From contig JAJYCP010000001.1 in NCBI GenBank assembly GCA_021778295.1, positions 2,390 through 66,389 on the forward strand: a stretch of 64,000 nt of DNA, in the 5' to 3' direction. Numbering within the stretch: the stretch's first letter is position 1; each line of letters starts with the position of its first letter. The translations under genes and the position numbers were made by a program. The notes beneath the pieces are model-generated. The model had not been told where the DNA came from and did not search any database. It was given only the letters and a program-made list of their open reading frames with translations. Shown here in pieces: positions 1-64,000 of the stretch. This DNA comes from a bacterium (lineage in GTDB: Bacteria; Patescibacteriota; Minisyncoccia; Phycocordibacterales; Phycocordibacteraceae).

Positions 1-1074
1 AATTTCCTGAAGGAGAAAGACGAAAACTTTACCGGCGAGGACGTACTTGAGGGTATTACCGCGGTTCTGTCGGTAAAACTTCCTGAAATCCAGTTTGAAG
101 GGCAGACGAAAGCGAAGCTCGGTTCGGTCGAAGCGCAAGGAGCAGTCGCCGCCGTTTTCGGAGAGGCGCTTAGTTCATTTCTTGAAGAGAATCCGGACGA
201 TGCGCGCGCGATACTGAACAAAGTTCAGCTCGCGCTCAAGGCGCGCAAGGCCGCGAAAGCGGCAAAGGACTCGGTGCTCAGAAAGGGCGCTCTTGAGGGC
301 ATGACGCTTCCGGGGAAACTTGCCGACTGCCAAACCAAGAGCGCTGAGGAAGGCGAACTGTTCATCGTCGAGGGCGATTCGGCCGGCGGCTCAAGCAAAC
401 AAGGACGGGATCGCCGGACCCAGGCCATACTTCCGCTGCGCGGTAAGATTTTGAACGTCGAGCGGGCGCGCATAGACCGTATGCTCGCTTCGGTTGAGAT
501 CCGCGCGCTGGTCGTCGCCATGGGGACCGCCATCGGCGATGTTTTCGATATTACAAAACTGCGCTATCACAAAATCATCATCGCGACCGATGCGGACGTT
601 GACGGCGCGCACATTCGTACGCTGCTTCTCACGCTCCTCTACCGCCACTTCCGGCCTATCATTGAGGGCGGCTTCGTCTACATCGCTCAGCCGCCGCTGT
701 ATAAAATCTCAAAAGGGAAGGCGATCGCGTACGCATATTCGGATAATGAAAAGGAAGCGGTATTGAAAGAATTCGGCGTCGCGGCAAGCGACATCGCTGT
801 TGTCGGCGAGGGCGACGATACCCCGGAAGAAGAAGTCGTTACGGCAAAAAAACCGGCCAAGGCGAACATTCAGCGTTACAAAGGTCTCGGCGAAATGAAC
901 CCGAGCGAGTTGTGGGAGACAACGATGGACCCGAGTCGCCGCGTTCTGAAGAGGGTGCATATCGAAGACGCCGAAGCGGCCGACCGCATTTTCGATATTC
1001 TCATGGGCACCGATGTCGCGAGTCGGAAATCATTCATCCAATCGAACGCGAAACTTGCGACGATTGACGCATAG
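1..1074 (+). CDS. gyrB: DNA gyrase subunit B, C-terminal part (5' end lies upstream of the window)
   Basis: Frame 1 is open from base 1. TOPRIM and GyrB C-terminal signatures are present: EGDSAGGSSKQGRDRRTQAILPLRGKILNVERA, IIIATDADVDGAHIRTLLLT, YKGLGEMNP. Confidence 0.95.
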   Translation, partial: NFLKEKDENFTGEDVLEGITAVLSVKLPEIQFEGQTKAKLGSVEAQGAVAAVFGEALSSFLEENPDDARAILNKVQLALKARKAAKAAKDSVLRKGALEGMTLPGKLADCQTKSAEEGELFIVEGDSAGGSSKQGRDRRTQAILPLRGKILNVERARIDRMLASVEIRALVVAMGTAIGDVFDITKLRYHKIIIATDADVDGAHIRTLLLTLLYRHFRPIIEGGFVYIAQPPLYKISKGKAIAYAYSDNEKEAVLKEFGVAASDIAVVGEGDDTPEEEVVTAKKPAKANIQRYKGLGEMNPSELWETTMDPSRRVLKRVHIEDAEAADRIFDILMGTDVASRKSFIQSNAKLATIDA

Positions 1075-1076
1075 CG

Positions 1077-1097
1077 GTTCGCACTCTGGCTGCGAAC
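1077..1097. terminator. Hairpin between convergent gyrB and the 1099..1854 gene
   Basis: GTTCGCA-ctctggc-TGCGAAC, a 7-bp stem. There is no clean U-tract. Confidence 0.35.
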
Positions 1098-1098
1098 T

Positions 1099-1854
1099 TT
1101 ATGACCCGAGGATGGTTATCTTTGCGGAAGCACTGTCGTTATTCGTATCCGACTCTGTCACCGCGTGATCGAAGTTTGCGGTAACCGAAATGGTTTGGTT
1201 TGCGCCGGGGTTCGGCTGGCTGAATCCGAGCGTGTATTCGATGTAATCGCCTGGGTTGAGGCTCTGTTGGGGAACAGACTGGTAGATAGAATCCGAGGAG
1301 GTCGGGATGGAAGCACTGAAGCGCCACGGACCGGCGACATTCGTCCCGATATTCTTTACGGTGAATTTGACCGCGGGATTTTCTCCGTACGGTACCGTTG
1401 TCGTCGCGACGAATGAACTCGTCGAAGTTGAGGTAAGATACCCCACTGCGTTTATGGTGACGATGAAGTCAGGAAGGCCGAAAAGTGCGCTCGTACCGCC
1501 GCCAAGTTGATAGGTCCCGCTCGTTTTGGCACCGGCAGTCGGCGTTACCGCACGCGGCGCGCTCGGGCTTGAAGTCGCCTGCGCCGTGCTTGTCGAAGCA
1601 GTCGAACTCGCCGTGTCGAAAGGAATCGTTGTCGATGCGGCAGGAACGACCGAGAGGGAAGGCGTCGGAGCGCTCGTAAAGATCTGGGAAAGCGATACGG
1701 CAGCCGCACCGAGACGGCCTACCGTGCTCGGAACGTAGCGCGCCGAGTAAATGGCGAGCGAGATGCCAAGGACTATGAGCGTCACAAATCCCACCACAGC
1801 AAGGCCGTGTATGGCCGCCCGGCGGGCCGGCGTATTTATTTCTATCGAGGTCAT
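1099..1854 (-). CDS. N-terminally membrane-anchored surface protein with a CARDB-like C-terminal domain
   Basis: TM helix HGLAVVGFVTLIVLGISLAIY, then a Ser/Thr/Ala-rich linker. The C-terminal block VKFTVKNIGTNVAGPW...NQTISVTANFDHAVTESDTNND resembles the CARDB pattern (VxNxG ... VxESxExNN). The start is taken at MTSIE; upstream in-frame alternatives run up to 1890. Confidence 0.6.
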   Translation of the reverse strand: MTSIEINTPARRAAIHGLAVVGFVTLIVLGISLAIYSARYVPSTVGRLGAAAVSLSQIFTSAPTPSLSVVPAASTTIPFDTASSTASTSTAQATSSPSAPRAVTPTAGAKTSGTYQLGGGTSALFGLPDFIVTINAVGYLTSTSTSSFVATTTVPYGENPAVKFTVKNIGTNVAGPWRFSASIPTSSDSIYQSVPQQSLNPGDYIEYTLGFSQPNPGANQTISVTANFDHAVTESDTNNDSASAKITILGS

Positions 1855-1943
1855 GAATATGTACATACAATAGGATAGTTTCAATGTCAAGTTTCAAACA
1901 CTTGACGTATGCGATATTCTGGTGTATTCCTAGACAGGACTAT

Positions 1944-2624
1944 ATGGGAGGAATCACCGATTTCATCGTGCGGCTCTTCAGGGCTTGCGCACGCGCCTAC
2001 GAAAGAAAGTGGAGCTTTCTTGGCGTTTTCGTGTTCGTATTTCTCGGCAGTGTCTCCCTGCTCGCACAACTCAGCCTTTTACCGGATGCGCCACAGTTGT
2101 CAGTTGCTCCATCGGCTACGCTTACGGCAAGTCCGCTTATTGCTGCAAGCTTGCACACGGCAACGTCGACTGCGGGAGCCGAATTTCCGACGAGCATAGT
2201 CATCCCCGCGCTCCGGCTTTCAGTGACGATTGCGAATCCGGATACGACTGACATCAGTACGCTCGACAGCCTCCTCCTCAAAGGCGCTGTGCGCTATCCA
2301 ACTTCCGCACTGCTCGGCGAGGCGGGCAACGTCGTCCTCTTCGGACACTCAAGCTACCTGCCGATAGTCCTCAATCAGGCCTACAAGACGTTCGACGGTA
2401 TTCAGAAACTGACGTCGGGTGACGCTATCACCGTATACTCGTCCGATATGGCCTATACGTATCGGGTGAAGAGCGTCACGAAAGAAAGCGCAAACGATGC
2501 GGCGATCCCGCTCTCGGTTACCGGAAGGATACTCACACTTTCCACGTGCGACTCTTTCGGAGAGAAGACCGATCGATTCGTCGTCATCGCGGACTTTGTC
2601 GAGAGCCATTCGATTTCCAGCTAG
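1944..2624 (+). CDS. Sortase-family transpeptidase
   Basis: N-terminal TM (FLGVFVFVFLGSVSLLAQL). Catalytic His in VVLFGHSSY, TLSTC catalytic Cys motif, and Arg 11 residues downstream (DRFVV). The start is taken at MGGITDF; the ORF track begins at 1884. Confidence 0.8.
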   Translation: MGGITDFIVRLFRACARAYERKWSFLGVFVFVFLGSVSLLAQLSLLPDAPQLSVAPSATLTASPLIAASLHTATSTAGAEFPTSIVIPALRLSVTIANPDTTDISTLDSLLLKGAVRYPTSALLGEAGNVVLFGHSSYLPIVLNQAYKTFDGIQKLTSGDAITVYSSDMAYTYRVKSVTKESANDAAIPLSVTGRILTLSTCDSFGEKTDRFVVIADFVESHSISS

Positions 2625-2644
2625 CTGGAAATCGAATGGCTCTC
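2601..2644. repeat. Perfect 44-bp palindrome (22-bp arms, no spacer) spanning the sortase stop codon
   Basis: GAGAGCCATTCGATTTCCAGCT|AGCTGGAAATCGAATGGCTCTC. It produces the same peptide, FDFQLAGNRMAL, in ORFs on both strands (2349..2777 - and 2546..2926 +). Confidence 0.95.
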
Positions 2645-2714
2645 CGCAAGGAGAGAAAAGAAGATTGTTCTTTCCATCAGCCAGCCGCACGCGCGGCACA
2701 AAAGGAGTACGAAG

Positions 2715-3578
2715 ATGAACAAAATCATCGTTGTGCTGGCGCTCATCCTGGCGCTTGCGACAGTGGATTCGGCGCATGCCGAGTTCTCCTGGCGGTACTT
2801 CGGTGTCGCCCCCTATGCCTCGACGCGAGCCGAAGCGATGCGTACGCGCGAAAGCGCATTTCAGAAACTCGGCCTTCCGCCTCCGGTCGTCGCTCTCCTC
2901 ATGAAAGCGACAGAGAAGCCGGGTAAAAAAATGCGACTCACCGTAGGTGACCGTCTCGCCGCGATGCTTTCAACCGGAGGTATCGTGCACAAGGATGTGC
3001 GCGTTGATTTCGTCACGCCGCCGGTAAGCGGCAAGATGGAATACGCCGCGCCGGCGGAAGAGTGGCAGGTTTCTTGGCACGGGAAGATCTATACGGTCAT
3101 CTTGCCTGAAATTTGCAACAATTGGTCAACGCTGGTTCCGGTTCCGGTCCCAGCACCTACACAATGCGTCGAACTTACGTTCACTGCGCCAGTCGGAGGG
3201 CATGTTCGTTGGGGCGTTGGCAGCACCGAAGGCCCCTTACCGCCGAGCGAATGCAATGCTCAGCGCCAAGGTTCCGGAGCGTGGACGGCATGGATGGGCG
3301 AGTGCGATGTGTGCACTCCTGCACTTGGGTACATTCGAGGCATACTCGGGAGTACCGCAGAAGTGCCGCACAAGTACATGTATCCGGTAACGGCAACAAC
3401 GCAGACACTTCGCTTCTCAACAGCGATCCGGAGCCGAGTCGTCTATCTTTGCCTTGAATACCCGGATGGTTCGCAGACCTGCGGCGTTTACGTGAGGCCG
3501 CACGACTGGAAGGGCAGACGGAATGTCGTCATTCCTGGTGCGTTATGGCTGAAGGATAACGGAGAGTGCCCGCGGTAG
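2715..3578 (+). CDS. Secreted Cys-rich hypothetical protein
   Basis: AAGGAG sits 8 nt upstream of the ATG. Signal peptide MNKIIVVLALILALATVDSAHA. Ten Cys in the mature part. No family recognised. Confidence 0.6.
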   Translation: MNKIIVVLALILALATVDSAHAEFSWRYFGVAPYASTRAEAMRTRESAFQKLGLPPPVVALLMKATEKPGKKMRLTVGDRLAAMLSTGGIVHKDVRVDFVTPPVSGKMEYAAPAEEWQVSWHGKIYTVILPEICNNWSTLVPVPVPAPTQCVELTFTAPVGGHVRWGVGSTEGPLPPSECNAQRQGSGAWTAWMGECDVCTPALGYIRGILGSTAEVPHKYMYPVTATTQTLRFSTAIRSRVVYLCLEYPDGSQTCGVYVRPHDWKGRRNVVIPGALWLKDNGECPR

Positions 3579-3645
3579 CTCTTTGGGTTGGAATGATGAA
3601 CATCATACCCTCATTCCAACCCTTTTCATACGCCGTGTAATCGGC

Positions 3646-6105
3646 ATGAGCAGATTTATGACAAAAATGGAAAAAATGAATGCATATGCATCCAAACGAC
3701 CGGTTGTTATCGGTCTCTTTGCCGTAGTGCTCACGGTTGCTTTGGGCATGTCGATTGCGTTTGCAGCAGGTTTCATCACACCCTCGCAGATTTTCGCTCA
3801 AGTCGTCGGGCCGCCTTGTTGCCCGCCACCCCCACCGCCACCCCCACCCCCTCCGCCACCCCCACCCCCTCCGCCTCCGACACCCCCGCCGGTGCCCACC
3901 TGCACTCTTTCTGTAAACCCATCCACTCTTCCGTATGGAGGCGGTTCGACGGTCCTCTCGTGGACCACGAGTGCAGCTTCCAATATGCTCATCCAAAGTA
4001 GCGATGCAAACGGGAAAACAGGCACGGTTACCTCAGGATGGATTCTGGCAAGCCCATCCGGTTCGCAGAGCGTCACCGAGTCTATAACAACGCAGTTTAC
4101 GATGACGGTCTCGGGTGCCGGCGGCACAACGCAGTGTCAAACCATCATTACTGTGGCCCCGCCCCCCGCTCCCACCTGCACACTTACAGCGAGCCCCACT
4201 TCGCTCGCTTATGGGGGCGGCTTGACCACGCTCACATGGACAACGACCGGTGCAACTTCAGCGAGTATAGATAACGGCGTCGGCTCGGTCACACCGGTAA
4301 TATCCGGCGCGAAACTGATTTTTGTTGTTACGACAACGAACTACACCCTGACTGCGAAAGGTCCAGGCGGAGAAACGACGTGTGCGGCGGCAGTAACTGT
4401 TGCCCCTCCGCCCCCGCCCACCGCTCCCACCTGCACGCTCACCGCTTCGCCAACCGCAATTCAGACCGGCGGCTCCGCGGCGCTCAGTTGGACGACAACC
4501 AATGCAACTTCGTTTTCAATCGATCAAGGCATCGGTTCTGTCACACCGGTTGCTTCCGGTTCAAAGTCCGTTTCTCCGTCGACAACGACCACCTACACCG
4601 GTACCGCAACCGGTTCCGGCGGCACCGTCCACTGCGCCGCGACCGTGACGGTCACCTCAACCCCGCCCCCGCCCACCGCTCCCACCTGCACGCTCACCGC
4701 TTCGCCGACGAGTGTGAATACTGGCAACCACACAACGCTCACATGGACGACGACGAATGCCGACACGTTCACTATTGATCATGGTATCGGTTCCGTATCG
4801 CCCGCTGTCGGCGGGTCGATACTCTCAGGAGCGATTACAGCCACTACCACATTCACCGGTACGGTCGTGAGTCCCTCCGGAGAGACCGCAACGTGTTCCG
4901 CGGCCGTTTCAGTGAACGGCGGAGGCGGCGGAGGCGGCCCGACCTGCTCGCTCACCGTCTCGCCGACGAGCTACACCACCGGCGGTTCGGCAACGCTTTC
5001 CTGGAGCGGTAACGAAATCTCAAATGTCGACATTAACAATGGCATCGCAACCGCGACAAGCTCGCCCGGCTCAGTCGTCGTCTCGCCGGCGGCGGTCGGT
5101 AGCTATACCTATACGGGAACCTTCCATGCACAAACCGGCCAGACCCTTACCTGTACCGCAACGCTTGTTGTAACAGGCGGCGGAGGGGGTGGCGGTTGCA
5201 CTAGCAACTGCGGCGGAGGCGGCGGATCACCTCCGCCCGTCATCACGCTTTCAGCGCTTCCTCATGCCAGCACGCAGCCGCTTGCGTACCTCTACCTCTC
5301 GCAAATACCCTATACCGGACTCGATCTCGGACCCGTCGGGACGACGCTTTACTGGCTTGCGCTTATCGGTTGGTCGCTCGCGCTCGCCTATCTCATCCTT
5401 TTCGGTGCCGTGCCGTTTGCCTATGGCCACGCGCGCCGCTTCGGCGAAAGGATTTCTGCGACGCTCAATAACGCGCAGAAATCCGAGGATAAAATCGCGT
5501 CCGTAGCACTCACACCCCAGCTTCCCGAGACGCCTCAAGCATCGCGGGGGTATTCCGCCTACGAGGGTTTCAAATCTTTCGCACACAACGGCGCACTCTC
5601 CATAGAAGATATTGTGAAAGGTCTTTCCCATCAGACTCGCCCGCCAGTCGTCGATCGTACCGTGAAGCCGACGCGCAATGTCGAACCCATATATGAAAAC
5701 GTCGAACCGGTCCGTGAGAATGTCGAGACAATCGCAGAGGGGATTGCGCCGGAAGCAGATGCAGCAACGCATGGAACGCCGGTACAGGTGCGCGGCTTTC
5801 TCTCGGCGCTTGTCGAAGGCGACCGCGTCGCGGTATTTGCCGGACTGCGTGAATACGTGCGCGGAGGAGGGAAGCCGGAGCGGCTGCTCTGCGACACCGT
5901 CTGTCTTCTTGACGACGTATACCGCGCGCGCATCGACGGGACCGCCTGCGATGCCGATATAAGCCGCCTGACGGCGCGCCTTACCACGCCGCATCTCGAA
6001 CAGCTCGTCGCCGCGCTCGCCACGGCGATTGACTCAAGCTATTCGGCGGGGGTCACGGGCGCAAAGCTTGCGCTCACCCGCGCGCTTGCATTGCTCGGAG
6101 CGTAA
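3646..6105 (+). CDS. Large modular surface protein: signal-anchor, poly-Pro stalk, five tandem Ig-like modules, poly-Gly linkers, IPYTG motif plus TM, and a ~230-aa C-terminal domain
   Basis: The ORF is open 3583..6105; the first ATG with a following hydrophobic anchor (RPVVIGLFAVVLTVALGMSIAFAAG) is at 3646. Composition and repeats are described in the findings. Confidence 0.75.
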   Translation: MSRFMTKMEKMNAYASKRPVVIGLFAVVLTVALGMSIAFAAGFITPSQIFAQVVGPPCCPPPPPPPPPPPPPPPPPPPTPPPVPTCTLSVNPSTLPYGGGSTVLSWTTSAASNMLIQSSDANGKTGTVTSGWILASPSGSQSVTESITTQFTMTVSGAGGTTQCQTIITVAPPPAPTCTLTASPTSLAYGGGLTTLTWTTTGATSASIDNGVGSVTPVISGAKLIFVVTTTNYTLTAKGPGGETTCAAAVTVAPPPPPTAPTCTLTASPTAIQTGGSAALSWTTTNATSFSIDQGIGSVTPVASGSKSVSPSTTTTYTGTATGSGGTVHCAATVTVTSTPPPPTAPTCTLTASPTSVNTGNHTTLTWTTTNADTFTIDHGIGSVSPAVGGSILSGAITATTTFTGTVVSPSGETATCSAAVSVNGGGGGGGPTCSLTVSPTSYTTGGSATLSWSGNEISNVDINNGIATATSSPGSVVVSPAAVGSYTYTGTFHAQTGQTLTCTATLVVTGGGGGGGCTSNCGGGGGSPPPVITLSALPHASTQPLAYLYLSQIPYTGLDLGPVGTTLYWLALIGWSLALAYLILFGAVPFAYGHARRFGERISATLNNAQKSEDKIASVALTPQLPETPQASRGYSAYEGFKSFAHNGALSIEDIVKGLSHQTRPPVVDRTVKPTRNVEPIYENVEPVRENVETIAEGIAPEADAATHGTPVQVRGFLSALVEGDRVAVFAGLREYVRGGGKPERLLCDTVCLLDDVYRARIDGTACDADISRLTARLTTPHLEQLVAALATAIDSSYSAGVTGAKLALTRALALLGA
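3895..5196 (+). repeat. Five tandem ~85-aa coding repeats (PTC(T/S)L(T/S)..P....GG...L(T/S)W(T/S)....ID.GIG.V.P...C...V.V), each bracketed by a Cys pair
   Basis: The modules start near 3895, 4171, 4429, 4681 and 4941. A 44-nt stretch is identical at two module boundaries (4408-4451 = 4663-4706). Confidence 0.85.
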
Positions 6106-6135
6106 AGCATTTCAACACTCCTCACCGACTACCTT

Positions 6136-7878
6136 CTACCTTCGCGTCTTGATTTCTTCATTCGCGCGCGCGATAAAATCCGCAAGCGGCATCGCATCCA
6201 GTTTCCCCGCATCGCGACTCTCAGCCGAAACGGTTTTCGCTTCGGCCTCGGTATCACCGACAACGAGGAGATACGGGATTTTTTCCATCTTTCCTGAGCG
6301 GATTTTCTTGCCGAGCGATTCATTTGTATCGGCTGTTTCCGCGCGGATACCCGCCGCCTTGAGCGCAGTCAAAACCTCCTGCGCATACGCGGCGTGTTTT
6401 TCGGACACCGGAAGGACGCGCGCCTGTACCGGTGCGAGCCAGAGCGGAAGATTACCGCCAGTGTGTTCAAGCATGACAGCCGAGAAACGCTCGATCGAGC
6501 CCATGATGGCGCAATGGATCATCACGATACGCTCCTTTTCTCCCCGTTCATTCACGCACGAGAGGTTGAATCGTTCGGGAAGATTCATGTCGAGCTGAAT
6601 GGTCGCGACCTGATGCTCACGACCGAGAGAATCGGTCGCTATGAAATCGAGCTTCGGACCATACATCGCCGCCTCGCCTGGCGCCTCGAAGTAATCGGCG
6701 CCACGCTCTTTTGCGATCAAGCGAAGCGCATCCTCGGCATTCTTCCAGATTTCCGGCGTCCCGAGATATTTTTCTGCCGATGCGGGGTCATGGAAGGAAA
6801 GACGGACACGAAGTGTGAAGCCGAATCCGCCGTAGAACGTGTCAATGATGTCCCAGATTTTGAAGAATTCTTCGCGCACCTGGTTGTGACGGCAGAATAC
6901 ATGGCTGTCATCCTGAGTGATTGAGAGCACGCGCGTAAGTCCGCCGAGCTCACCGGATTGCTCGTCGCGATACACCATCGTCGTTTCAGCATACCGCTGT
7001 GGCATGTCCTTATAGGAGTGAGAATGGCGGTTGAAGATTTGCGTATGATGCGGACAGTTCATGGGCTTCAGCGCGTATTCCTTGCCTTCGCGAGTCGTTA
7101 TGCGGAAGAGCTCCGCCGCGAACTTCTCCCAATGGCCCGAGGTCTCATAGAGCGCTCGTTTTGTGATATGGGGAATGGTCACCCGCTCATAGCCATGCTT
7201 CGCACGTAATTCCCAGACATAGGCGTCGAGCAAATGCCGCATAAGTGCTCCTTTCGGCGTCCACAACGGGAGGCCGGAACCGACGAGCTCGGAAAAGGTG
7301 AAGAGATCAAGCTCTTTGCCGAGTTTGCGATGATCGCGTTTTTTCGCTTCTTCCTGTTGCGCGCGATACGCTTCAAGTTCGTCTTTTGTATCGAATGCGA
7401 GACCGTAAATGCGGGTAAGCATAGGGTTCTTTTCATCGCCGCGCCAGTATGCGCCCGCGACGCGTTCAAGCGCGAACGAGTCTGGTGCGATATCTTTCGC
7501 GGGATTTTCCGCATGTCCGCCGCGGCACAAGTCGGTAAAATTGCCCGCCGTATAGAGCGTCAGTTTCTCGCCTTTTTCGGCAATCTCGTTGACAAGCTCG
7601 CTCTTAAAAGGATTCTTTTTGAAACGATCGTGTGCGTCCTTCAAAGAAATTTCTGCCGCGCGCATGCTCGTCCACGAAGGAAGCAACGCGCGCATCGTTT
7701 CCTCGAGTGCTGCGAGATTCTCTTCGCCGGGCTTCTCGCCGAGCGAGAAGTCGAAGTCGTAATAAAAGCCGTTTTCAATGGTGGGACCGATAGTCGGCAG
7801 TGCATGCGGATAACGCTCCTCGACCGCTGCGGCAAGGAGATGGGCGAGCGTATGGCGTTTATGCTCAAGCGACGTCAT
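6136..7878 (-). CDS. thrS: Threonyl-tRNA synthetase (short form without the TGS N-terminus)
   Basis: HTLAHLL editing-domain motif, a class II core (e.g. YRDEQSGELGGLTRV, HCAIMGSIERF) and a C-terminal anticodon-binding domain. The first ATG is at 7878; the ORF track starts at a TTG at 7902. Confidence 0.92.
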   Translation of the reverse strand: MTSLEHKRHTLAHLLAAAVEERYPHALPTIGPTIENGFYYDFDFSLGEKPGEENLAALEETMRALLPSWTSMRAAEISLKDAHDRFKKNPFKSELVNEIAEKGEKLTLYTAGNFTDLCRGGHAENPAKDIAPDSFALERVAGAYWRGDEKNPMLTRIYGLAFDTKDELEAYRAQQEEAKKRDHRKLGKELDLFTFSELVGSGLPLWTPKGALMRHLLDAYVWELRAKHGYERVTIPHITKRALYETSGHWEKFAAELFRITTREGKEYALKPMNCPHHTQIFNRHSHSYKDMPQRYAETTMVYRDEQSGELGGLTRVLSITQDDSHVFCRHNQVREEFFKIWDIIDTFYGGFGFTLRVRLSFHDPASAEKYLGTPEIWKNAEDALRLIAKERGADYFEAPGEAAMYGPKLDFIATDSLGREHQVATIQLDMNLPERFNLSCVNERGEKERIVMIHCAIMGSIERFSAVMLEHTGGNLPLWLAPVQARVLPVSEKHAAYAQEVLTALKAAGIRAETADTNESLGKKIRSGKMEKIPYLLVVGDTEAEAKTVSAESRDAGKLDAMPLADFIARANEEIKTRR

Positions 7879-7903
7879 GAGAGAGAGAATAGCATATAAC
7901 AAC

Positions 7904-10900
7904 TTACAGCGGCTTTATATCATCAATCGCGATCGAAGATTCGCCGTTTCTGATAGAGACTTTTCCTTTCACCAGGAGGCACGCACCCGGCACAAGCGCG
8001 TTCGCATGCTCTTTAAAGAGCCGGGGGAAGATGACCGCCTCAATGGAACCGGTCATATCTTCCAAAGTAACAAATACCATCTTCTCGCCGCTCTTGGTGA
8101 GGATTGCGCGCACGACGAGAACGAGAACCGGAAGTATGATCAGCATCCCCGCGCGCGGTTCTTCTTTGATTTTTGAGATCGAAAGCTTTGCTTTCGTAGT
8201 CAACGCGCCATGCGCATCGAGCGGATGACCGCTTACGTAAATACCGAGCAATTCTTTCTCCCATGAAAGTTTGTCGAGGAGCGAGACCGGTTTCCCGGCG
8301 GGGATTGAAAGCGGCGGCGCATCAAGCATGCCGAAAAGAGAATCCTGCGGGGCATCAGCGGTCGTCTCCCGATGGAAGGTGAGCAACGTCTCGATACTTC
8401 CGAGCAGTGCGCCGCGGTCGCTTTCGGGAAGACTTATCGAATCAAGCGCGCCGCATTTGATGAGCGATTCAAGCGACTTCCGATTCAGGTTTTTCGAGCC
8501 GATGCGGGAAAGGAAGTCGGAGAGCGTACGGAAGAGGCCATGTGCCTCCCGCTCGGCGATAATCGTCTCCGAAATTCCGTCGCCGAAATTTTTAATCGAT
8601 GAAAGGCCGAAACGAATGGCGTTCGGGAACTCGTTCGGGAGAGCGTTTAAAGGGTACGAAGCGTGAATGGTCGTAAAATCACTGCCGCTTTCATTTATAT
8701 CCGGCGGCAAGACGGGAATATTCATGCGCTTCGCTTCCGCGACGAAGACGGCAATGGAATCAGTATCGCCCGAGTCGGCGGTGAGGAGGGCCGTCAGGTA
8801 TTCGACGGGGTAATTCGCTTTCATATAGGCGGTCTGGTATGCGACTTTGCCGTAGCTCGCCGCATGCGCCTTGTTGAAACCGTATGCGGCAAAAGGTTCG
8901 ATGAGCGACCAGAGCTTCTCCGCTTTTTCCGGCGAAAGTTTTCCATATTCTACGAATCCCTTGAGCAATTTTTCCTTCTCCGCCAACATCACTTTCGGAA
9001 TCTTCTTGCCCATCGCTTTTCGGAGCGCATCCGCTTCAAGCCAGGAATAACCGGCGAGTTTTATCGCGGTGAGAAGCACATCATCCTGATAGACCAAAAG
9101 GCCATAGGATGCTTCGAGGTACTCCTTCATGCGCGGGTCGACAAAACGAATCAATTTCGGGTTGTGCTTCCGCTCGATGTAGTTTGGAATCGTTTCCATC
9201 GGTCCGGGACGGTAGAGCGCGACCATTGCGTTAATGTCGTGAATAGTCGACGGTTTGAGCTCTTTGAGCCAACGCGTCATGCCGGAGCCGTTCAGCTGGA
9301 ACACGCCCTCTGTTTCGCCGCGCGCGAGCATCTCATACGTTTTCGCGTCATCGATCGGGATATTCTCAATATCGATTTTAATGCCGCGCGTCTTCTCCAC
9401 CTGAGCAACCGCATCGGCGAGAATGGCGAGGTTTTTGATACCGAGAAAGTCGAACTTCAGAAGTCCGACGCCGCCGTACTCGTCGGTAATGGAATACATA
9501 TCGTACTGCGTGATGAGCTTCCCCGTGCCTTTGGGGTCGGGTTGGAGAGGGGTCCACCGCACAAGCGGGGTCGGCGCAACGACCACTCCCGCCGCGTGGA
9601 CGCCGACGTGTCGCACGCACCCCTCGATGCGTTTCCCGAGATCGAGTATCTCCCGCGCGTCGTCGTCCTCATCATAGAGCGCCTTCAAATCCGGTTCGAG
9701 CTCGAGAGCGTGATCGATGGTCATCGGGAAACCCTGCGAACCCATCGGAATGAGTTTTGCGATACGGTCGCCGATGGTATAGGAGTGGCCGAGCGCACGC
9801 GCCACGTCGCGCACCGCCGCACGCGCCATCATCGTACCGAACGTGCCTATCTGCGCGACATGATCTTCACCATACTTTCTTTTCGTGTACGCGATCATCT
9901 CATCACGGCGGTTATCAGCCATGTCCATGTCGATATCCGGCGCTTTCGGACGTTCGGGATTCAAAAAGCGTTCAAACGGGAGTTTATAAAAAAGCGGATT
10001 GACATTTGTGATGCCAGTGAGGTACGCGACGAGGGATCCGGCCGCCGAGCCGCGCGTCGTGGTGAGGATGCGCTCGGTGCGCGCGAACGCGAGCAAGTCG
10101 GCGACGATGAGGTAGTACACCGCAAAACCTTTGTTGATGATGATCGCAAGTTCGTATTCGATGCGGTCCGTGACTTCTTTTGTTTTCTCCAGTGCCCGTT
10201 CCTCGATGCCTGCATACGCTTTTGCCCGCAACTCCTCATCGTGCGTTGCGAAACCGACAGAGACGGGTACGGCTGGGAAGGTCCACTTCCCGAGCTCAAA
10301 CGATACGTTACAGCGGTCGGCAATCGCGCGCGAAGCGTCGACGGCTTCCGGACTGTCCTTAAAAAGGTCGAGCGCGCGCGTTTCGCTGATGAAAGAAAAA
10401 TCCTCGTCTTCATTTCTCCCGCGCTCGCCGTGGGCGATACGACGCAGTATCTCGGTCGCTTCACGGTCGTCCGACTCAAGGTAATACACGTCATGCTGGG
10501 CGACGACCGGCGTCGCGCTCTCGCGCGCGAGCGCTCCGATTTTATGCATCAATGCTTCATGTCCCTGCACGCGCGGATGGTGTGTGATCTCAAGGAAGAC
10601 ATTTTCAGAGCCGAATATGCCCTTGAATTCGGCGAGCGCAGCCGCCGCTCCTTGCGGGTCGCCGGCGCGCAACAGTTGAGATACATCTCCCGAAAAAGAG
10701 GGAAGAAGGGCGATAACTCCGCGTGCATGCGCGCGCAGCAGCTCTTTGTCCATCCGCGGACGTTCGAGAAACCCTTCCGTCCACGAGGTAGTGACGAGAG
10801 CGAGAAGATTTTCGTACCCCTCGTTGTTTTCAGCGAGCAGTACGATACGGGAACGTTTCGTGTCGCTGCTACGATCCCGCTCAAAGAGCGAGCGCGGAGC

Positions 10901-11113
10901 TAGATACGCGTCGACGCCGAGGATCGGTTTTATGCCCGCTTTGGTCGCGGCTTTGTAGAATTCGATCGCTCCGTGCATATTGCCGGCGTCGGTAAGCGCG
11001 AGCGCGTCCATACCCTCCTTCTCCGCCTTTTCTACCAATTCCTCGATTTTCGGCAGCGCCTGAAGGAATGAATAATGGCTGTGCGTATGGAGATGGATAA
11101 AGCGCGAGGCCAT
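7904..11113 (-). CDS. dnaE: DNA polymerase III alpha subunit
   Basis: PHP domain start MASRFIHLHTHSHYSFLQA. 1069 aa, colinear with DnaE (palm/fingers region, HhH, C-terminal OB). Confidence 0.95.
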   Translation of the reverse strand: MASRFIHLHTHSHYSFLQALPKIEELVEKAEKEGMDALALTDAGNMHGAIEFYKAATKAGIKPILGVDAYLAPRSLFERDRSSDTKRSRIVLLAENNEGYENLLALVTTSWTEGFLERPRMDKELLRAHARGVIALLPSFSGDVSQLLRAGDPQGAAAALAEFKGIFGSENVFLEITHHPRVQGHEALMHKIGALARESATPVVAQHDVYYLESDDREATEILRRIAHGERGRNEDEDFSFISETRALDLFKDSPEAVDASRAIADRCNVSFELGKWTFPAVPVSVGFATHDEELRAKAYAGIEERALEKTKEVTDRIEYELAIIINKGFAVYYLIVADLLAFARTERILTTTRGSAAGSLVAYLTGITNVNPLFYKLPFERFLNPERPKAPDIDMDMADNRRDEMIAYTKRKYGEDHVAQIGTFGTMMARAAVRDVARALGHSYTIGDRIAKLIPMGSQGFPMTIDHALELEPDLKALYDEDDDAREILDLGKRIEGCVRHVGVHAAGVVVAPTPLVRWTPLQPDPKGTGKLITQYDMYSITDEYGGVGLLKFDFLGIKNLAILADAVAQVEKTRGIKIDIENIPIDDAKTYEMLARGETEGVFQLNGSGMTRWLKELKPSTIHDINAMVALYRPGPMETIPNYIERKHNPKLIRFVDPRMKEYLEASYGLLVYQDDVLLTAIKLAGYSWLEADALRKAMGKKIPKVMLAEKEKLLKGFVEYGKLSPEKAEKLWSLIEPFAAYGFNKAHAASYGKVAYQTAYMKANYPVEYLTALLTADSGDTDSIAVFVAEAKRMNIPVLPPDINESGSDFTTIHASYPLNALPNEFPNAIRFGLSSIKNFGDGISETIIAEREAHGLFRTLSDFLSRIGSKNLNRKSLESLIKCGALDSISLPESDRGALLGSIETLLTFHRETTADAPQDSLFGMLDAPPLSIPAGKPVSLLDKLSWEKELLGIYVSGHPLDAHGALTTKAKLSISKIKEEPRAGMLIILPVLVLVVRAILTKSGEKMVFVTLEDMTGSIEAVIFPRLFKEHANALVPGACLLVKGKVSIRNGESSIAIDDIKPL

Positions 11114-11120
11114 AAGCGAT

Positions 11121-11128
11121 AGTATACT
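11121..11128. promoter_or_regulatory. Palindromic AGTATACT giving a TATACT -10 hexamer on both strands for divergent dnaE and rnhB
   Basis: The whole divergent spacer is 21 bp. TATACT(+) at 11123-11128 lies 6 nt before the rnhB ATG (11135). TATACT(-) at 11126-11121 lies 7 nt before the dnaE ATG (11113). Confidence 0.5.
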
Positions 11129-11134
11129 TTCTCC

Positions 11135-11716
11135 ATGCGATTCATGCTCGGGGTAGACGAGGCGGGGCGCGGCCCGTTGGCAGGGCCGGTTGCCGTCGCC
11201 GTCGTTGCCGTGCCGGAAGGATTTGACGTAAAGAAAGAATTTCCCGGCGTCGCGGATTCAAAAAAGTTATCTGCAACGAAACGAGAAGCGCTATTTCAGA
11301 TGCTCCAAAGGCATGCTGCCGCCGGTACGGTGCATTTTTCCGTCGAGTTTGAAAGCGCCGTAACGATAGATACAGACGGTATCGCTGCTGCGGTGGAACG
11401 AGCTGTGGCGCGCGGAGTGCATGCGCTTGCACCGGACGCAACATCGGCGCGGGTACAGCTCGACGGCGCGCTTCGCGCACCGGCGAACTATGCACAAGAG
11501 ACTATCACCCACGGGGACGCGACCGTCCCGCTCATCTCGCTCGCCTCAATCGCGGCGAAAGTAACGCGCGACCGGCTCATGAATGAACTCTCGAAGACGT
11601 ACCCGCTGTATGGTTTTGAACGGCACAAGGGCTACGGCACGAAGGCGCACTATGCAGCGCTCCACAAGCACGGACTCTGCGCGCTTCATCGTCGTTCTTT
11701 CATACATCTTGATTGA
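11135..11716 (+). CDS. rnhB: Ribonuclease HII
   Basis: GVDEAGRGPLAGPVAVA catalytic motif; length 193 aa; C-terminal HRRSF. Confidence 0.9.
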   Translation: MRFMLGVDEAGRGPLAGPVAVAVVAVPEGFDVKKEFPGVADSKKLSATKREALFQMLQRHAAAGTVHFSVEFESAVTIDTDGIAAAVERAVARGVHALAPDATSARVQLDGALRAPANYAQETITHGDATVPLISLASIAAKVTRDRLMNELSKTYPLYGFERHKGYGTKAHYAALHKHGLCALHRRSFIHLD

Positions 11717-11769
11717 TTCTGCACACGAACTATTGACTCCATTGGGAAAGAATGATAGAAACAACGCTT

Positions 11770-12150
11770 GTCCAGACCGTTGGGCCTGGACAAATTAGAC
11801 CTTCAGTACACAGACAAAGAGAGGATGCCGTGAATAAAAAACAAGACAGTAGGAAACCTTCGTGGGCATGTGCAAATCATGAACGTGCCCTTGCCGGAAC
11901 CGGATTCCAGGGATGTGCCCCCTGCCCAGGATGCGGGGGAAAGCTCGTAGAGGGACTCATGCGATGCGCTCGCGTCGGAGGGAATGGCGTTCTCATCACC
12001 GAGGCGCAGGCGCGACGTTGCGATGGCACAAAACCGCCGCCCTACAATAGTAAACTCCCGAAAAAGAATACCGGGAAGGATCACCACTCTATTTCCGCTC
12101 CCGCGTTTACAGCGTAACTCTCGACATCTACCGCGCGGTCTCACGACACG
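11770..12150 (+). ncRNA. Candidate structured housekeeping RNA (weak RNase P RNA-like motifs); identity unresolved
   Basis: This is a 0.5-kb gap between rnhB and rpmF. The only ORF (11752..12117) has low third-position GC, about half overall and lower in its first half, versus clearly GC-rich third positions in neighbouring genes. Several local hairpins are present. Possible end pairing AGACCG (11774-79) / CGGUCU (12136-41). Motifs CACAAAACCGCC and GUAAACUCCCG..CCGGGAAGG recall E. coli M1 RNA GCAAACCGCC and GUAAACUCCACCCGGAGCAAGG, but with far too little spacing between them. A strong terminator follows. Confidence 0.35.
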
Positions 12151-12153
12151 CAC

Positions 12154-12185
12154 GCGCGCCTCCACAGAGGCGCGCTTTTCTTTTT
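12154..12185 (+). terminator. Rho-independent terminator
   Basis: GCGCGCCTC-caca-GAGGCGCGC followed by TTTTCTTTTT. Confidence 0.8.
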
Positions 12186-12211
12186 ATCGGCCGCGTGCTA
12201 GAGTAGCGCTC

Positions 12212-12565
12212 ATGTCAATTCGCATGCGCCACACCAGGGGCCACACCGGTAATCGCCGGTCGCATCACGCGCTTGAAGGCGTCAAAGCGGTAAAGGATGC
12301 AGAGAGCGGCAATCTCCGCCTCCCGCACCGTCTCGATGAAGCGACGGGAATGTATCGCGGAAAGCAGATTTTCTCGCCGAAGGAGAAGCGCGTGCACACG
12401 TCAAAAGCGAAAGGTCCTTCGACGGCCCCGCCGACGAAGCCTGCGCACGAACATGCGCACGAGGAACATGCCAATGCCGAAGCGAAAAGCTTGAAGGGAA
12501 TCTCCGGTAAAATCGCGACCGGCGGACGCCCGAAAGCGCGCAGCGGTTTCGGCGGCGGCGCATAA
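12212..12565 (+). CDS. rpmF: 50S ribosomal protein L32 with a long basic low-complexity C-terminal tail
   Basis: MSIRMRHTRGHTGNRRSHHAL is an L32 N-terminal signature. The in-frame ATG is at 12212 inside ORF 11984..12565. At 117 aa it is about twice the usual L32 length. Confidence 0.85.
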   Translation: MSIRMRHTRGHTGNRRSHHALEGVKAVKDAESGNLRLPHRLDEATGMYRGKQIFSPKEKRVHTSKAKGPSTAPPTKPAHEHAHEEHANAEAKSLKGISGKIATGGRPKARSGFGGGA

Positions 12566-12591
12566 CGCATAGCGCGATCGCGAACTATCCA

Positions 12592-12617
12592 CCGCAGTTG
12601 CGCTTGCGCAACTGCGG
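12592..12617 (+). terminator. Hairpin after rpmF, followed by a TGcTATACT extended -10 (12622-12630) for nusB
   Basis: CCGCAGTTGCGC-tt-GCGCAACTGCGG, then GGTTTGCTATACT. Confidence 0.5.
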
Positions 12618-12648
12618 GGTTTGCTATACTGCGCGCACAGATCTTTCC

Positions 12649-13554
12649 ATGGCGAACCGACATCTAGCGCGCTCCGTTGTCCTGCAGACACTTTTCGAAT
12701 GGGACACCACTCATGCGTCAGCTTCAGCCGTGAAAGACATTCTTGCACGCAACGTTCTTGAGTTCGGCGGCGACGATATCGATCAACCGTTCATACATCA
12801 GCTTCTTTCCGGCGTTCTCGCGAAAAAAGAGGATATCGATCTCGTCATCGAAAAAGCCGCACCCGAGTGGCCTCTTGAGCGCATCGCACCGGTCGACCGA
12901 AACATTCTGCGTCTCGGACTTTTCGAACTCCTTTTTTCCGATCGCACACACGTGCCTGCCAAAGTCGCGATTAACGAAGCCATTGAACTCGCCAAAACGT
13001 TCGGCGGCGATTCCTCCGGACGCTTCGTTAACGGAGTCCTCGGAGCGGTCTATAAAGAGCTTGGCGAACCCGGGAAGGATGAGCAAGGGGTAAAGAAAGC
13101 AAAACGCGAAGAGCTGCCGCTGGAGAAAATGGGCGGGGCAATCGTTTACGCCAAACACGACGGACAATACTATCTCGCGCTCGTGCACGATGTCTTCGGC
13201 AAATGGACGCTCTCAAAAGGCCATATTGAAAACGATACGACGCCGCAAGCGGGCGTCATGCGCATCATCAAAGAAGAGCTCGGCCTTACCGCAACCGTGG
13301 AAAACCAGGTCGGCGAGAATGAATACGTCGCCTCGCATCCGGAGAAGGGCAAGGTGCGCAAACATGTCTGGTTCTTCCTCGCTTCGAGCGACTTCGAGCC
13401 GCTCACCCTCAAGAAGAGCGGCGGTCTTGACGATGCGAAATGGTTCCGTCTCCAAGACATCATTGACCTCAATTTCTACGATGATATGCTCCCCATCGTG
13501 ACGCAGGCCGTCCAGACCCTCCTTGACCACGCGCATACACACGCACATGCCTGA
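12649..13554 (+). CDS. nusB: NusB antitermination factor fused to a C-terminal Nudix-like hydrolase domain
   Basis: The N-terminal half is NusB-like (RHLARSVVLQTLFEWD ... AINEAIELAKTFGGDSSGRFVNGVLG). The C-terminal half has a Nudix fold pattern (GGAIVYAKHDGQYYLALVHDVFGKWTLSKGHIE-x10-RIIKEELGL), a divergent Nudix box. Confidence 0.8.
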   Translation: MANRHLARSVVLQTLFEWDTTHASASAVKDILARNVLEFGGDDIDQPFIHQLLSGVLAKKEDIDLVIEKAAPEWPLERIAPVDRNILRLGLFELLFSDRTHVPAKVAINEAIELAKTFGGDSSGRFVNGVLGAVYKELGEPGKDEQGVKKAKREELPLEKMGGAIVYAKHDGQYYLALVHDVFGKWTLSKGHIENDTTPQAGVMRIIKEELGLTATVENQVGENEYVASHPEKGKVRKHVWFFLASSDFEPLTLKKSGGLDDAKWFRLQDIIDLNFYDDMLPIVTQAVQTLLDHAHTHAHA

Positions 13555-14242
13555 TTTCGATTCGCTCGCCTCCGCACTCGGCGTCACGTTCAATAATCCC
13601 GGCCTCCTTATCGAGGCCGTGACGCACCGTTCATATCTCAATGAGCATCGCGAATACACGGGCAACCACAACGAGAGGATCGAGTTTCTTGGCGACGCGG
13701 TTCTCGAACTTGCCGTGACCGATTTCCTTTTCAGGAAATTCCCGGCCAAAAGCGAGGGCGAACTCACAAGCTACCGCGCCGCACTCGTCAACACCGTTTC
13801 GCTCGCCGAAAGCGCGCAAACGCTCAGTCTGAGCGGTTTCTTGCTGCTCTCAAAAGGCGAAGCGAAAGACACCGGACGCGCCCGCGACGTCATCCTGGCG
13901 GACGCTTTTGAGGCAATTATCGGAGCGCTGTATCTGGATCAGGGCTATGCCGCTGCCGAATCGTTCATCGCAAAACAGCTTTACGGAAAAATCGACGATG
14001 TCATCGCGAAACGTTCTTACCAGGACGCGAAAAGCCGTTTCCAGGAGGCTGCACAAGAGAAGCAGAACGAGACGCCGTGGTACCGAACGCTCTCTGAAAC
14101 CGGCCCTGATCACGCGAAGCTCTTCACCATCGGCGTCTTTATCGGCGAAAAGGAAATAGCCCGCGGGGAAGGGCAGAGTAAACAGGAAGCGGAGCAGAAA
14201 GCCGCAGAGGCCGGGCTTGACAAGATGGGCTGGCAGGCGTAG
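13547..14242 (+). CDS. rnc: Ribonuclease III
   Basis: NERIEFLGDAVLELAVTDFLF signature and a C-terminal dsRBD (GPDHAKLFTIGVFIG...GEGQSKQEAEQKAA). It overlaps the nusB stop by 8 nt. Confidence 0.92.
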   Translation: MPDFDSLASALGVTFNNPGLLIEAVTHRSYLNEHREYTGNHNERIEFLGDAVLELAVTDFLFRKFPAKSEGELTSYRAALVNTVSLAESAQTLSLSGFLLLSKGEAKDTGRARDVILADAFEAIIGALYLDQGYAAAESFIAKQLYGKIDDVIAKRSYQDAKSRFQEAAQEKQNETPWYRTLSETGPDHAKLFTIGVFIGEKEIARGEGQSKQEAEQKAAEAGLDKMGWQA

Positions 14243-14303
14243 TACTTCGCGCAGAAGTCCTGACGGTTCATACTACTTGCGATTTTACAGGAGGAGGGTA
14301 GTC

Positions 14304-14519
14304 ATGAGTGTGAAGAAGATCGTTCGTCGTATACGGAAGATTTTGCCTTCCGCGGTTGTCCGTGTATTGGACGCGATCGCATTTGCTACGGCGTTTGCTT
14401 GCCTGGTTATCGTGATAACAATGCCCGTTTCATTCTCGTTCGCCGTCGCGACGGTCGTCGTCGGTTTCTTGGCCCTCACCTGGCGAATCTTTTCCGATTC
14501 GCTGCCGCCGCTCTGGTGA
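14304..14519 (+). CDS. Small membrane protein (71 aa), hypothetical
   Basis: GGAGGAGGG lies upstream of the ATG at 14304. Two hydrophobic helices. Confidence 0.5.
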   Translation: MSVKKIVRRIRKILPSAVVRVLDAIAFATAFACLVIVITMPVSFSFAVATVVVGFLALTWRIFSDSLPPLW

Positions 14520-14534
14520 GAGCGGATCGGAAAT

Positions 14535-14566
14535 CAGCCCTCACATCGTGAGGGCTGTCTCTTTTT
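14535..14566 (+). terminator. Rho-independent terminator
   Basis: CAGCCCTCAC-atc-GTGAGGGCTG followed by TCTCTTTTT. Confidence 0.8.
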
Positions 14567-14586
14567 ATGCGTTATACTTTTGAGCG

Positions 14587-16794
14587 ATGCTCAAGCGGCT
14601 GGAAATCGTCGGTTTCAAATCCTTCGCCAAGAAAACCATCTTGGACTTTTCGAGCGTGACCACGGCGATCGTAGGACCGAATGGTTCCGGGAAGAGCAAT
14701 GTCGCCGAGGCGTTTCGCTTCGCGCTCGGCGAACAGTCGATGAAAAGCATGCGTGGCAAACGCACCGAAGATCTCATTTGGGGCGGCTCTCACTCGATGC
14801 CCCGCCTGATGCGCGCGTCGGTCGCCATCGTGTTTGACAACTCTCGCCGCATTTTCAAGATTGATTTCGATGAAGTGGTTATAGAACGCGCGGCTTTCCG
14901 CGATGGCACGAGCGAATACTCCATCAACGGTTCGCGCGTGCGCCTGCGCGATATCGAGGAACTTTTGGCCGGCGCAAACATCGGCGAGACAAGCCACCAC
15001 ATCATCTCCCAAGGCGAGGCGGACCGGATACTGCTCGCCTCGCCGCGCGACCGACGCGCGATGCTCGAGGACGCGCTCGGTCTACGAGTATATGAATTCA
15101 AAAAGCAGGAAGCAGAGAAGAAACTCCTGAAAACCGAAGATAATATCGCTCAGGTGAATTCGCTCCGACGAGAGCTTGCGCCGCACCTGCGTTTCCTCGA
15201 AAGCCAGGTAAAGAAACTTGAGCGCGCGCAGGCGCTCCGGGACACCCTTACGAGCGCGTGCCAGACGTACTTTGCGATCGAGGACGCTTTCCTTGAGCAA
15301 GAAAGGCGCGCTATCGCCGAGGAAAAGAAGAATGCGATTGATCGGCTGGCAGCCGCGACCGAAGAACTCTCCCGTATCGAGGAGCGCGCGACAAACGACG
15401 CCGAAGGTACGAAGCGTCTCGGGGCGGTACGCAGGGCAGAGGCGCTCGTTGAGCGTCTTCTGGGAGAGCGCAGCGTTCTCTCGCGTGAGATCGGACGCGT
15501 CGAAGGATCGCTCGCCGCTGCAAAACAGCGCAGCGTCAAAGTCGTGAATGATCCGTACGCAAAAGTTCCGCGTGAAGCCCTCAGCGCGCTCGCGGAAGAG
15601 ACGGAAAAGCAAGCGGCACACGCAGACACCCTCGAAGCCGCTCGCGCCGCACTACGCGCGCTTCACGGAGCTGTGCGCGCGTTCGTCGATCGTTTCATCG
15701 CGCCGGCCGACGATCTGCTCGCAGAAGAAGAGCATGCCGCATACGCGCTCGAGAACGAGCGTACCGAACTCCTCGGCAAAGATACCGTGCTCGCCGAGGA
15801 ACTTGAACGGGCGAAATCGGCGCTCGCGCGAGCGCGCGAAGATCTGACCGCGCACGACGAAACCGGCAAAGAATTGCATCGCCGTATCCTTGATCTCGCG
15901 CAAGCAAAAGCGCATGAGGAAAGCATGGTCGCAAAAAGCGAGGCGCGCGAACGCGCGCTCGGTTTCTTCACCGAAGAGCTCGAGCGCGATAAAGCGGAAG
16001 CGCTTGCGCTTGTCGGCGCCGCCGTACTCTCGTACGAGCCTCTGCCCGTGCTTCCCGCCGAAGAGCGGCGCGTGCAAGAAGAACGCAAACGCTCTCTCGA
16101 GCGCATAAAAATTCGCCTTGAGGAAGCGGGAGGTGCCGGCGAGGACATTCGACGGGAACACAAAGAAGTCTCGGAGCGCGAAGCATTCCTCGCGCGCGAG
16201 CTCGACGATCTCGCCGCGTCAGCTGCGGGCCTGCGCGCGCTCATTGTCGATCTTGAAACAGAACTTGCGAAACATTTCACCCTCGGGCTCACTCAGGTCA
16301 ACGCTTCGCTTAGCGAATACTTCGCGCTTATGTTCGGCGGCGGCAGCGCGCGTCTTGCGCTTGAAGAACCCGATGTAGAAGCCGAAGGTGAAGATCCCGA
16401 GGAGTCTCTCGATGAGGGAATGCCGAAGGAAAAAGAGAGACCCGGCATAGAAATCGTTGTCAATCTGCCGAAGAAGAAAGTACGCTCCCTCATGCAGCTG
16501 TCAGGCGGAGAGCGCGCGCTCACGAGCATCGCTCTCATTTTCGCTATGAGCCAAGTGAATCCGCCGCCGTTTTTGATACTGGACGAAACCGATGCGGCTC
16601 TTGACGAAGCAAATAGCCGGCGTTACGGCGACATGATTGAAAACCTCGCGCAGAAATCGCAGCTCATCGTCATTACGCACAACCGCGAGACCATGAGCCG
16701 CGCGGGCATCCTCTATGGTGTCACCATGGGCGGCGACGGCGTATCGAAGCTCCTCTCGGTCAAGTTCGACGAGGCGGTCGCCGTGGCGAAGTGA
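14587..16794 (+). CDS. smc: SMC-like chromosome segregation ATPase, short (735 aa), no recognisable hinge
   Basis: Walker A GPNGSGKSN, signature LSGGERALTSIALIFA, Walker B FLILDETDAALD. The middle ~500 aa is continuous Ala/Glu/Arg/Leu-rich coiled coil. The position directly after rnc matches the conserved rnc-smc synteny. Confidence 0.8.
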   Translation: MLKRLEIVGFKSFAKKTILDFSSVTTAIVGPNGSGKSNVAEAFRFALGEQSMKSMRGKRTEDLIWGGSHSMPRLMRASVAIVFDNSRRIFKIDFDEVVIERAAFRDGTSEYSINGSRVRLRDIEELLAGANIGETSHHIISQGEADRILLASPRDRRAMLEDALGLRVYEFKKQEAEKKLLKTEDNIAQVNSLRRELAPHLRFLESQVKKLERAQALRDTLTSACQTYFAIEDAFLEQERRAIAEEKKNAIDRLAAATEELSRIEERATNDAEGTKRLGAVRRAEALVERLLGERSVLSREIGRVEGSLAAAKQRSVKVVNDPYAKVPREALSALAEETEKQAAHADTLEAARAALRALHGAVRAFVDRFIAPADDLLAEEEHAAYALENERTELLGKDTVLAEELERAKSALARAREDLTAHDETGKELHRRILDLAQAKAHEESMVAKSEARERALGFFTEELERDKAEALALVGAAVLSYEPLPVLPAEERRVQEERKRSLERIKIRLEEAGGAGEDIRREHKEVSEREAFLARELDDLAASAAGLRALIVDLETELAKHFTLGLTQVNASLSEYFALMFGGGSARLALEEPDVEAEGEDPEESLDEGMPKEKERPGIEIVVNLPKKKVRSLMQLSGGERALTSIALIFAMSQVNPPPFLILDETDAALDEANSRRYGDMIENLAQKSQLIVITHNRETMSRAGILYGVTMGGDGVSKLLSVKFDEAVAVAK

Positions 16795-16811
16795 ACGAGG
16801 CCGATGTTTTA

Positions 16812-16830
16812 TTAAATGTTTAACATTTAA
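16812..16830. repeat. AT-only palindrome TTAAATGTT-t-AACATTTAA (copy 1 of 3), nested in CCGAT...ATCGG
   Basis: Lies between convergent smc and rnr. The same 19-nt core occurs at 34032-34050 and 34117-34135. Confidence 0.9.
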
Positions 16831-16848
16831 AATCGGGCCCTTTCATAC

Positions 16849-18798
16849 CTAGACGACTGGCACGAAATCGAGCTCTTTTTCGGCGACGCGAGCGGCGGAA
16901 AGCCGGACTCGAATGGGGTCACCGAGCTGATATGCTTTTTTGGTGCGGCGGCCGAGGAGCCGGTAGTGCTTCTCGTCGTATTCGAAATAATCATCACCGA
17001 CGTCATGGATGCGGATCATGCCGTCGGCGTGCGTCGTCTGCTCCTCGACATAGAGGCCGCGTTCGGTAACCCCTGAAATCACAGCATCGAACTCCTCGCC
17101 GATGCGCCCCGCGAGGAACTCCACCTGCTTCATCTTGATCGAGTCGCGCTCGGCGTCGGATGCCGCGACTTCGCGCTCGGAAGCATGGAGCGCGAGCGAA
17201 TCGAATTCCCGCATCTCTGCGGCGGTTATAGGCGCGCCGCCCGCATGTGCTTTTATAAGCCGGTGAATGACGAGGTCGGGATAGCGGCGGATAGGGGAGG
17301 TGAAATGCGTGTAATACTCAAACGCGAGTCCGAAATGGCCGATGTTGCGCGTCGCATACACGGCTTTGCTCATCGAGCGCAGTGTCGCCGTTTTTACGAG
17401 ATACTCTTCGGGCTTCCCCTTTACTGCCTCAAGAAGCTTATTCAACTCCGCGCCCGTCACGTTGCCGCCCGTTATCTTCAGGTGATACCCCATGACGCGC
17501 AGAAGATTCGCGAGATTCTCGATGCGATCGGCATCCGGCGCATCGTGAATGCGGTAGAGCGAAGAGAAATTCGATCCGCCATTTCTTGTAAGCGTGGCGA
17601 GATGTTTTGCGACCGCCTCGTTCGCAAGCAGCATGAAGTCCTCGATAAGGAGATTCGTCGCTTTGCGCTCCTTGAGCACCACCGCAATCGGCGCGCCCTG
17701 CTCATCGAGCTTCACTTTTACTTCCGGCGTGTCAAACTCGATGGCGCCTTTTGCCTGGCGCCGCGCGCGGATCTTTTTCGAAAGATTCAAGAGGAGAGAA
17801 AGTTCGCCGTGCATCGTGCCACTGCCCGCGTCAAGCACTTCCTGCGCATTCTCGTAGGTGAACCTTTTGTTTGAGTGAATGACCGTTTCGCCGAACCATT
17901 CGGCGACGATATTCGCCTCGGCGTCGAGCGTGAACACGGCGGAAACCGCGAGGCGATCCTGATCGGGATTGAGCGAGCAGAGATCATTTGAGAGAATTTC
18001 CGGGAGCATCGGGATGGTCCGGTCGACGAGGTACACGCTTGTCGCGCGTCCGCGCGCTTCAGTATCGAGCGCGCTTCCGGGCCGTACAAAAAAAGAAACA
18101 TCGGCGATATGCACGCCGACCTCGATATTTCCGCCGTCGAGCTTGCGTACCGAGAGCGCGTCGTCAAAATCTTTCGCATCGGCGGGGTCGATGGTGCACG
18201 TCGGCGCGTTGCGGAAATCGCGGCGCGCGCCCTCGCGCTCCGCCTCCTCCGCGAGCATTGCTCTCCCGTGCTCTTTGAGATATGCGGCGTCCTTCTCGAC
18301 GCCGGGAGGGAAGTCACTCGAGAATCCCTGGCCCAATGCGAGCGCCCGCATCTCAGTCTCGTGCACGCCCGCTTTACCGATAACCTCTTCGACGACACCC
18401 CAGGGATACGGCGTGTTCGCCTCCCAACCTTTCATGCGCACCAGCACTTTGTACCCGAGCTGCGCGCCTTTCACGTCCCGCACCTCGATCGGCACATGCA
18501 TTTTTTTGTAGTCGCTCGTGAGGAATGTTTTCCCGTTTTCCTCCACCAGAGCGCCGACGAAGGTCTCCCGCGCCCGTGAAATTATTTCAACCACCTTCCC
18601 GGCCTCACGCGCCGGCATCCGGCCCGAAGGATCACGGTACGTGCCCGCAGGCTCTACCTTCACGATGTCGCCCGTAAGCGCATGCCCCGTCCACTGCGGC
18701 GGTATGAGGAGATCCTCGCTGTCTTCGCCGACAGAGAAAAAACCGAAGCCTTTCCGGGTCATCGTTATCGGACCTTCATAGAGATGTGCGTCTGCCAT
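16849..18798 (-). CDS. rnr: Ribonuclease R (RNB-family 3'-5' exoribonuclease with C-terminal S1 domain)
   Basis: RNB motifs (IDPADAKDFDDALSV, HFGLAFEYYTHFTSPIRRYPDLVIHR), N-terminal cold-shock-like OB folds and a C-terminal S1 domain. Confidence 0.9.
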   Translation of the reverse strand: MADAHLYEGPITMTRKGFGFFSVGEDSEDLLIPPQWTGHALTGDIVKVEPAGTYRDPSGRMPAREAGKVVEIISRARETFVGALVEENGKTFLTSDYKKMHVPIEVRDVKGAQLGYKVLVRMKGWEANTPYPWGVVEEVIGKAGVHETEMRALALGQGFSSDFPPGVEKDAAYLKEHGRAMLAEEAEREGARRDFRNAPTCTIDPADAKDFDDALSVRKLDGGNIEVGVHIADVSFFVRPGSALDTEARGRATSVYLVDRTIPMLPEILSNDLCSLNPDQDRLAVSAVFTLDAEANIVAEWFGETVIHSNKRFTYENAQEVLDAGSGTMHGELSLLLNLSKKIRARRQAKGAIEFDTPEVKVKLDEQGAPIAVVLKERKATNLLIEDFMLLANEAVAKHLATLTRNGGSNFSSLYRIHDAPDADRIENLANLLRVMGYHLKITGGNVTGAELNKLLEAVKGKPEEYLVKTATLRSMSKAVYATRNIGHFGLAFEYYTHFTSPIRRYPDLVIHRLIKAHAGGAPITAAEMREFDSLALHASEREVAASDAERDSIKMKQVEFLAGRIGEEFDAVISGVTERGLYVEEQTTHADGMIRIHDVGDDYFEYDEKHYRLLGRRTKKAYQLGDPIRVRLSAARVAEKELDFVPVV

Positions 18799-18829
18799 TT
18801 GAGCTACTCTAGCAATATACTCCGGCTTC

Positions 18830-18838
18830 TGCTATAGT
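18830..18838 (+). promoter_or_regulatory. Extended -10 TGcTATAGT, 7 nt upstream of the rpsP ATG (leaderless-type)
   Basis: TGCTATAGT-cgtcctc-ATG. The mirror case is TGCTAGAGT on the minus strand (18814-18806), 7 nt before the rnr ATG (18798). Confidence 0.5.
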
Positions 18839-18845
18839 CGTCCTC

Positions 18846-19286
18846 ATGTTGATGATTCGATTCCAGCGCATCGGCCGGAGCAATGCCCCGGCATTTCGCA
18901 TTGTACTTTTGGAGAAGGCGCGAGCCGCCAAAGCCGGCGGCATCACCGAATTGCTCGGCACCTACAATCCGAAGAGCAAGGCGCTTACCCTTGATGAGGC
19001 GCGCGTGAAAGAGTGGATTGCCAAAGGCGCTCAGCCGACCGGTTCCATGCATAACCTTCTTGTCAGCAAGGGCATTATCGAAGGAAAGAAGATAAACGTG
19101 CTCCCGAAGAAGACTTCGCAAAAGAAAGAGGATGCCCCTGCCGCGCCCGCGAGCGCATCCGCAGCGGAAGCGATATCCGCACCGACCGAAGCCGAGATTG
19201 CCGCAGAAACTGTTGCGGCTGCGGAGGAATCATCGGCCGAAGTCACGGCAGCCGAAGGGGCCCCGGAGGAAACACCCGCGGCGTAA
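18846..19286 (+). CDS. rpsP: 30S ribosomal protein S16 with an Ala/Glu-rich C-terminal extension
   Basis: MLMIRFQRIGRSNAPAFRIVLLEK...LGTYNP...WIAKGAQPT. Confidence 0.9.
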   Translation: MLMIRFQRIGRSNAPAFRIVLLEKARAAKAGGITELLGTYNPKSKALTLDEARVKEWIAKGAQPTGSMHNLLVSKGIIEGKKINVLPKKTSQKKEDAPAAPASASAAEAISAPTEAEIAAETVAAAEESSAEVTAAEGAPEETPAA

Positions 19287-19323
19287 TACGCGCGCCACGG
19301 GCGCGCGATGCTACCATACCTTT

Positions 19324-19647
19324 ATGGAACCAGATCAAGCATTTCTCGAATACGCAGTGAAAGCGCTCGTCGCTCACCCTGAGTCGGTTGAGACTACGCG
19401 TACCATCGACCAAATGGGCGTACTGCTCACACTCACGGTGCATCCGGAAGATATGGGAAAAATTATCGGCAAGAGCGGTAAGACCGCCGAGGCGCTCCGC
19501 ATCCTGCTGCGTGTTATCGGGATGAAGGGAAATGCGCGCGTGAACCTTAAGATAAATGAGCCGGTCGGCGGTAAGCACGCGCCGGAGGGCGTAAGCGAAC
19601 CTGCGGCAAAGACCGTTGACGAGGTCATTGACGAACTGGGTACCTAG
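19324..19647 (+). CDS. KH-domain RNA-binding protein (YlqC/UPF0109-like)
   Basis: GKIIGKSGKTAEALRILL KH GxxG motif, in the usual position after rpsP. Confidence 0.8.
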   Translation: MEPDQAFLEYAVKALVAHPESVETTRTIDQMGVLLTLTVHPEDMGKIIGKSGKTAEALRILLRVIGMKGNARVNLKINEPVGGKHAPEGVSEPAAKTVDEVIDELGT

Positions 19648-19718
19648 GCGAGGGGTGAGGTGATTTTTGAGTACGCCGTATTTTTCTGCTGAAAATCACC
19701 TCACCTCACCTCTCGCCT
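19646..19718. repeat. Long imperfect inverted repeat / hairpin between the KH gene and trmD
   Basis: AGGCGAGGGGTGAGGTGATTTT ... AAAATCACCTCACC(tcacc)TCTCGCCT. It has 14 perfect bp plus 7-8 more, and a ~24-nt loop. Confidence 0.85.
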
Positions 19719-19726
19719 TCACATCA

Positions 19727-20386
19727 ATGTTGCGATTTCATCTCATTACCCTTTTTTCTGACGCATGCGACACGTACCTGTCGGCGTCCATCATCGGCCG
19801 TGCGCGCACAGAGAAGAAGATTTCAATAACGTATCAAAACCCGCGCGACTTCGTCGACAACAAATGGGGGAAAGTTGACGAGCGCCCCTATGGCGGCGGT
19901 CCGGGGATGGTGATGACGGCGCTTCCGATTGTGAGAGCAGTTGAGAAGTCTCTTAAGACGCGCGCCGCCGCGAAGCGGCGGCGCGTGATCATCTGGTTTT
20001 CTCCAAGCGGGAAGCAGTTTACAAACAAAGATGCCGATGCCCTCGCAAAATACCAAGATGTCATCTTGGTATGCGGACGGTATGAGGGCATAGATGAACG
20101 GGCAAAAAAAATTCTCAAAACGCTCGCGCCTCTGAAAGAGTTCGCGGTCGGAGAAGCAGTCTATACCGGCGCTGAAGTACCGGCGCTTGCGATCGTTGAT
20201 GCGGTTACGCGCCGGCTGCCGGGTGTGCTCGGTAAAGACACATCGGTGGAGGAGCGTCGCATCGCCTCTCGCGCGGTTTACACCCGCCCAGAAACCATTT
20301 CATATAAGGGGAAGAACTACCGTGTTCCCAAAGTCCTCCAGACCGGCCACCATGCGAACATCGACGCCTGGCGCACGCGTCGCTGA
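19727..20386 (+). CDS. trmD: tRNA (guanine37-N1)-methyltransferase
   Basis: ITLFSDACDTYLSASIIGRA, YGGGPGMVM and CGRYEGIDER motifs. Confidence 0.9.
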   Translation: MLRFHLITLFSDACDTYLSASIIGRARTEKKISITYQNPRDFVDNKWGKVDERPYGGGPGMVMTALPIVRAVEKSLKTRAAAKRRRVIIWFSPSGKQFTNKDADALAKYQDVILVCGRYEGIDERAKKILKTLAPLKEFAVGEAVYTGAEVPALAIVDAVTRRLPGVLGKDTSVEERRIASRAVYTRPETISYKGKNYRVPKVLQTGHHANIDAWRTRR

Positions 20387-20623
20387 TATTTATCCCCAGA
20401 GCCTCTTGCTATAAAAGAGGCGGCCTGATACAGTAGTGTCATCAGATACGAGTGAGTAACGGAGGGCGTGGAGCATAAAGATTAATACGGGAACTGAAAG
20501 AACGCATAGCGACAGCGGATTCGTGTCCGCGCGTTTGCATTTACTACGGACACAAGCAAAAAGGGGTTGCCACTATATTTTTCCAAGGGATAAAGTTTAC
20601 TTATTACTTCACGCCACGCTCAC

Positions 20624-23800
<3,177 letters not shown>

Positions 23801-23824
23801 CTTTATTAATTTTCCCGAACCCCT

Positions 23825-27541
<3,717 letters not shown>

Positions 27542-27543
27542 CC

Positions 27544-29232
27544 ATGGCACAAGATACGGTCGCTTTGATAAAGGACCGTCTCTCCATTGTCGAGATCGTG
27601 AGTCCGTACGTGAAGCTCACGCGCGCAGGAAAATCACTGCGGGGGCTCTGCCCCTTCCACAAAGAAAAAACGCCTTCTTTCCACGTGAGTCCCGAACGCG
27701 GCACATTTCACTGTTTCGGCTGCGGCGAGGGGGGCGACGGATTTTCGTTCATTGAAAAAGTCGAGAATGTGGACTTCAAGGACGCGCTGAAAATCCTCGC
27801 CGAGAAAGCAGGCGTCGCCGTCGAATATTCGGGAGGAAGAAACCGTGAAGACGCGTCAAAGAGAGAACGCCTGTACGCGCTCATGAGCCGCGCAAGCGCA
27901 TGGTACGCGGGCAAGCTTGCCGGGAGCCCCGCCGAAGCGTATGCGAAGAAGCGTGGTCTCAAGGACGAAACAATTCGCGCATGGCAACTCGGTTACGCGC
28001 CTGACGCGTGGCGCGCCCTGCTCGAAGCGCTGACCGGCGAAGGATTCACGATACAGGAGCTACACGAAGCGGGACTGATAAAAGAGGCGGACGGGAAGCA
28101 GGGCACATACTACGACCGGTTCCGCAAACGGCTTCTGTTCCCGATATGTGATGCTTCGGGTCGTGTCGTCGCGTTTACGGGGCGCGCTCTTGCGGCGGAC
28201 GAGCTCGCGAAGTATCTCAACTCGCCGGAGACCGAGCTTTACCGAAAGTCCGAAATTCTTTTCGGTATGAGCGTCGCAAAGGAGGCAATACGAGCCCGTG
28301 GATTCACCATGCTCGTCGAGGGACAAATAGACGTCCTGCATGCGCATCAGGCGGGATTTACCAATGCAGTCGCGCTTTCAGGCACCGCGCTTTCCGAACG
28401 TCATCTCAGCGTGATGAAGCGTTACAGCGAAAATCTCATGCTCGTGCTCGATGCCGATCCAGCCGGACTCAAGGCGACCGCGCGCGCGGCGGCCCTTGCG
28501 CTTTCCTCGCTCATGCGGGTAAAGGCGGCCCGACTTCCCGCAGGGAAAGATCCGGCCGATCTCATCGGTGAAGACCCGAGCGAATTCACCAAGCGCATCA
28601 CCGAAGCGAAACCGATCGTCGAATTCTTCCTCGCGGAATTGGCCGAACAAGAACGCGACCCTCATCGGCTTGTGCGCCGCGCCGAGGAAATAGTGCTTCC
28701 ACTGCTCTCTGCGCTGCCGAGCCCCATGGAACGGGAACATTTCATCCAAATTGCCGCGCGTTCGCTCGGACTGTCGGATGAAGCCGTCCGAGAGTCGCTT
28801 CGGCGCATCGCGCGACAGCCGGAAGCGCACAAGAGCGTTCAGAAAACTCAGGTATCGAGCGCGTCTGCGCGCGCGCCGAGCGCCATCCGCTCGGAACAGC
28901 TTCTTGCCGTTGTTCACTCATACCCCGGCTCGCCGCTTGCGGAGCGCGTCAAATCAGAGTATCTTCGAATTACTGAAGCTCACGCGCTACCGCTTGAAAC
29001 CCCTCCGGAATCTGCTCTGTTTGAGGCGGAGCGGAGGTTCGGCGAGGGTCCGGAAGAGAATGCCGCGGATGAGCTTCTCCACGCTTTTGAAGAAGCGGTG
29101 ATCCGCGAAGCGTATCAGGAAGCGGTAGCGCGGTTACGCAGAGCCGAAGCCGCCCGCGATATTGCTCTCGTCGAAGATGCACAGGCAGCGTGCGCAAGGC
29201 TCTCCGTACGCCTCGCCGCTTTGGGGCACTGA
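27544..29232 (+). CDS. dnaG: DNA primase
   Basis: Zinc ribbon CPFHKEKTPSFHVSPERGTFHCFGCGEGGD and TOPRIM (VEGQIDVL ... LVLDADPAG). Confidence 0.93.
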   Translation: MAQDTVALIKDRLSIVEIVSPYVKLTRAGKSLRGLCPFHKEKTPSFHVSPERGTFHCFGCGEGGDGFSFIEKVENVDFKDALKILAEKAGVAVEYSGGRNREDASKRERLYALMSRASAWYAGKLAGSPAEAYAKKRGLKDETIRAWQLGYAPDAWRALLEALTGEGFTIQELHEAGLIKEADGKQGTYYDRFRKRLLFPICDASGRVVAFTGRALAADELAKYLNSPETELYRKSEILFGMSVAKEAIRARGFTMLVEGQIDVLHAHQAGFTNAVALSGTALSERHLSVMKRYSENLMLVLDADPAGLKATARAAALALSSLMRVKAARLPAGKDPADLIGEDPSEFTKRITEAKPIVEFFLAELAEQERDPHRLVRRAEEIVLPLLSALPSPMEREHFIQIAARSLGLSDEAVRESLRRIARQPEAHKSVQKTQVSSASARAPSAIRSEQLLAVVHSYPGSPLAERVKSEYLRITEAHALPLETPPESALFEAERRFGEGPEENAADELLHAFEEAVIREAYQEAVARLRRAEAARDIALVEDAQAACARLSVRLAALGH

Positions 29233-29268
29233 CGCATTTATTTTACTTCCCACTTTCATTTCCACAAT

Positions 29269-30513
29269 ATGGCGACTTCCACAAAAAAGAAAAAGAACAC
29301 TCGTAAAACCGTAAAGAAATCGGCGGTGCGGCGCGTGCCTGCGAAGAAGAAAGCTTCGAAATCCGTTCACGGCGCTGCGCGTGCCGCGCGCGTACGAACA
29401 AAACACGTCCTCCGTGCCGCTTCACAGGGCGCGAAAGCAAAAGCGGTCTCTCAGAAAGCGCTTTCGGCGGAGCAGCTCATCGAGAAAGGAAAAGAACGCG
29501 GATACGTCACGTACAGCGAGATTCTGAAATCTTTTCCGCACGTGGAAGATGATGTGAGTTTCCTCGAGTCGCTCTATGAACGTTTTTCCATCGCGGGCGT
29601 CGACGTGCTCGAGGGCGGCATGCTTGAAGACGCTGCCGACGAGTATCTTGCGACGCGCAACATCAAGGACCGCCATTCCGCAGGTTACGATTCCATACAG
29701 ATTTACCTTCGAGAGATCGGACAGTATCCGCTTCTTATCGCCGCCGAGGAGCGCGAGCTCGCGAAGCGCATCGAAAAGGGCGATGCCGAGGCGCGTAACA
29801 TCCTCGCGCGGAGCAACTTGCGTCTCGTCGTTTCCATCGCGAAAAAGTACGTCGGCCGCAGCCCCGATCTCACACTTCTTGACCTCATTCAAGAAGGAAA
29901 CCTCGGTCTGTTCCGCGCAGTGGACAAGTTTGATTGGAAAAAAGGATACAAGTTCTCGACCTATGCGACCTGGTGGATCCGTCAGGCGATTACGCGCGCG
30001 CTCGCCGATCAATCGCGCACCATCCGCATCCCCGTCCACATGGTCGAGACCATCGCTAAATACAAGCAAGTTTCGCGCCGTCTCGCGCAAGTGCTGGGCC
30101 GTGATCCGCAGGCGGAAGAGATAGCGGTGGAAATGGGCGTCGAACCGGATAAGATTTACCAGATAGAAAAAATCAACCAGGATACGCTTTCTCTGGAGAA
30201 TCCGATCGGTTCGGACGATGATGAAAAATCGACGCTCGGGGATTTCATTCCCGATGACAAAATCCCGTCGCCCGTACAAGAATCTTCCGAGCGCATCTTG
30301 GCGGAACAGATGCGCTCCATACTGAACGATCTCTCGCCGAAGGAACGCAAAATCCTTGAGATGCGCCACGGCCTTATGGACGGCATTTACCACACTCTTG
30401 AGGAAGTGGGGAGGGAATTCGGCGTTACCCGGGAGCGCATCCGTCAGATCGAAGCGAAAGCGCTCGAGAAGATCCGTTTCCACGATAAAGCGCGGCACTT
30501 AAAGTCATATTAA
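29269..30513 (+). CDS. rpoD: Primary sigma-70 factor
   Basis: Region 2 ([16 protein letters not shown]), region 3, and region 4 ([24 protein letters not shown]). Confidence 0.93.
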
Positions 30514-30521
30514 CGCCCGAG

Positions 30522-30563
30522 AAAGAAGAAAATAAGAGCCCCGTCAATTTTGTGAGGGGGCTC
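30522..30563 (-). terminator. Terminator for the 30580..30933 gene (convergent with rpoD)
   Basis: On the minus strand: GAGCCCC-13 nt-GGGGCTC followed by TTATTTTCTTCTTTCTC. Confidence 0.5.
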
Positions 30564-30579
30564 GGGCGGTGAAAGAGTG

Positions 30580-30933
30580 CTATGAACGGAATTTTTTATT
30601 CTCCCGGGCGTCCTGAATGGACTGAGAGAATTTCACATATCCGATGGACACGAAGATCAAAGACGGAATCCAGAATGCATCGGCTTTCACTACGGCGAGG
30701 TACATGAGGACGATCGCCGTCGTAGCCATAAACACGCTGGTGCCGAATGACCGCTCTGTTGAAAGAACAAGCGCTACGGCACACATACTTAACGCCAGAA
30801 ACTCCAGAAATCCGACCATGAGCGTCTCCCTAACAAAGTGCTGCGGTGCTACGAAACCTTCGTAGGAGGAGTCCTCTGAATTCGCCTCAGGGACGCCACT
30901 ATCGTAGCAGAATATAGTATAAATGTCAAGCAT
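30580..30933 (-). CDS. Small membrane protein, hypothetical (true start may be internal)
   Basis: Three hydrophobic helices (LMVGFLEFLALSMCAVALVL, VFMATTAIVLMYLAVV, WIPSLIFVSIGYV). No family recognised. Confidence 0.45.
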   Translation of the reverse strand: MLDIYTIFCYDSGVPEANSEDSSYEGFVAPQHFVRETLMVGFLEFLALSMCAVALVLSTERSFGTSVFMATTAIVLMYLAVVKADAFWIPSLIFVSIGYVKFSQSIQDARENKKFRS

Positions 30934-30981
30934 CCTGCTCGGAAGAATGCGAACTCTGTTTTTGCAGGGTACACTCTTTCC

Positions 30982-33897
30982 ATGGTACTAACGCCTTCTT
31001 TTCAAGAAGCATACGGGAAATTGAATGCGCAGCAGAAGATAGCGGTCGATACGATCTACGGCCCGGTGCTTGTCATTGCCGGTCCCGGCACCGGCAAGAC
31101 GCAGATACTCGCGCTCCGCATCGGGAATATCCTCCTCAAAGCCGCCGGAGCGAAACCGGACGAAATCCTCGCGCTTACCTATACGGACAGCGCGGTGGCG
31201 ACACTTCGCGCGCGGCTCGCGCGTTTCATCGGCACGGCCGCGTATCGTGTCCGCATCCATACCTTCCACAGCTTCGCCCGTTCAATCCTCGAATTGCGTC
31301 CCGATCTATTCCCGCGTATCGCGCTCGGCACACATCTGTCGGCAGTACGCGGTATCGCGCTCATGGAAAGGTTGCTCGACGAAGGATCCTATAGGAAAAT
31401 ACGCAATCCGAAAAATCCGCACCGGGCTGCGAAAGATCTCCTCGATTTTATGGGAAAGTTGAAGCAAGAGCATTACACCCCGGAGAGTTATCATGCCGAA
31501 CTCGCCGCGGCATATGAGACTCTTGCAGCCGACCCCGACCGCATTCACGCGCGCGGAGCGCATGAAGGAAAGGAAAAAGGCGAGCATCTGCGGTATCGGG
31601 AGCGCATTGAGAAACATCTCGAGGCCGCGGAGCTCTTCGCCGCATACCAAGAGGCTCTGGAAAAGGAGTCGCTCTACGATTATGAAGACCTCATCAGCGA
31701 AGCCGTGCGCGGGCTCGAGGAAAACGAGGAATTTCGTGCAGAAGTGGGAGAGCGCTCGCAATTCGTGCTCGCGGACGAGCATCAGGACGCGAATCCGTCC
31801 CAGAACCGTCTTCTTGAGCTTGTCACTGATTTTGACGGCGCGCCGAATCTCTTCATCGTCGGCGATGAAAAACAGGCGATTTACCGTTTCCAAGGAGCAT
31901 CGCTCGCTTCATTTTTCTATTTTAGGGAGAAATATCCCGACGCGACGCTCATCTCACTTGATGAGAATTATCGTTCGACCGATCGCCTGCTCCTTGCGGC
32001 GCATGATCTTATCGCTCCCGCTCCCGTGCCTTCTCCAAAACTGCGCCCGCGGCTCACGGCCGTGCGCGGAGCGGGCGGGCAACTGTTCGAGGCGGTATGC
32101 GATACGCCAAGCGCGGAATACGGAGTCATCCGCGCCCGTATCGAACAACTTCACGGATCGGGCGTGCCGTACGAAGACATCGCCATCCTCACGAAGAAAA
32201 ACGCGGATGTGCTCGCTCTGGCGGAGATGCTTCGCACCGCCGGTATTCCGGAAGACCATACAAGCGCGGAGATAAGCGCTCTTGCGCATCCGGCAATCTC
32301 GCTTTTTATAGCGCTCATCCGCGCCGCGACGAACCTTGAGGATGACGCACCGCTTGCTCGCGCGCTCTTTTTGCCCGGCTTGCCCGGCACGCTCGGGGAG
32401 CGTATGCGGCTTCTCGCGCTTCCGCGGGAAGGGAAGCCGCTTGCCGCCGTGCTTGCGGAGAAGGGTACCGGCGAAATGCGTGCGTGGATGCGGAAGCTCA
32501 CGAAACTCTCGGAAGAGATGCCGGCGACACCGCTCATTCCTTGGCTTTCGCGGCTCGCTCATCTGAGCGGCTTTGTCGCGGGGATACTTTCTCTCGCCGA
32601 AAACGAGAGCGCATACGAAGCGTATCAGGGTTTTATGGATGAGGCGGCGTTCCTCGCCAAGGAGAATCCGAGCGCGACGGCATCGGATTTCCTGGCCTAC
32701 CTTACGCGCATCGAGAAGTACGAGCTTAAGATACAGCGCCCTCGCACAAAACGTTCGGGCGTGCGCATCATGACCGTGCATGGCGCGAAAGGACTTGAAT
32801 TCCCGCATGTCATCATCGCGCACGCGACCGACGAGACATGGCTGCGCGGGCGGGCCGACGAGTTTTCCCTGCTGCTTAAGAGCGAAGACGATGAACACGA
32901 TATGCGCCGCTTGCTTTATGTGGCGCTCACGCGCGCCAAAGACAGCGTGATCATAACGCGATCACAGACGACTGAAGAGAACCATGCGCAGACGCCGCTC
33001 AGGTTTCTCATCGATCTCGCGCCGCATCTGGGAAAGGCGGATTTCCCGCCATCGGTCTCCGTCCCTGTACCGTACGAAGCGCGCACCATACTTGATCCTG
33101 TCTTCCTGAAAGCGCGCCTGCTTGCACAGGGTTTTTCGCCGACCGGTTTTAATAACTACTGCGCCTCGCCGTGGCAATACTATTTCCGTACGCTCCTGCG
33201 GCTTCCGGACGCGCAGACGCGCTGGATGCTTTTCGGCACGGCCATTCATGCCGGCCTGAAATCCTATGCCGATAACGTACGGAAAGGCACCGCGGCGCCC
33301 GAAGATGCTGTCGTCGCCTTCCGTTACGAGCTGTCGCGTCTTCCGATTACTGCGCTCGATAGAAAGGAGCTCATGGAAACCGGTGCGCAGGCGCTCCGCG
33401 CCTACCTTGCGAAGGAAGGGCATTCCATGAAAGATGCGTGCGAATCTGAATTTCTTATAGAAGTATCGCTTGCAGTCCCGGGCGTCGGTGCCGTGCCGCT
33501 TACCGGGAAGCTTGATCGTTTGGATAGGAAAGCGGACGGTTCAGTCCTGGTCATCGATTACAAAACCGGTAAAGCAAGAAGCGAAAACGACATAAAAGGT
33601 CGTACCAAAAATAGCACGGGTGACTACTACCGCCAGCTGGTTTTTTATAAGTTGCTGCTCAAAAAAGACGGCCGGTACACCACGAACGAGGCTGCGCTTC
33701 ACTTCGTCGAGCCGAACGAAAAGGGAGACATCATTATCCGCCGCTTCACGATCAGCGATGCCGAGGTCGAAGCGCTCGAAGCGGAGCTTGTTTCTGCGGC
33801 ACAGGCAATCGCAGACGGTTCCGCATTTACCGCAGCGTGTGATTCTGCCAGATGCGATTACTGCGATTTGGCAGGGCTTCTTCTCAAACAGGAATGA
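30982..33897 (+). CDS. UvrD/PcrA-type helicase fused to a C-terminal Cas4/AddB-like PD-(D/E)XK nuclease with a 4-Cys cluster
   Basis: Walker A GPGTGKTQ and LADEHQDANPSQ. Nuclease motifs GKLDRLD...VIDYKTGK...YRQLVFY. Cys pattern YCASPWQYY ... CDSARCDYCD. Confidence 0.85.
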   Translation: MVLTPSFQEAYGKLNAQQKIAVDTIYGPVLVIAGPGTGKTQILALRIGNILLKAAGAKPDEILALTYTDSAVATLRARLARFIGTAAYRVRIHTFHSFARSILELRPDLFPRIALGTHLSAVRGIALMERLLDEGSYRKIRNPKNPHRAAKDLLDFMGKLKQEHYTPESYHAELAAAYETLAADPDRIHARGAHEGKEKGEHLRYRERIEKHLEAAELFAAYQEALEKESLYDYEDLISEAVRGLEENEEFRAEVGERSQFVLADEHQDANPSQNRLLELVTDFDGAPNLFIVGDEKQAIYRFQGASLASFFYFREKYPDATLISLDENYRSTDRLLLAAHDLIAPAPVPSPKLRPRLTAVRGAGGQLFEAVCDTPSAEYGVIRARIEQLHGSGVPYEDIAILTKKNADVLALAEMLRTAGIPEDHTSAEISALAHPAISLFIALIRAATNLEDDAPLARALFLPGLPGTLGERMRLLALPREGKPLAAVLAEKGTGEMRAWMRKLTKLSEEMPATPLIPWLSRLAHLSGFVAGILSLAENESAYEAYQGFMDEAAFLAKENPSATASDFLAYLTRIEKYELKIQRPRTKRSGVRIMTVHGAKGLEFPHVIIAHATDETWLRGRADEFSLLLKSEDDEHDMRRLLYVALTRAKDSVIITRSQTTEENHAQTPLRFLIDLAPHLGKADFPPSVSVPVPYEARTILDPVFLKARLLAQGFSPTGFNNYCASPWQYYFRTLLRLPDAQTRWMLFGTAIHAGLKSYADNVRKGTAAPEDAVVAFRYELSRLPITALDRKELMETGAQALRAYLAKEGHSMKDACESEFLIEVSLAVPGVGAVPLTGKLDRLDRKADGSVLVIDYKTGKARSENDIKGRTKNSTGDYYRQLVFYKLLLKKDGRYTTNEAALHFVEPNEKGDIIIRRFTISDAEVEALEAELVSAAQAIADGSAFTAACDSARCDYCDLAGLLLKQE

Positions 33898-34026
33898 TTT
33901 CCAGAGGGAGCGATGTGCGAAAGTTTTTAAAAAGCACGTATGTGTATTCTGGCATCAGTTGATTCCCGACTGCACTGCGAACCCTATAGGAAAGGAAGGA
34001 AGGTATACCATGTCAGAAACGCTACC

Positions 34027-34055
34027 TTAAATTAAATGTTAAACATTTAATTTAA
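34027..34055. repeat. Perfect 29-nt AT-only palindrome TTAAATTAAATGTT-a-AACATTTAATTTAA (copy 2)
   Basis: Arms checked base by base. Confidence 0.95.
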
Positions 34056-34112
34056 ATGCGTACTCTCGCGATCTCCCTAAGATGACATCTTATAGTTATA
34101 GATTCTTTCTCC

Positions 34113-34139
34113 TAAATTAAATGTTTAACATTTAATTTA
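34113..34139. repeat. Perfect 27-nt AT-only palindrome TAAATTAAATGTT-t-AACATTTAATTTA (copy 3)
   Basis: Arms checked base by base. It lies 57 bp downstream of copy 2. Confidence 0.95.
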
Positions 34140-34147
34140 CTCCGCAC

Positions 34148-34214
34148 GTTTTTACTGGAATCGGAGAGAACGCCCTGTCCGCTTAAGGGCGGGGATGGCG
34201 GGACTGTTTTATGG
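34148..34214 (+). repeat. Conserved hairpin element, copy A (GTTTTTACTGGAATCGG - GAACG CCCTGTCC gcttaa GGGCGGGG ATGG - CTGTTTTATGG)
   Basis: It shares a 17-nt leader, the GAAYG/ATG(R) flanks and the CCC..GGGG stem with two copies at 59220-59383. It overlaps the dsbA-like stop codon. Confidence 0.7.
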
Positions 34215-34889
34215 TGCTTCCGCGAGCGCTCGATCGACAAGCTGCTTCACAACGTCATAAGGATAGGCGCCGTCCATGACAACGGGCGTTTGGCCTGCGA
34301 CGAGGATGAGTGAGTAGGGCGCGCCGCGCGCTCCGATAGCGAGAGCGTTCTGACGGTCGGCCAGAATGCGCGCATCGACCGTTGTTGCAGCATCGGCGTA
34401 ACAGGCGGCAAAGGCACTCCCCGAGACACCCGCTGCGTATGCGAGCACGCCGTAGTTCATCGGGTCAACCGGCTGATTGGCGAAGAGGGAATCAGCAAAC
34501 TTCCAGAACGCTTCATTGCCCGCGGTTTTCGCGACGCATTCAGCGGCGCGGGCGTCATTCATGGCATTCGGATGAATTTCAGTGAGCGGGAATTCGCGGT
34601 ACACCCAAGCGACCTTGCCGCTCGCACCCTCATTCGCAATGATTTGGTGGAGCGTTTCATTAAAGCTCTTGCAGAACTGACAGTCAAAATCGGCGTATTC
34701 GACAATCATAACCTTGGCTGCGGGATTGCCGAAAATATGATCAGTCGGGCCGACCGGCCGTACCAACGCAGGGTTGCCGAGGAGAGAGCCCGTCGAAGGT
34801 TCTTTTTTTGCGACCGAGAAATACACGGCGCCGGCGATAATCAATCCGCCCAAAATAATCGCGACCGGGAGCGCATACGACGATCTCAT
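34209..34889 (-). CDS. DsbA-family thiol:disulfide oxidoreductase, N-terminally anchored
   Basis: TM LPVAIILGGLIIAGAVYF and a CxxC active site in EYADFDCQFCKSF. Confidence 0.85.
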   Translation of the reverse strand: MRSSYALPVAIILGGLIIAGAVYFSVAKKEPSTGSLLGNPALVRPVGPTDHIFGNPAAKVMIVEYADFDCQFCKSFNETLHQIIANEGASGKVAWVYREFPLTEIHPNAMNDARAAECVAKTAGNEAFWKFADSLFANQPVDPMNYGVLAYAAGVSGSAFAACYADAATTVDARILADRQNALAIGARGAPYSLILVAGQTPVVMDGAYPYDVVKQLVDRALAEAP

Positions 34890-35467
34890 AACGGAAGCGT
34901 GTGAGTCATGGTCGGAGGAGCGGTTATCGTGCGGTCCCAGAGAGACGTGTCAAGTTTTATGTCGCGTATGTCGAGCAGGTCTTTATACTTGAGCGCGCCA
35001 TGCGCAAGCGCATAATCATAGAGTTCGCGCGTGAGACGGACATCTTCGATGCAGTATGCGCGTACCAATTCCTGTTTCTCTTCTTTCCACCATTCGACCG
35101 CCTTAAGCCCGTCGCCCGCTTTCCCGCGTCCAAGCGTCGCTTCGGCGAGCGATTGGAGCCGGATACGCCGCCCGAGAACCTTCTGCACCTCGACAAGCAG
35201 ATCAAGCGAGCGCAAACGCGTCAGGTCGCCCGGGTAATAGCGATTCAGGAGCGGTATATCGAACGCATCGGAATTGAAACCGATAAGCATATCGGCGTGT
35301 TCAAGGATATGCCAGAGGCGGGGGAGTTCCTCTTTCGTGTACGAAGAATATTCGCCCGTTTTCGAATCATGAATGGCCACGACGGTGAGCTCCTGCTCTT
35401 GTACGTCGATGCGGCCGCGTACCATAGAGTCAGATATTGACTCAATGTCAAAAGTAATCGCGCGCAT
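34886..35467 (-). CDS. RNase H-like / DEDD-type 3'-5' exonuclease domain protein
   Basis: ITFDIES, LIGFNSDAFDIPLL and YCIEDVRLTRELY, in the usual Exo I/II/III order. Confidence 0.7.
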   Translation of the reverse strand: MRAITFDIESISDSMVRGRIDVQEQELTVVAIHDSKTGEYSSYTKEELPRLWHILEHADMLIGFNSDAFDIPLLNRYYPGDLTRLRSLDLLVEVQKVLGRRIRLQSLAEATLGRGKAGDGLKAVEWWKEEKQELVRAYCIEDVRLTRELYDYALAHGALKYKDLLDIRDIKLDTSLWDRTITAPPTMTHTLPL

Positions 35468-35471
35468 ACGA

Positions 35472-36740
35472 TCAGCTACCGGCGCGCAGGTGCGTCGGCA
35501 GTTCTGAAACGGGAAGACCGATCTCCTCTCCCGTGCGAAGTATTTTCATACGGACGGTCTGATGCGCAATTTCATTCGCGCCGTAGGCGAGAAAAAGAGG
35601 AATACCGCGCTTCACCGCATCCTTCACCTGCTCGCCGAGCGTCCGGTCGGTTATGTTGACGAAAACGCGGCCGCCTTCCTTGCGCAGCGTATCGGCAAAA
35701 GCTTGCGCGGCGGGTATATCCTCGGCACTCGGCGTGCCGAGGTAAAGTTGGGGCGTGTCCGCATTTCCCGTGAGCGGGAGCGCGTGCGTTTCGACGAAGT
35801 CGGCAAGCGTGACGTCGCCTATCGCAAAGCCGACCGCCGGGATTGGCTCGCCGCCGTAGAGCGCGATAAGCCGGTCATAACGCCCGCCGCCAAACAGCGC
35901 GCGCGCATTTGCCGGATTCGTATCAAAGACCTCAAAGACCATGCCGGTGTAGTAATCAAAGCCGCGCGTAATGGAGGAATCGAAAACGACGTTATTCACG
36001 CCGCGCGCCTTGAGCGTATCAATACGCTCGAAGAGTGCACGTTTTTCGCGCGCCACCGTTGGAGCATCGCCTGCATTCTCAATATATGCGAGAGGATCCC
36101 TCGCGCTCAGGGCGCTCAGGGCGACCGTAAAAGCCTCAGGCGTCATTTTCGATTTTTTATCGAGGAGCCGCAGATACCGGCGGATGCCTTCGCCTTTGAG
36201 CCCGGCGGCTTCGCATGCGGCGTTTAAAAGCGGACGGGCGTTCATCCGGATGACGAAGTCGCTTTCGCGCGCTCCGAAGTCTCGCAGGATACGCGCGGCG
36301 AGCGTGACGATTTCGATATCCGCTTCGCCCTCAGGAGGTCCGATTAAATCGATATCCGCCTGATAAAACTCGCGTAAACGGCCTTTCTGCGGCCGCTCGT
36401 AGCGGAAACGATTGCCGATGGAGAACCAGCGCAGCGGGTAAGCGAGTTCACGCCGCTTTCCGGCTACCATGCGCGCCAGCGTCGGCGTCATCTCGGGACG
36501 GAGCGTTACGCGCCGATCACCGCGGTCGGTAAAAGTATACGTCTGCTCATCCACGATTTCTTCCGACGTCTTCGCTTCATAGAGCTCTGCGCGCTCCAGC
36601 GGAGAGGCGTTATATTCCTCGTAGCCCCAGAGCGCAAGCGTCTGTCGGATACGCTCAAAGAGCGCTCTCTGGCGTGCAAATGCGTCAGGATAGAAGTCAC
36701 GGACGCCTTTATAGGGGTCGGTCGGAAGCGGCTCGGCCAT
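35472..36740 (-). CDS. hisS: Histidyl-tRNA synthetase
   Basis: Class II motifs (RYERPQKGRLREFYQ, GGGRYD) and a C-terminal anticodon-binding domain. Confidence 0.92.
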   Translation of the reverse strand: MAEPLPTDPYKGVRDFYPDAFARQRALFERIRQTLALWGYEEYNASPLERAELYEAKTSEEIVDEQTYTFTDRGDRRVTLRPEMTPTLARMVAGKRRELAYPLRWFSIGNRFRYERPQKGRLREFYQADIDLIGPPEGEADIEIVTLAARILRDFGARESDFVIRMNARPLLNAACEAAGLKGEGIRRYLRLLDKKSKMTPEAFTVALSALSARDPLAYIENAGDAPTVAREKRALFERIDTLKARGVNNVVFDSSITRGFDYYTGMVFEVFDTNPANARALFGGGRYDRLIALYGGEPIPAVGFAIGDVTLADFVETHALPLTGNADTPQLYLGTPSAEDIPAAQAFADTLRKEGGRVFVNITDRTLGEQVKDAVKRGIPLFLAYGANEIAHQTVRMKILRTGEEIGLPVSELPTHLRAGS

Positions 36741-36752
36741 ACCCCGATTGTA

Positions 36753-37289
36753 TCAGATACCGGTTGAAGAGGGCGGGGTCGAAACGTATTTGAGAATGAG
36801 GTCGCGCATCTGTTCAGGCTTCGGGATGCCGTGCATGTGGAACTTGTCGACGGCACCGGCGCTCTGCACATTGATATCGCCGATATTGAGGAGCGAGGGG
36901 AGCACACCCCGTACGTCGGTGGTCACGTCCTGGACGCGATTAAGCAATACGCTCGAGACTTCACGGGAGAAATATCCGCGCTGTTTGATGTCTACGATGC
37001 GTTCGTTGGTGAGCACCCACGCGTTTAGGAAGTAGCGGGTAAAAGCGCTCCATGCGCCTGTCCACGAGACCAAGAGCCAGACGCCGAGTGCCGCACGCAT
37101 AAGAGGTATCTGTACGGTAAAAAATGCCGCATACTGCGCCAAAGGCGGCGCGAGCCGCAGGAAACCCGGGAGCGCAAAGGGAATAACCGCAAGCAGCGCA
37201 AACGGCAACAGTTCGGCAAGGAAGAGAAACCAATGCTTGCGCGCCTGCTTCACGACGTGTTCGCCCGGCTCGAGTTCAAATTCTTTCAT
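36753..37289 (-). CDS. Membrane protein with a bacterial PH (YdbS/YdbT-like) domain
   Basis: MKEFELEPGEHVVKQARKHWFLFL, then two TM helices, then a PH-like C-terminal part. The ATG at 37289 overlaps the upstream stop (ATGA). Confidence 0.65.
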   Translation of the reverse strand: MKEFELEPGEHVVKQARKHWFLFLAELLPFALLAVIPFALPGFLRLAPPLAQYAAFFTVQIPLMRAALGVWLLVSWTGAWSAFTRYFLNAWVLTNERIVDIKQRGYFSREVSSVLLNRVQDVTTDVRGVLPSLLNIGDINVQSAGAVDKFHMHGIPKPEQMRDLILKYVSTPPSSTGI

Positions 37290-37546
37290 AGTAGTAGAGA
37301 GCCGGAAAGCGCATATGCTATGAGCGCGAATGAAACAAAGAGATGCAGAGCGATCGCGGGGAAAGCGACCCATGATGCGTGAGAGTATTTGAGCCAGTGA
37401 TAGATGGCAACGAGCGTATAGAGCGTCCAGAAAACGAAGATAGCGTAAAGAAACCACTCGACTAGCACGCCTTGCGAAAGTAGCGTGGGAAAGTGCGTGA
37501 GCAGGATTTTGGGTGGCGAAAACGGCTGGAGCGGCTGGCTCGGCAT
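37286..37546 (-). CDS. Small membrane protein (86 aa), hypothetical
   Basis: Two or three TM helices. Translationally coupled to the downstream PH-domain gene. Confidence 0.45.
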   Translation of the reverse strand: MPSQPLQPFSPPKILLTHFPTLLSQGVLVEWFLYAIFVFWTLYTLVAIYHWLKYSHASWVAFPAIALHLFVSFALIAYALSGSLLL

Positions 37547-37602
37547 CAGGGAAATGATACTACGAGGGCGAAGTGAGGCCAATACTGTTTGTGGAACAAC
37601 AG

Positions 37603-38511
37603 TCAGTATTGGGCCGAACGAACCCTCGCGTGCCTGCATACGAGGACGCGCGGAGCACCGTACTGATCGGTGCGTATCTCGACGGTGAATCCTCGTTTCA
37701 AGAACAATTCCTCGGCCGCTCCTATCGAGGGACTGTCGCACTCAATCCATGCCACGCCGCTTCGCTCGAGCCGTGCGGGCAGTTCGTCCGCGATACGGCG
37801 GATGAGCGAGAGACCGTCGGGGCCCGCGCGCAGCGCGGATTCCGGTTCCCATAGAGCAACGCTTTCCGGGAGCATGCGGTTCTCCGGGATGTAGGGCGGA
37901 TTCGCGGCTATGACGTCGAAGCGCATGCCGGCGGGGAAAGGCGTGAAAAGGTCACCGATGCGGATATCCGCACGTCCGGCATCGAGACTATTTTCGCGTA
38001 TGTTTTTCCTGATGGTCGTCTCGTGCGCAGGATCACGTTCTCCAAAATACACTTGCGCGTCCGGCAATCGCGCGAGTGCCGCACAACCGATGGCGCCCGA
38101 GCCCGCGCAGAGGTCCAAGAAAGTTGATGGTCGCACAGGCGAGCCCGCCTTCGGAATTGCATATTTTTCTGCTGAAAAATTGCTCTTATTCGCGCCGTTA
38201 CCACAAGAGTACTTCAAGTTTTCTAATTCGCTTCGCTCATAAGAAACTTTGGTCGCGCGCTCCGTACGTTCCTCAGGCGGGTTCGCCTGTGCGACACAAA
38301 TGGAAGAAAGAAGTTGCTCTGTCCACCACTCGGTCTCGGGGCGGGGGATGAGCGGGCGAGAGTCGAGGAATATCTTCAAGCCGAGAAACGGCTGCCAGCC
38401 GATGACGTATGCGACCGGCTCGCCCTTGGCGAGCCGGCGCCCATCCGCGTCAAATTCCCCGCTTCTTTTCCCGTTGTATTTTTCTTTGAGAAGCCGCTCC
38501 TCGTCCGTCAT
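37603..38511 (-). CDS. prmC: Release-factor glutamine N5-methyltransferase (HemK/PrmC) with a ~60-aa insertion
   Basis: IGWQPFLGL...LIPRPETE, FLDLCAGSGAIG and IAANPPYIP. Confidence 0.85.
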   Translation of the reverse strand: MTDEERLLKEKYNGKRSGEFDADGRRLAKGEPVAYVIGWQPFLGLKIFLDSRPLIPRPETEWWTEQLLSSICVAQANPPEERTERATKVSYERSELENLKYSCGNGANKSNFSAEKYAIPKAGSPVRPSTFLDLCAGSGAIGCAALARLPDAQVYFGERDPAHETTIRKNIRENSLDAGRADIRIGDLFTPFPAGMRFDVIAANPPYIPENRMLPESVALWEPESALRAGPDGLSLIRRIADELPARLERSGVAWIECDSPSIGAAEELFLKRGFTVEIRTDQYGAPRVLVCRHARVRSAQY

Positions 38512-38534
38512 TGGACAATGATGACATACAGGAA

Positions 38535-38568
38535 TAGAAAAAGCCCCCGCACGATGTGTGCGGGGGCC
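38535..38568 (-). terminator. Rho-independent terminator of the 38596..39099 gene
   Basis: On the minus strand: GCCCCCGCAC-acatc-GTGCGGGGGC followed by TTTTTCT. Confidence 0.8.
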
Positions 38569-38595
38569 GTGAGCAATCCAAGCTCAGATGAAAGA

Positions 38596-39099
38596 TCAGT
38601 GGATGTTGATCGAGACGACAGCATTGGCGGCCGTCGCGGCCGCGTTTGCGGTCGTGAAGCTGGTCGCCGTGGCCGAAACGTCCTGCGAGACATTGTTGGT
38701 GAACTCACCAACATTGATCGCCGGACTGGCCGGACTGGCCGTCAGGGAAGCCACGGCGTTTGCCGCCGTCGCCGTTGCGCTGCTGTAGCCGTCACTGTTG
38801 GTGATCGCGTTCGCGTCCTGGTCGATGTTTCCGGTCACGATGCCGACGTTCATGCCGACATGCTGATCGACCGTATCGGTGACGCTGACGATGCCGTTCG
38901 CCGCAGTAGCGTTTGCGATCACACCGTCGTTGGCGAAGGCGGAAGCAAACGCGTTCTGGTTGACCCCGTTGGTGAGCACGCCGACGTTGATGTTGATGGG
39001 CGCCGGATGGTGGTCGTGGTCGCCGGCGAAAGCCGGAACCGAAGCGAAGGCCATCGTGGTGAGTGCAACGAGCAGCAGGCTCATTTTGCTGGTTTTCAT
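38596..39099 (-). CDS. Secreted 167-aa Asn/Ala/Thr/Val-rich alternating-repeat protein (curlin-like / beta-solenoid-like, inferred)
   Basis: Signal peptide MKTSKMSLLLVALTTMAFASVPAFA|GDHDHH. Three (I/M)NVG-x2-T-x3-(V/I)-x-Q units alternate with three (A)TAANA/G-V units. GAGGAG RBS. It has its own promoter and terminator. Confidence 0.7.
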   Translation of the reverse strand: MKTSKMSLLLVALTTMAFASVPAFAGDHDHHPAPININVGVLTNGVNQNAFASAFANDGVIANATAANGIVSVTDTVDQHVGMNVGIVTGNIDQDANAITNSDGYSSATATAANAVASLTASPASPAINVGEFTNNVSQDVSATATSFTTANAAATAANAVVSINIH

Positions 39100-39117
39100 A
39101 ACGACTCCTCAGTGTTT

Positions 39118-39141
39118 CCCTCCGGGAGGATTCCCGGAGGG
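39118..39141 (-). promoter_or_regulatory. Perfect 10-bp stem-loop in the 5' UTR of the 38596..39099 gene
   Basis: CCCTCCGGGA-ggat-TCCCGGAGGG on the + strand; its reverse complement forms the equivalent hairpin in the minus-strand mRNA. It lies about 18 nt upstream of the ATG, before the GAGGAG RBS. Confidence 0.6.
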
Positions 39142-39189
39142 GGGTGTTGCAAGGTACTACACTTACGCGTGGAACGCACAAGCTTTTCC

Positions 39190-39218
39190 AGATTAGCACA
39201 GCTCTTGCGAGCCGTCAA
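39190..39218 (-). promoter_or_regulatory. Sigma-70-type promoter: TTGACG - 17 nt - TGcTAATCT
   Basis: On the minus strand: -35 at 39218-39213, -10 at 39195-39190, exact 17-nt spacer. Confidence 0.6.
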
Positions 39219-39237
39219 ACATGGCTTCGTGTTGCAG

Positions 39238-40113
39238 TTACTTCCTCTTCGATGCGGAGGTAGTGCCCGTATCCTCGAGCAGTTCCCGGCACTCATGGAT
39301 CCTCGCCATCGTCGCGTGCGGGTGAGGGATTTTCCCCTCACTCACAAGCGTTTGAAGCAACGTCGTGACCAGATCCACGGCAGCATAATCGGTCATGAAT
39401 CCGACCGTATACTGCATCGGTTCGCGTTCTCCTTTGTCGAGACTGAATGAAGCAAACCGTGCGCCGGTACCACCACCAACGAATTCGTACGCACCGCCGC
39501 CATTCTCGACTGCAGTGAACTCCTTCGAGACCTTGGTTGTGGCAACCATATAGCCGCCGGCCGCGGTGCCGAAGGGAAACGTCGAGAGGGAGAAATCTCC
39601 CCGCCCGACCGCCTGATAGGTACGAGAATCGTACCCAACACCTGCGATATGGAACGACGCTGCTTTCCCGGGCAAAAAGTCGAGGGACGATATTGTTCCT
39701 TCCACCAGATATTCCGGGACAAACAGTTTCGCTCCTTTCAGGAGCCCCTTCTGGGCGTACCAGTCCACCAGCTGGTGATACGTATTGCTCATGTCCACGA
39801 GCTTGACGCCCGTGTCCGCGAGAGACGACTCCATCATCTTGGTGGCGACAATCGGCAAGAACGAGCCGTTGCCGTTTCCGACGACGCTCATACGACCGGT
39901 CACATCTCGGACATCCCCGACGCCGACATTGATAGCCGCCGTTTCGGGGATTTCCTTGACGCATGCTTTCGCGGCGTCATAGGGACCGGTCACGTTCCGT
40001 ATCGCGGGTCCTTGGACCAGCGGCACGCCTTCACGAAGATTTCCGGTGCTTGCGCACGCGCCAAGCGACAGCGTGGTAAGCACCACAAGCACGGTTAAGA
40101 GGGCCTTATGCAT
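39238..40113 (-). CDS. CsgG-family (curli secretion channel-like) lipoprotein
   Basis: Lipobox LSLGAC after MHKALLTVLVVLTT. Colinear matches to E. coli CsgG recalled from memory: VGVGDVRDVTG vs VSVYNIQDETG, LPIVATKMMESSL vs VPQSATAMLVTAL, YLVEGTISS vs IMVEGSIIG, GVGYDSRTYQ vs GIGADTQYQ, EPMQYTVGFM vs EPVMLCLMSA. Confidence 0.6.
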   Translation of the reverse strand: MHKALLTVLVVLTTLSLGACASTGNLREGVPLVQGPAIRNVTGPYDAAKACVKEIPETAAINVGVGDVRDVTGRMSVVGNGNGSFLPIVATKMMESSLADTGVKLVDMSNTYHQLVDWYAQKGLLKGAKLFVPEYLVEGTISSLDFLPGKAASFHIAGVGYDSRTYQAVGRGDFSLSTFPFGTAAGGYMVATTKVSKEFTAVENGGGAYEFVGGGTGARFASFSLDKGEREPMQYTVGFMTDYAAVDLVTTLLQTLVSEGKIPHPHATMARIHECRELLEDTGTTSASKRK

Positions 40114-40114
40114 G

Positions 40115-40561
40115 TCAGTGCCCCCCGCCGATCGTAACGGTGTTGATGGAGCCACCGGGCGTGACAAGCGACGCTGCCGTCGAGGTCTGGTTCGTGCCGG
40201 TCGTGGTAACGCCGGTCGTGACCACATTCCCGTTCCCGGTTACCGTTGTTGCGGTGTATCCGTTGACGGAAACCGTCGAACCGCCCGTCTGGCACCCTCC
40301 CGCGACGGTGCAATTCGTCGTGGTGTAGTTCGTACTACGATCGGTATACGTGATCATAGCCGAACTATAGGGACCGATGCGATGCCGCATGACATACCCC
40401 GTCAGTGCATTGTTGTATGCCGCGGTTGCATTGGTGATCGTTACGGAATCCCCCCACGACGACGACGCGCTTTGCGAAGCCGCAGACGCGGGAGGGGCGA
40501 GACATGTGGAAATGAGAATGCACAGCATCCCCAAAACCAGAACACGCACGTTGAGTTTCAT
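40115..40561 (-). CDS. Secreted 148-aa Thr/Gly/Asn/Ser-rich protein, hypothetical, translationally coupled to the CsgG-like gene
   Basis: Signal peptide MKLNVRVLVLGMLCILISTCLAPPASA. The mature part is T/G/N/S/V-rich with one Cys pair (CTVAGGC). Its stop TGA is 1 nt before the CsgG-like ATG. Confidence 0.65.
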   Translation of the reverse strand: MKLNVRVLVLGMLCILISTCLAPPASAASQSASSSWGDSVTITNATAAYNNALTGYVMRHRIGPYSSAMITYTDRSTNYTTTNCTVAGGCQTGGSTVSVNGYTATTVTGNGNVVTTGVTTTGTNQTSTAASLVTPGGSINTVTIGGGH

Positions 40562-40650
40562 GGTAGACCACCCTTTTGTTGAGGTTGTGTTGCTGAAAGG
40601 TACCGCAAACTTGCCACCCGCCGTAAACGGCGAGTGGCAAATCCGGACGG

Positions 40651-40680
40651 ATAGTAACACGGCATAGGGACGCGTGTCAA
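40651..40680 (-). promoter_or_regulatory. Sigma-70-type promoter TTGACA - 18 nt - TACTAT, followed by a 5' UTR hairpin (TTGCCACtCGCCG-ttta-CGGCGgGTGGCAA)
   Basis: On the minus strand: -35 at 40680-40675 and -10 at 40656-40651. The UTR hairpin lies at about 40610-40640. Confidence 0.55.
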
Positions 40681-40707
40681 TAAGTCGACATAGGCACGAT
40701 CCAATAC

Positions 40708-40739
40708 GAAAACACCCGCGCTTTCGCGCGGGTGTTTTC
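40708..40739. terminator. Terminator after the RRM gene (A-tract and T-tract on both sides, potentially bidirectional)
   Basis: GAAAACACCCGCGC-ttt-cGCGCGGGTGTTTTC. Confidence 0.8.
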
Positions 40740-40758
40740 GTATTCGGGCGATGGAAAA

Positions 40759-41139
40759 TCAATATCCGCCGCGACCGTAACCGCCATTGCCGCCGCCGTA
40801 TCCGCCGCGCTCCCCGCCGCCAAAACCGCCTTCGCGGCGCGGTGGGCGATCACCTTGCGGACGCGCGAAAGAGACCGAGAGCGTACGCCCGTCCATCTCC
40901 TTGCCGTCCCAACGGTCGATAGCCGCCTGCGCTTCCGCTTCGGAAGCCATCTCAACGAAGCCGAAGCCGCGCGAACGGCCGGTCATGCGATCGCTAATGA
41001 TGCTTGCGGAAACGACATTACCAGCCTCGCCAAAGGCCTTCTTCAGATCATCTTCCGTTGAGCGATAGGGGATGCCGCCTACGTAAAGCTTGTTCCCTTG
41101 TACTGACGCTCCTGACTGTGGATTATCCATGAAATACAA
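40759..41139 (-). CDS. RRM (RNP-1/RNP-2) RNA-binding protein with a Gly/Arg-rich tail
   Basis: KLYVGGIPY (RNP-2), RGFGFVEM (RNP-1) and the tail GGFGGGERGGYGGGNGGYGRGGY. Confidence 0.88.
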   Translation of the reverse strand: MYFMDNPQSGASVQGNKLYVGGIPYRSTEDDLKKAFGEAGNVVSASIISDRMTGRSRGFGFVEMASEAEAQAAIDRWDGKEMDGRTLSVSFARPQGDRPPRREGGFGGGERGGYGGGNGGYGRGGY

Positions 41140-41266
41140 CTAACCGAGTAATCTCGCCGAAACTGAACACTTTGCTTGCTCTTGCGGAGGGCGAAGCTCG
41201 AATACTCTGCGAGTGAAAAAAGTATGCCAGAAATGCTCGCAAAAAACAAGTGAGACGGGGGATAAC

Positions 41267-41359
41267 CTAGCGCGTACCCGCAAGAAATGCGGGGAAAAAG
41301 AGTCCTATCATGCCAAGCGCCAAAAGCGCGACGATGATGATGGCGAATGCACGTTTCAT
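41267..41359 (-). CDS. Possible 30-aa single-TM micropeptide (MKRAFAIIIVALLALGMIGLFFPAFLAGTR)
   Basis: Its ATG overlaps the TGA of the upstream gene (ATGA coupling). It was read by hand and is not in the ORF track. Confidence 0.3.
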   Translation of the reverse strand: MKRAFAIIIVALLALGMIGLFFPAFLAGTR

Positions 41360-41772
41360 CCCCCTATCGTAGCAGGAGCGGTTGTACGCCGCAATTGGAT
41401 CGAATGTGCCGAGAGAGATCCGTCGCTGTTGGTCGTGCCGGTCACTATGACCGTCGAGCCGACAGTGACGTCGGTCAGCGAGCCTGCAACGCTCTTAAAC
41501 ACGCTCGTGGCGGGCGTGAAAAGGACGACATGGGAATTGCCGTCGCGCGTGTCGACCGTGATGCTCTCGCTGTCTTTCCTTGCAACGATACCCGTAAGGA
41601 ATCCGCCACCCGCACTCTGATTTCTGCCTCGTCGATCTCGTATGCCGCTACCGCCTACCGTTCCGTTTGAATGTGTCGGCGCGAGTATATGAGCGCCGGC
41701 GTACCCGCCGCCAAGTCCGAGAATAAGCGCGCCAACGGCCGTCAAGACGATATGTTTTTTCATGAAGTTCAT
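41356..41772 (-). CDS. N-anchored secreted small protein (OB/DUF5666-like, inferred)
   Basis: TM HIVLTAVGALILGLGGGYAG. C-terminal ITVDTRDGNSHVVLFTPATSVFKSVAGSLTDVTVGSTVIVTGTTNSDGSLSAHSIQL. Confidence 0.6.
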   Translation of the reverse strand: MNFMKKHIVLTAVGALILGLGGGYAGAHILAPTHSNGTVGGSGIRDRRGRNQSAGGGFLTGIVARKDSESITVDTRDGNSHVVLFTPATSVFKSVAGSLTDVTVGSTVIVTGTTNSDGSLSAHSIQLRRTTAPATIGG

Positions 41773-41816
41773 GAAGATTGTGTTATCAGCTTTTCATACG
41801 CATCAATCCGATGGAA

Positions 41817-43052
41817 TCATTCATAGCGAAGCGCGTCGATCGGATTGAGGTTTGCAGCCCGCTGCGCCGGATACCAGCCGAAAATGATGCCGATTGCCGC
41901 CGAGACGCCGAAAGCGAGCAGGATAGAAGAGAACGTCACCTGGGCGGTTATGAGACCGGAGAGCGTTACCGCGAAAGATGCTCCCCAGCCGAGCAATACG
42001 CCGATGCCGCCACCGAGGAACGTGAGAGCGATCGCTTCGGCGAGGAATTGCACATTGATATCCTGCCGGGTCGCGCCAATAGCTTTTCGGAGGCCTATCT
42101 CGCGCATACGTTCGGTGACGCTCGTGAGCATCATGTTCATAATGCCGATACCGCCAACGACAAGCGAGATACCGGCAACAGCCGCAAGAAGGATGGTGAA
42201 AGTCGAGGTGATATTCGATGCCGCGGAAACGATTGCCTCCTGATTCAGGATGCTGAAATCGGCTTGGGTCGGATCGCTGATGTTATGGCGGACGAGGAGC
42301 AGGGAGGTCACGTCATTTTGAATCTGTGTCATTACCGTTTGGCTTGCCGCCTGTATATCGATGGCCGAGAGATAGTGGTTGCCGTTGCCGGCAAAGTATT
42401 GGAGCGCGGTGCCGAGCGGTACGTACACCATGTCGTCCTGATTGCTCGGACCGGAACCTCCTTTCGTTTTCGTGACACCGACAACCGTGAAGAGAAGATT
42501 GTTGATACGGATGTTCTGCCCCAACGCATCGTTCGCGGTAGCGTTTGTGCCGAAAAGATCGGTCACCACCGTGGGGCCCACAACGGCAACGCGCATGAGC
42601 CCCGCCGACTGGCTGTCGGTTATGAACGAACCTTGATCCATAGTGAGGTTGCGGATCAATTCATAGCTCGCATTCACCCCGTCTACCGTAGTGTTCGTAT
42701 TCGCGAGCGCGGCGGCGATTTGATAGCGTCCGGAATATTCCCCGGAAACGGCGGCGACATTTGCGACGTGAGAAATAGCATTCTCATCCGCAAGGGTGAG
42801 CGACCGTGCCGTGCCGCGTCCGCCGGAAGCGCCGAAACCGATTTCGCGCGCCGCGCCCGGCAGTACGACAAGAAGATTCGATCCGATGGATTCGATGGAT
42901 GCCTGAACGGAATTCTGAGCCCCCTGGCCGATAGCGACAAGCGCGATGACGGATGCGATACCGATGACGATACCGAGCACGGTAAGTACGGAACGTACTT
43001 TGTTCGCCGAGAGCGCGGTGACGGTCTCTCCTATGAGGTCGCGCGTGGTCAT
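41817..43052 (-). CDS. MacB-type ABC transporter permease (MacB periplasmic domain + FtsX)
   Basis: N-terminal TM, a large extracytoplasmic domain and a C-terminal FtsX-like 3-TM bundle (REIGLRKAIGATRQDI). Confidence 0.85.
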   Translation of the reverse strand: MTTRDLIGETVTALSANKVRSVLTVLGIVIGIASVIALVAIGQGAQNSVQASIESIGSNLLVVLPGAAREIGFGASGGRGTARSLTLADENAISHVANVAAVSGEYSGRYQIAAALANTNTTVDGVNASYELIRNLTMDQGSFITDSQSAGLMRVAVVGPTVVTDLFGTNATANDALGQNIRINNLLFTVVGVTKTKGGSGPSNQDDMVYVPLGTALQYFAGNGNHYLSAIDIQAASQTVMTQIQNDVTSLLLVRHNISDPTQADFSILNQEAIVSAASNITSTFTILLAAVAGISLVVGGIGIMNMMLTSVTERMREIGLRKAIGATRQDINVQFLAEAIALTFLGGGIGVLLGWGASFAVTLSGLITAQVTFSSILLAFGVSAAIGIIFGWYPAQRAANLNPIDALRYE

Positions 43053-43771
43053 GCGTAGAGTGCGGCTTCCCGTGCCGCGTCACGCGGGGAGGCGTTTTTT
43101 TCATCGGAGATGATGGTGCCGTCCTTGAGCCGGATGATGCGCGCGGCATGCTCGGCGATATCCGGTTCATGCGTGATGAGGATAATCGTACGGCCGTATT
43201 CACGATTGAGCTGTTGTAATGTACCGAGCACGATCAGGCTTGTCTTGCTGTCAAGATTTCCGGTCGGTTCGTCCGCGAGAATGAGAGCCGGATCGTTCAC
43301 GAGCGCGCGGGCAATCGCGACACGCTGTATTTGGCCGCCCGAAATCTGATTCGAGAGATGCCCAAAGTACTCTTCGGTAAGTCCTGCGGATAGGAGCGCT
43401 TGCGCCGCCCGATCGGCGCGCTCGTGCACCGGCACGCGCGCGTACACGAGCGGAAGCATGACGTTCCGAAGTACGGTCGTGCGGGGCAGCAGATTGAAAG
43501 CCTGGAAAACGAATCCGATATTATCTCCGCGGATTTGAGCGAGTTCATTATCAGTCATTGCAGAAACATCTTTCCCGTTGAGGTGATACGTGCCGGTGGT
43601 CGGCGTGTCCAGACAGCCGAGAATATGCATAAGCGTTGATTTTCCGGAACCCGACGGACCCATGATGGCGACAAACTCTCCCTCCTTGATGGAAAAAGAA
43701 ATGGCGTGGAGCGCCGTATAAATCTCAGCGCCCAAACCGTATGTTTTCGTGATGTTCTCAAGCTCGATCAT
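43049..43771 (-). CDS. ABC transporter ATP-binding protein (MacB/LolD class)
   Basis: [36 protein letters not shown]. Confidence 0.92.
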
Positions 43772-43779
43772 CGGGAAAG

Positions 43780-45570
43780 TTAGTGCCGGAGCGCGCGAAT
43801 TGCGCCGACACCCGGGCGTCCGGCGCCAAAGAACGACGTACTCTGTGCGGCGCCCGTAGGCGCTACGGCGCCCGTGCCGGCGAGAGTTTCCACAACTACT
43901 TGGGTTCCCACCGCCAGACCCTTTTGAATGATGCTATGCGCAGTGTCGGAAAGACCGACGGTGACCGGTACATCTGTCGGGGCAACAGGGGAAGGTGCGC
44001 CCGCCGCATTTTCGCTTCCCGGCAGCGGAGGATTGAATACTTCTACATAACTCGTTCCACCGGTGCTCTGCACCGCGGCGACCGGCACGACAAGGCCGGT
44101 TGTAACGTCCGTCACGATATTGACCGTTGCGCTCATGCCGGGGAGCACTCTCGGATTCGGCGTGTCAAAGGTCACTGTGGCATTGTACGAGACGACGCCT
44201 TGCGAAACCGTGCCGATGGTGTTGAGGGAAGAAACCGTACCGCCGATGGAAACATTCGGCAGCGCATCAAACGTGATTGTCGCTTTTTGCCCAACTTTCA
44301 ATTTTGCCGCATCCACTTCATTGACCGAAATAATAACGTTCTGATTATCACTCACCATTGTTGCCACCGTTTCGTTATTAGTAATGTTCTGATACTGCTG
44401 GATAGTAAGCGCTGCGACCGTGCCGGCGAAAGGTGCGCGTACAACGGTGTTCGCGAGCGCAAGTTCAGCCTGCGCAAGAGCATCCTGCTTCTCTTGTATC
44501 GCGAGCTGGTCCGCCTGGATATCAAGCGGATTTGCACCTGCTTGAAGCTGCGCGAGCGATGCTTGCGCGCTTGTGAGCGCGAGCCCGTCACTCGTTACAT
44601 TCGTCGTGTCAGCGGAAAGTGCCGCCACGTTCGCATTTGTCGTATTCGTGTACGCGGTGAGAGAGGCTATTTGGTTGGTAAGGATCGGCGGGATGGAGAA
44701 TGCGTGATCGGTAAGCGTCGTGTCTACAAAATTCAGGAAGTTTGTTGACGCTTTTAATGCATCGGAGAGATCGGCGGCAGCCTGGTACGTTTGCTGCACC
44801 AGGGAGGCGATCTGCACGGCGCTTGCGGAGCGCGGTGTTGCTTCAAAGGCGGCGAGCGCGGCAGTATAAGAATTTTGCGCCGTAATGAATGAACTTTCTG
44901 CTGCGGTGCTGTACTGCACAACTGTCGCATCGTAGGGCTGAACAATATCGTTGTACGCATTTTCATTTTGTTGGCTCGTCCGGCCGGGGACCAAGTATCC
45001 GTGCAGAATGGTATCGAGCCCGTTGAGCACGCCCGGGAGGTCGAGAAAAGCGCTCGAGACATCGTTGTAGCCTGCGGTACGCGCCGCAGTGAGATTCGCC
45101 TGCGTATTCGCGACGGAATTTTGTGCGCTCGTAAGCGTTGATGTAGCAACGGGTTCCGTAAGTTGTGCGAGTGCTATGCGCGCACCTTGGAGCGCCTGTT
45201 CGGCGCTTGTTACGTTCTCCTGCGCGGTCACCGGGTCAATGTAGGCAAGCGCCGTACCCGCAACGACGTGCTGGCCGGCCGTTACCGGCACTGAAAGCAC
45301 CTCGCCGGAGGATTGCGACTGGACATTCACATTCGTACTCGCGGAAACCTGCCCGGTCTCAGCCATAGCCGCAACGACCGTGCCCGTGGCGACCGTTGTC
45401 GTAATGTAGCGGGTTGCGGCAGAAGGAGCAGTAAAGACGGCATAAAAATGGTATAGACCGAAGAGAACTACAAGCGCAGCCACAGCACTCCATATCTTAT
45501 GAAGGGCGACCTGCGCCCGAATCTTGCGCCAGGCGGCGTAAGGAACATGCATGGCGCGCGATGAGTCCAT
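43780..45570 (-). CDS. HlyD/MacA-type periplasmic adaptor with an unusually long coiled-coil hairpin
   Basis: N-terminal TM, lipoyl/barrel segments (VRAPFAGTVAAL), and about 250 aa of Ala/Thr/Gln-rich helical insert. Confidence 0.8.
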   Translation of the reverse strand: MDSSRAMHVPYAAWRKIRAQVALHKIWSAVAALVVLFGLYHFYAVFTAPSAATRYITTTVATGTVVAAMAETGQVSASTNVNVQSQSSGEVLSVPVTAGQHVVAGTALAYIDPVTAQENVTSAEQALQGARIALAQLTEPVATSTLTSAQNSVANTQANLTAARTAGYNDVSSAFLDLPGVLNGLDTILHGYLVPGRTSQQNENAYNDIVQPYDATVVQYSTAAESSFITAQNSYTAALAAFEATPRSASAVQIASLVQQTYQAAADLSDALKASTNFLNFVDTTLTDHAFSIPPILTNQIASLTAYTNTTNANVAALSADTTNVTSDGLALTSAQASLAQLQAGANPLDIQADQLAIQEKQDALAQAELALANTVVRAPFAGTVAALTIQQYQNITNNETVATMVSDNQNVIISVNEVDAAKLKVGQKATITFDALPNVSIGGTVSSLNTIGTVSQGVVSYNATVTFDTPNPRVLPGMSATVNIVTDVTTGLVVPVAAVQSTGGTSYVEVFNPPLPGSENAAGAPSPVAPTDVPVTVGLSDTAHSIIQKGLAVGTQVVVETLAGTGAVAPTGAAQSTSFFGAGRPGVGAIRALRH

Positions 45571-45646
45571 TTTTCGGATAGGTTACGTAAGGGTAAGAGG
45601 ATGTCTCAATCCCTAGTACGCGCCTCGGAGCGTGTTTATTCCGGCA

Positions 45647-46720
45647 TTAGAGCACCGGTTCGCGGCCTTCGCGCTTGAAAAGCCAGCCCTCAAGACTGTA
45701 CGTATCATAGCCATAGAAGATGAACGCGATGGGAATACCGATGAGAATGATATGCGGCCATACCGCTTCGCCGAAATACCATAACGAGAGCGAGAGCCAA
45801 AACAGAAGGAACAGGGACGTAAAACGTATCTCGATGCCAAGGATGAAAAAGACGGCAATGAGTATCTCCACGATGGCGGCGCCAAGAACGAGGAAGTGCG
45901 GTCCAAAACCGAAGACCTGCGCGAGACTTTGCGTATGCCCCGCAAGCGGAAGGCTCGCTACCATGAGCGCAAGATTATTGTGGAGGATTTTTGCATAAAA
46001 AGAAGCATAGAGAAGCGAAATGCCGAACGCGACCCGAAGAATAAGAAATGCGTACGGTGCAAATTTTTTCTTGGTGCGCGCGAGCCGCACACTCAGATGG
46101 ACGGTGTCATATTTTTCCGAATGGAAAGCGAGCGCATGAGCGCCGAGAATGAGCAGTAGGAGGAGCTCGCCGAGATAGTTTGCGTAGGTCAGCATGTAGA
46201 TGCCGTGCGCCCAGACCTCAATGCCGAAAAGAACAAATGCCGCAAGCGCCGCGATGCGCGTGTAGAAGCCGACAACGATCATGAGACCGATGAGAATGAG
46301 CGCGCCGGTCACGATATTCGCATAAGCGCCGAACGTCCCTACGAGAGGAAGTTCCGGCCCGAAAAGCGCTTGGTGATAGCTGGCGGCGAGGAATGCGATG
46401 CCAATGGTGATGCGGCTTATCACCGGCGCGTAGGGGGGCAGTTTTGCGAGGAACGGATCAAACCGGCGTTCAAGCACCCGTGAAATGGATACGAAGAAAA
46501 CAACGAAAATAATCAGCGCGGCGATAAATCCCCAGAATACGAACTGACCGAGATTGGCGAGAACCGTGTGCCACTCTGAGAACGACGGCAGTGCGAGCGC
46601 GTGCCGGACCTCGCTTCGCGAGAGCACGTATACCTCGTGTGCAGAGGCAAGTGCAGGAAGAGCGAATGCTGTCAGCAGGACAAGTCCGCGCAGAAAATGT
46701 GAGCGCATACGCGTAGCCAC
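45647..46720 (-). CDS. Polytopic membrane protein (DoxX-like duplication, inferred)
   Basis: Signal-like N-terminus plus about 8 TM helices. No catalytic motif recognised. Confidence 0.55.
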   Translation of the reverse strand: MATRMRSHFLRGLVLLTAFALPALASAHEVYVLSRSEVRHALALPSFSEWHTVLANLGQFVFWGFIAALIIFVVFFVSISRVLERRFDPFLAKLPPYAPVISRITIGIAFLAASYHQALFGPELPLVGTFGAYANIVTGALILIGLMIVVGFYTRIAALAAFVLFGIEVWAHGIYMLTYANYLGELLLLLILGAHALAFHSEKYDTVHLSVRLARTKKKFAPYAFLILRVAFGISLLYASFYAKILHNNLALMVASLPLAGHTQSLAQVFGFGPHFLVLGAAIVEILIAVFFILGIEIRFTSLFLLFWLSLSLWYFGEAVWPHIILIGIPIAFIFYGYDTYSLEGWLFKREGREPVL

Positions 46721-48384
46721 TATACCACCGCCTTGATCATGTCCCTCTCAATATCGGCGAAACTGCCGCCGACCTTTTTGCCGGGATTGAAGATATTGTG
46801 CGGATCAAAGATCTCTTTCGTTTGCGCAAAGAGCGCGACCATTTCCGCGCCGAAGAGCATCGGGAGGTACGGTGTGCGGATGATGCCATCATTGTGCTCG
46901 CCGGTTGTCGTACCTCCCTCGCGTATCACGAGCTCGTACACTTTCGGCGCGAGTTCGAGAACGACACGGCGGTTCTCTTCTTTGGAAAGATCCATGAGCG
47001 GGATGATGTGGAAATTGCCATTGCCGATATGGCCGGCGATGGTGTAGATGAAATGCGACTTATACTCGTCGAGAAGCAGGTTCAGTTTCGGCAAAAACTC
47101 GGGATAGCTTGCGGGAGGAACGACGAAATCGTCGATGAAAGGAGAAGCATAGAGGCCGTGAAGATTCTTCCGCAGGAGCGAGAAGCTTTCACGGCGGATG
47201 ATCCAATACTTCTCCGACTCCTTCTCATTTTTCTCTATTTTTGTCTGTACGTGAAGACCGGCAAGCGCGTTTTTTGCCGCAAGCGCTTTTCTATCGGCTT
47301 CCGCCGTCGTGTCTTCGGCGAACTCCGCCATGAGGACCATCTTCGGTACGCCGCCGGTCGCAACCATCGCAGCTTCGGAGAGGAAGTCGACGCCGAGCCG
47401 AGCAGCCTTCGCCAGACCCATCTGCATGAGCATCTCGGGAAGGAACTTCACCGCGAGCTCAAATGTGTGATCGTCATAGGACTCAAACGATTCCGGATTT
47501 TCGGGGAGTACGCGTTTTACTATCTCGGGGAGGATGGCGAGGTCGTATAGAAAGATAACGAGCATCGCGCGGTGCTCTTTTGGTTTTACAAGCGTGAGCT
47601 TTGCTTTGCTCCAGAGCGCGAGCGTTCCCTGGGAGCCGCAGATAAGCTTCGCGAGGTTGAAAGAACCGGTCTCTTTGTCGCGCACGCTCCAGAGCGCATA
47701 CCCCGCCGAGTTTTTTGAGACTTTCGGCCGGTGCTCCTCGATGAGCGCGGCATTCTCGGTCAGAAGTGCATCCATCGAGCGGTAAATGGCGCCCTCGAGC
47801 GTTTTCAATTCCTTTTTCTTTGCAAGTTCCGGCGGCGTAAGCGCTTTGAAGAGACACTGAGAACCGTCAGAAAGAACGACATCGAGTTCTTCGACGTATT
47901 TTTCCGTTTTGCCGTATTCGAGCGTGCGCTCGCCGCCGGAATTATTTGCGACGATGCCGCCCAACGCGGCCAGTTCGCGGCTCGCGGGGTAGGAAGGGAG
48001 GATGAGGCCTTTCTCAAGCGTCATTTTTTCGAAATCACGGTAGTAGACGCCGGGTTCGACGATGGCGTAGTCGGCGCCTACCTCAAGTACGCGGTTCATA
48101 TGTTCGGTGAAAGAGACGACGACGCCGGTGGTCAGGGGGCCGCCCGACATATCAGTCCCCGCCGAGCGCGCCGCGAGCGCGACGGGCGCGCCGCCGTCTG
48201 TGGCGGCGCGCACTTCTTTCACGATCGCGCTCACATCCGCCGCGTCTTCCGGGCACACGACGAGTTCCGGCATTCGCATGAACAGGGAAGTATCACGGCT
48301 CATTTTTGTCAGCGTTGCGGTATCGTCTTTTACTTCGCCTCGTATCGCGCGCTTGAGATTAGTTTTCAAATCTCCAACATCCAT
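46720..48384 (-). CDS. FAD-linked oxidase / GlcD-type dehydrogenase
   Basis: FAD_binding_4-like N-terminal half (ARSAGTDMSGGPL, GGIVANNSGGERT) and a C-terminal FAD-oxidase_C-like half (GTTTGEHNDG). Confidence 0.8.
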   Translation of the reverse strand: MDVGDLKTNLKRAIRGEVKDDTATLTKMSRDTSLFMRMPELVVCPEDAADVSAIVKEVRAATDGGAPVALAARSAGTDMSGGPLTTGVVVSFTEHMNRVLEVGADYAIVEPGVYYRDFEKMTLEKGLILPSYPASRELAALGGIVANNSGGERTLEYGKTEKYVEELDVVLSDGSQCLFKALTPPELAKKKELKTLEGAIYRSMDALLTENAALIEEHRPKVSKNSAGYALWSVRDKETGSFNLAKLICGSQGTLALWSKAKLTLVKPKEHRAMLVIFLYDLAILPEIVKRVLPENPESFESYDDHTFELAVKFLPEMLMQMGLAKAARLGVDFLSEAAMVATGGVPKMVLMAEFAEDTTAEADRKALAAKNALAGLHVQTKIEKNEKESEKYWIIRRESFSLLRKNLHGLYASPFIDDFVVPPASYPEFLPKLNLLLDEYKSHFIYTIAGHIGNGNFHIIPLMDLSKEENRRVVLELAPKVYELVIREGGTTTGEHNDGIIRTPYLPMLFGAEMVALFAQTKEIFDPHNIFNPGKKVGGSFADIERDMIKAVV

Positions 48385-48441
48385 TGGGTACAGTATACCT
48401 GTAGTGCGCGCGTTAGTACTAGTGAATGATATGCTTACCGT

Positions 48442-48984
48442 ATGAAGAAATACGCGATAGGGACAGGCATCGTCGCAATCGCTCTCCTCGTTGCTGTAGC
48501 GCTGTGGAATGTGCGTACAGCGCGGGCGCCCTCGGGCGCGCAGGCCTGCCCGCAGGAAACGAAGCTCTGCCCCGACGGCTCCTCGGTGGGGCGCACAGGA
48601 CCCAACTGCGAATTTGCAGCATGCCCGGGATCAATTGCCACAAGCACTACCGGCGGTGGCAGTATTTTGCCCTATCACTCTGGCGTGCAAGGAACAGTCT
48701 CGCTCGGACCGACCTGTCCCGTAGAGCGTGTGCCGCCCAACCCGCAATGTGCGGATAAGCCCTACGCGGCCGCGATAATCATCTATCGCGCCGGTTCGCA
48801 ATCAGTGTTCATTATGGGGAATTCTGATACGAATGGCGTGTTCAAATTCTCGCTCCCACCCGGCTCGTACACGCTCAAAGCGGTGAGCGGGAATGTCTTC
48901 CCGCGCTGTACCCCGGTGAACGTTGAAGTTTCTGCGAGCGGATACGCCTCAACCGCCATTTCCTGTGATACGGGTATTCGCTAA
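48442..48984 (+). CDS. N-anchored secreted protein with a Cys-knot-like module and an Ig/CarboxypepD_reg-like domain
   Basis: TM IGTGIVAIALLVAVALW; CPQETKLCPDGSSVGRTGPNCEFAACP; FKFSLPPGSYTLKAVSG. Confidence 0.6.
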   Translation: MKKYAIGTGIVAIALLVAVALWNVRTARAPSGAQACPQETKLCPDGSSVGRTGPNCEFAACPGSIATSTTGGGSILPYHSGVQGTVSLGPTCPVERVPPNPQCADKPYAAAIIIYRAGSQSVFIMGNSDTNGVFKFSLPPGSYTLKAVSGNVFPRCTPVNVEVSASGYASTAISCDTGIR

Positions 48985-49053
48985 TCAGCGTTTGCTGCGA
49001 GCCCAGAGCTGGCAGGTGTATCATGAGCGTATTAGTCGGCTAACAGTATCGCT

Positions 49054-49320
49054 ATGAATAAACTCAATCCTCGTACGACTGGTGTTGCGATCGGCGTGTT
49101 TGCGGGCGGGTGCCATCTCCTCTGGTCTGTCCTCGTCGCGCTCGGATGGGCGCAGCCACTGGTGAATTTCATTCTCTGGGCGCACATGGTCAACACGTCA
49201 TATGTTGTCGGCCCGTTTGATCTCACTGCCGCCGCGACGCTCGTCATTTTGACAACTGTCATCGGATACGTCGTAGGAGATATCTTCGCGCGCATCTGGA
49301 ATCGGGTGCACCGCGTGTAA
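49054..49320 (+). CDS. Small 2-TM membrane protein, hypothetical
   Basis: 88 aa with two or three hydrophobic segments. Confidence 0.45.
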   Translation: MNKLNPRTTGVAIGVFAGGCHLLWSVLVALGWAQPLVNFILWAHMVNTSYVVGPFDLTAAATLVILTTVIGYVVGDIFARIWNRVHRV

Positions 49321-49321
49321 C

Positions 49322-49618
49322 ATGGCCATCGAATGGAATAAGGTGACGTGGTATTCAAAGCTGGCCGCGGTGGTAGTGTTCCTCGCGACGTTCCTCATTG
49401 CGTTCAATCTGGGCATCCTGTGGGAACAAACACACGTAGAGACGACACTTCTTGAGACACCACGCACGACGAGCGGGAAGGCGGGCAGTCAATCGTCTGT
49501 CGGCGGCGCAGGCGCGCGTTGCGGCGGATTTATCAGAAACGCACCGACGTGTGCGGCCGGTTTTCACTGCAAACTCGGAGCGATTGTCGATCAGGGCGGC
49601 GTGTGCGTACCGAACTAA
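49322..49618 (+). CDS. Small N-anchored secreted Cys-containing protein, hypothetical
   Basis: Its ATG is 1 nt after the upstream stop. TM KLAAVVVFLATFLIAFNLGIL; C-terminal CGGFIRNAPTCAAGFHCKLGAIVDQGGVC. Confidence 0.5.
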   Translation: MAIEWNKVTWYSKLAAVVVFLATFLIAFNLGILWEQTHVETTLLETPRTTSGKAGSQSSVGGAGARCGGFIRNAPTCAAGFHCKLGAIVDQGGVCVPN

Positions 49619-49627
49619 AACCCATTT

Positions 49628-49738
49628 CAAACCCCCGCTCGGGTATGCGACAGAAAGGAGTACGCCGTCTTTTGTGCTCAAAAAGCGGCTCGTACTCGCG
49701 CCCTTTCTGCCGCATACACCTCGCGGGGAGGGGGTTTG
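49628..49738. repeat. 111-nt extended imperfect hairpin (nearly the whole element is self-complementary)
   Basis: Outer arms CAAACCCCCGCtcGGGTATGCGaCAGAAAGG / CCTTTCTGcCGCATACaCCtcGCGGGGaGGGGGTTTG. Inner arms AGTACGccGtCTTTT / AAAAAGcGGctCGTACT. Confidence 0.85.
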
Positions 49739-49772
49739 AGGTGGTTTCTGTCGAGTCTGATACAGTGTCCTC

Positions 49773-51488
49773 ATGACCCAAGCGGAGGCGCTCACGATAT
49801 TGAAAACGGGCGCGAACGTATACCTCACCGGCGAGCCCGGAAGCGGAAAGACGCATACGATAAACGAGTTCATCGGCTGGCTACGCGCATCGGGTATCGA
49901 GCCATCGGTCACGGCGGCGACCGGCATCGCGGCGACGCACGTCGCCGGCATGACGCTCCATTCGTGGAGCGGCATCGGCGTGAGCGAGTCGCTCACGAGG
50001 GCCGAGGTGGACCGCATCGCGAGCAAGGAACATGTTGCGCGCCGCATCCAGAAGGCGAAGGTGCTCATCATCGAGGAAATCTCGATGCTTTCGGCGGCGA
50101 CGTTTCAAATGGCGGACGCCGTCTGCAGGGAGGTGCGGCGCGTCAATACGGCTTTCGGCGGACTCACGGTCATCCTCGTGGGAGATTTCTTTCAGCTGCC
50201 GCCGGTCTCGCGCGGACGCGACGTCGCATTCGCCTATGACTCGGGAACATGGCGCGAACTGAATCCGCTCACCTGCTACCTCACCGAGCAGTACCGGCAG
50301 GACGATACCGAATTTCTCGGCGTGCTCTCCGCGATACGCGCAGGAGAGGTCGAAGAGCTCCATCACGAAACGCTCATGACGCGCCATATGGGAGCGGCAG
50401 CGCTCCCGCTCGGCGCGCCGAAACTTTTTTCGCACAATGCGGACGTCGACCGCATCAATGCCGAGGAACTCGCCAAGCTTCCGGGCGCATCAAAAAAGTT
50501 CCTGATGAGCTCGAAAGGGAAGGATTCGTTCGTTGAAGGGCTCCAGCGCGGCTGCCTTTCCCCGGAAATCTTGGAACTCAAAGACGGCGCGGCGGTGATG
50601 TTTACCAAAAACTCGCCGCAAGGAAGATTCGTCAACGGCACGCTCGGCGTCGTCGCCGGATGGGACGCGAGCGGGATGCCGATCGTCGAGACGAAAGAGG
50701 GACTGCGCATAGCGACCGAACCGATGGAGTGGCAGCTTGAAGAACAGGGGAAGGTACGGGCGAGCATATCTCAGATACCGCTGCGGCTTGCGTATGCGAT
50801 GACGGTGCACAAGAGCCAGGGAATGAGTATGGATGCGGCGATTATCGATCTCTCGAAAGCGTTTGAATACGGACAAGGGTACGTCGCGCTCTCGCGTGTG
50901 CGGCGGCTTTCCGGAGTGTATCTCACCGGCCTCAATGAACGCGCGCTCCGCGTGCACCCTGAGATCTTGGAAAAGGATCATGAATTTCGCGCCGCCTCGG
51001 AGGCGGCGCGGGAGACGTTCGGCATGATGGCGGAGGCGGAGGCGGTCGGCATGCAAAAGAAATTCGTGAAAGCGCTCGGCGGCGCGTGGATGGAAAAAAC
51101 GCCACGCGGGAAGGAAAGGCCGGCGGGCAAGAAATCGGGAACAGGGCTGCCTGGAAGGCTCGCGGAAACATTGCAAACAGTCCGAGACGCTCCAACCCTT
51201 AAAGACGCGGCAAAGGCGCGCGGGCTCGCCGCCTCGACTATCGTGAAGCATTTGGAAGAACTTGCCGAGACAGGGACGCTCACTCGTGCTGATTTCGCCC
51301 ATCTCATTTCGCCGGATGCGGCCGATGAAATACACGAGGCGCTCGAAGCTGCAGGCGGCGAACGCCTCTCGCCTGTATTCCATGCCCTTGGTGGACGCTA
51401 CTCTTTTGAAACGATTCGTCTTGCACGGCTCACGCGGCGGTCAGCACCTGCGTCGTTTTCCGAAAAGGAAGATCGGCGAGCATTTTAA
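49773..51488 (+). CDS. Pif1/RecD-family (AAA_30) DNA helicase with a C-terminal HTH-like domain
   Basis: Walker A GEPGSGKTH, IIEEISM, VGDFFQLPPV, AMTVHKSQG, and a C-terminal helical region (LKDAAKARGLAASTIVKHLEEL). Confidence 0.85.
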   Translation: MTQAEALTILKTGANVYLTGEPGSGKTHTINEFIGWLRASGIEPSVTAATGIAATHVAGMTLHSWSGIGVSESLTRAEVDRIASKEHVARRIQKAKVLIIEEISMLSAATFQMADAVCREVRRVNTAFGGLTVILVGDFFQLPPVSRGRDVAFAYDSGTWRELNPLTCYLTEQYRQDDTEFLGVLSAIRAGEVEELHHETLMTRHMGAAALPLGAPKLFSHNADVDRINAEELAKLPGASKKFLMSSKGKDSFVEGLQRGCLSPEILELKDGAAVMFTKNSPQGRFVNGTLGVVAGWDASGMPIVETKEGLRIATEPMEWQLEEQGKVRASISQIPLRLAYAMTVHKSQGMSMDAAIIDLSKAFEYGQGYVALSRVRRLSGVYLTGLNERALRVHPEILEKDHEFRAASEAARETFGMMAEAEAVGMQKKFVKALGGAWMEKTPRGKERPAGKKSGTGLPGRLAETLQTVRDAPTLKDAAKARGLAASTIVKHLEELAETGTLTRADFAHLISPDAADEIHEALEAAGGERLSPVFHALGGRYSFETIRLARLTRRSAPASFSEKEDRRAF

Positions 51489-53826
51489 AGAGTGCGGTGA
51501 TTTGCATCCAGAAGAAGGACCAGACCCAGACGAAAGCGATGACCCAGAGCGGAATCGGCGCGGTGAAGAAGCCGAAAGCGGCGGCAAGCGTCACGAGCAG
51601 CTGCGTGGCGGTCACCGCCGTGATGACCTGCCAGCTCGGGAGCCAGCGGAACCAATTGTTCTCGGTATGCGCGACATAGATAAGCATATGTCCCGAAATA
51701 ACGAGTTTCAGGAAAAAGAGCGTCTGTATCCATGCCCAGGGCAGATGCAGATAGGAATACGCGAGAAAGAACATGAGAACGCTGTTCAACACGCCCGCAA
51801 AACCGAAAGTAAAACTTGATGCGGCGCGCTGCCTCACGTCGATTGCGGCGGGCGCTCGGGGAATTTTCACTCTGTCGAAAGCGGTCGAGATGATGGGTAC
51901 GTCGTTGAGGAATGCGAGAAGAAGCACTTGGATGGGAGTGAGCGGATAGTTCCGCGTGATAACGCCGATGATGACAATCGTCAAAATAAGACGCGAACTT
52001 TCCGAAATTCGGTACAGAGAGTAGTGATACACGCGCATGAAAACAGTGCGCGCTTCTCTGATGGCGGAGCCGATGACCGCAAGCCCGTTTGCGGTAAGCA
52101 CCATGTCGGCCGTCTCGCGGAGCGCATCCACCGCGTGCGCGACTGCGATGCCGACATCCGCATCCGAAACCGAGGGAATATCGTTCGCGCCATCACCCGT
52201 GACGGCAACGCGCGCATAATTCTTTGCCGCCTCGACCGCGAGATATTTGTCTTTCGGCACGACCTCCGCGAATCCCGCAGCACCCGGGAGTACCCGCGCG
52301 AGCGTGTGCGGATCGTCGAAAACACTACGGTCGTACGTCATGCCCTGCAGGTTGAGCGTATGCGCCATCTCGCGCGCGATAGGGAGGCCGTCCCCCGTGA
52401 GCATCTTGACGGTGATACCGTCATCGCGCATCGTCTCTACCGTTTGCGCGGCATCAGCGCGCAGCGCGTCCGCAAGCAAGAGGAGCGCGACCGGCTCCAG
52501 ATTATGCTCTTCGCGCGATTGCCGAGCGACTGCAACGAGCAGTGCGCGGTCGCCGCGCTCGGCGGCCGCATCGATTGTTTTTGTAAAGAGCGTACTCGCA
52601 GTCGTCGTAAAACGGCAGAGCGCGGCAACCGTCGGCGGCGCGCCGAGGGTGATCGTCCACGGCGTGCCCTCGTGCTCGACGATCGCCGTATCGCGCTTGC
52701 GCTCTGAATCGCCGGGAATAAACGAAATTTGAGAAAGAAGCGCGATGTGTTTGGCGGTAGTAGTGTCGCGGATAGCCGTTTCCAGCGGATTCGCCTCGGC
52801 CGCATCGGTCGCGCTCGCCGCAAGCAAAAGCGCGTCATCCTCGCTCCACCCGGGGAAAACGACGATCGACGCAATATGGATTTTATTTTCGGTCAGAGTT
52901 CCCGTCTTGTCGGAAAGAAGAAGATTGACGTTTGCAAGGTCTTCAAGCGAGGAAAGACGGCGTACGATAGCTCCGTTTCTTGCGAGATTAAGGACGCCCA
53001 CACTGATGATGAGCGACATCACCGTCGGCAGTTCGACCGGAATACCCGCGATGAGCAGTGAAATGCCGAGGGTCATCACGTCCACAAGCGTGCCGTGATT
53101 GAGAAGGAGGACGATGGTCACAATCACTATCGCCGCAAGCGCAAGAAGAGAGAGCATTTTTGATATGGAGAGAATGTCGGTTTCCAACGCCGAACGTTTC
53201 TTCGCGAGCTCAAGCGTCTTGACCGCTTTCCCGAAATACGTGCGCGCGCCGGTCGCCGTTATAAGCGCTTCGCCGGAACCGCTTGTGACAAACGCCGCCG
53301 AATAGACGGTATCGCCCGCCCGTTTTTCTTTCGGCAGGGATTCACCCGTCAACATCGACTCATCGGCCGAAAAATTTGCAGCGGTACTGAGTTTCGCATC
53401 GGCCGGTATAAGCGAACCGATGCGCAGCGCTATGCGATCGCCCGGAACGAGCGTGGCGGCGCCCACATGCTTCCACATGCCGTCGCGTAGTACCGTTGCC
53501 GAAACCGCCAGATGCTCCTCGAGCTTCGCCACCGTTTGATCGGCTTTGTGTTCGTGCCACAGCTGAACCGCATAATTGACCAGAAGGAGAAAAAGGATGA
53601 GCGCTGCGTCGGCCCCCTTGCCGCTCACGTAGGAGAGCGATGCCGCCGCGAGCAGCATGAGCGGTATGGGAGAAATAAACCAATGGAGGAATTTCAACAG
53701 TGTGCTCTTTTTTTGTATCGTCAGCGTGTTCGGGCCGAATTGCGCAAGCAAACGCGCCGCCGCGCTTTCGGAGAGGCCGCGCGCGGGGTCTGTCGTCGGA
53801 TTCGACTGTGTAAGGGACGAGGACAC
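51430..53826 (-). CDS. P-type cation-transporting ATPase (type III H+/Mg2+-like)
   Basis: TGES, DKTGTLT and VAVTGDGANDIPSVSDADVGIAV motifs with about 10 TM helices. Its 3' end overlaps the convergent helicase gene by 59 nt. Confidence 0.9.
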   Translation of the reverse strand: MSSSLTQSNPTTDPARGLSESAAARLLAQFGPNTLTIQKKSTLLKFLHWFISPIPLMLLAAASLSYVSGKGADAALILFLLLVNYAVQLWHEHKADQTVAKLEEHLAVSATVLRDGMWKHVGAATLVPGDRIALRIGSLIPADAKLSTAANFSADESMLTGESLPKEKRAGDTVYSAAFVTSGSGEALITATGARTYFGKAVKTLELAKKRSALETDILSISKMLSLLALAAIVIVTIVLLLNHGTLVDVMTLGISLLIAGIPVELPTVMSLIISVGVLNLARNGAIVRRLSSLEDLANVNLLLSDKTGTLTENKIHIASIVVFPGWSEDDALLLAASATDAAEANPLETAIRDTTTAKHIALLSQISFIPGDSERKRDTAIVEHEGTPWTITLGAPPTVAALCRFTTTASTLFTKTIDAAAERGDRALLVAVARQSREEHNLEPVALLLLADALRADAAQTVETMRDDGITVKMLTGDGLPIAREMAHTLNLQGMTYDRSVFDDPHTLARVLPGAAGFAEVVPKDKYLAVEAAKNYARVAVTGDGANDIPSVSDADVGIAVAHAVDALRETADMVLTANGLAVIGSAIREARTVFMRVYHYSLYRISESSRLILTIVIIGVITRNYPLTPIQVLLLAFLNDVPIISTAFDRVKIPRAPAAIDVRQRAASSFTFGFAGVLNSVLMFFLAYSYLHLPWAWIQTLFFLKLVISGHMLIYVAHTENNWFRWLPSWQVITAVTATQLLVTLAAAFGFFTAPIPLWVIAFVWVWSFFWMQITALFKMLADLPFRKTTQVLTAA

Positions 53827-53838
53827 GAATGGATACGA

Positions 53839-54585
53839 TTAGTCTATCAAGGCCTCTATAAGGCGCTGTGTCTGTTGCGGGTCGGACACGCCGCGTGTTT
53901 CTACGCCGGTCTTGAAAACGGCCTCGTCATTCCCGCCCGCGACCAGTTCATCACCGATGTAGAGCGCGTCCGACTCGCTCACACGGAGCCGTTCGCACAA
54001 TTTGCGGAGGCCATAGGCTTTGTCAATGTTCCGTTTTGTTATGTCGATTGACGTAGAGCCGCCCATAGAGACCGAGAACTCCGGTAATCGCTCCGCGATA
54101 TTCGCCTGGAGCGCGCGGCGTTTCGCGCGATCAATATCCCATTCTTTCTTCAGAGCAAGCGGCGCCTCCTGTCCGAGCGCGGAAAGCGTTACCTGACTGC
54201 CGCGGTACTCGATGCGTTCTCCATACGCAGGTTTTGAGAAGTCGATAAGACCGGTTTCCGCGGCGGCCTCGCGAAGCGCCGCCGCGATGGTGTCGGCTTC
54301 TTTTTCCGAAAGGCGCTCCTCGTACACCTTGCGCCACTCATCTTTGTCGCGCTCGTAGAGCATGGCACCGGAGGTAGGCAACAGGTATAGATGCGTAAGC
54401 ACTGCGTCTCTTGGTAATCGTTCGACAACTTGCTTCAGAAATTGCGACAACGTGCCGCCGGAAATGATAGCGACGTTAGTGACAGCAAGTAGGCGCGCCA
54501 CAAGCGCCGCCATTTCCTCAGTGAGCGGTTGTTTGCTCTCGGTAAGCGTTCCGTCAAGGTCGAAAAAGATGAGTTTAGGTATCAT
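53839..54585 (-). CDS. HAD-IIB family hydrolase/phosphatase
   Basis: MIPKLIFFDLDGTLTES, ISGG and GDELVAGGNDE. The long ORF (to 55029) upstream of this ATG overlaps the GH130 gene, so it is not used. Confidence 0.8.
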   Translation of the reverse strand: MIPKLIFFDLDGTLTESKQPLTEEMAALVARLLAVTNVAIISGGTLSQFLKQVVERLPRDAVLTHLYLLPTSGAMLYERDKDEWRKVYEERLSEKEADTIAAALREAAAETGLIDFSKPAYGERIEYRGSQVTLSALGQEAPLALKKEWDIDRAKRRALQANIAERLPEFSVSMGGSTSIDITKRNIDKAYGLRKLCERLRVSESDALYIGDELVAGGNDEAVFKTGVETRGVSDPQQTQRLIEALID

Positions 54586-54619
54586 ATTCTCGGCGCATAT
54601 TGCGCAGGGTTTCGTATAC

Positions 54620-56521
54620 TCATGTGAGCGCATCGATGATGTGCGCAAGCGAGGCGGTCGCGACACCGACCACTTTGTCCGCGCCGCCATAGTAGAGGAA
54701 AAGCTTATCGGCGCGCACCACCGCGCCGCAGGGAAACACGACATTCGCGACTTCGCCTTCTTTCTCGTATCGTTCAATCGGTTCAAAAATAGGGTCGGTG
54801 GTGCGTGCGAGGACAGACGTGCCGGCAGAGTCGAGGAGCGCCGCGCCGACGCGGTATATCCCGTGGCGCGATACGCCGTGGTAGAGCATGAGCCACTGAT
54901 CGCCGATTTTGATCGGCGGCGCGGCGCTCCCGACTTTCGCCCCGTCCCACATGCCGCGGCGCGGTCCGATAATCTCGATGCAACGGGAGACCCGTTTACC
55001 CGAAGCAAGATCGGGGAGCAGATCGGCACAAATTTGATTATTAATGCGGTGGTAGAGTAGATGATTCCCGCCTATTTTTTCCGGCAGGAGCGCAAGGTCC
55101 TTGTCATCGACGCCGTCAGGCGTCAGCAAGAAAGGCGTGCTCCATCGCTCAAAGCGCCGCGCGAGGAAGTCATCGACGCTGATTGAAGAAACCGCGCCGG
55201 AGGGCATATGCACGCCGTCATAGGCGGTGTAGGTCAGGTACAATAGGTCGTCGATGCGCACGATACGCGGATCTTCGCAACCGGAATTACCCGTCGGGCT
55301 GCCGCGTTTCTGTTCAAATTCAGCGCGCGGCACGTACACCGGCTCCGATAAACGCTCATCGATGGTGCTACCGTCTCTTGAAAGCGCGAGTCCGATGGTA
55401 GACGTGTTAGCCGCGTCCATTGCGCGGTAAAGGATGTACACCGTGCCGTTGATGTCGATACCGGCGGGATTGAAGACTGCACGGCTTTCAAAACCGTTCC
55501 CGCGCGGCTCGAGTACCGGACTTTCTTTCGTGCGGACGAACGTGCGCGCCGGTCCTTCGGGATCCAGGGCGCGCAAGAGGTCCGAAAGCTTGACACTCGC
55601 TTTCGCGCAGACCGTGTCTGCCGCGCCGTACCAGATATCAAGCCGATTCTCGTCGGCGAGTGTCGTGCTCGTAGGAAAGACGATGTCGGGCACGATGCCG
55701 TACCGTTCGTAGATTTCTTCCGGAACAAGCAGCGCCGCAGTACGCGAGATTATGTTTGATGGATTGTCCCGGTCGAGAAGCGCCGCCTCCACGGAAAAGA
55801 CGCGTTCGCCGCCGGAGAAATAATTTTCAATATAAGAGTAGAAAATGAGCCAGCCGCGTTCGGTCAGAATCGGCACGTTCCCGACCTCAACATGATCTTT
55901 CCCGCTACGCTTGAGGGAGAGTTTGTGCGATTGCCACGAAGCGTACCATGGCGCCCAAAAGTCCGGCGACCAAAAATCCTCAATAGCATCGGCGAGCGCA
56001 AGGCATATTTCCGCGGGCGGTTCATCGGTGTGAACGGACAAAAGCGCCGCGACCTTTCCGCCGACGCGCTCGGGGAAAATCGCGAATGCCTTCGCGTTGA
56101 ACGGAGTCGCGCAGTGCCGCTCCGTGAAATTCTTACCGTCCTTTGCGACGGCGATGCCGACTTTGATGTTGTCTTTCGAAAAAGGATAACCGCCGAGCGC
56201 GGTGTACGAGAGGTACCGCGCACCTTCAAAAACCGTGACACGAGGGTCTTCGCAACCGAAGGCTTCCCAAGGATGTTCGGGGACGAGTATCTGCCGTTGC
56301 GAATGGAAATGAAGGCCGTCTTCGGAGAATGCTTCGCCGATGGTCGATTGCCCGGCGTAGGGCGCGACGAGCGCCGCAGGGTTCGAAAGCGCGCGATAAT
56401 ACATGCGCCAGCCATTTTCTTCGCGGATGACCGAAGGATTAAAGGTTGCAAAGGCCTCCCAGGGGTGTTCGCGCTGCGGCGCGAGGATGGGATTACGCGG
56501 TTCTCGGCGGATGGTAAACAT
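54620..56521 (-). CDS. Tandem double GH130-like (beta-propeller glycoside phosphorylase/hydrolase-like) protein
   Basis: Two copies of the pattern NPIL.P....WE....FNP....(G)....YRA...; CEDPR(V/I); YGGAD. Confidence 0.7.
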   Translation of the reverse strand: MFTIRREPRNPILAPQREHPWEAFATFNPSVIREENGWRMYYRALSNPAALVAPYAGQSTIGEAFSEDGLHFHSQRQILVPEHPWEAFGCEDPRVTVFEGARYLSYTALGGYPFSKDNIKVGIAVAKDGKNFTERHCATPFNAKAFAIFPERVGGKVAALLSVHTDEPPAEICLALADAIEDFWSPDFWAPWYASWQSHKLSLKRSGKDHVEVGNVPILTERGWLIFYSYIENYFSGGERVFSVEAALLDRDNPSNIISRTAALLVPEEIYERYGIVPDIVFPTSTTLADENRLDIWYGAADTVCAKASVKLSDLLRALDPEGPARTFVRTKESPVLEPRGNGFESRAVFNPAGIDINGTVYILYRAMDAANTSTIGLALSRDGSTIDERLSEPVYVPRAEFEQKRGSPTGNSGCEDPRIVRIDDLLYLTYTAYDGVHMPSGAVSSISVDDFLARRFERWSTPFLLTPDGVDDKDLALLPEKIGGNHLLYHRINNQICADLLPDLASGKRVSRCIEIIGPRRGMWDGAKVGSAAPPIKIGDQWLMLYHGVSRHGIYRVGAALLDSAGTSVLARTTDPIFEPIERYEKEGEVANVVFPCGAVVRADKLFLYYGGADKVVGVATASLAHIIDALT

Positions 56522-56524
56522 AGA

Positions 56525-57682
56525 TCAGCTTGTCCGAGCGTCGTGCGACTCAAGCGACGGAGAACGACTTCCCTCAGTGAGCGTATCGAGGAAAGAATCA
56601 AGCGCCGCGGTTGCGACGCAGACAACCTTGTCCGCGCCGCCGTAGTAGACGAAGAGCGTGCCGTCGCGTATAACCGCGCCGCACGCGTACACGATGCCCG
56701 GCTTGCCGCGATTCTCGTACTGTTCGTCGGGTGAGAGAATCGGCGCGGCGGCGCGATGGATCACTCTCGTCGGATCATCGAGATCAAGCAGCAGCGCGCC
56801 GAGCTTGTAGCGCCCGGGATCGTGCTCATCGATCGCATGGTAGAAAAGCAGCCATCCGCGCTCGGTTTTGAGCGGCGGCGGACCAGCGCTCCTGATAAAA
56901 CTGTCCCACGTGTTTTCGCGGGCGGGGAGGCTGTCGCGCGCCCCGACCCAGCTCTCGATGAAAGGTTCCGCGCCACCAACCTCTTCAAGCGAATCGCGAT
57001 ATGCGATCTCTACTTCCGGCGCAATACTGTGAAGGATAGCGAACTTTCCGTGTATCTTTTCCGGGAAGAGCACCCAATTTTTCTGCCGTTCTCCGGGGCG
57101 CGACAGGATATACGGTCCGTCCCACGTTCCGAATCTATGTGCGGCGAAATCATCTTTCGCTATTGAAATCACGGCGACACGGATGAAATCCCATCCGTCG
57201 AACATATTGAATGTGATGTACACACGGTCCCCGATGACGACCGCGCGCGGATCCTCGCAACCACCCCAACTGCCGCCCGACGGATACAGGACGGGTGAAT
57301 ATCTGCGCTGACCTGAGAAGTTGCGCGGATTTTGCGCGACATAGGCGGGATAGGGGAGCCGCGTATCGAAGACGATACCCTTCGCACTGCTTGCATACCC
57401 GAGGCGCGAAACGCCGTCGGTGCCGATAGCGCGGTAGACAAGGTGCGTGCGATCGTCAAGAACGACCGCCGCCGGGTTCATAACCGCTTCGGCAGTCCAC
57501 GGGCTTCCTCCGGGGGCCAGGATGGGATTGTGCACCGACTTGTCGAGCAAGAGTCGCCGTAGCCGCAGGATCTCTATGATTTTTTTACGGAAGGGTTTTG
57601 AGAACGCGGCACCCAAAAGCGCTCCGATCACGAAGAAAGAAAAGAGCAGTGCGAGGATGTTCGCTAGAAAGGGCAAGCTCAT
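56525..57682 (-). CDS. Membrane-anchored GH130-like protein
   Basis: N-terminal TM LPFLANILALLFSFFVIGALLGAAF, then NPILAPGGSPWTAEAVMNPAAV...YRAIG, CEDPR, YYGGADKV. Confidence 0.7.
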   Translation of the reverse strand: MSLPFLANILALLFSFFVIGALLGAAFSKPFRKKIIEILRLRRLLLDKSVHNPILAPGGSPWTAEAVMNPAAVVLDDRTHLVYRAIGTDGVSRLGYASSAKGIVFDTRLPYPAYVAQNPRNFSGQRRYSPVLYPSGGSWGGCEDPRAVVIGDRVYITFNMFDGWDFIRVAVISIAKDDFAAHRFGTWDGPYILSRPGERQKNWVLFPEKIHGKFAILHSIAPEVEIAYRDSLEEVGGAEPFIESWVGARDSLPARENTWDSFIRSAGPPPLKTERGWLLFYHAIDEHDPGRYKLGALLLDLDDPTRVIHRAAAPILSPDEQYENRGKPGIVYACGAVIRDGTLFVYYGGADKVVCVATAALDSFLDTLTEGSRSPSLESHDARTS

Positions 57683-57748
57683 GAGTAAGAGATGAACTTC
57701 TTTACAATAGCATCCCACTGACGAAAGTTATGGTGCGGAATGCACATG

Positions 57749-57757
57749 TGGTATAAT
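57749..57757 (+). promoter_or_regulatory. Consensus extended -10 TGgTATAAT, 6 nt upstream of the panD ATG
   Basis: catgTGGTATAATcgccgcATG. Confidence 0.55.
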
Positions 57758-57763
57758 CGCCGC

Positions 57764-58138
57764 ATGTTGGTCAATGTCTGCATCGGGAAATTGCATCGGG
57801 CGACGGTCACCGATGCCGACCTGAACTACGTCGGCTCCATCACCATAGATGAAACATTGCTTGAAGCGGCCGGGCTTGTGCCGGGGCAGATGGTGCAGAT
57901 CACGAACGTCTCAAACGCCGCTTTGTGGCGCACGTATATCGTGAAAGGAGAGAGGGGGAAGGGAGAGATCATCCTGAACGGCCCGCCCGCCCGCCTTTTC
58001 CAAAAGGGCGACAAAGTCATCATCCTCGGCGAAGCGTGGGTTCCCGCGGCGGATGCTGCACAAATGAGCCCGACAGTCGTTTTTATGGACGATCAGAACA
58101 ACATTACCGAGGTGAAAAAGGGCTGGCGGCCGCAGTAG
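57764..58138 (+). CDS. panD: Aspartate 1-decarboxylase (pyruvoyl-dependent)
   Basis: GKLHRATVTDADLNYVGSITIDETLLEAAG, with the self-cleavage G-S site. Confidence 0.88.
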   Translation: MLVNVCIGKLHRATVTDADLNYVGSITIDETLLEAAGLVPGQMVQITNVSNAALWRTYIVKGERGKGEIILNGPPARLFQKGDKVIILGEAWVPAADAAQMSPTVVFMDDQNNITEVKKGWRPQ

Positions 58139-58231
58139 TTGCGCAAGTCACAGTAAAGCGTATTCTCCAGCGAGAAGCCCTTTCATAGCAAAAGGTTCGT
58201 AACTTTCCCAGACCAGAGGAGTATACGCAAC

Positions 58232-59209
58232 ATGAAAACCCGCACACTCGACCAGATTTATGCAGATCCGATTTTCCAGGCCCTGAATCCCGAAGGGAAG
58301 CAGTTCATGGGGGTGCGTTGGCTGCCGCCGAGACTGAATGCATTTGCGTCGCACGGTATTGAAGTCGCCGCCCTGATTCCGTTTGGAGCGTTCCCGCACA
58401 TCAAGACCGTTGCCGCGGTGGGGATGATGCTCGAGGATTTCAAGAATGGACTCTATCGGGACAAGGAGACCATCGTAGTCGATTCAAGCGGCAATACCGC
58501 TCACGCGGTTGCGCGTCTCGCCCATGCGTTTGGTTTCAAGGAGGTCAAGGTGGTGTTGTCCGTGGATGTTCCCGAGAGCAAGAAAGGAATTCTTGCCGCG
58601 CTCTCGTCCGTCGAGCTCATTGAAGTGGGCGGTGGCAAGAGCGTTGCGCGGCGAGCGGAAGAGGAGGCCCACAAACCCGGGCACTACCACCTCAACCAGT
58701 ACAGTCACTTGGGCAACATGCGGGCGCATGAACTCTATACCGGGCCCGAAATTCTGCGTGTGCTCGGTGATGATATTGCCGTTGTCGCCCTTGCGATGGG
58801 TTCGGGAGGCACCGCCGCCGGTGTCGGCCGGTTTCTGAAACAAGCGCATCCGGAAACAACGGTAGTGGGCGTTCGTCCCGTTCTCGGCGAGCAGGTGCCG
58901 GGAGCGCGCGATCGTAAAAGGATGGAGGACATCGTTACCATCCCCTGGGAAGCATCGGTTGATGACGTTGCTGAAGCCAGCCGAAAAGAGTCTTTTATCG
59001 GAATGCGGCAACTGTGGGGTGCGATCGAACCTCAGCCAGGCCCGACTTCAGGCCTTGCATGGGCCGGTCTCAAACGCTACCTCGAAAGTCTCGAGCCGGA
59101 AATGCTCGGGAAACTCAAAGGGAAACGTGTGGCATTCATGTGCCCCGACGACGGCCGTTTCTACTCGGAGCGGACGACCGGCGAACTCGATACCGGGCAG
59201 GGCATATAA
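58232..59209 (+). CDS. PLP-dependent beta-replacement enzyme (cysteine synthase/CBS fold-type II family)
   Basis: DSSGNTAHAVA, MGSGGTAAGVGRFLK (Gly-rich phosphate loop), HYHLNQY. Confidence 0.7.
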   Translation: MKTRTLDQIYADPIFQALNPEGKQFMGVRWLPPRLNAFASHGIEVAALIPFGAFPHIKTVAAVGMMLEDFKNGLYRDKETIVVDSSGNTAHAVARLAHAFGFKEVKVVLSVDVPESKKGILAALSSVELIEVGGGKSVARRAEEEAHKPGHYHLNQYSHLGNMRAHELYTGPEILRVLGDDIAVVALAMGSGGTAAGVGRFLKQAHPETTVVGVRPVLGEQVPGARDRKRMEDIVTIPWEASVDDVAEASRKESFIGMRQLWGAIEPQPGPTSGLAWAGLKRYLESLEPEMLGKLKGKRVAFMCPDDGRFYSERTTGELDTGQGI

Positions 59210-59219
59210 TCGCACCGAT

Positions 59220-59383
59220 GTTTTTTACTGGAATCGGCCAGAATGCCCCGACTGCTTTGCAGCGGGGATGAATGGCCGAAATAGAATTGTGTGCGGCGGA
59301 GGCCGCACATTGTCCAGCAAAACACCCTGGTAGCCGCCCGCCCAATGCCCCGTCAGCTTCGCTGCGGGGATGGGACGGGCGGC
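59220..59383 (+). repeat. Structured intergenic region holding hairpin-family copies B1 (59235-59278) and B2 (59333-59383) plus hairpin TGTGCGGC-ggag-GCCGCACA (59290-59309)
   Basis: B1: CGGCCA GAATG CCCCGaCTGC ttt GCAGCGGGG ATGAA TGGCCG. B2: GCCGCCCG cccAATG CCCCGtCAGC ttc GCTGCGGGG ATGgga CGGGCGGC. Flanked by GTTTTTTACTGGAATCGG (left) and GTGTTTTACGGAATCC (right). Confidence 0.75.
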
Positions 59384-59395
59384 GTGTTTTACGGA

Positions 59396-59423
59396 ATCCA
59401 GCCGCGTGCGGCTGGATTTTTTT
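59396..59423 (+). terminator. Rho-independent terminator about 50 nt upstream of the VIT-family gene
   Basis: ATCCAGCCGC-gt-GCGGCTGGAT followed by TTTTTT. Confidence 0.8.
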
Positions 59424-59472
59424 GCACAGTATCGAAATTCGGAGCGCAGAGTGCTACCATGCATACATCCGT

Positions 59473-59967
59473 ATGAAAATCTCCGCGCTCTATGTGCGCA
59501 CCATCGTTTTCGGCATCACTGACAGTCTCGTTTCCACCGTAGGGCTTCTCGCGGGCATTGATGTCGCGGGAGCGCCGCACAGGGTCCTCGCGCTCACCGG
59601 CATCGTGTACGCTTTTGTCGAAGCGTTCTCGATGGCGGTCGGCAATTTCCTTTCGGAGGAGTCGGCGGAAGAGTATGAGAAGAGAGCGGAGGTAAGCGAC
59701 GGCCTTCCCCTTCTTGCCGGCGGTGTCATGTTCGTCTCTTTCGTGCTCGCGGCTTTCATCCCGCTTGCCCCGTACTTCTTCCTCTCGACATGGACCGCTC
59801 TTGCCGTATCAATCGCTATCTCCGTTCTGACCCTCTTTTTAATGGGGATACTGAGCGCCAAGCTCGCGCATCTTCCGCTGTTGCGGCGCGGTGCCCGCAT
59901 GGCGCTTCTGGGCGGCTCCGCGATAGCTATCGGTGTACTCATCGGCGCGCTCGTCCCGATCGCGTAA
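59473..59967 (+). CDS. VIT1/CCC1-family membrane protein (membrane domain only)
   Basis: RTIVFGITDSLVSTVGLLAGI and AFSMAVGNFLSEES, with 4-5 TM helices. The in-frame ATG is at 59473 within ORF 59272..59967. Confidence 0.7.
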   Translation: MKISALYVRTIVFGITDSLVSTVGLLAGIDVAGAPHRVLALTGIVYAFVEAFSMAVGNFLSEESAEEYEKRAEVSDGLPLLAGGVMFVSFVLAAFIPLAPYFFLSTWTALAVSIAISVLTLFLMGILSAKLAHLPLLRRGARMALLGGSAIAIGVLIGALVPIA

Positions 59968-59971
59968 AGTA

Positions 59972-60000
59972 TTGACAACAAACCAGTGGTGTGCTAGTAT
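59972..60000 (+). promoter_or_regulatory. Near-consensus sigma-70 promoter TTGACA - 17 nt - TGcTAGTAT
   Basis: -35 at 59972-59977 and -10 at 59995-60000, giving a ~39-nt leader to the ATG at 60046. Confidence 0.65.
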
Positions 60001-60045
60001 CTCAAATAACGAGGCAGTTGCTTACTGTTTCGATAAAACAAATCA

Positions 60046-60597
60046 ATGCCTATTCTTGGAGCCCTTATGGGGTTTTTCTTTTTTCCCGGCGTGAGCGTGC
60101 CGGTGCCGGTCGCTACGCCTGTACCACCTGTGGCAGTGCAAACGTACGGAGTAACGCTCACCGCCTATAATGCCGTACCGGCGCAGACCGACAGCGACCC
60201 ATTTGTGACCGCCTCAGGCGCCTATTCAAATCCGGAGGTCGTGGCGGCGCGCTCGCGCGACCTCGCAAAAGAACTCCCGTTCGGCACCATCATCGAGATA
60301 CGAGGTCCCGCTTCGCCGGAGCACTCCTGCGGGTACGGCATCGTGGCGCCGATCATCGGCTACCGCGTCATCGCGGATACGATGAACGCGCGGTACACCG
60401 ACCGCATCGACATTCTCTTTAGTACGAAATCCGATTACGCTCTGGCAGACGGCAGTGTGAAAAATGCCGCACCGGTGCTCGGCGTGTGCGGCGGAGCGAG
60501 TATCCGCGTCGTCGGGCATGTAGACATACGCGATATCCCAAAAACGCAAGCCGGGCTCGCGGCCATCGCTCTAGGCAACACGTTCGCGCTCAAATAA
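60046..60597 (+). CDS. Secreted 3D-domain (MltA/RlpA-like double-psi barrel) protein
   Basis: Signal-like N-terminus. LTAYNAVPAQTDSDPFVTASG and FGTIIEI are typical of 3D domains. Confidence 0.75.
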   Translation: MPILGALMGFFFFPGVSVPVPVATPVPPVAVQTYGVTLTAYNAVPAQTDSDPFVTASGAYSNPEVVAARSRDLAKELPFGTIIEIRGPASPEHSCGYGIVAPIIGYRVIADTMNARYTDRIDILFSTKSDYALADGSVKNAAPVLGVCGGASIRVVGHVDIRDIPKTQAGLAAIALGNTFALK

Positions 60598-60629
60598 GGG
60601 GACGGCACAGCGGTTGCCAATCCGTCGTT

Positions 60630-60698
60630 CTACCTGATCGGCGTCCAATCATCCGCCACAGCCTTGTTAAACAACGCCACACTGACGGTATAGTTATC
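60630..60698 (-). pseudogene. Relic of the C-terminus of a family-2 glycosyltransferase paralog (inverted orientation)
   Basis: The minus-strand translation ...VSVALFNKAVADDWTPIR* matches the C-terminus of the 61372..62094 GT2 (ASVALFNKTIADDWTPIR*). The two copies use many different synonymous codons. Confidence 0.6.
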
Positions 60699-60756
60699 GG
60701 TCTGATAGTTGATTAGTACAACAGTGTCCTTTGATATACTAATGAATACGTTATCC

Positions 60757-61341
60757 ATGGCTTTCTTTGCCGCATTCATTGCGTTTCTCGAGGGTTCGAA
60801 ATATATTCTCATATTTTTTGGCTCTTTCTTCGAAGGCTCGGCGGTCATGATGGCCACCGGCCTTCTCTGGCATATCGGCGTTGTCGGATTCTGGCCCGCG
60901 TATCTCGCTCTTATGGCGGGCGACATTCTCTCGGATATCATGTGGTACGTTATCGGATATTTCGCCGCCCGCCCGTTTTTTTCTCGCTGGGGGTACCTTA
61001 TCAACGCTACGCCCGAAGTCATCGGGAAGATAGAACGCCGTTTCCATCGCTACCACACGCGGATCCTGGTCATTTCGAAGCTCACGATGGGGCTCGGGCT
61101 TGCGGCAGTCATCTTGACCGTTGCCGGCATGTTACGCGTGTCCTTCGTGCGGTATGTCACAATCAACGTGCTCGGGGGCATCATCTGGATTCTTTTCCTC
61201 ATGGGTATCGGTTACTACTTCGGCAACCTGCTGCAGTATGTGCCGAAAGATTTTCAGATCGCCATCGCCATCGCCATGCCGTTCGCTTTCTTCTTCGCGC
61301 TGAAGACGATCAATAAGAAGCTTGCGACGCTCGATTGGTAA
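60757..61341 (+). CDS. DedA-family membrane protein
   Basis: FLEGSKYILIFFGSFFEGSAVMMATGLL and VISKLTMGLG. TGaTATACT at 60732-60740 would place the TSS after the ATG at 60742, so the ATG at 60757 is preferred (alternatives at 60742 and 60709). Confidence 0.7.
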   Translation: MAFFAAFIAFLEGSKYILIFFGSFFEGSAVMMATGLLWHIGVVGFWPAYLALMAGDILSDIMWYVIGYFAARPFFSRWGYLINATPEVIGKIERRFHRYHTRILVISKLTMGLGLAAVILTVAGMLRVSFVRYVTINVLGGIIWILFLMGIGYYFGNLLQYVPKDFQIAIAIAMPFAFFFALKTINKKLATLDW

Positions 61342-61371
61342 AGAGTACACTCGTTGAAAACAATTCCACAC

Positions 61372-62094
61372 ATGCTGCTCTCCATCATCATCCCCACCCG
61401 CGAAGAAGAGAAAACTATCGCCGAGACCCTGCGCGAGCTGCGCGATGCGCTCCAGATACCGCACGAGGTCGTCGTCTCGGATGCTCGGAGCAAAGACCGT
61501 ACGGCCGAGATCGCGCGACAACACGCTCATGTAGTCGTCGTTTTTGAGGGCGGAAAGCACACCGCCGGCATTGGCAGAAACGACGGCGCGAAGGCGGCGC
61601 ATGGCGACTTTCTCGCTTTCATCGATGCCGATACGCGTATTCCGGATCCGAACGTTTTTTTCGAACGGGCGCTTGCACACTTTGAAAAAGATTCCGGTCT
61701 CGTCGGTGTGACCGGGCCGCAGTACGCCTTGCCGTCGGTCGAGACCTGGGCCGATCGCGCCTCTTTCGGCTTCTTGAACGCGCTTTTGCGTTTTCAGAAC
61801 AACATCCTCGGGAAAGGGGAGGCGTCAGGAAAGTTTATGCTCGTGCGCCGTGCCGCCTTCGAAAAAATCGGCGGTTTCCGCGAGGATCTCGTCACGCGCG
61901 AGGATGGCGATTTTTTCTATCGGCTCTCGAGGGTCGGCCGCACGTATTTCGACCCGAAGCTCAAGGTCTATCATGGCGCTCGCCGCGCGCACCGCATCGG
62001 CTGGGCACGGTTGTGGTTCATCTGGACCATAAACACGGCCAGCGTCGCGCTCTTCAACAAGACCATCGCCGACGACTGGACACCGATCCGCTGA
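61372..62094 (+). CDS. Family-2 glycosyltransferase
   Basis: MLLSIIIPTREEE and FIDADT (DxD). The ORF track starts at a TTG at 61354. Confidence 0.85.
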   Translation: MLLSIIIPTREEEKTIAETLRELRDALQIPHEVVVSDARSKDRTAEIARQHAHVVVVFEGGKHTAGIGRNDGAKAAHGDFLAFIDADTRIPDPNVFFERALAHFEKDSGLVGVTGPQYALPSVETWADRASFGFLNALLRFQNNILGKGEASGKFMLVRRAAFEKIGGFREDLVTREDGDFFYRLSRVGRTYFDPKLKVYHGARRAHRIGWARLWFIWTINTASVALFNKTIADDWTPIR

Positions 62095-62129
62095 TGCGCG
62101 CTCTGCAGCGAGCCCCCGGGAAGTAAAAC

Positions 62130-62159
62130 TTGACTTGTCTAGTATATATGATATACTAG
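62130..62159 (+). promoter_or_regulatory. Promoter TTGACT - 16 nt - TGaTATACT overlapped by the 21-nt palindrome CTAGTATAT-atg-ATATACTAG (62139-62159)
   Basis: -35 at 62130-62135 and -10 at 62152-62157. A ~115-nt leader runs to the GTG start at 62279 (RBS AAGGAGG). Confidence 0.55.
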
Positions 62160-62278
62160 TTTTCAGGTATATGCGGGTTCTTTGTATGTGCCATGCGTAC
62201 CGTATTCACAGAGAGAACAGTATCTAGCTTAGGTAATACGCGCTCATTCATCGGTTCAACCAACGAAGGAGGCATGTC

Positions 62279-62881
62279 GTGGACTGGAAAACGTTCTGGA
62301 CGATTCTCGTTGTCGGGGTTGGGCTCGTCGTCGTGCAGGGACTCTCCGCGCACTTCGACAATCGCTTTTCCCGAAGGGAGCTCGACAAAGCAGGGATCAC
62401 CAATAGCTGGTCGTTCCTGCAACACGGCGGCATGTGGGCGGATGTGTTCATCATCTCGCCTATCGTCGCCTACGCGCTCAGCAAGTACCAGCTCGATATT
62501 TACTCATGGTGGGGCATCGGTACGTTCATCGTCAGCATCGTGCTCACGCTCGCCATGATCGAATTCTACCGGCGCAGGGGCATCGCAATGGGCGACCATT
62601 GCACGCACGACGGCAAAACGACATTCGCCGGGTGGATTCACGGGCTGTATGCACTCGCGGCGATCTGGGTGTGTCTCGAAATCTATCTCGAGCTCATAGC
62701 TCCGGTTGTTTCGAAGCAGGACATCGTAATCTTCTCGCTCTTGCTGACGCCGTTCTTCTATCTCGGCGTCGCGAAGTTCAGCGAACGGTGGGTCTTCAGC
62801 GCGCAAGACAAGTGGCAAGTCGTCGCATTGACTATCGGTGTTTGGGCTATCGCCGTCATTCGGCTCGTGCGAGCAATGTAG
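62279..62881 (+). CDS. Polytopic membrane protein, hypothetical
   Basis: GTG start 6 nt after AAGGAGG. Five or six TM helices. Confidence 0.6.
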   Translation: MDWKTFWTILVVGVGLVVVQGLSAHFDNRFSRRELDKAGITNSWSFLQHGGMWADVFIISPIVAYALSKYQLDIYSWWGIGTFIVSIVLTLAMIEFYRRRGIAMGDHCTHDGKTTFAGWIHGLYALAAIWVCLEIYLELIAPVVSKQDIVIFSLLLTPFFYLGVAKFSERWVFSAQDKWQVVALTIGVWAIAVIRLVRAM

Positions 62882-62930
62882 TGTTCAGCACACAACATCA
62901 GCATGCTGGCGGCAAAGTTTCAAAGAGCTC

Positions 62931-62962
62931 GGGCTCGCACTTCGGTGCGGGCCCGTTTTTTT
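62931..62962 (+). terminator. Rho-independent terminator
   Basis: GGGCTCGCAC-ttcg-GTGCGGGCCC followed by GTTTTTTT. Confidence 0.85.
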
Positions 62963-63047
62963 GAAAAATAATTTTGTTTTTGATTCGAGCAAACTGGCTT
63001 TTCCACACATGAGCAGTGACCTGACCACGAAAATTAAATACAAATTA

Positions 63048-63085
63048 GCCGCGCAGGCATCACGCGCGCGGCCTCCTTTCTTTAT
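63048..63085 (+). terminator. Second terminator-like hairpin, ~90 nt downstream of the first
   Basis: GCCGCGC-11 nt-GCGCGGC followed by CTCCTTTCTTTATTT. Confidence 0.45.
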
Positions 63086-63114
63086 TTGCATTTTGTGCGA
63101 TTATAGACTCGTCT

Positions 63115-63873
63115 ATGCGCATCAGTATCGTTATTCCGGCTTATAACGAGGAACAGCGATTACCCGCGTGCCTTCGGGCGGTTGAGTATGAACTACATCG
63201 CACGCCATGTGACGCCGAAGTCATCGTCGTCAACAACGCAAGTACCGACCATACGGGCGAAGTAGCGCGAAGTTACTCGTGGGTGCGTGTGGTCGACGAG
63301 CCGAGGAAAGGGCTCGTGCGCGCCCGAGCTGCAGGGCTCGCAGCGGCCACCGGCGAGCTCATTGCGAACGTCGATTCCGATACGATGCTGCCGGAGGGCT
63401 GGCTCGCCACCGTGCTTGCAGAGTTTGCGCGAGATGAAAAGCTTGCGGCGCTCAGCGGGCCGTTCATTTATTACGATTTGCCGCTGTTTCAGCGCTCGCT
63501 CGTGCGAGTTTTCTATTTCTTCGGATATCTGTCGCATCTCGTAAACCAGTATGTATTCCGTACAGGCGCGATGCTACAGGGCGGGAACTTTATCGTGCGC
63601 AGGACGTACCTCGAACGCGCCGGCGGATTTGATACTTCAATTGAGTTTTATGGCGAGGATACCGATGTGGCGCGGCGCATCAGCAAGGTGGGGAAGGTGA
63701 AATGGACATTCCGGCTCCCGATGTACGCTTCCGGCCGGCGTCTCGCAAAGGAAGGCATCGTCACGATGGGCGCGCGCTATGCGGCAAATTATCTTCATAC
63801 GCTCGTGCGCGGCAAGCCGCTCACCGTGGCCTACACCGATATCCGTGATACCATCATCGCACAGAAAGATTAG
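63115..63873 (+). CDS. Family-2 glycosyltransferase
   Basis: MRISIVIPAYNEE and NVDSDT (DxD). A TATAGA -10 lies 7 nt upstream of the ATG. Confidence 0.85.
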   Translation: MRISIVIPAYNEEQRLPACLRAVEYELHRTPCDAEVIVVNNASTDHTGEVARSYSWVRVVDEPRKGLVRARAAGLAAATGELIANVDSDTMLPEGWLATVLAEFARDEKLAALSGPFIYYDLPLFQRSLVRVFYFFGYLSHLVNQYVFRTGAMLQGGNFIVRRTYLERAGGFDTSIEFYGEDTDVARRISKVGKVKWTFRLPMYASGRRLAKEGIVTMGARYAANYLHTLVRGKPLTVAYTDIRDTIIAQKD

Positions 63874-63913
63874 TGTTCGCAGAGCGCTACATTACTCATT
63901 ACATATTAAAAAC

Positions 63914-64000
63914 ATGAAAGGGTTTTTAACGAACATTGAACAAGCGACGAAAGAAAATGCCGATTATCGGCGTGTCCTCTATACCGCAAGACATAGCCAA
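63914..64000 (+). CDS. Cupin-domain protein, N-terminal fragment (runs off the window)
   Basis: MKGFLTNIEQATKENADYRRVLYTARHSQ resembles the N-terminus of small cupin_2 proteins. Confidence 0.5.
   Translation, partial: MKGFLTNIEQATKENADYRRVLYTARHSQ

Follow-up and report, generated by a model that had tools for sequence, protein, structure and literature searches.

A/T palindromes in a Parcubacteria genome as probable REP-type repeats of a RAYT-like Y1 transposase

We analysed three perfect palindromes in a 64-kb window, the whole stretch of DNA examined here, from a Parcubacteria genome. The palindromes are best explained as REP-type repeats of a RAYT-like Y1 HUH/tyrosine transposase that is probably encoded elsewhere in the same genome, a reading to which sequence comparisons lead us to assign a probability of roughly 0.8. 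As part of this explanation, the set in the window would comprise one singlet and one inverted, REPIN-like doublet. REP/RAYT is the textbook case of a transposase that stays within a single lineage and sustains a set of tiny repeats; it has been described chiefly in Proteobacteria and in a handful of other phyla. Genomes of CPR bacteria such as Parcubacteria are typically described as stripped-down, about 1 Mb in size and with little room for repeats.

Results

Palindromes in the window

The three palindromes were real when the sequence was read directly and searched with a repeat finder (Table 1), and their surroundings were GC-rich as described in the original prediction (about 57% G+C over the window). 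Their common core, TTAAATGTT-W-AACATTTAA, was likewise borne out: the pattern, with up to three mismatches allowed, matched exactly three sites in 64 kb and none in 100 shuffles. The core is found within copy 1 at positions 34032–34050 as TTAAATGTT-A-AACATTTAA, and copy 3 consists of it alone, as TTAAATGTT-T-AACATTTAA. Each of the three copies has a single unpaired centre base.

Table 1. Coordinates of the palindromes and related features in the window
Feature	Position	Strand	Description	Basis
REP copy 1	34027..34055	.	29 nt, perfectly palindromic (14+1+14); A at the centre, 34041	Sequence read, repeat finder
REP copy 2	34113..34139	.	27 nt, perfectly palindromic (13+1+13); T at the centre, 34126	Sequence read, repeat finder
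REPIN-like inverted doublet	34027..34139	.	Two REPs and a unique 57-nt spacer	Repeat finder, pair 100% complementary
REP copy 3, singlet	16812..16830	.	Core alone, 19 nt (9+1+9); T at the centre	
Possible extended hairpin around copy 3	16799..16840	.		Folding only

Copy 1 (TTAAATTAAATGTT-A-AACATTTAATTTAA) and copy 2 (TAAATTAAATGTT-T-AACATTTAATTTA) are inverted partners, copy 2 being the exact reverse complement of positions 34028–34054; over 27 nt, the centre base is the sole difference between them. The full palindromes are separated by 57 nt, in agreement with the distance reported earlier, and a search for this spacer elsewhere yielded no matches. Folded as DNA hairpins, copy 1 reached −9.7 kcal/mol (z = −5.6) and copy 2 −7.7 kcal/mol (z = −9.2), and the doublet as single-stranded DNA formed a single long hairpin of −23.6 kcal/mol (z = −9.3). 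The doublet is located in a 311-nt gap between convergent addA-like and dsbA-like genes, in which Pfam domains UvrD/PD-(D/E)XK (30982–33897, forward strand) and DsbA-like (34209–34889, reverse strand) face each other. This gap was identical in four of five independent assemblies and differed by 1 nt in the fifth.

The core of copy 3 follows the stops of both neighbouring genes, smc (17 nt away) and rnr (18 nt away), with Pfam matches to SMC_N (14587–16794, forward strand) facing RNB/RNase R-like (16849–18798, reverse strand). The same site with an exact core was present in two loci, L074 (about 90% identical to the window at the nucleotide level) and L069 (about 72–77%); in the latter, the surrounding intergenic DNA has diverged. 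Folding suggests that the hairpin of copy 3 may extend into a G+C-richer lower stem (GGCCGAT / ATCGGGCC, with one bulge) beneath the A/T apex. The predicted energies were −9.0 kcal/mol for DNA and −10.2 and −11.4 kcal/mol for RNA; the z-scores, from −1.4 to −3.2, were weak.

Rfam and tRNA scans of the window returned no matches, so the palindromes do not represent a known RNA family. A consensus scan of the two window gaps detected no intrinsic terminator; the stems are A-U only.

The core reads ATG-TTW-AAC-ATT-TAA on both strands, and we treated this coding reading as a by-product of an A/T palindrome that contains ATG/CAT. The six-codon micro-ORF at 34010–34030 and its AAGGAAGGAAGG motif are present in the sequence as originally stated; we found no evidence of a function for it, nor is it conserved beyond identical contigs. 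As a component of the repeat this stretch was rejected because only the palindromes recur elsewhere.

The core family in related genomes

The core recurred many times in a clade of Parcubacteria (CPR) assemblies with a G+C content of about 57%. Three assemblies of 55–60% G+C contained nine, five and five exact copies, respectively, and a Paceibacterota assembly contained one; in the remaining genomes, matches were single and mostly due to chance. In the clean1989 assembly, nine exact copies were spread over six contigs. The window and related loci together (172,683 nt) held 23 exact cores and one degenerate copy with three mismatches, a sameness that is partly by construction, as related copies were gathered with an exact-core pattern, and for which local mismatch scans are a mitigation. 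The palindrome was extended by at least 3 nt, with differing flanking bases, in 12 of these 23 copies, compared to nine of 62 chance matches in other genomes.

Most copies were situated 1–22 nt past stop codons, in gaps between convergent genes, or in frame within ORFs (recG-like and holB-like ones among them), with gene calls at related loci based on a codon-usage score and checked with Pfam. The original prediction had placed the palindromes between convergent genes; this applies to all three copies in the window according to Pfam, but related copies also occupied sites between tandem genes, within ORFs and, once, in a divergent gap (L158 position 3833). The genes adjoining core copies shared no common functional theme. 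Copies were often clustered, with eight within 19.5 kb at L158 and nine within 9.8 kb at L174.

Loci with singlets were more numerous than those with doublets, each REP already being a complete palindrome, and copy numbers were low. By our count, eight of nine non-redundant adjacent pairs had opposite centre bases. The 27-mer of copy 2 was also found, identical, at positions 1077–1103 of L045. Orthologous sites differed in copy number (one in L026 versus two in L040; one in L017 and L077 versus two in L075), and the centre base was flipped between orthologous copies.

A Y1 gene bracketed by the core

The A/T core brackets a gene for a 236-aa Y1 HUH transposase in three assemblies. In L045 (P0001, 'Parcubacteria group bacterium 20-58-5'), three exact cores precede the gene, at distances of 29, 81 and 265 nt, and a decayed copy follows it. 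In L158 (P0002, 84% identical), three cores precede the gene, one comes directly after its stop codon, and the 19.5-kb locus has a further four. In L181 (P0271), which is on contig DAICBE010000039.1 of assembly GCA_027422565.1, exact cores were found 137, 86 and 27 nt upstream and another 1 nt past the Y1 stop. The same assembly also includes a contig 99.985% identical to window positions 31209–37889, the link between the window and the Y1 gene being one of MAG binning (same MAG, same samples) and not of a closed genome.

In the data examined, this Y1 gene occupied one locus. Its neighbourhood, recA-ftsK-PG_binding ... Y1 ... TPR-Wzy_C-rplJ-rplL-MS channel, was conserved between proteins as little as 61% identical. 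Within a contig of 0.6–1.0 Mb, each exact Y1 protein occurred at one place. A tnpB-like partner gene was not called beside Y1 at the gene neighbourhoods examined. With its constant neighbourhood, the gene appears to resemble a domesticated, housekeeping-like RAYT. The second Y1 gene, in L069, was rejected as the enzyme of the A/T REPs; it is paired with a different flanking palindrome and its product is 30% identical to the L045 protein.

The Y1 protein matched Pfam PF01797 (Y1_Tnp) with 31.4 bits (cut-off 23). Its sole NCBIfam match was NF047646 (REP_Tyr_transpos, the REP-associated tyrosine transposase equivalog), for which the Y1 proteins scored 31.9 and 30.7 bits and did not reach the cut-off of 80. 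Residues H84, H86, Y140 and Y144 were invariant among 36 sequences; relatives found at E ≤ 1e-10 numbered 1,784. Structure prediction was needed, since a profile search of PDB sequences gave only marginal matches, to ISDra2. In the resulting AlphaFold model (pLDDT 89.7), the protein shows a predicted RAYT/TnpA-like fold with the catalytic motifs. The best Foldseek match in the PDB was 4ER8_A (E = 8e-6), the E. coli REP-associated transposase (RAYT) in complex with a REP hairpin, with the IS608 and ISDra2 TnpA structures behind it.

Palindromes beside Y1 homologues in other lineages

The A/T core was detected beside Y1 homologues at none of 80 metagenomic loci. This first seemed to be a refutation, but the finding of lineage-specific palindromes of the same design at such loci turned it into the key result. 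A perfect odd-centred palindrome was located within 120 nt of the gene at 52 of the 67 homologue loci with enough flank, and on both sides at 35 of them. The common design consisted of 8–19-nt arms, a 1-nt centre and the apex A-R-G-T-Y-W-R-A-C-Y-T, with lineage-specific outer arms. Across 37 distinct arms, position −5 was A in 35, position −3 was G in 36, position −2 was T in all 37, and position −1 was C or T; 113 of 120 copies had A or T as their centre base.

We also compared GTY-N-RAC sites by their distance from the gene, without pre-selecting palindromes. Sites at most 150 nt away were 81–98% complementary at arm positions 4–10, versus 26–45% for sites more than 500 nt away. Arm divergence correlated with Y1 protein divergence (Spearman rho 0.46, a value reached in none of 500 permutations), and the mean number of arm mismatches rose from 0 to 4.6 with growing protein distance, a trend to which shared descent alone could contribute. 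In most of the other lineages, palindromes were found only at the flanks of the Y1 gene (±5 kb scanned).

Discussion

Proposed mechanism

If the system works like E. coli TnpA-REP and the TnpA proteins of IS200/IS605, each palindrome would fold into a hairpin on transiently single-stranded DNA, its tip being a T-Y-W-R-A loop with a closing G:C pair atop A:T and R:Y pairs. The Y1 enzyme would read this conserved tip, and it may nick and rejoin the strand through a 5'-phosphotyrosine intermediate, so that REPs could gain copies, change orientation or be lost. As a perfect palindrome, the element would present the same hairpin on both strands, and inversion would alter only the centre base. Any host benefit at gene ends, such as protection of mRNA 3' ends or weak termination, is putative and would be secondary.

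A bolder version, which we regard as conceivable and on balance doubtful, is that domesticated HUH enzymes with perfect palindromes, as in these Parcubacteria, make up a class of their own across the CPR. If so, the enzyme would dispense with a guide tetranucleotide and read the tip of the hairpin, or a dimer of it would read a cruciform or duplex. The system would have stayed beside rplJ-rplL in such small genomes on account of a host task, e.g., the processing or marking of DNA or RNA where genes end. The AT-only REPs would represent one offshoot that proliferates, and each palindrome would be a self-contained 'collapsed' REPIN.

Alternative explanations

An autonomous insertion sequence of the IS200/IS605 type, of which the isolated palindromes would be solo ends or MITE-like derivatives, is an unlikely explanation. 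It would fit the Y1_Tnp domain in the protein, the structural matches to the IS608 and ISDra2 TnpA proteins, which are almost equal to the 4ER8 match, the palindromes at either end of the gene, and the IS-to-REPtron intermediates (class 3) described by Quentin et al. (PMC6006769). Against this, the neighbourhood near rplJ-rplL is constant across 61–84% protein identity, each exact protein is confined to one place per contig with no tnpB-like partner called beside the gene, and the flanking hairpins are identical perfect palindromes that lack distinct left and right ends. In addition, the protein has 236 aa, compared to 125–152 residues in the matched TnpA chains of the IS200/IS605 family in the PDB, and a RAYT model is its sole NCBIfam match. 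The original prediction had favoured Xer/dif-type recombination sites, reading copy 1 as 11-7-11 with one arm identical to the E. coli XerD arm at 8 of 11 positions, in agreement with the E. coli dif sequence. We consider this reading hardly credible and rejected it on copy number, symmetry and the link to the Y1 gene. The motif occurs in several dispersed copies (three copies in the window, five to nine exact copies per related assembly, eight in one 19.5-kb locus) and perfectly symmetric, with a single base between arms of nine or more nucleotides and the apex ARGTY-W-RACYT, not 11-6-11 with two different arms. Since the equivalent palindromes of sister lineages have unrelated arm sequences, the likeness to the XerD arm is incidental. 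The bracketed gene encodes a HUH enzyme, not a tyrosine recombinase, and a Pfam scan of 10 mid-size window ORFs, which is a partial test only, identified no Phage_integrase domain.

The near-invariance of the 19-nt core, exact in nearly all copies, speaks for sequence-specific recognition. The general expectation of the first reading, that a protein recognises these sites and that they are not ordinary terminators, is upheld. Such a protein might be a symmetric dimer bound to double-stranded operators or nucleoid-protein sites (e.g., Fur-family-like 9-1-9), with autoregulation as the only link to Y1; the odd-centred 9-1-9 symmetry, the single gaps holding several clustered copies and the copy in a divergent promoter gap would suit it. 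We nevertheless consider operators quite unlikely, as most copies are past stops, in convergent gaps or within ORFs and not at promoters, and their neighbours lack a functional theme. The non-core bases co-vary with perfect complementarity across the 37 arms, as expected for a hairpin or cruciform substrate and not for a fixed operator, and the constant partner has the fold of a HUH nuclease, acting on single-stranded DNA. Compared with Fur/Zur/PerR 7-1-7 boxes, parS, Ter, CtrA and other operators, the motif shows at most a faint half-site resemblance to the Zur boxes of gamma-proteobacteria, at the wrong spacing; these candidates were dropped because the sites are not at promoters. A primary role in shaping transcript 3' ends, either as terminators that work in both directions or as hairpins selected there to stabilise mRNA, would explain the typical place directly past stops, often in convergent gaps, where no canonical terminator was seen in either window gap and the REP hairpin is the only obvious structure; E. 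coli REPs stabilise upstream mRNA (cited in PMC6006769). As the primary explanation, this is very unlikely. The RNA hairpins, at −8 to −12 kcal/mol, are as weak as had been claimed and lack a U tract, structure alone does not require an invariant 19-nt sequence, canonical G+C-rich terminators adjoin REP copies in L026, L040 and L045, and some copies are within ORFs or upstream of genes. A secondary role at transcript ends is possible, but it leaves the Y1 association unexplained. The REP-like element, listed as an alternative in the original prediction, is the reading that gained support, through a dispersed core family that brackets a Y1 HUH gene.

Implications

REP/RAYT logic would now extend to CPR/Parcubacteria, in which the gene has kept its place in the chromosome despite deep divergence. 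A palindrome that is perfect, conserved at its tip and devoid of a GTAG foot would imply a different mode of hairpin reading by a HUH enzyme, and at least 37 arm variants around a fixed apex offer a natural series for studying the specificity between enzyme and hairpin. The REP reading would also account for the A/T-only islands and contig breaks in these MAGs, and the A/T REPs could serve as a marker for binning and strain typing. For annotation, caution is warranted, as 'transposase' labels on these proteins do not equate to ordinary insertion sequences.

Comparison with known systems

The dif site is single-copy at the terminus and is cut by tyrosine recombinases; its two 11-nt arms differ from each other and enclose a 6-bp centre. 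With dif/XerC-XerD, the palindromes have in common only that they are short, A/T-rich, roughly palindromic sites, plus the 8/11 arm likeness. With IS200/IS605 elements (IS608, ISDra2), the Parcubacteria system shares a HUH/Y1 catalytic fold that recognises end hairpins on single-stranded DNA. Those elements are mobile, multi-copy, often accompanied by tnpB and equipped with differing, imperfect left and right hairpins, whereas the Parcubacteria Y1 gene is syntenic, present at one place per contig and flanked on either side by identical perfect palindromes.

Quentin et al. 2018 (PMC6006769) also described REPtron-like systems for two TnpA-Y1 groups: subclass 2.6, from Bacteroidetes, and class 3, from Planctomycetes and Acidobacteria. 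They share with the Parcubacteria system Y1 genes with atypical flanking structures that lack GT[AG]G and have copies elsewhere in the genome. Class 3 differs by its CnGA foot and Y----Q motif, and subclass 2.6 by a median distance from HUH to Y of 82 aa, compared to about 56–58 aa in the Parcubacteria Y1. Perfect palindromes with a conserved apex are not part of the descriptions of these two groups, which are set apart here by description only.

The closest parallel is the REPtron of E. coli and Pseudomonas, composed of REPs or REPINs and a RAYT (TnpA-REP) (PMC3116915, PMC3479197, PMC5581495, PMC6006769). Searches of the literature that combined RAYTs or REPINs with CPR bacteria found no work linking them. 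Canonical REPs have a 5' GT[AG]G at the foot of an imperfect, bulged hairpin (PMC6006769, PMC3479197), whereas the Parcubacteria palindromes are perfect, with a single centre base, and their cores have variable flanks without a GTAG or GTGG foot. E. coli TnpA-REP leaves the hairpin tip untouched, while the tip is the conserved part here, and the E. coli mode of recognition is therefore not simply transferable. Compared to a canonical RAYT, the Y1 protein (236 aa) has extra N- and C-terminal helices and YxxxYxxxxN instead of YIHxNP. Copy numbers in Parcubacteria are low, most copies are singlets, and the host is a CPR bacterium. RAYTs are single-copy, vertically inherited and housekeeping-like (PMC5581495), and REPINs are REPs arranged as inverted doublets (PMC3116915). 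Both systems have dispersed extragenic palindromes, often past genes and clustered, and the doublet at 34 kb may correspond to the inverted doublets of REPINs; in both, in-frame REP copies are known within genes. The Parcubacteria gene may likewise behave as a vertically inherited host gene. The two systems also have in common a Y1 HUH gene that is bracketed by its own repeats, a lineage-specific repeat that tracks the divergence of the enzyme, and, in 4ER8, the structure that the Parcubacteria enzyme matches best.

Results

AT-only palindromes in the window

The three perfect palindromes of the original prediction were recovered both by reading the window directly and with a repeat finder, and their placement between convergent genes was supported by Pfam matches of the neighbors (see the table). 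All three share an A/T-only core of 19 nt. Over 27 nt, copy 2 is the exact reverse complement of copy 1, and the two thus differ at the center base only. A scan of the 64 kb for TTAAATGTT-N-AACATTTAA with up to three mismatches found exactly these three palindromes in a window with ~57% G+C, and 100 dinucleotide-preserving shuffles gave no matches to this pattern. Rfam and tRNA scans of the window found nothing.

The pair at 34 kb can be folded into a single long hairpin on single-stranded DNA (−23.6 kcal/mol, z = −9.3). Of this gap, nothing but the palindromes recurs elsewhere: no match was found for the micro-ORF, for the 57-nt spacer or for the remaining flanks. The micro-ORF and its ribosome-binding site are present as described (AAGGAAGGAAGG-N6-ATG...TAA). 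There is no downstream target open to regulation on its strand, and we treated it as incidental.

Two other perfect palindromes were seen in the window. The first, even and 44 nt long (GAGAGCCATTCGATTTCCAGCTAGCTGGAAATCGAATGGCTCTC, 2601–2644), overlaps the 3' end of a sortase-domain ORF (1884–2624, +); it has no relation to the AT-only family and could be a terminator or some other repeat. The second, odd-centered and 23 nt long (ATACCAAGATG-T-CATCTTGGTAT, 20050–20072), lies within a trmD-like ORF (19667–20386, +) and has an apex unlike the family consensus.

Palindromes and neighboring genes in the window, with examples of palindromes flanking Y1 genes at related loci
Feature	Position or locus	Strand	Sequence and arms	Basis or remark
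Palindrome copy 1	34027–34055		TTAAATTAAATGTT-A-AACATTTAATTTAA, 14+1+14	Sequence reading, repeat finder
Palindrome copy 2	34113–34139		TAAATTAAATGTT-T-AACATTTAATTTA, 13+1+13	Sequence reading, repeat finder
Palindrome copy 3	16812–16830		TTAAATGTT-T-AACATTTAA, 9+1+9	Sequence reading, repeat finder
SMC	14587–16794	+		Pfam; converges on RNB/RNase R-like gene
RNB/RNase R-like gene	16849–18798	−		Pfam
UvrD/PD-(D/E)XK AddA-like gene	30982–33897	+		Pfam; converges on DsbA-like gene
DsbA-like gene	34209–34889	−		Pfam
Y1-flanking palindrome	L079		TGGGAATGTTaAACATTCCCA	
Y1-flanking palindrome	L084		TGTTTAAGTCtGACTTAAACA	
Y1-flanking palindrome	L122		TACCGAAGTTaAACTTCGGTA	
Y1-flanking palindrome	L135		GTAAAGAGGTTtAACCTCTTTAC	

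Distribution of the AT core

A search for the exact core in one genome per species yielded 77 loci, mostly single matches in A/T-rich genomes, several of which fall in coding sequence (..ILNVEHL..). The core is multi-copy in three assemblies of 55–60% G+C, with nine, five and five copies, and one copy was detected in a Paceibacterota assembly. By this distribution, the core motif is a family of repeats belonging to a single bacterial clade. The same 19-mer occurs once in each of three verrucomicrobial genomes (Opitutae/Puniceicoccaceae; L012 3461, L043 2252, L073 1790), in one conserved site (AAGGAGTCAATTTAAATGTTAAACATTTAAATTGGGCGGGCC) readable as a Shine–Dalgarno sequence followed by ATG-TTA-AAC-ATT-TAA; in this unrelated lineage the occurrence is probably a coincidence.

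The window and related loci (172,683 nt) contained 23 exact cores and one copy with three mismatches, indicating a very homogeneous family; this identity is partly by construction, as related copies were gathered by the exact-core pattern, but scans with mismatches of the window and of the window plus related loci indicated that degenerate copies are truly rare. The center base was A or T without exception. In 12 of the 23 copies the palindrome is longer by at least 3 nt, with differing flanking bases (for example, GGATTTAAATG...CATTTAAATCC and TTCAGGATTAAATG...CATTTAATCCTGAA); for chance matches in other genomes the count was 9/62. An orthologue of the smc/rnr gap is about 90% identical in nucleotide sequence (L074), and a more distant one (L069, about 72–77%) has kept the exact core while the remaining gap has diverged. 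Copy number varies at orthologous sites (one in L026 versus two in L040; one in L017 and L077 versus two in L075), and the center base is flipped between orthologous copies.

Copies were placed relative to genes called from codon usage, with Pfam as a check. Most copies follow a stop codon by 2–22 nt, in gaps between convergent or tandem genes; one single-mismatch copy occupies a gap between divergent genes (L158 position 3833). A 27-nt copy, GGATTTAAATGTTAAACATTTAAATCC, is in frame within a RecG-like ORF of two different assemblies (L019 3770–3796, L033 7643–7669), where it forms nine codons (..DLNVKHLN..) between the wedge domain (residues 16–142) and the DEAD helicase domain (residues 298–488). 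Another is in frame within a holB-like ORF (L039 1402–1420). Genes next to the core copies had no common functional theme and include smc, rnr, addA-like, dsbA-like, short-chain dehydrogenase, ABC transporter, S1-domain protein, pth and frr genes. Canonical G+C-rich terminators adjoin some copies (L026, L040, L045).

A Y1 gene bracketed by the repeats

At the related locus L045, the ORF beside three core copies encodes, by Pfam, a Y1_Tnp (IS200-like HUH) protein of 236 aa (P0001). Exact cores precede this gene by 29, 81 and 265 nt, and a three-mismatch copy lies downstream. A decayed palindrome directly after its stop codon (GGATGTTTAACATTCCCAAC, L045 89–103) resembles the L079 palindrome of a sister lineage, a likeness suggesting that the AT-only repeat derived from a G+C-containing ancestor via outer-arm changes. 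At L158, the gene for P0002, an 84% identical homologue, is preceded by three exact cores and followed by another that begins directly after the stop codon; a further triplet lies 3.5 kb away and a single-mismatch copy 4.9 kb upstream.

The DsbA-like protein of the window is also encoded on DAICBE010000009.1 of MAG GCA_027422565.1, a contig that matches the window at 99.985% identity across 6.7 kb. P0271, which belongs to the P0002 cluster, is encoded on DAICBE010000039.1 of this MAG and on contigs obtained from the same samples. Exact AT palindromes lie 137, 86 and 27 nt upstream of its gene and 1 nt after the stop codon, and a single-mismatch one lies 277 nt upstream. The window's own genome carries a Y1 gene, linked to it by MAG membership and shared samples, and is among three assemblies in which the repeats bracket this gene.

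Homologues numbered 566 in a large protein collection, nearly all of ~236 aa; their sources are named as Parcubacteria, Paceibacterota, Kaiserbacteria or Minisyncoccia, which identifies the bacterium of the window as a member of the CPR. In a set of about 15 billion proteins clustered at 50% identity, the Y1 profile matched 66 cluster representatives at E ≤ 1e-30 and 1784 at E ≤ 1e-10. The putative catalytic residues H84, H86 (NHFHLL), Y140 and Y144 (YLAFYILVKN) were invariant in 36 sequences. A confident AlphaFold model (pLDDT 89.7, pTM 0.88) predicts a RAYT-like fold (RAYT, REP-associated tyrosine transposase; REP, short repeated palindrome): its best PDB match was 4ER8, the E. coli REP-associated tyrosine transposase with a REP hairpin (E = 8e-6), followed by the IS608, ISDra2 and IS200 transposases. 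A PDB search by sequence alone gave marginal ISDra2 matches only.

Each exact Y1 protein was found in one place per contig (contigs of 0.99 and 0.59 Mb). The neighborhood, recA-ftsK-large PG_binding_1 protein...Y1...TPR-Wzy_C-rplJ-rplL-MS channel, is kept at L158, L169, L173 and L174, with homologues 84%, 74% and 61% identical to P0001. Holding a single place in a kept neighborhood is reported as the behavior of RAYTs rather than of insertion sequences (PMC5581495).

Palindromes across the Y1 family

A metagenome scan by protein alignment gave 80 loci with Y1 homologues 50–74% identical, none of which (0/80) had the AT core. The same palindrome design nevertheless recurs: a perfect odd-centered palindrome occurs within 120 nt of the gene in 52 of the 67 loci that extend at least 120 nt to either side of it, and in 35 of these both flanks have one, typically 15–30 nt before the start and 2–15 nt after the stop. 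The 37 distinct arms share a conserved apex (position −5 A, 35/37; −3 G, 36/37; −2 T, 37/37; −1 C or T), with A or T at the center (113/120 copies). Outer positions are lineage-specific, yet perfect complementarity is kept.

As a control without palindrome pre-selection, GTY-N-RAC sites were scored for complementarity at arm positions 4–10, which reached 81–98% within 150 nt of the Y1 gene and 26–45% more than 500 nt away. Twelve of 124 distant sites were clear dispersed copies, some with non-local arm types; in most sister lineages, palindromes were observed next to the Y1 gene only, within ±5 kb. Sequence comparison indicates that repeat and enzyme co-vary: arm mismatches rose from 0 at <10% protein distance to 4.6 at 40–50% (Spearman rho 0.46; 0/500 permutations as high).

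Dispersed palindromes with the family apex and arms unlike the local Y1 flanks (L092 4078 and 4335, L134 259, L139 4484, L150 572) hint at more than one repeat subfamily, or more than one Y1 gene, in some sister genomes. L069 contains, at 1505–2405, a second Y1 gene (30% identical, canonical YIHRNP motif) whose flanks have a perfect palindrome of their own, TGTGCAACACC-W-GGTGTTGCACA. Copies of the rnr 3' end (~80 nt) and of the smc 3' end (~70 nt) enclose this cassette, with the end of the full smc gene lying about 1.2 kb upstream; the smc/rnr junction looks duplicated around the cassette.

Discussion

The window palindromes are repeats of the REP type, and those at 34 kb form a REPIN-like inverted doublet. 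The cognate enzyme of these repeats is probably the RAYT-like Y1 protein. A REP-like element, listed as an alternative in the original prediction, is borne out by the dispersed family, the bracketing of the Y1 gene, the RAYT-like fold and the co-variation. The palindromes would fold into hairpins on single-stranded DNA, and the enzyme may recognize the conserved tip, a G:C-closed T-Y-W-R-A loop, and nick and rejoin DNA via a phosphotyrosine link.

The Xer/dif sites favored originally are contradicted by the copy number, by the perfect symmetry and arm-1-arm geometry, and by the unrelated arm sequences of sister lineages. A duplex operator or nucleoid-protein site would agree with the invariant core but does not fit copies that follow stop codons or lie within ORFs, the compensatory changes seen beyond the core, or an HUH enzyme as partner. 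As for terminators or mRNA stabilizers, both window gaps lack a canonical terminator; however, the RNA hairpins of the palindromes, rightly expected to be weak, reach just −8 to −12 kcal/mol and lack a U tract, and structure alone leaves the invariant 19-mer unexplained. Such a function may be a side role. That the Y1 gene and its palindromes form an autonomous IS200/IS605 element is argued against by the synteny of the gene, the single place found for it on each contig, the lack of a tnpB called nearby, and flanking perfect palindromes that are identical to each other.

The papers searched contained no link of RAYTs or REPINs to CPR bacteria. The REP/RAYT-like system described here is REPtron-like in every tested respect, with binding and cleavage being predicted. 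It lacks two defining features of the canonical REP/RAYT family and so falls outside it: there is no GT[AG]G foot, and the only NCBIfam match of the L045 Y1 protein, to the REP-associated tyrosine transposase model, scored 32 bits, below the cut-off of 80. E. coli TnpA-REP depends on a bulged stem with GTAG at its 5' foot, and leaves the five tip-proximal base pairs untouched (PMC3479197, PMC6006769), whereas the Parcubacteria palindromes have no foot motif, their stems are perfect, and the conserved part is the tip.
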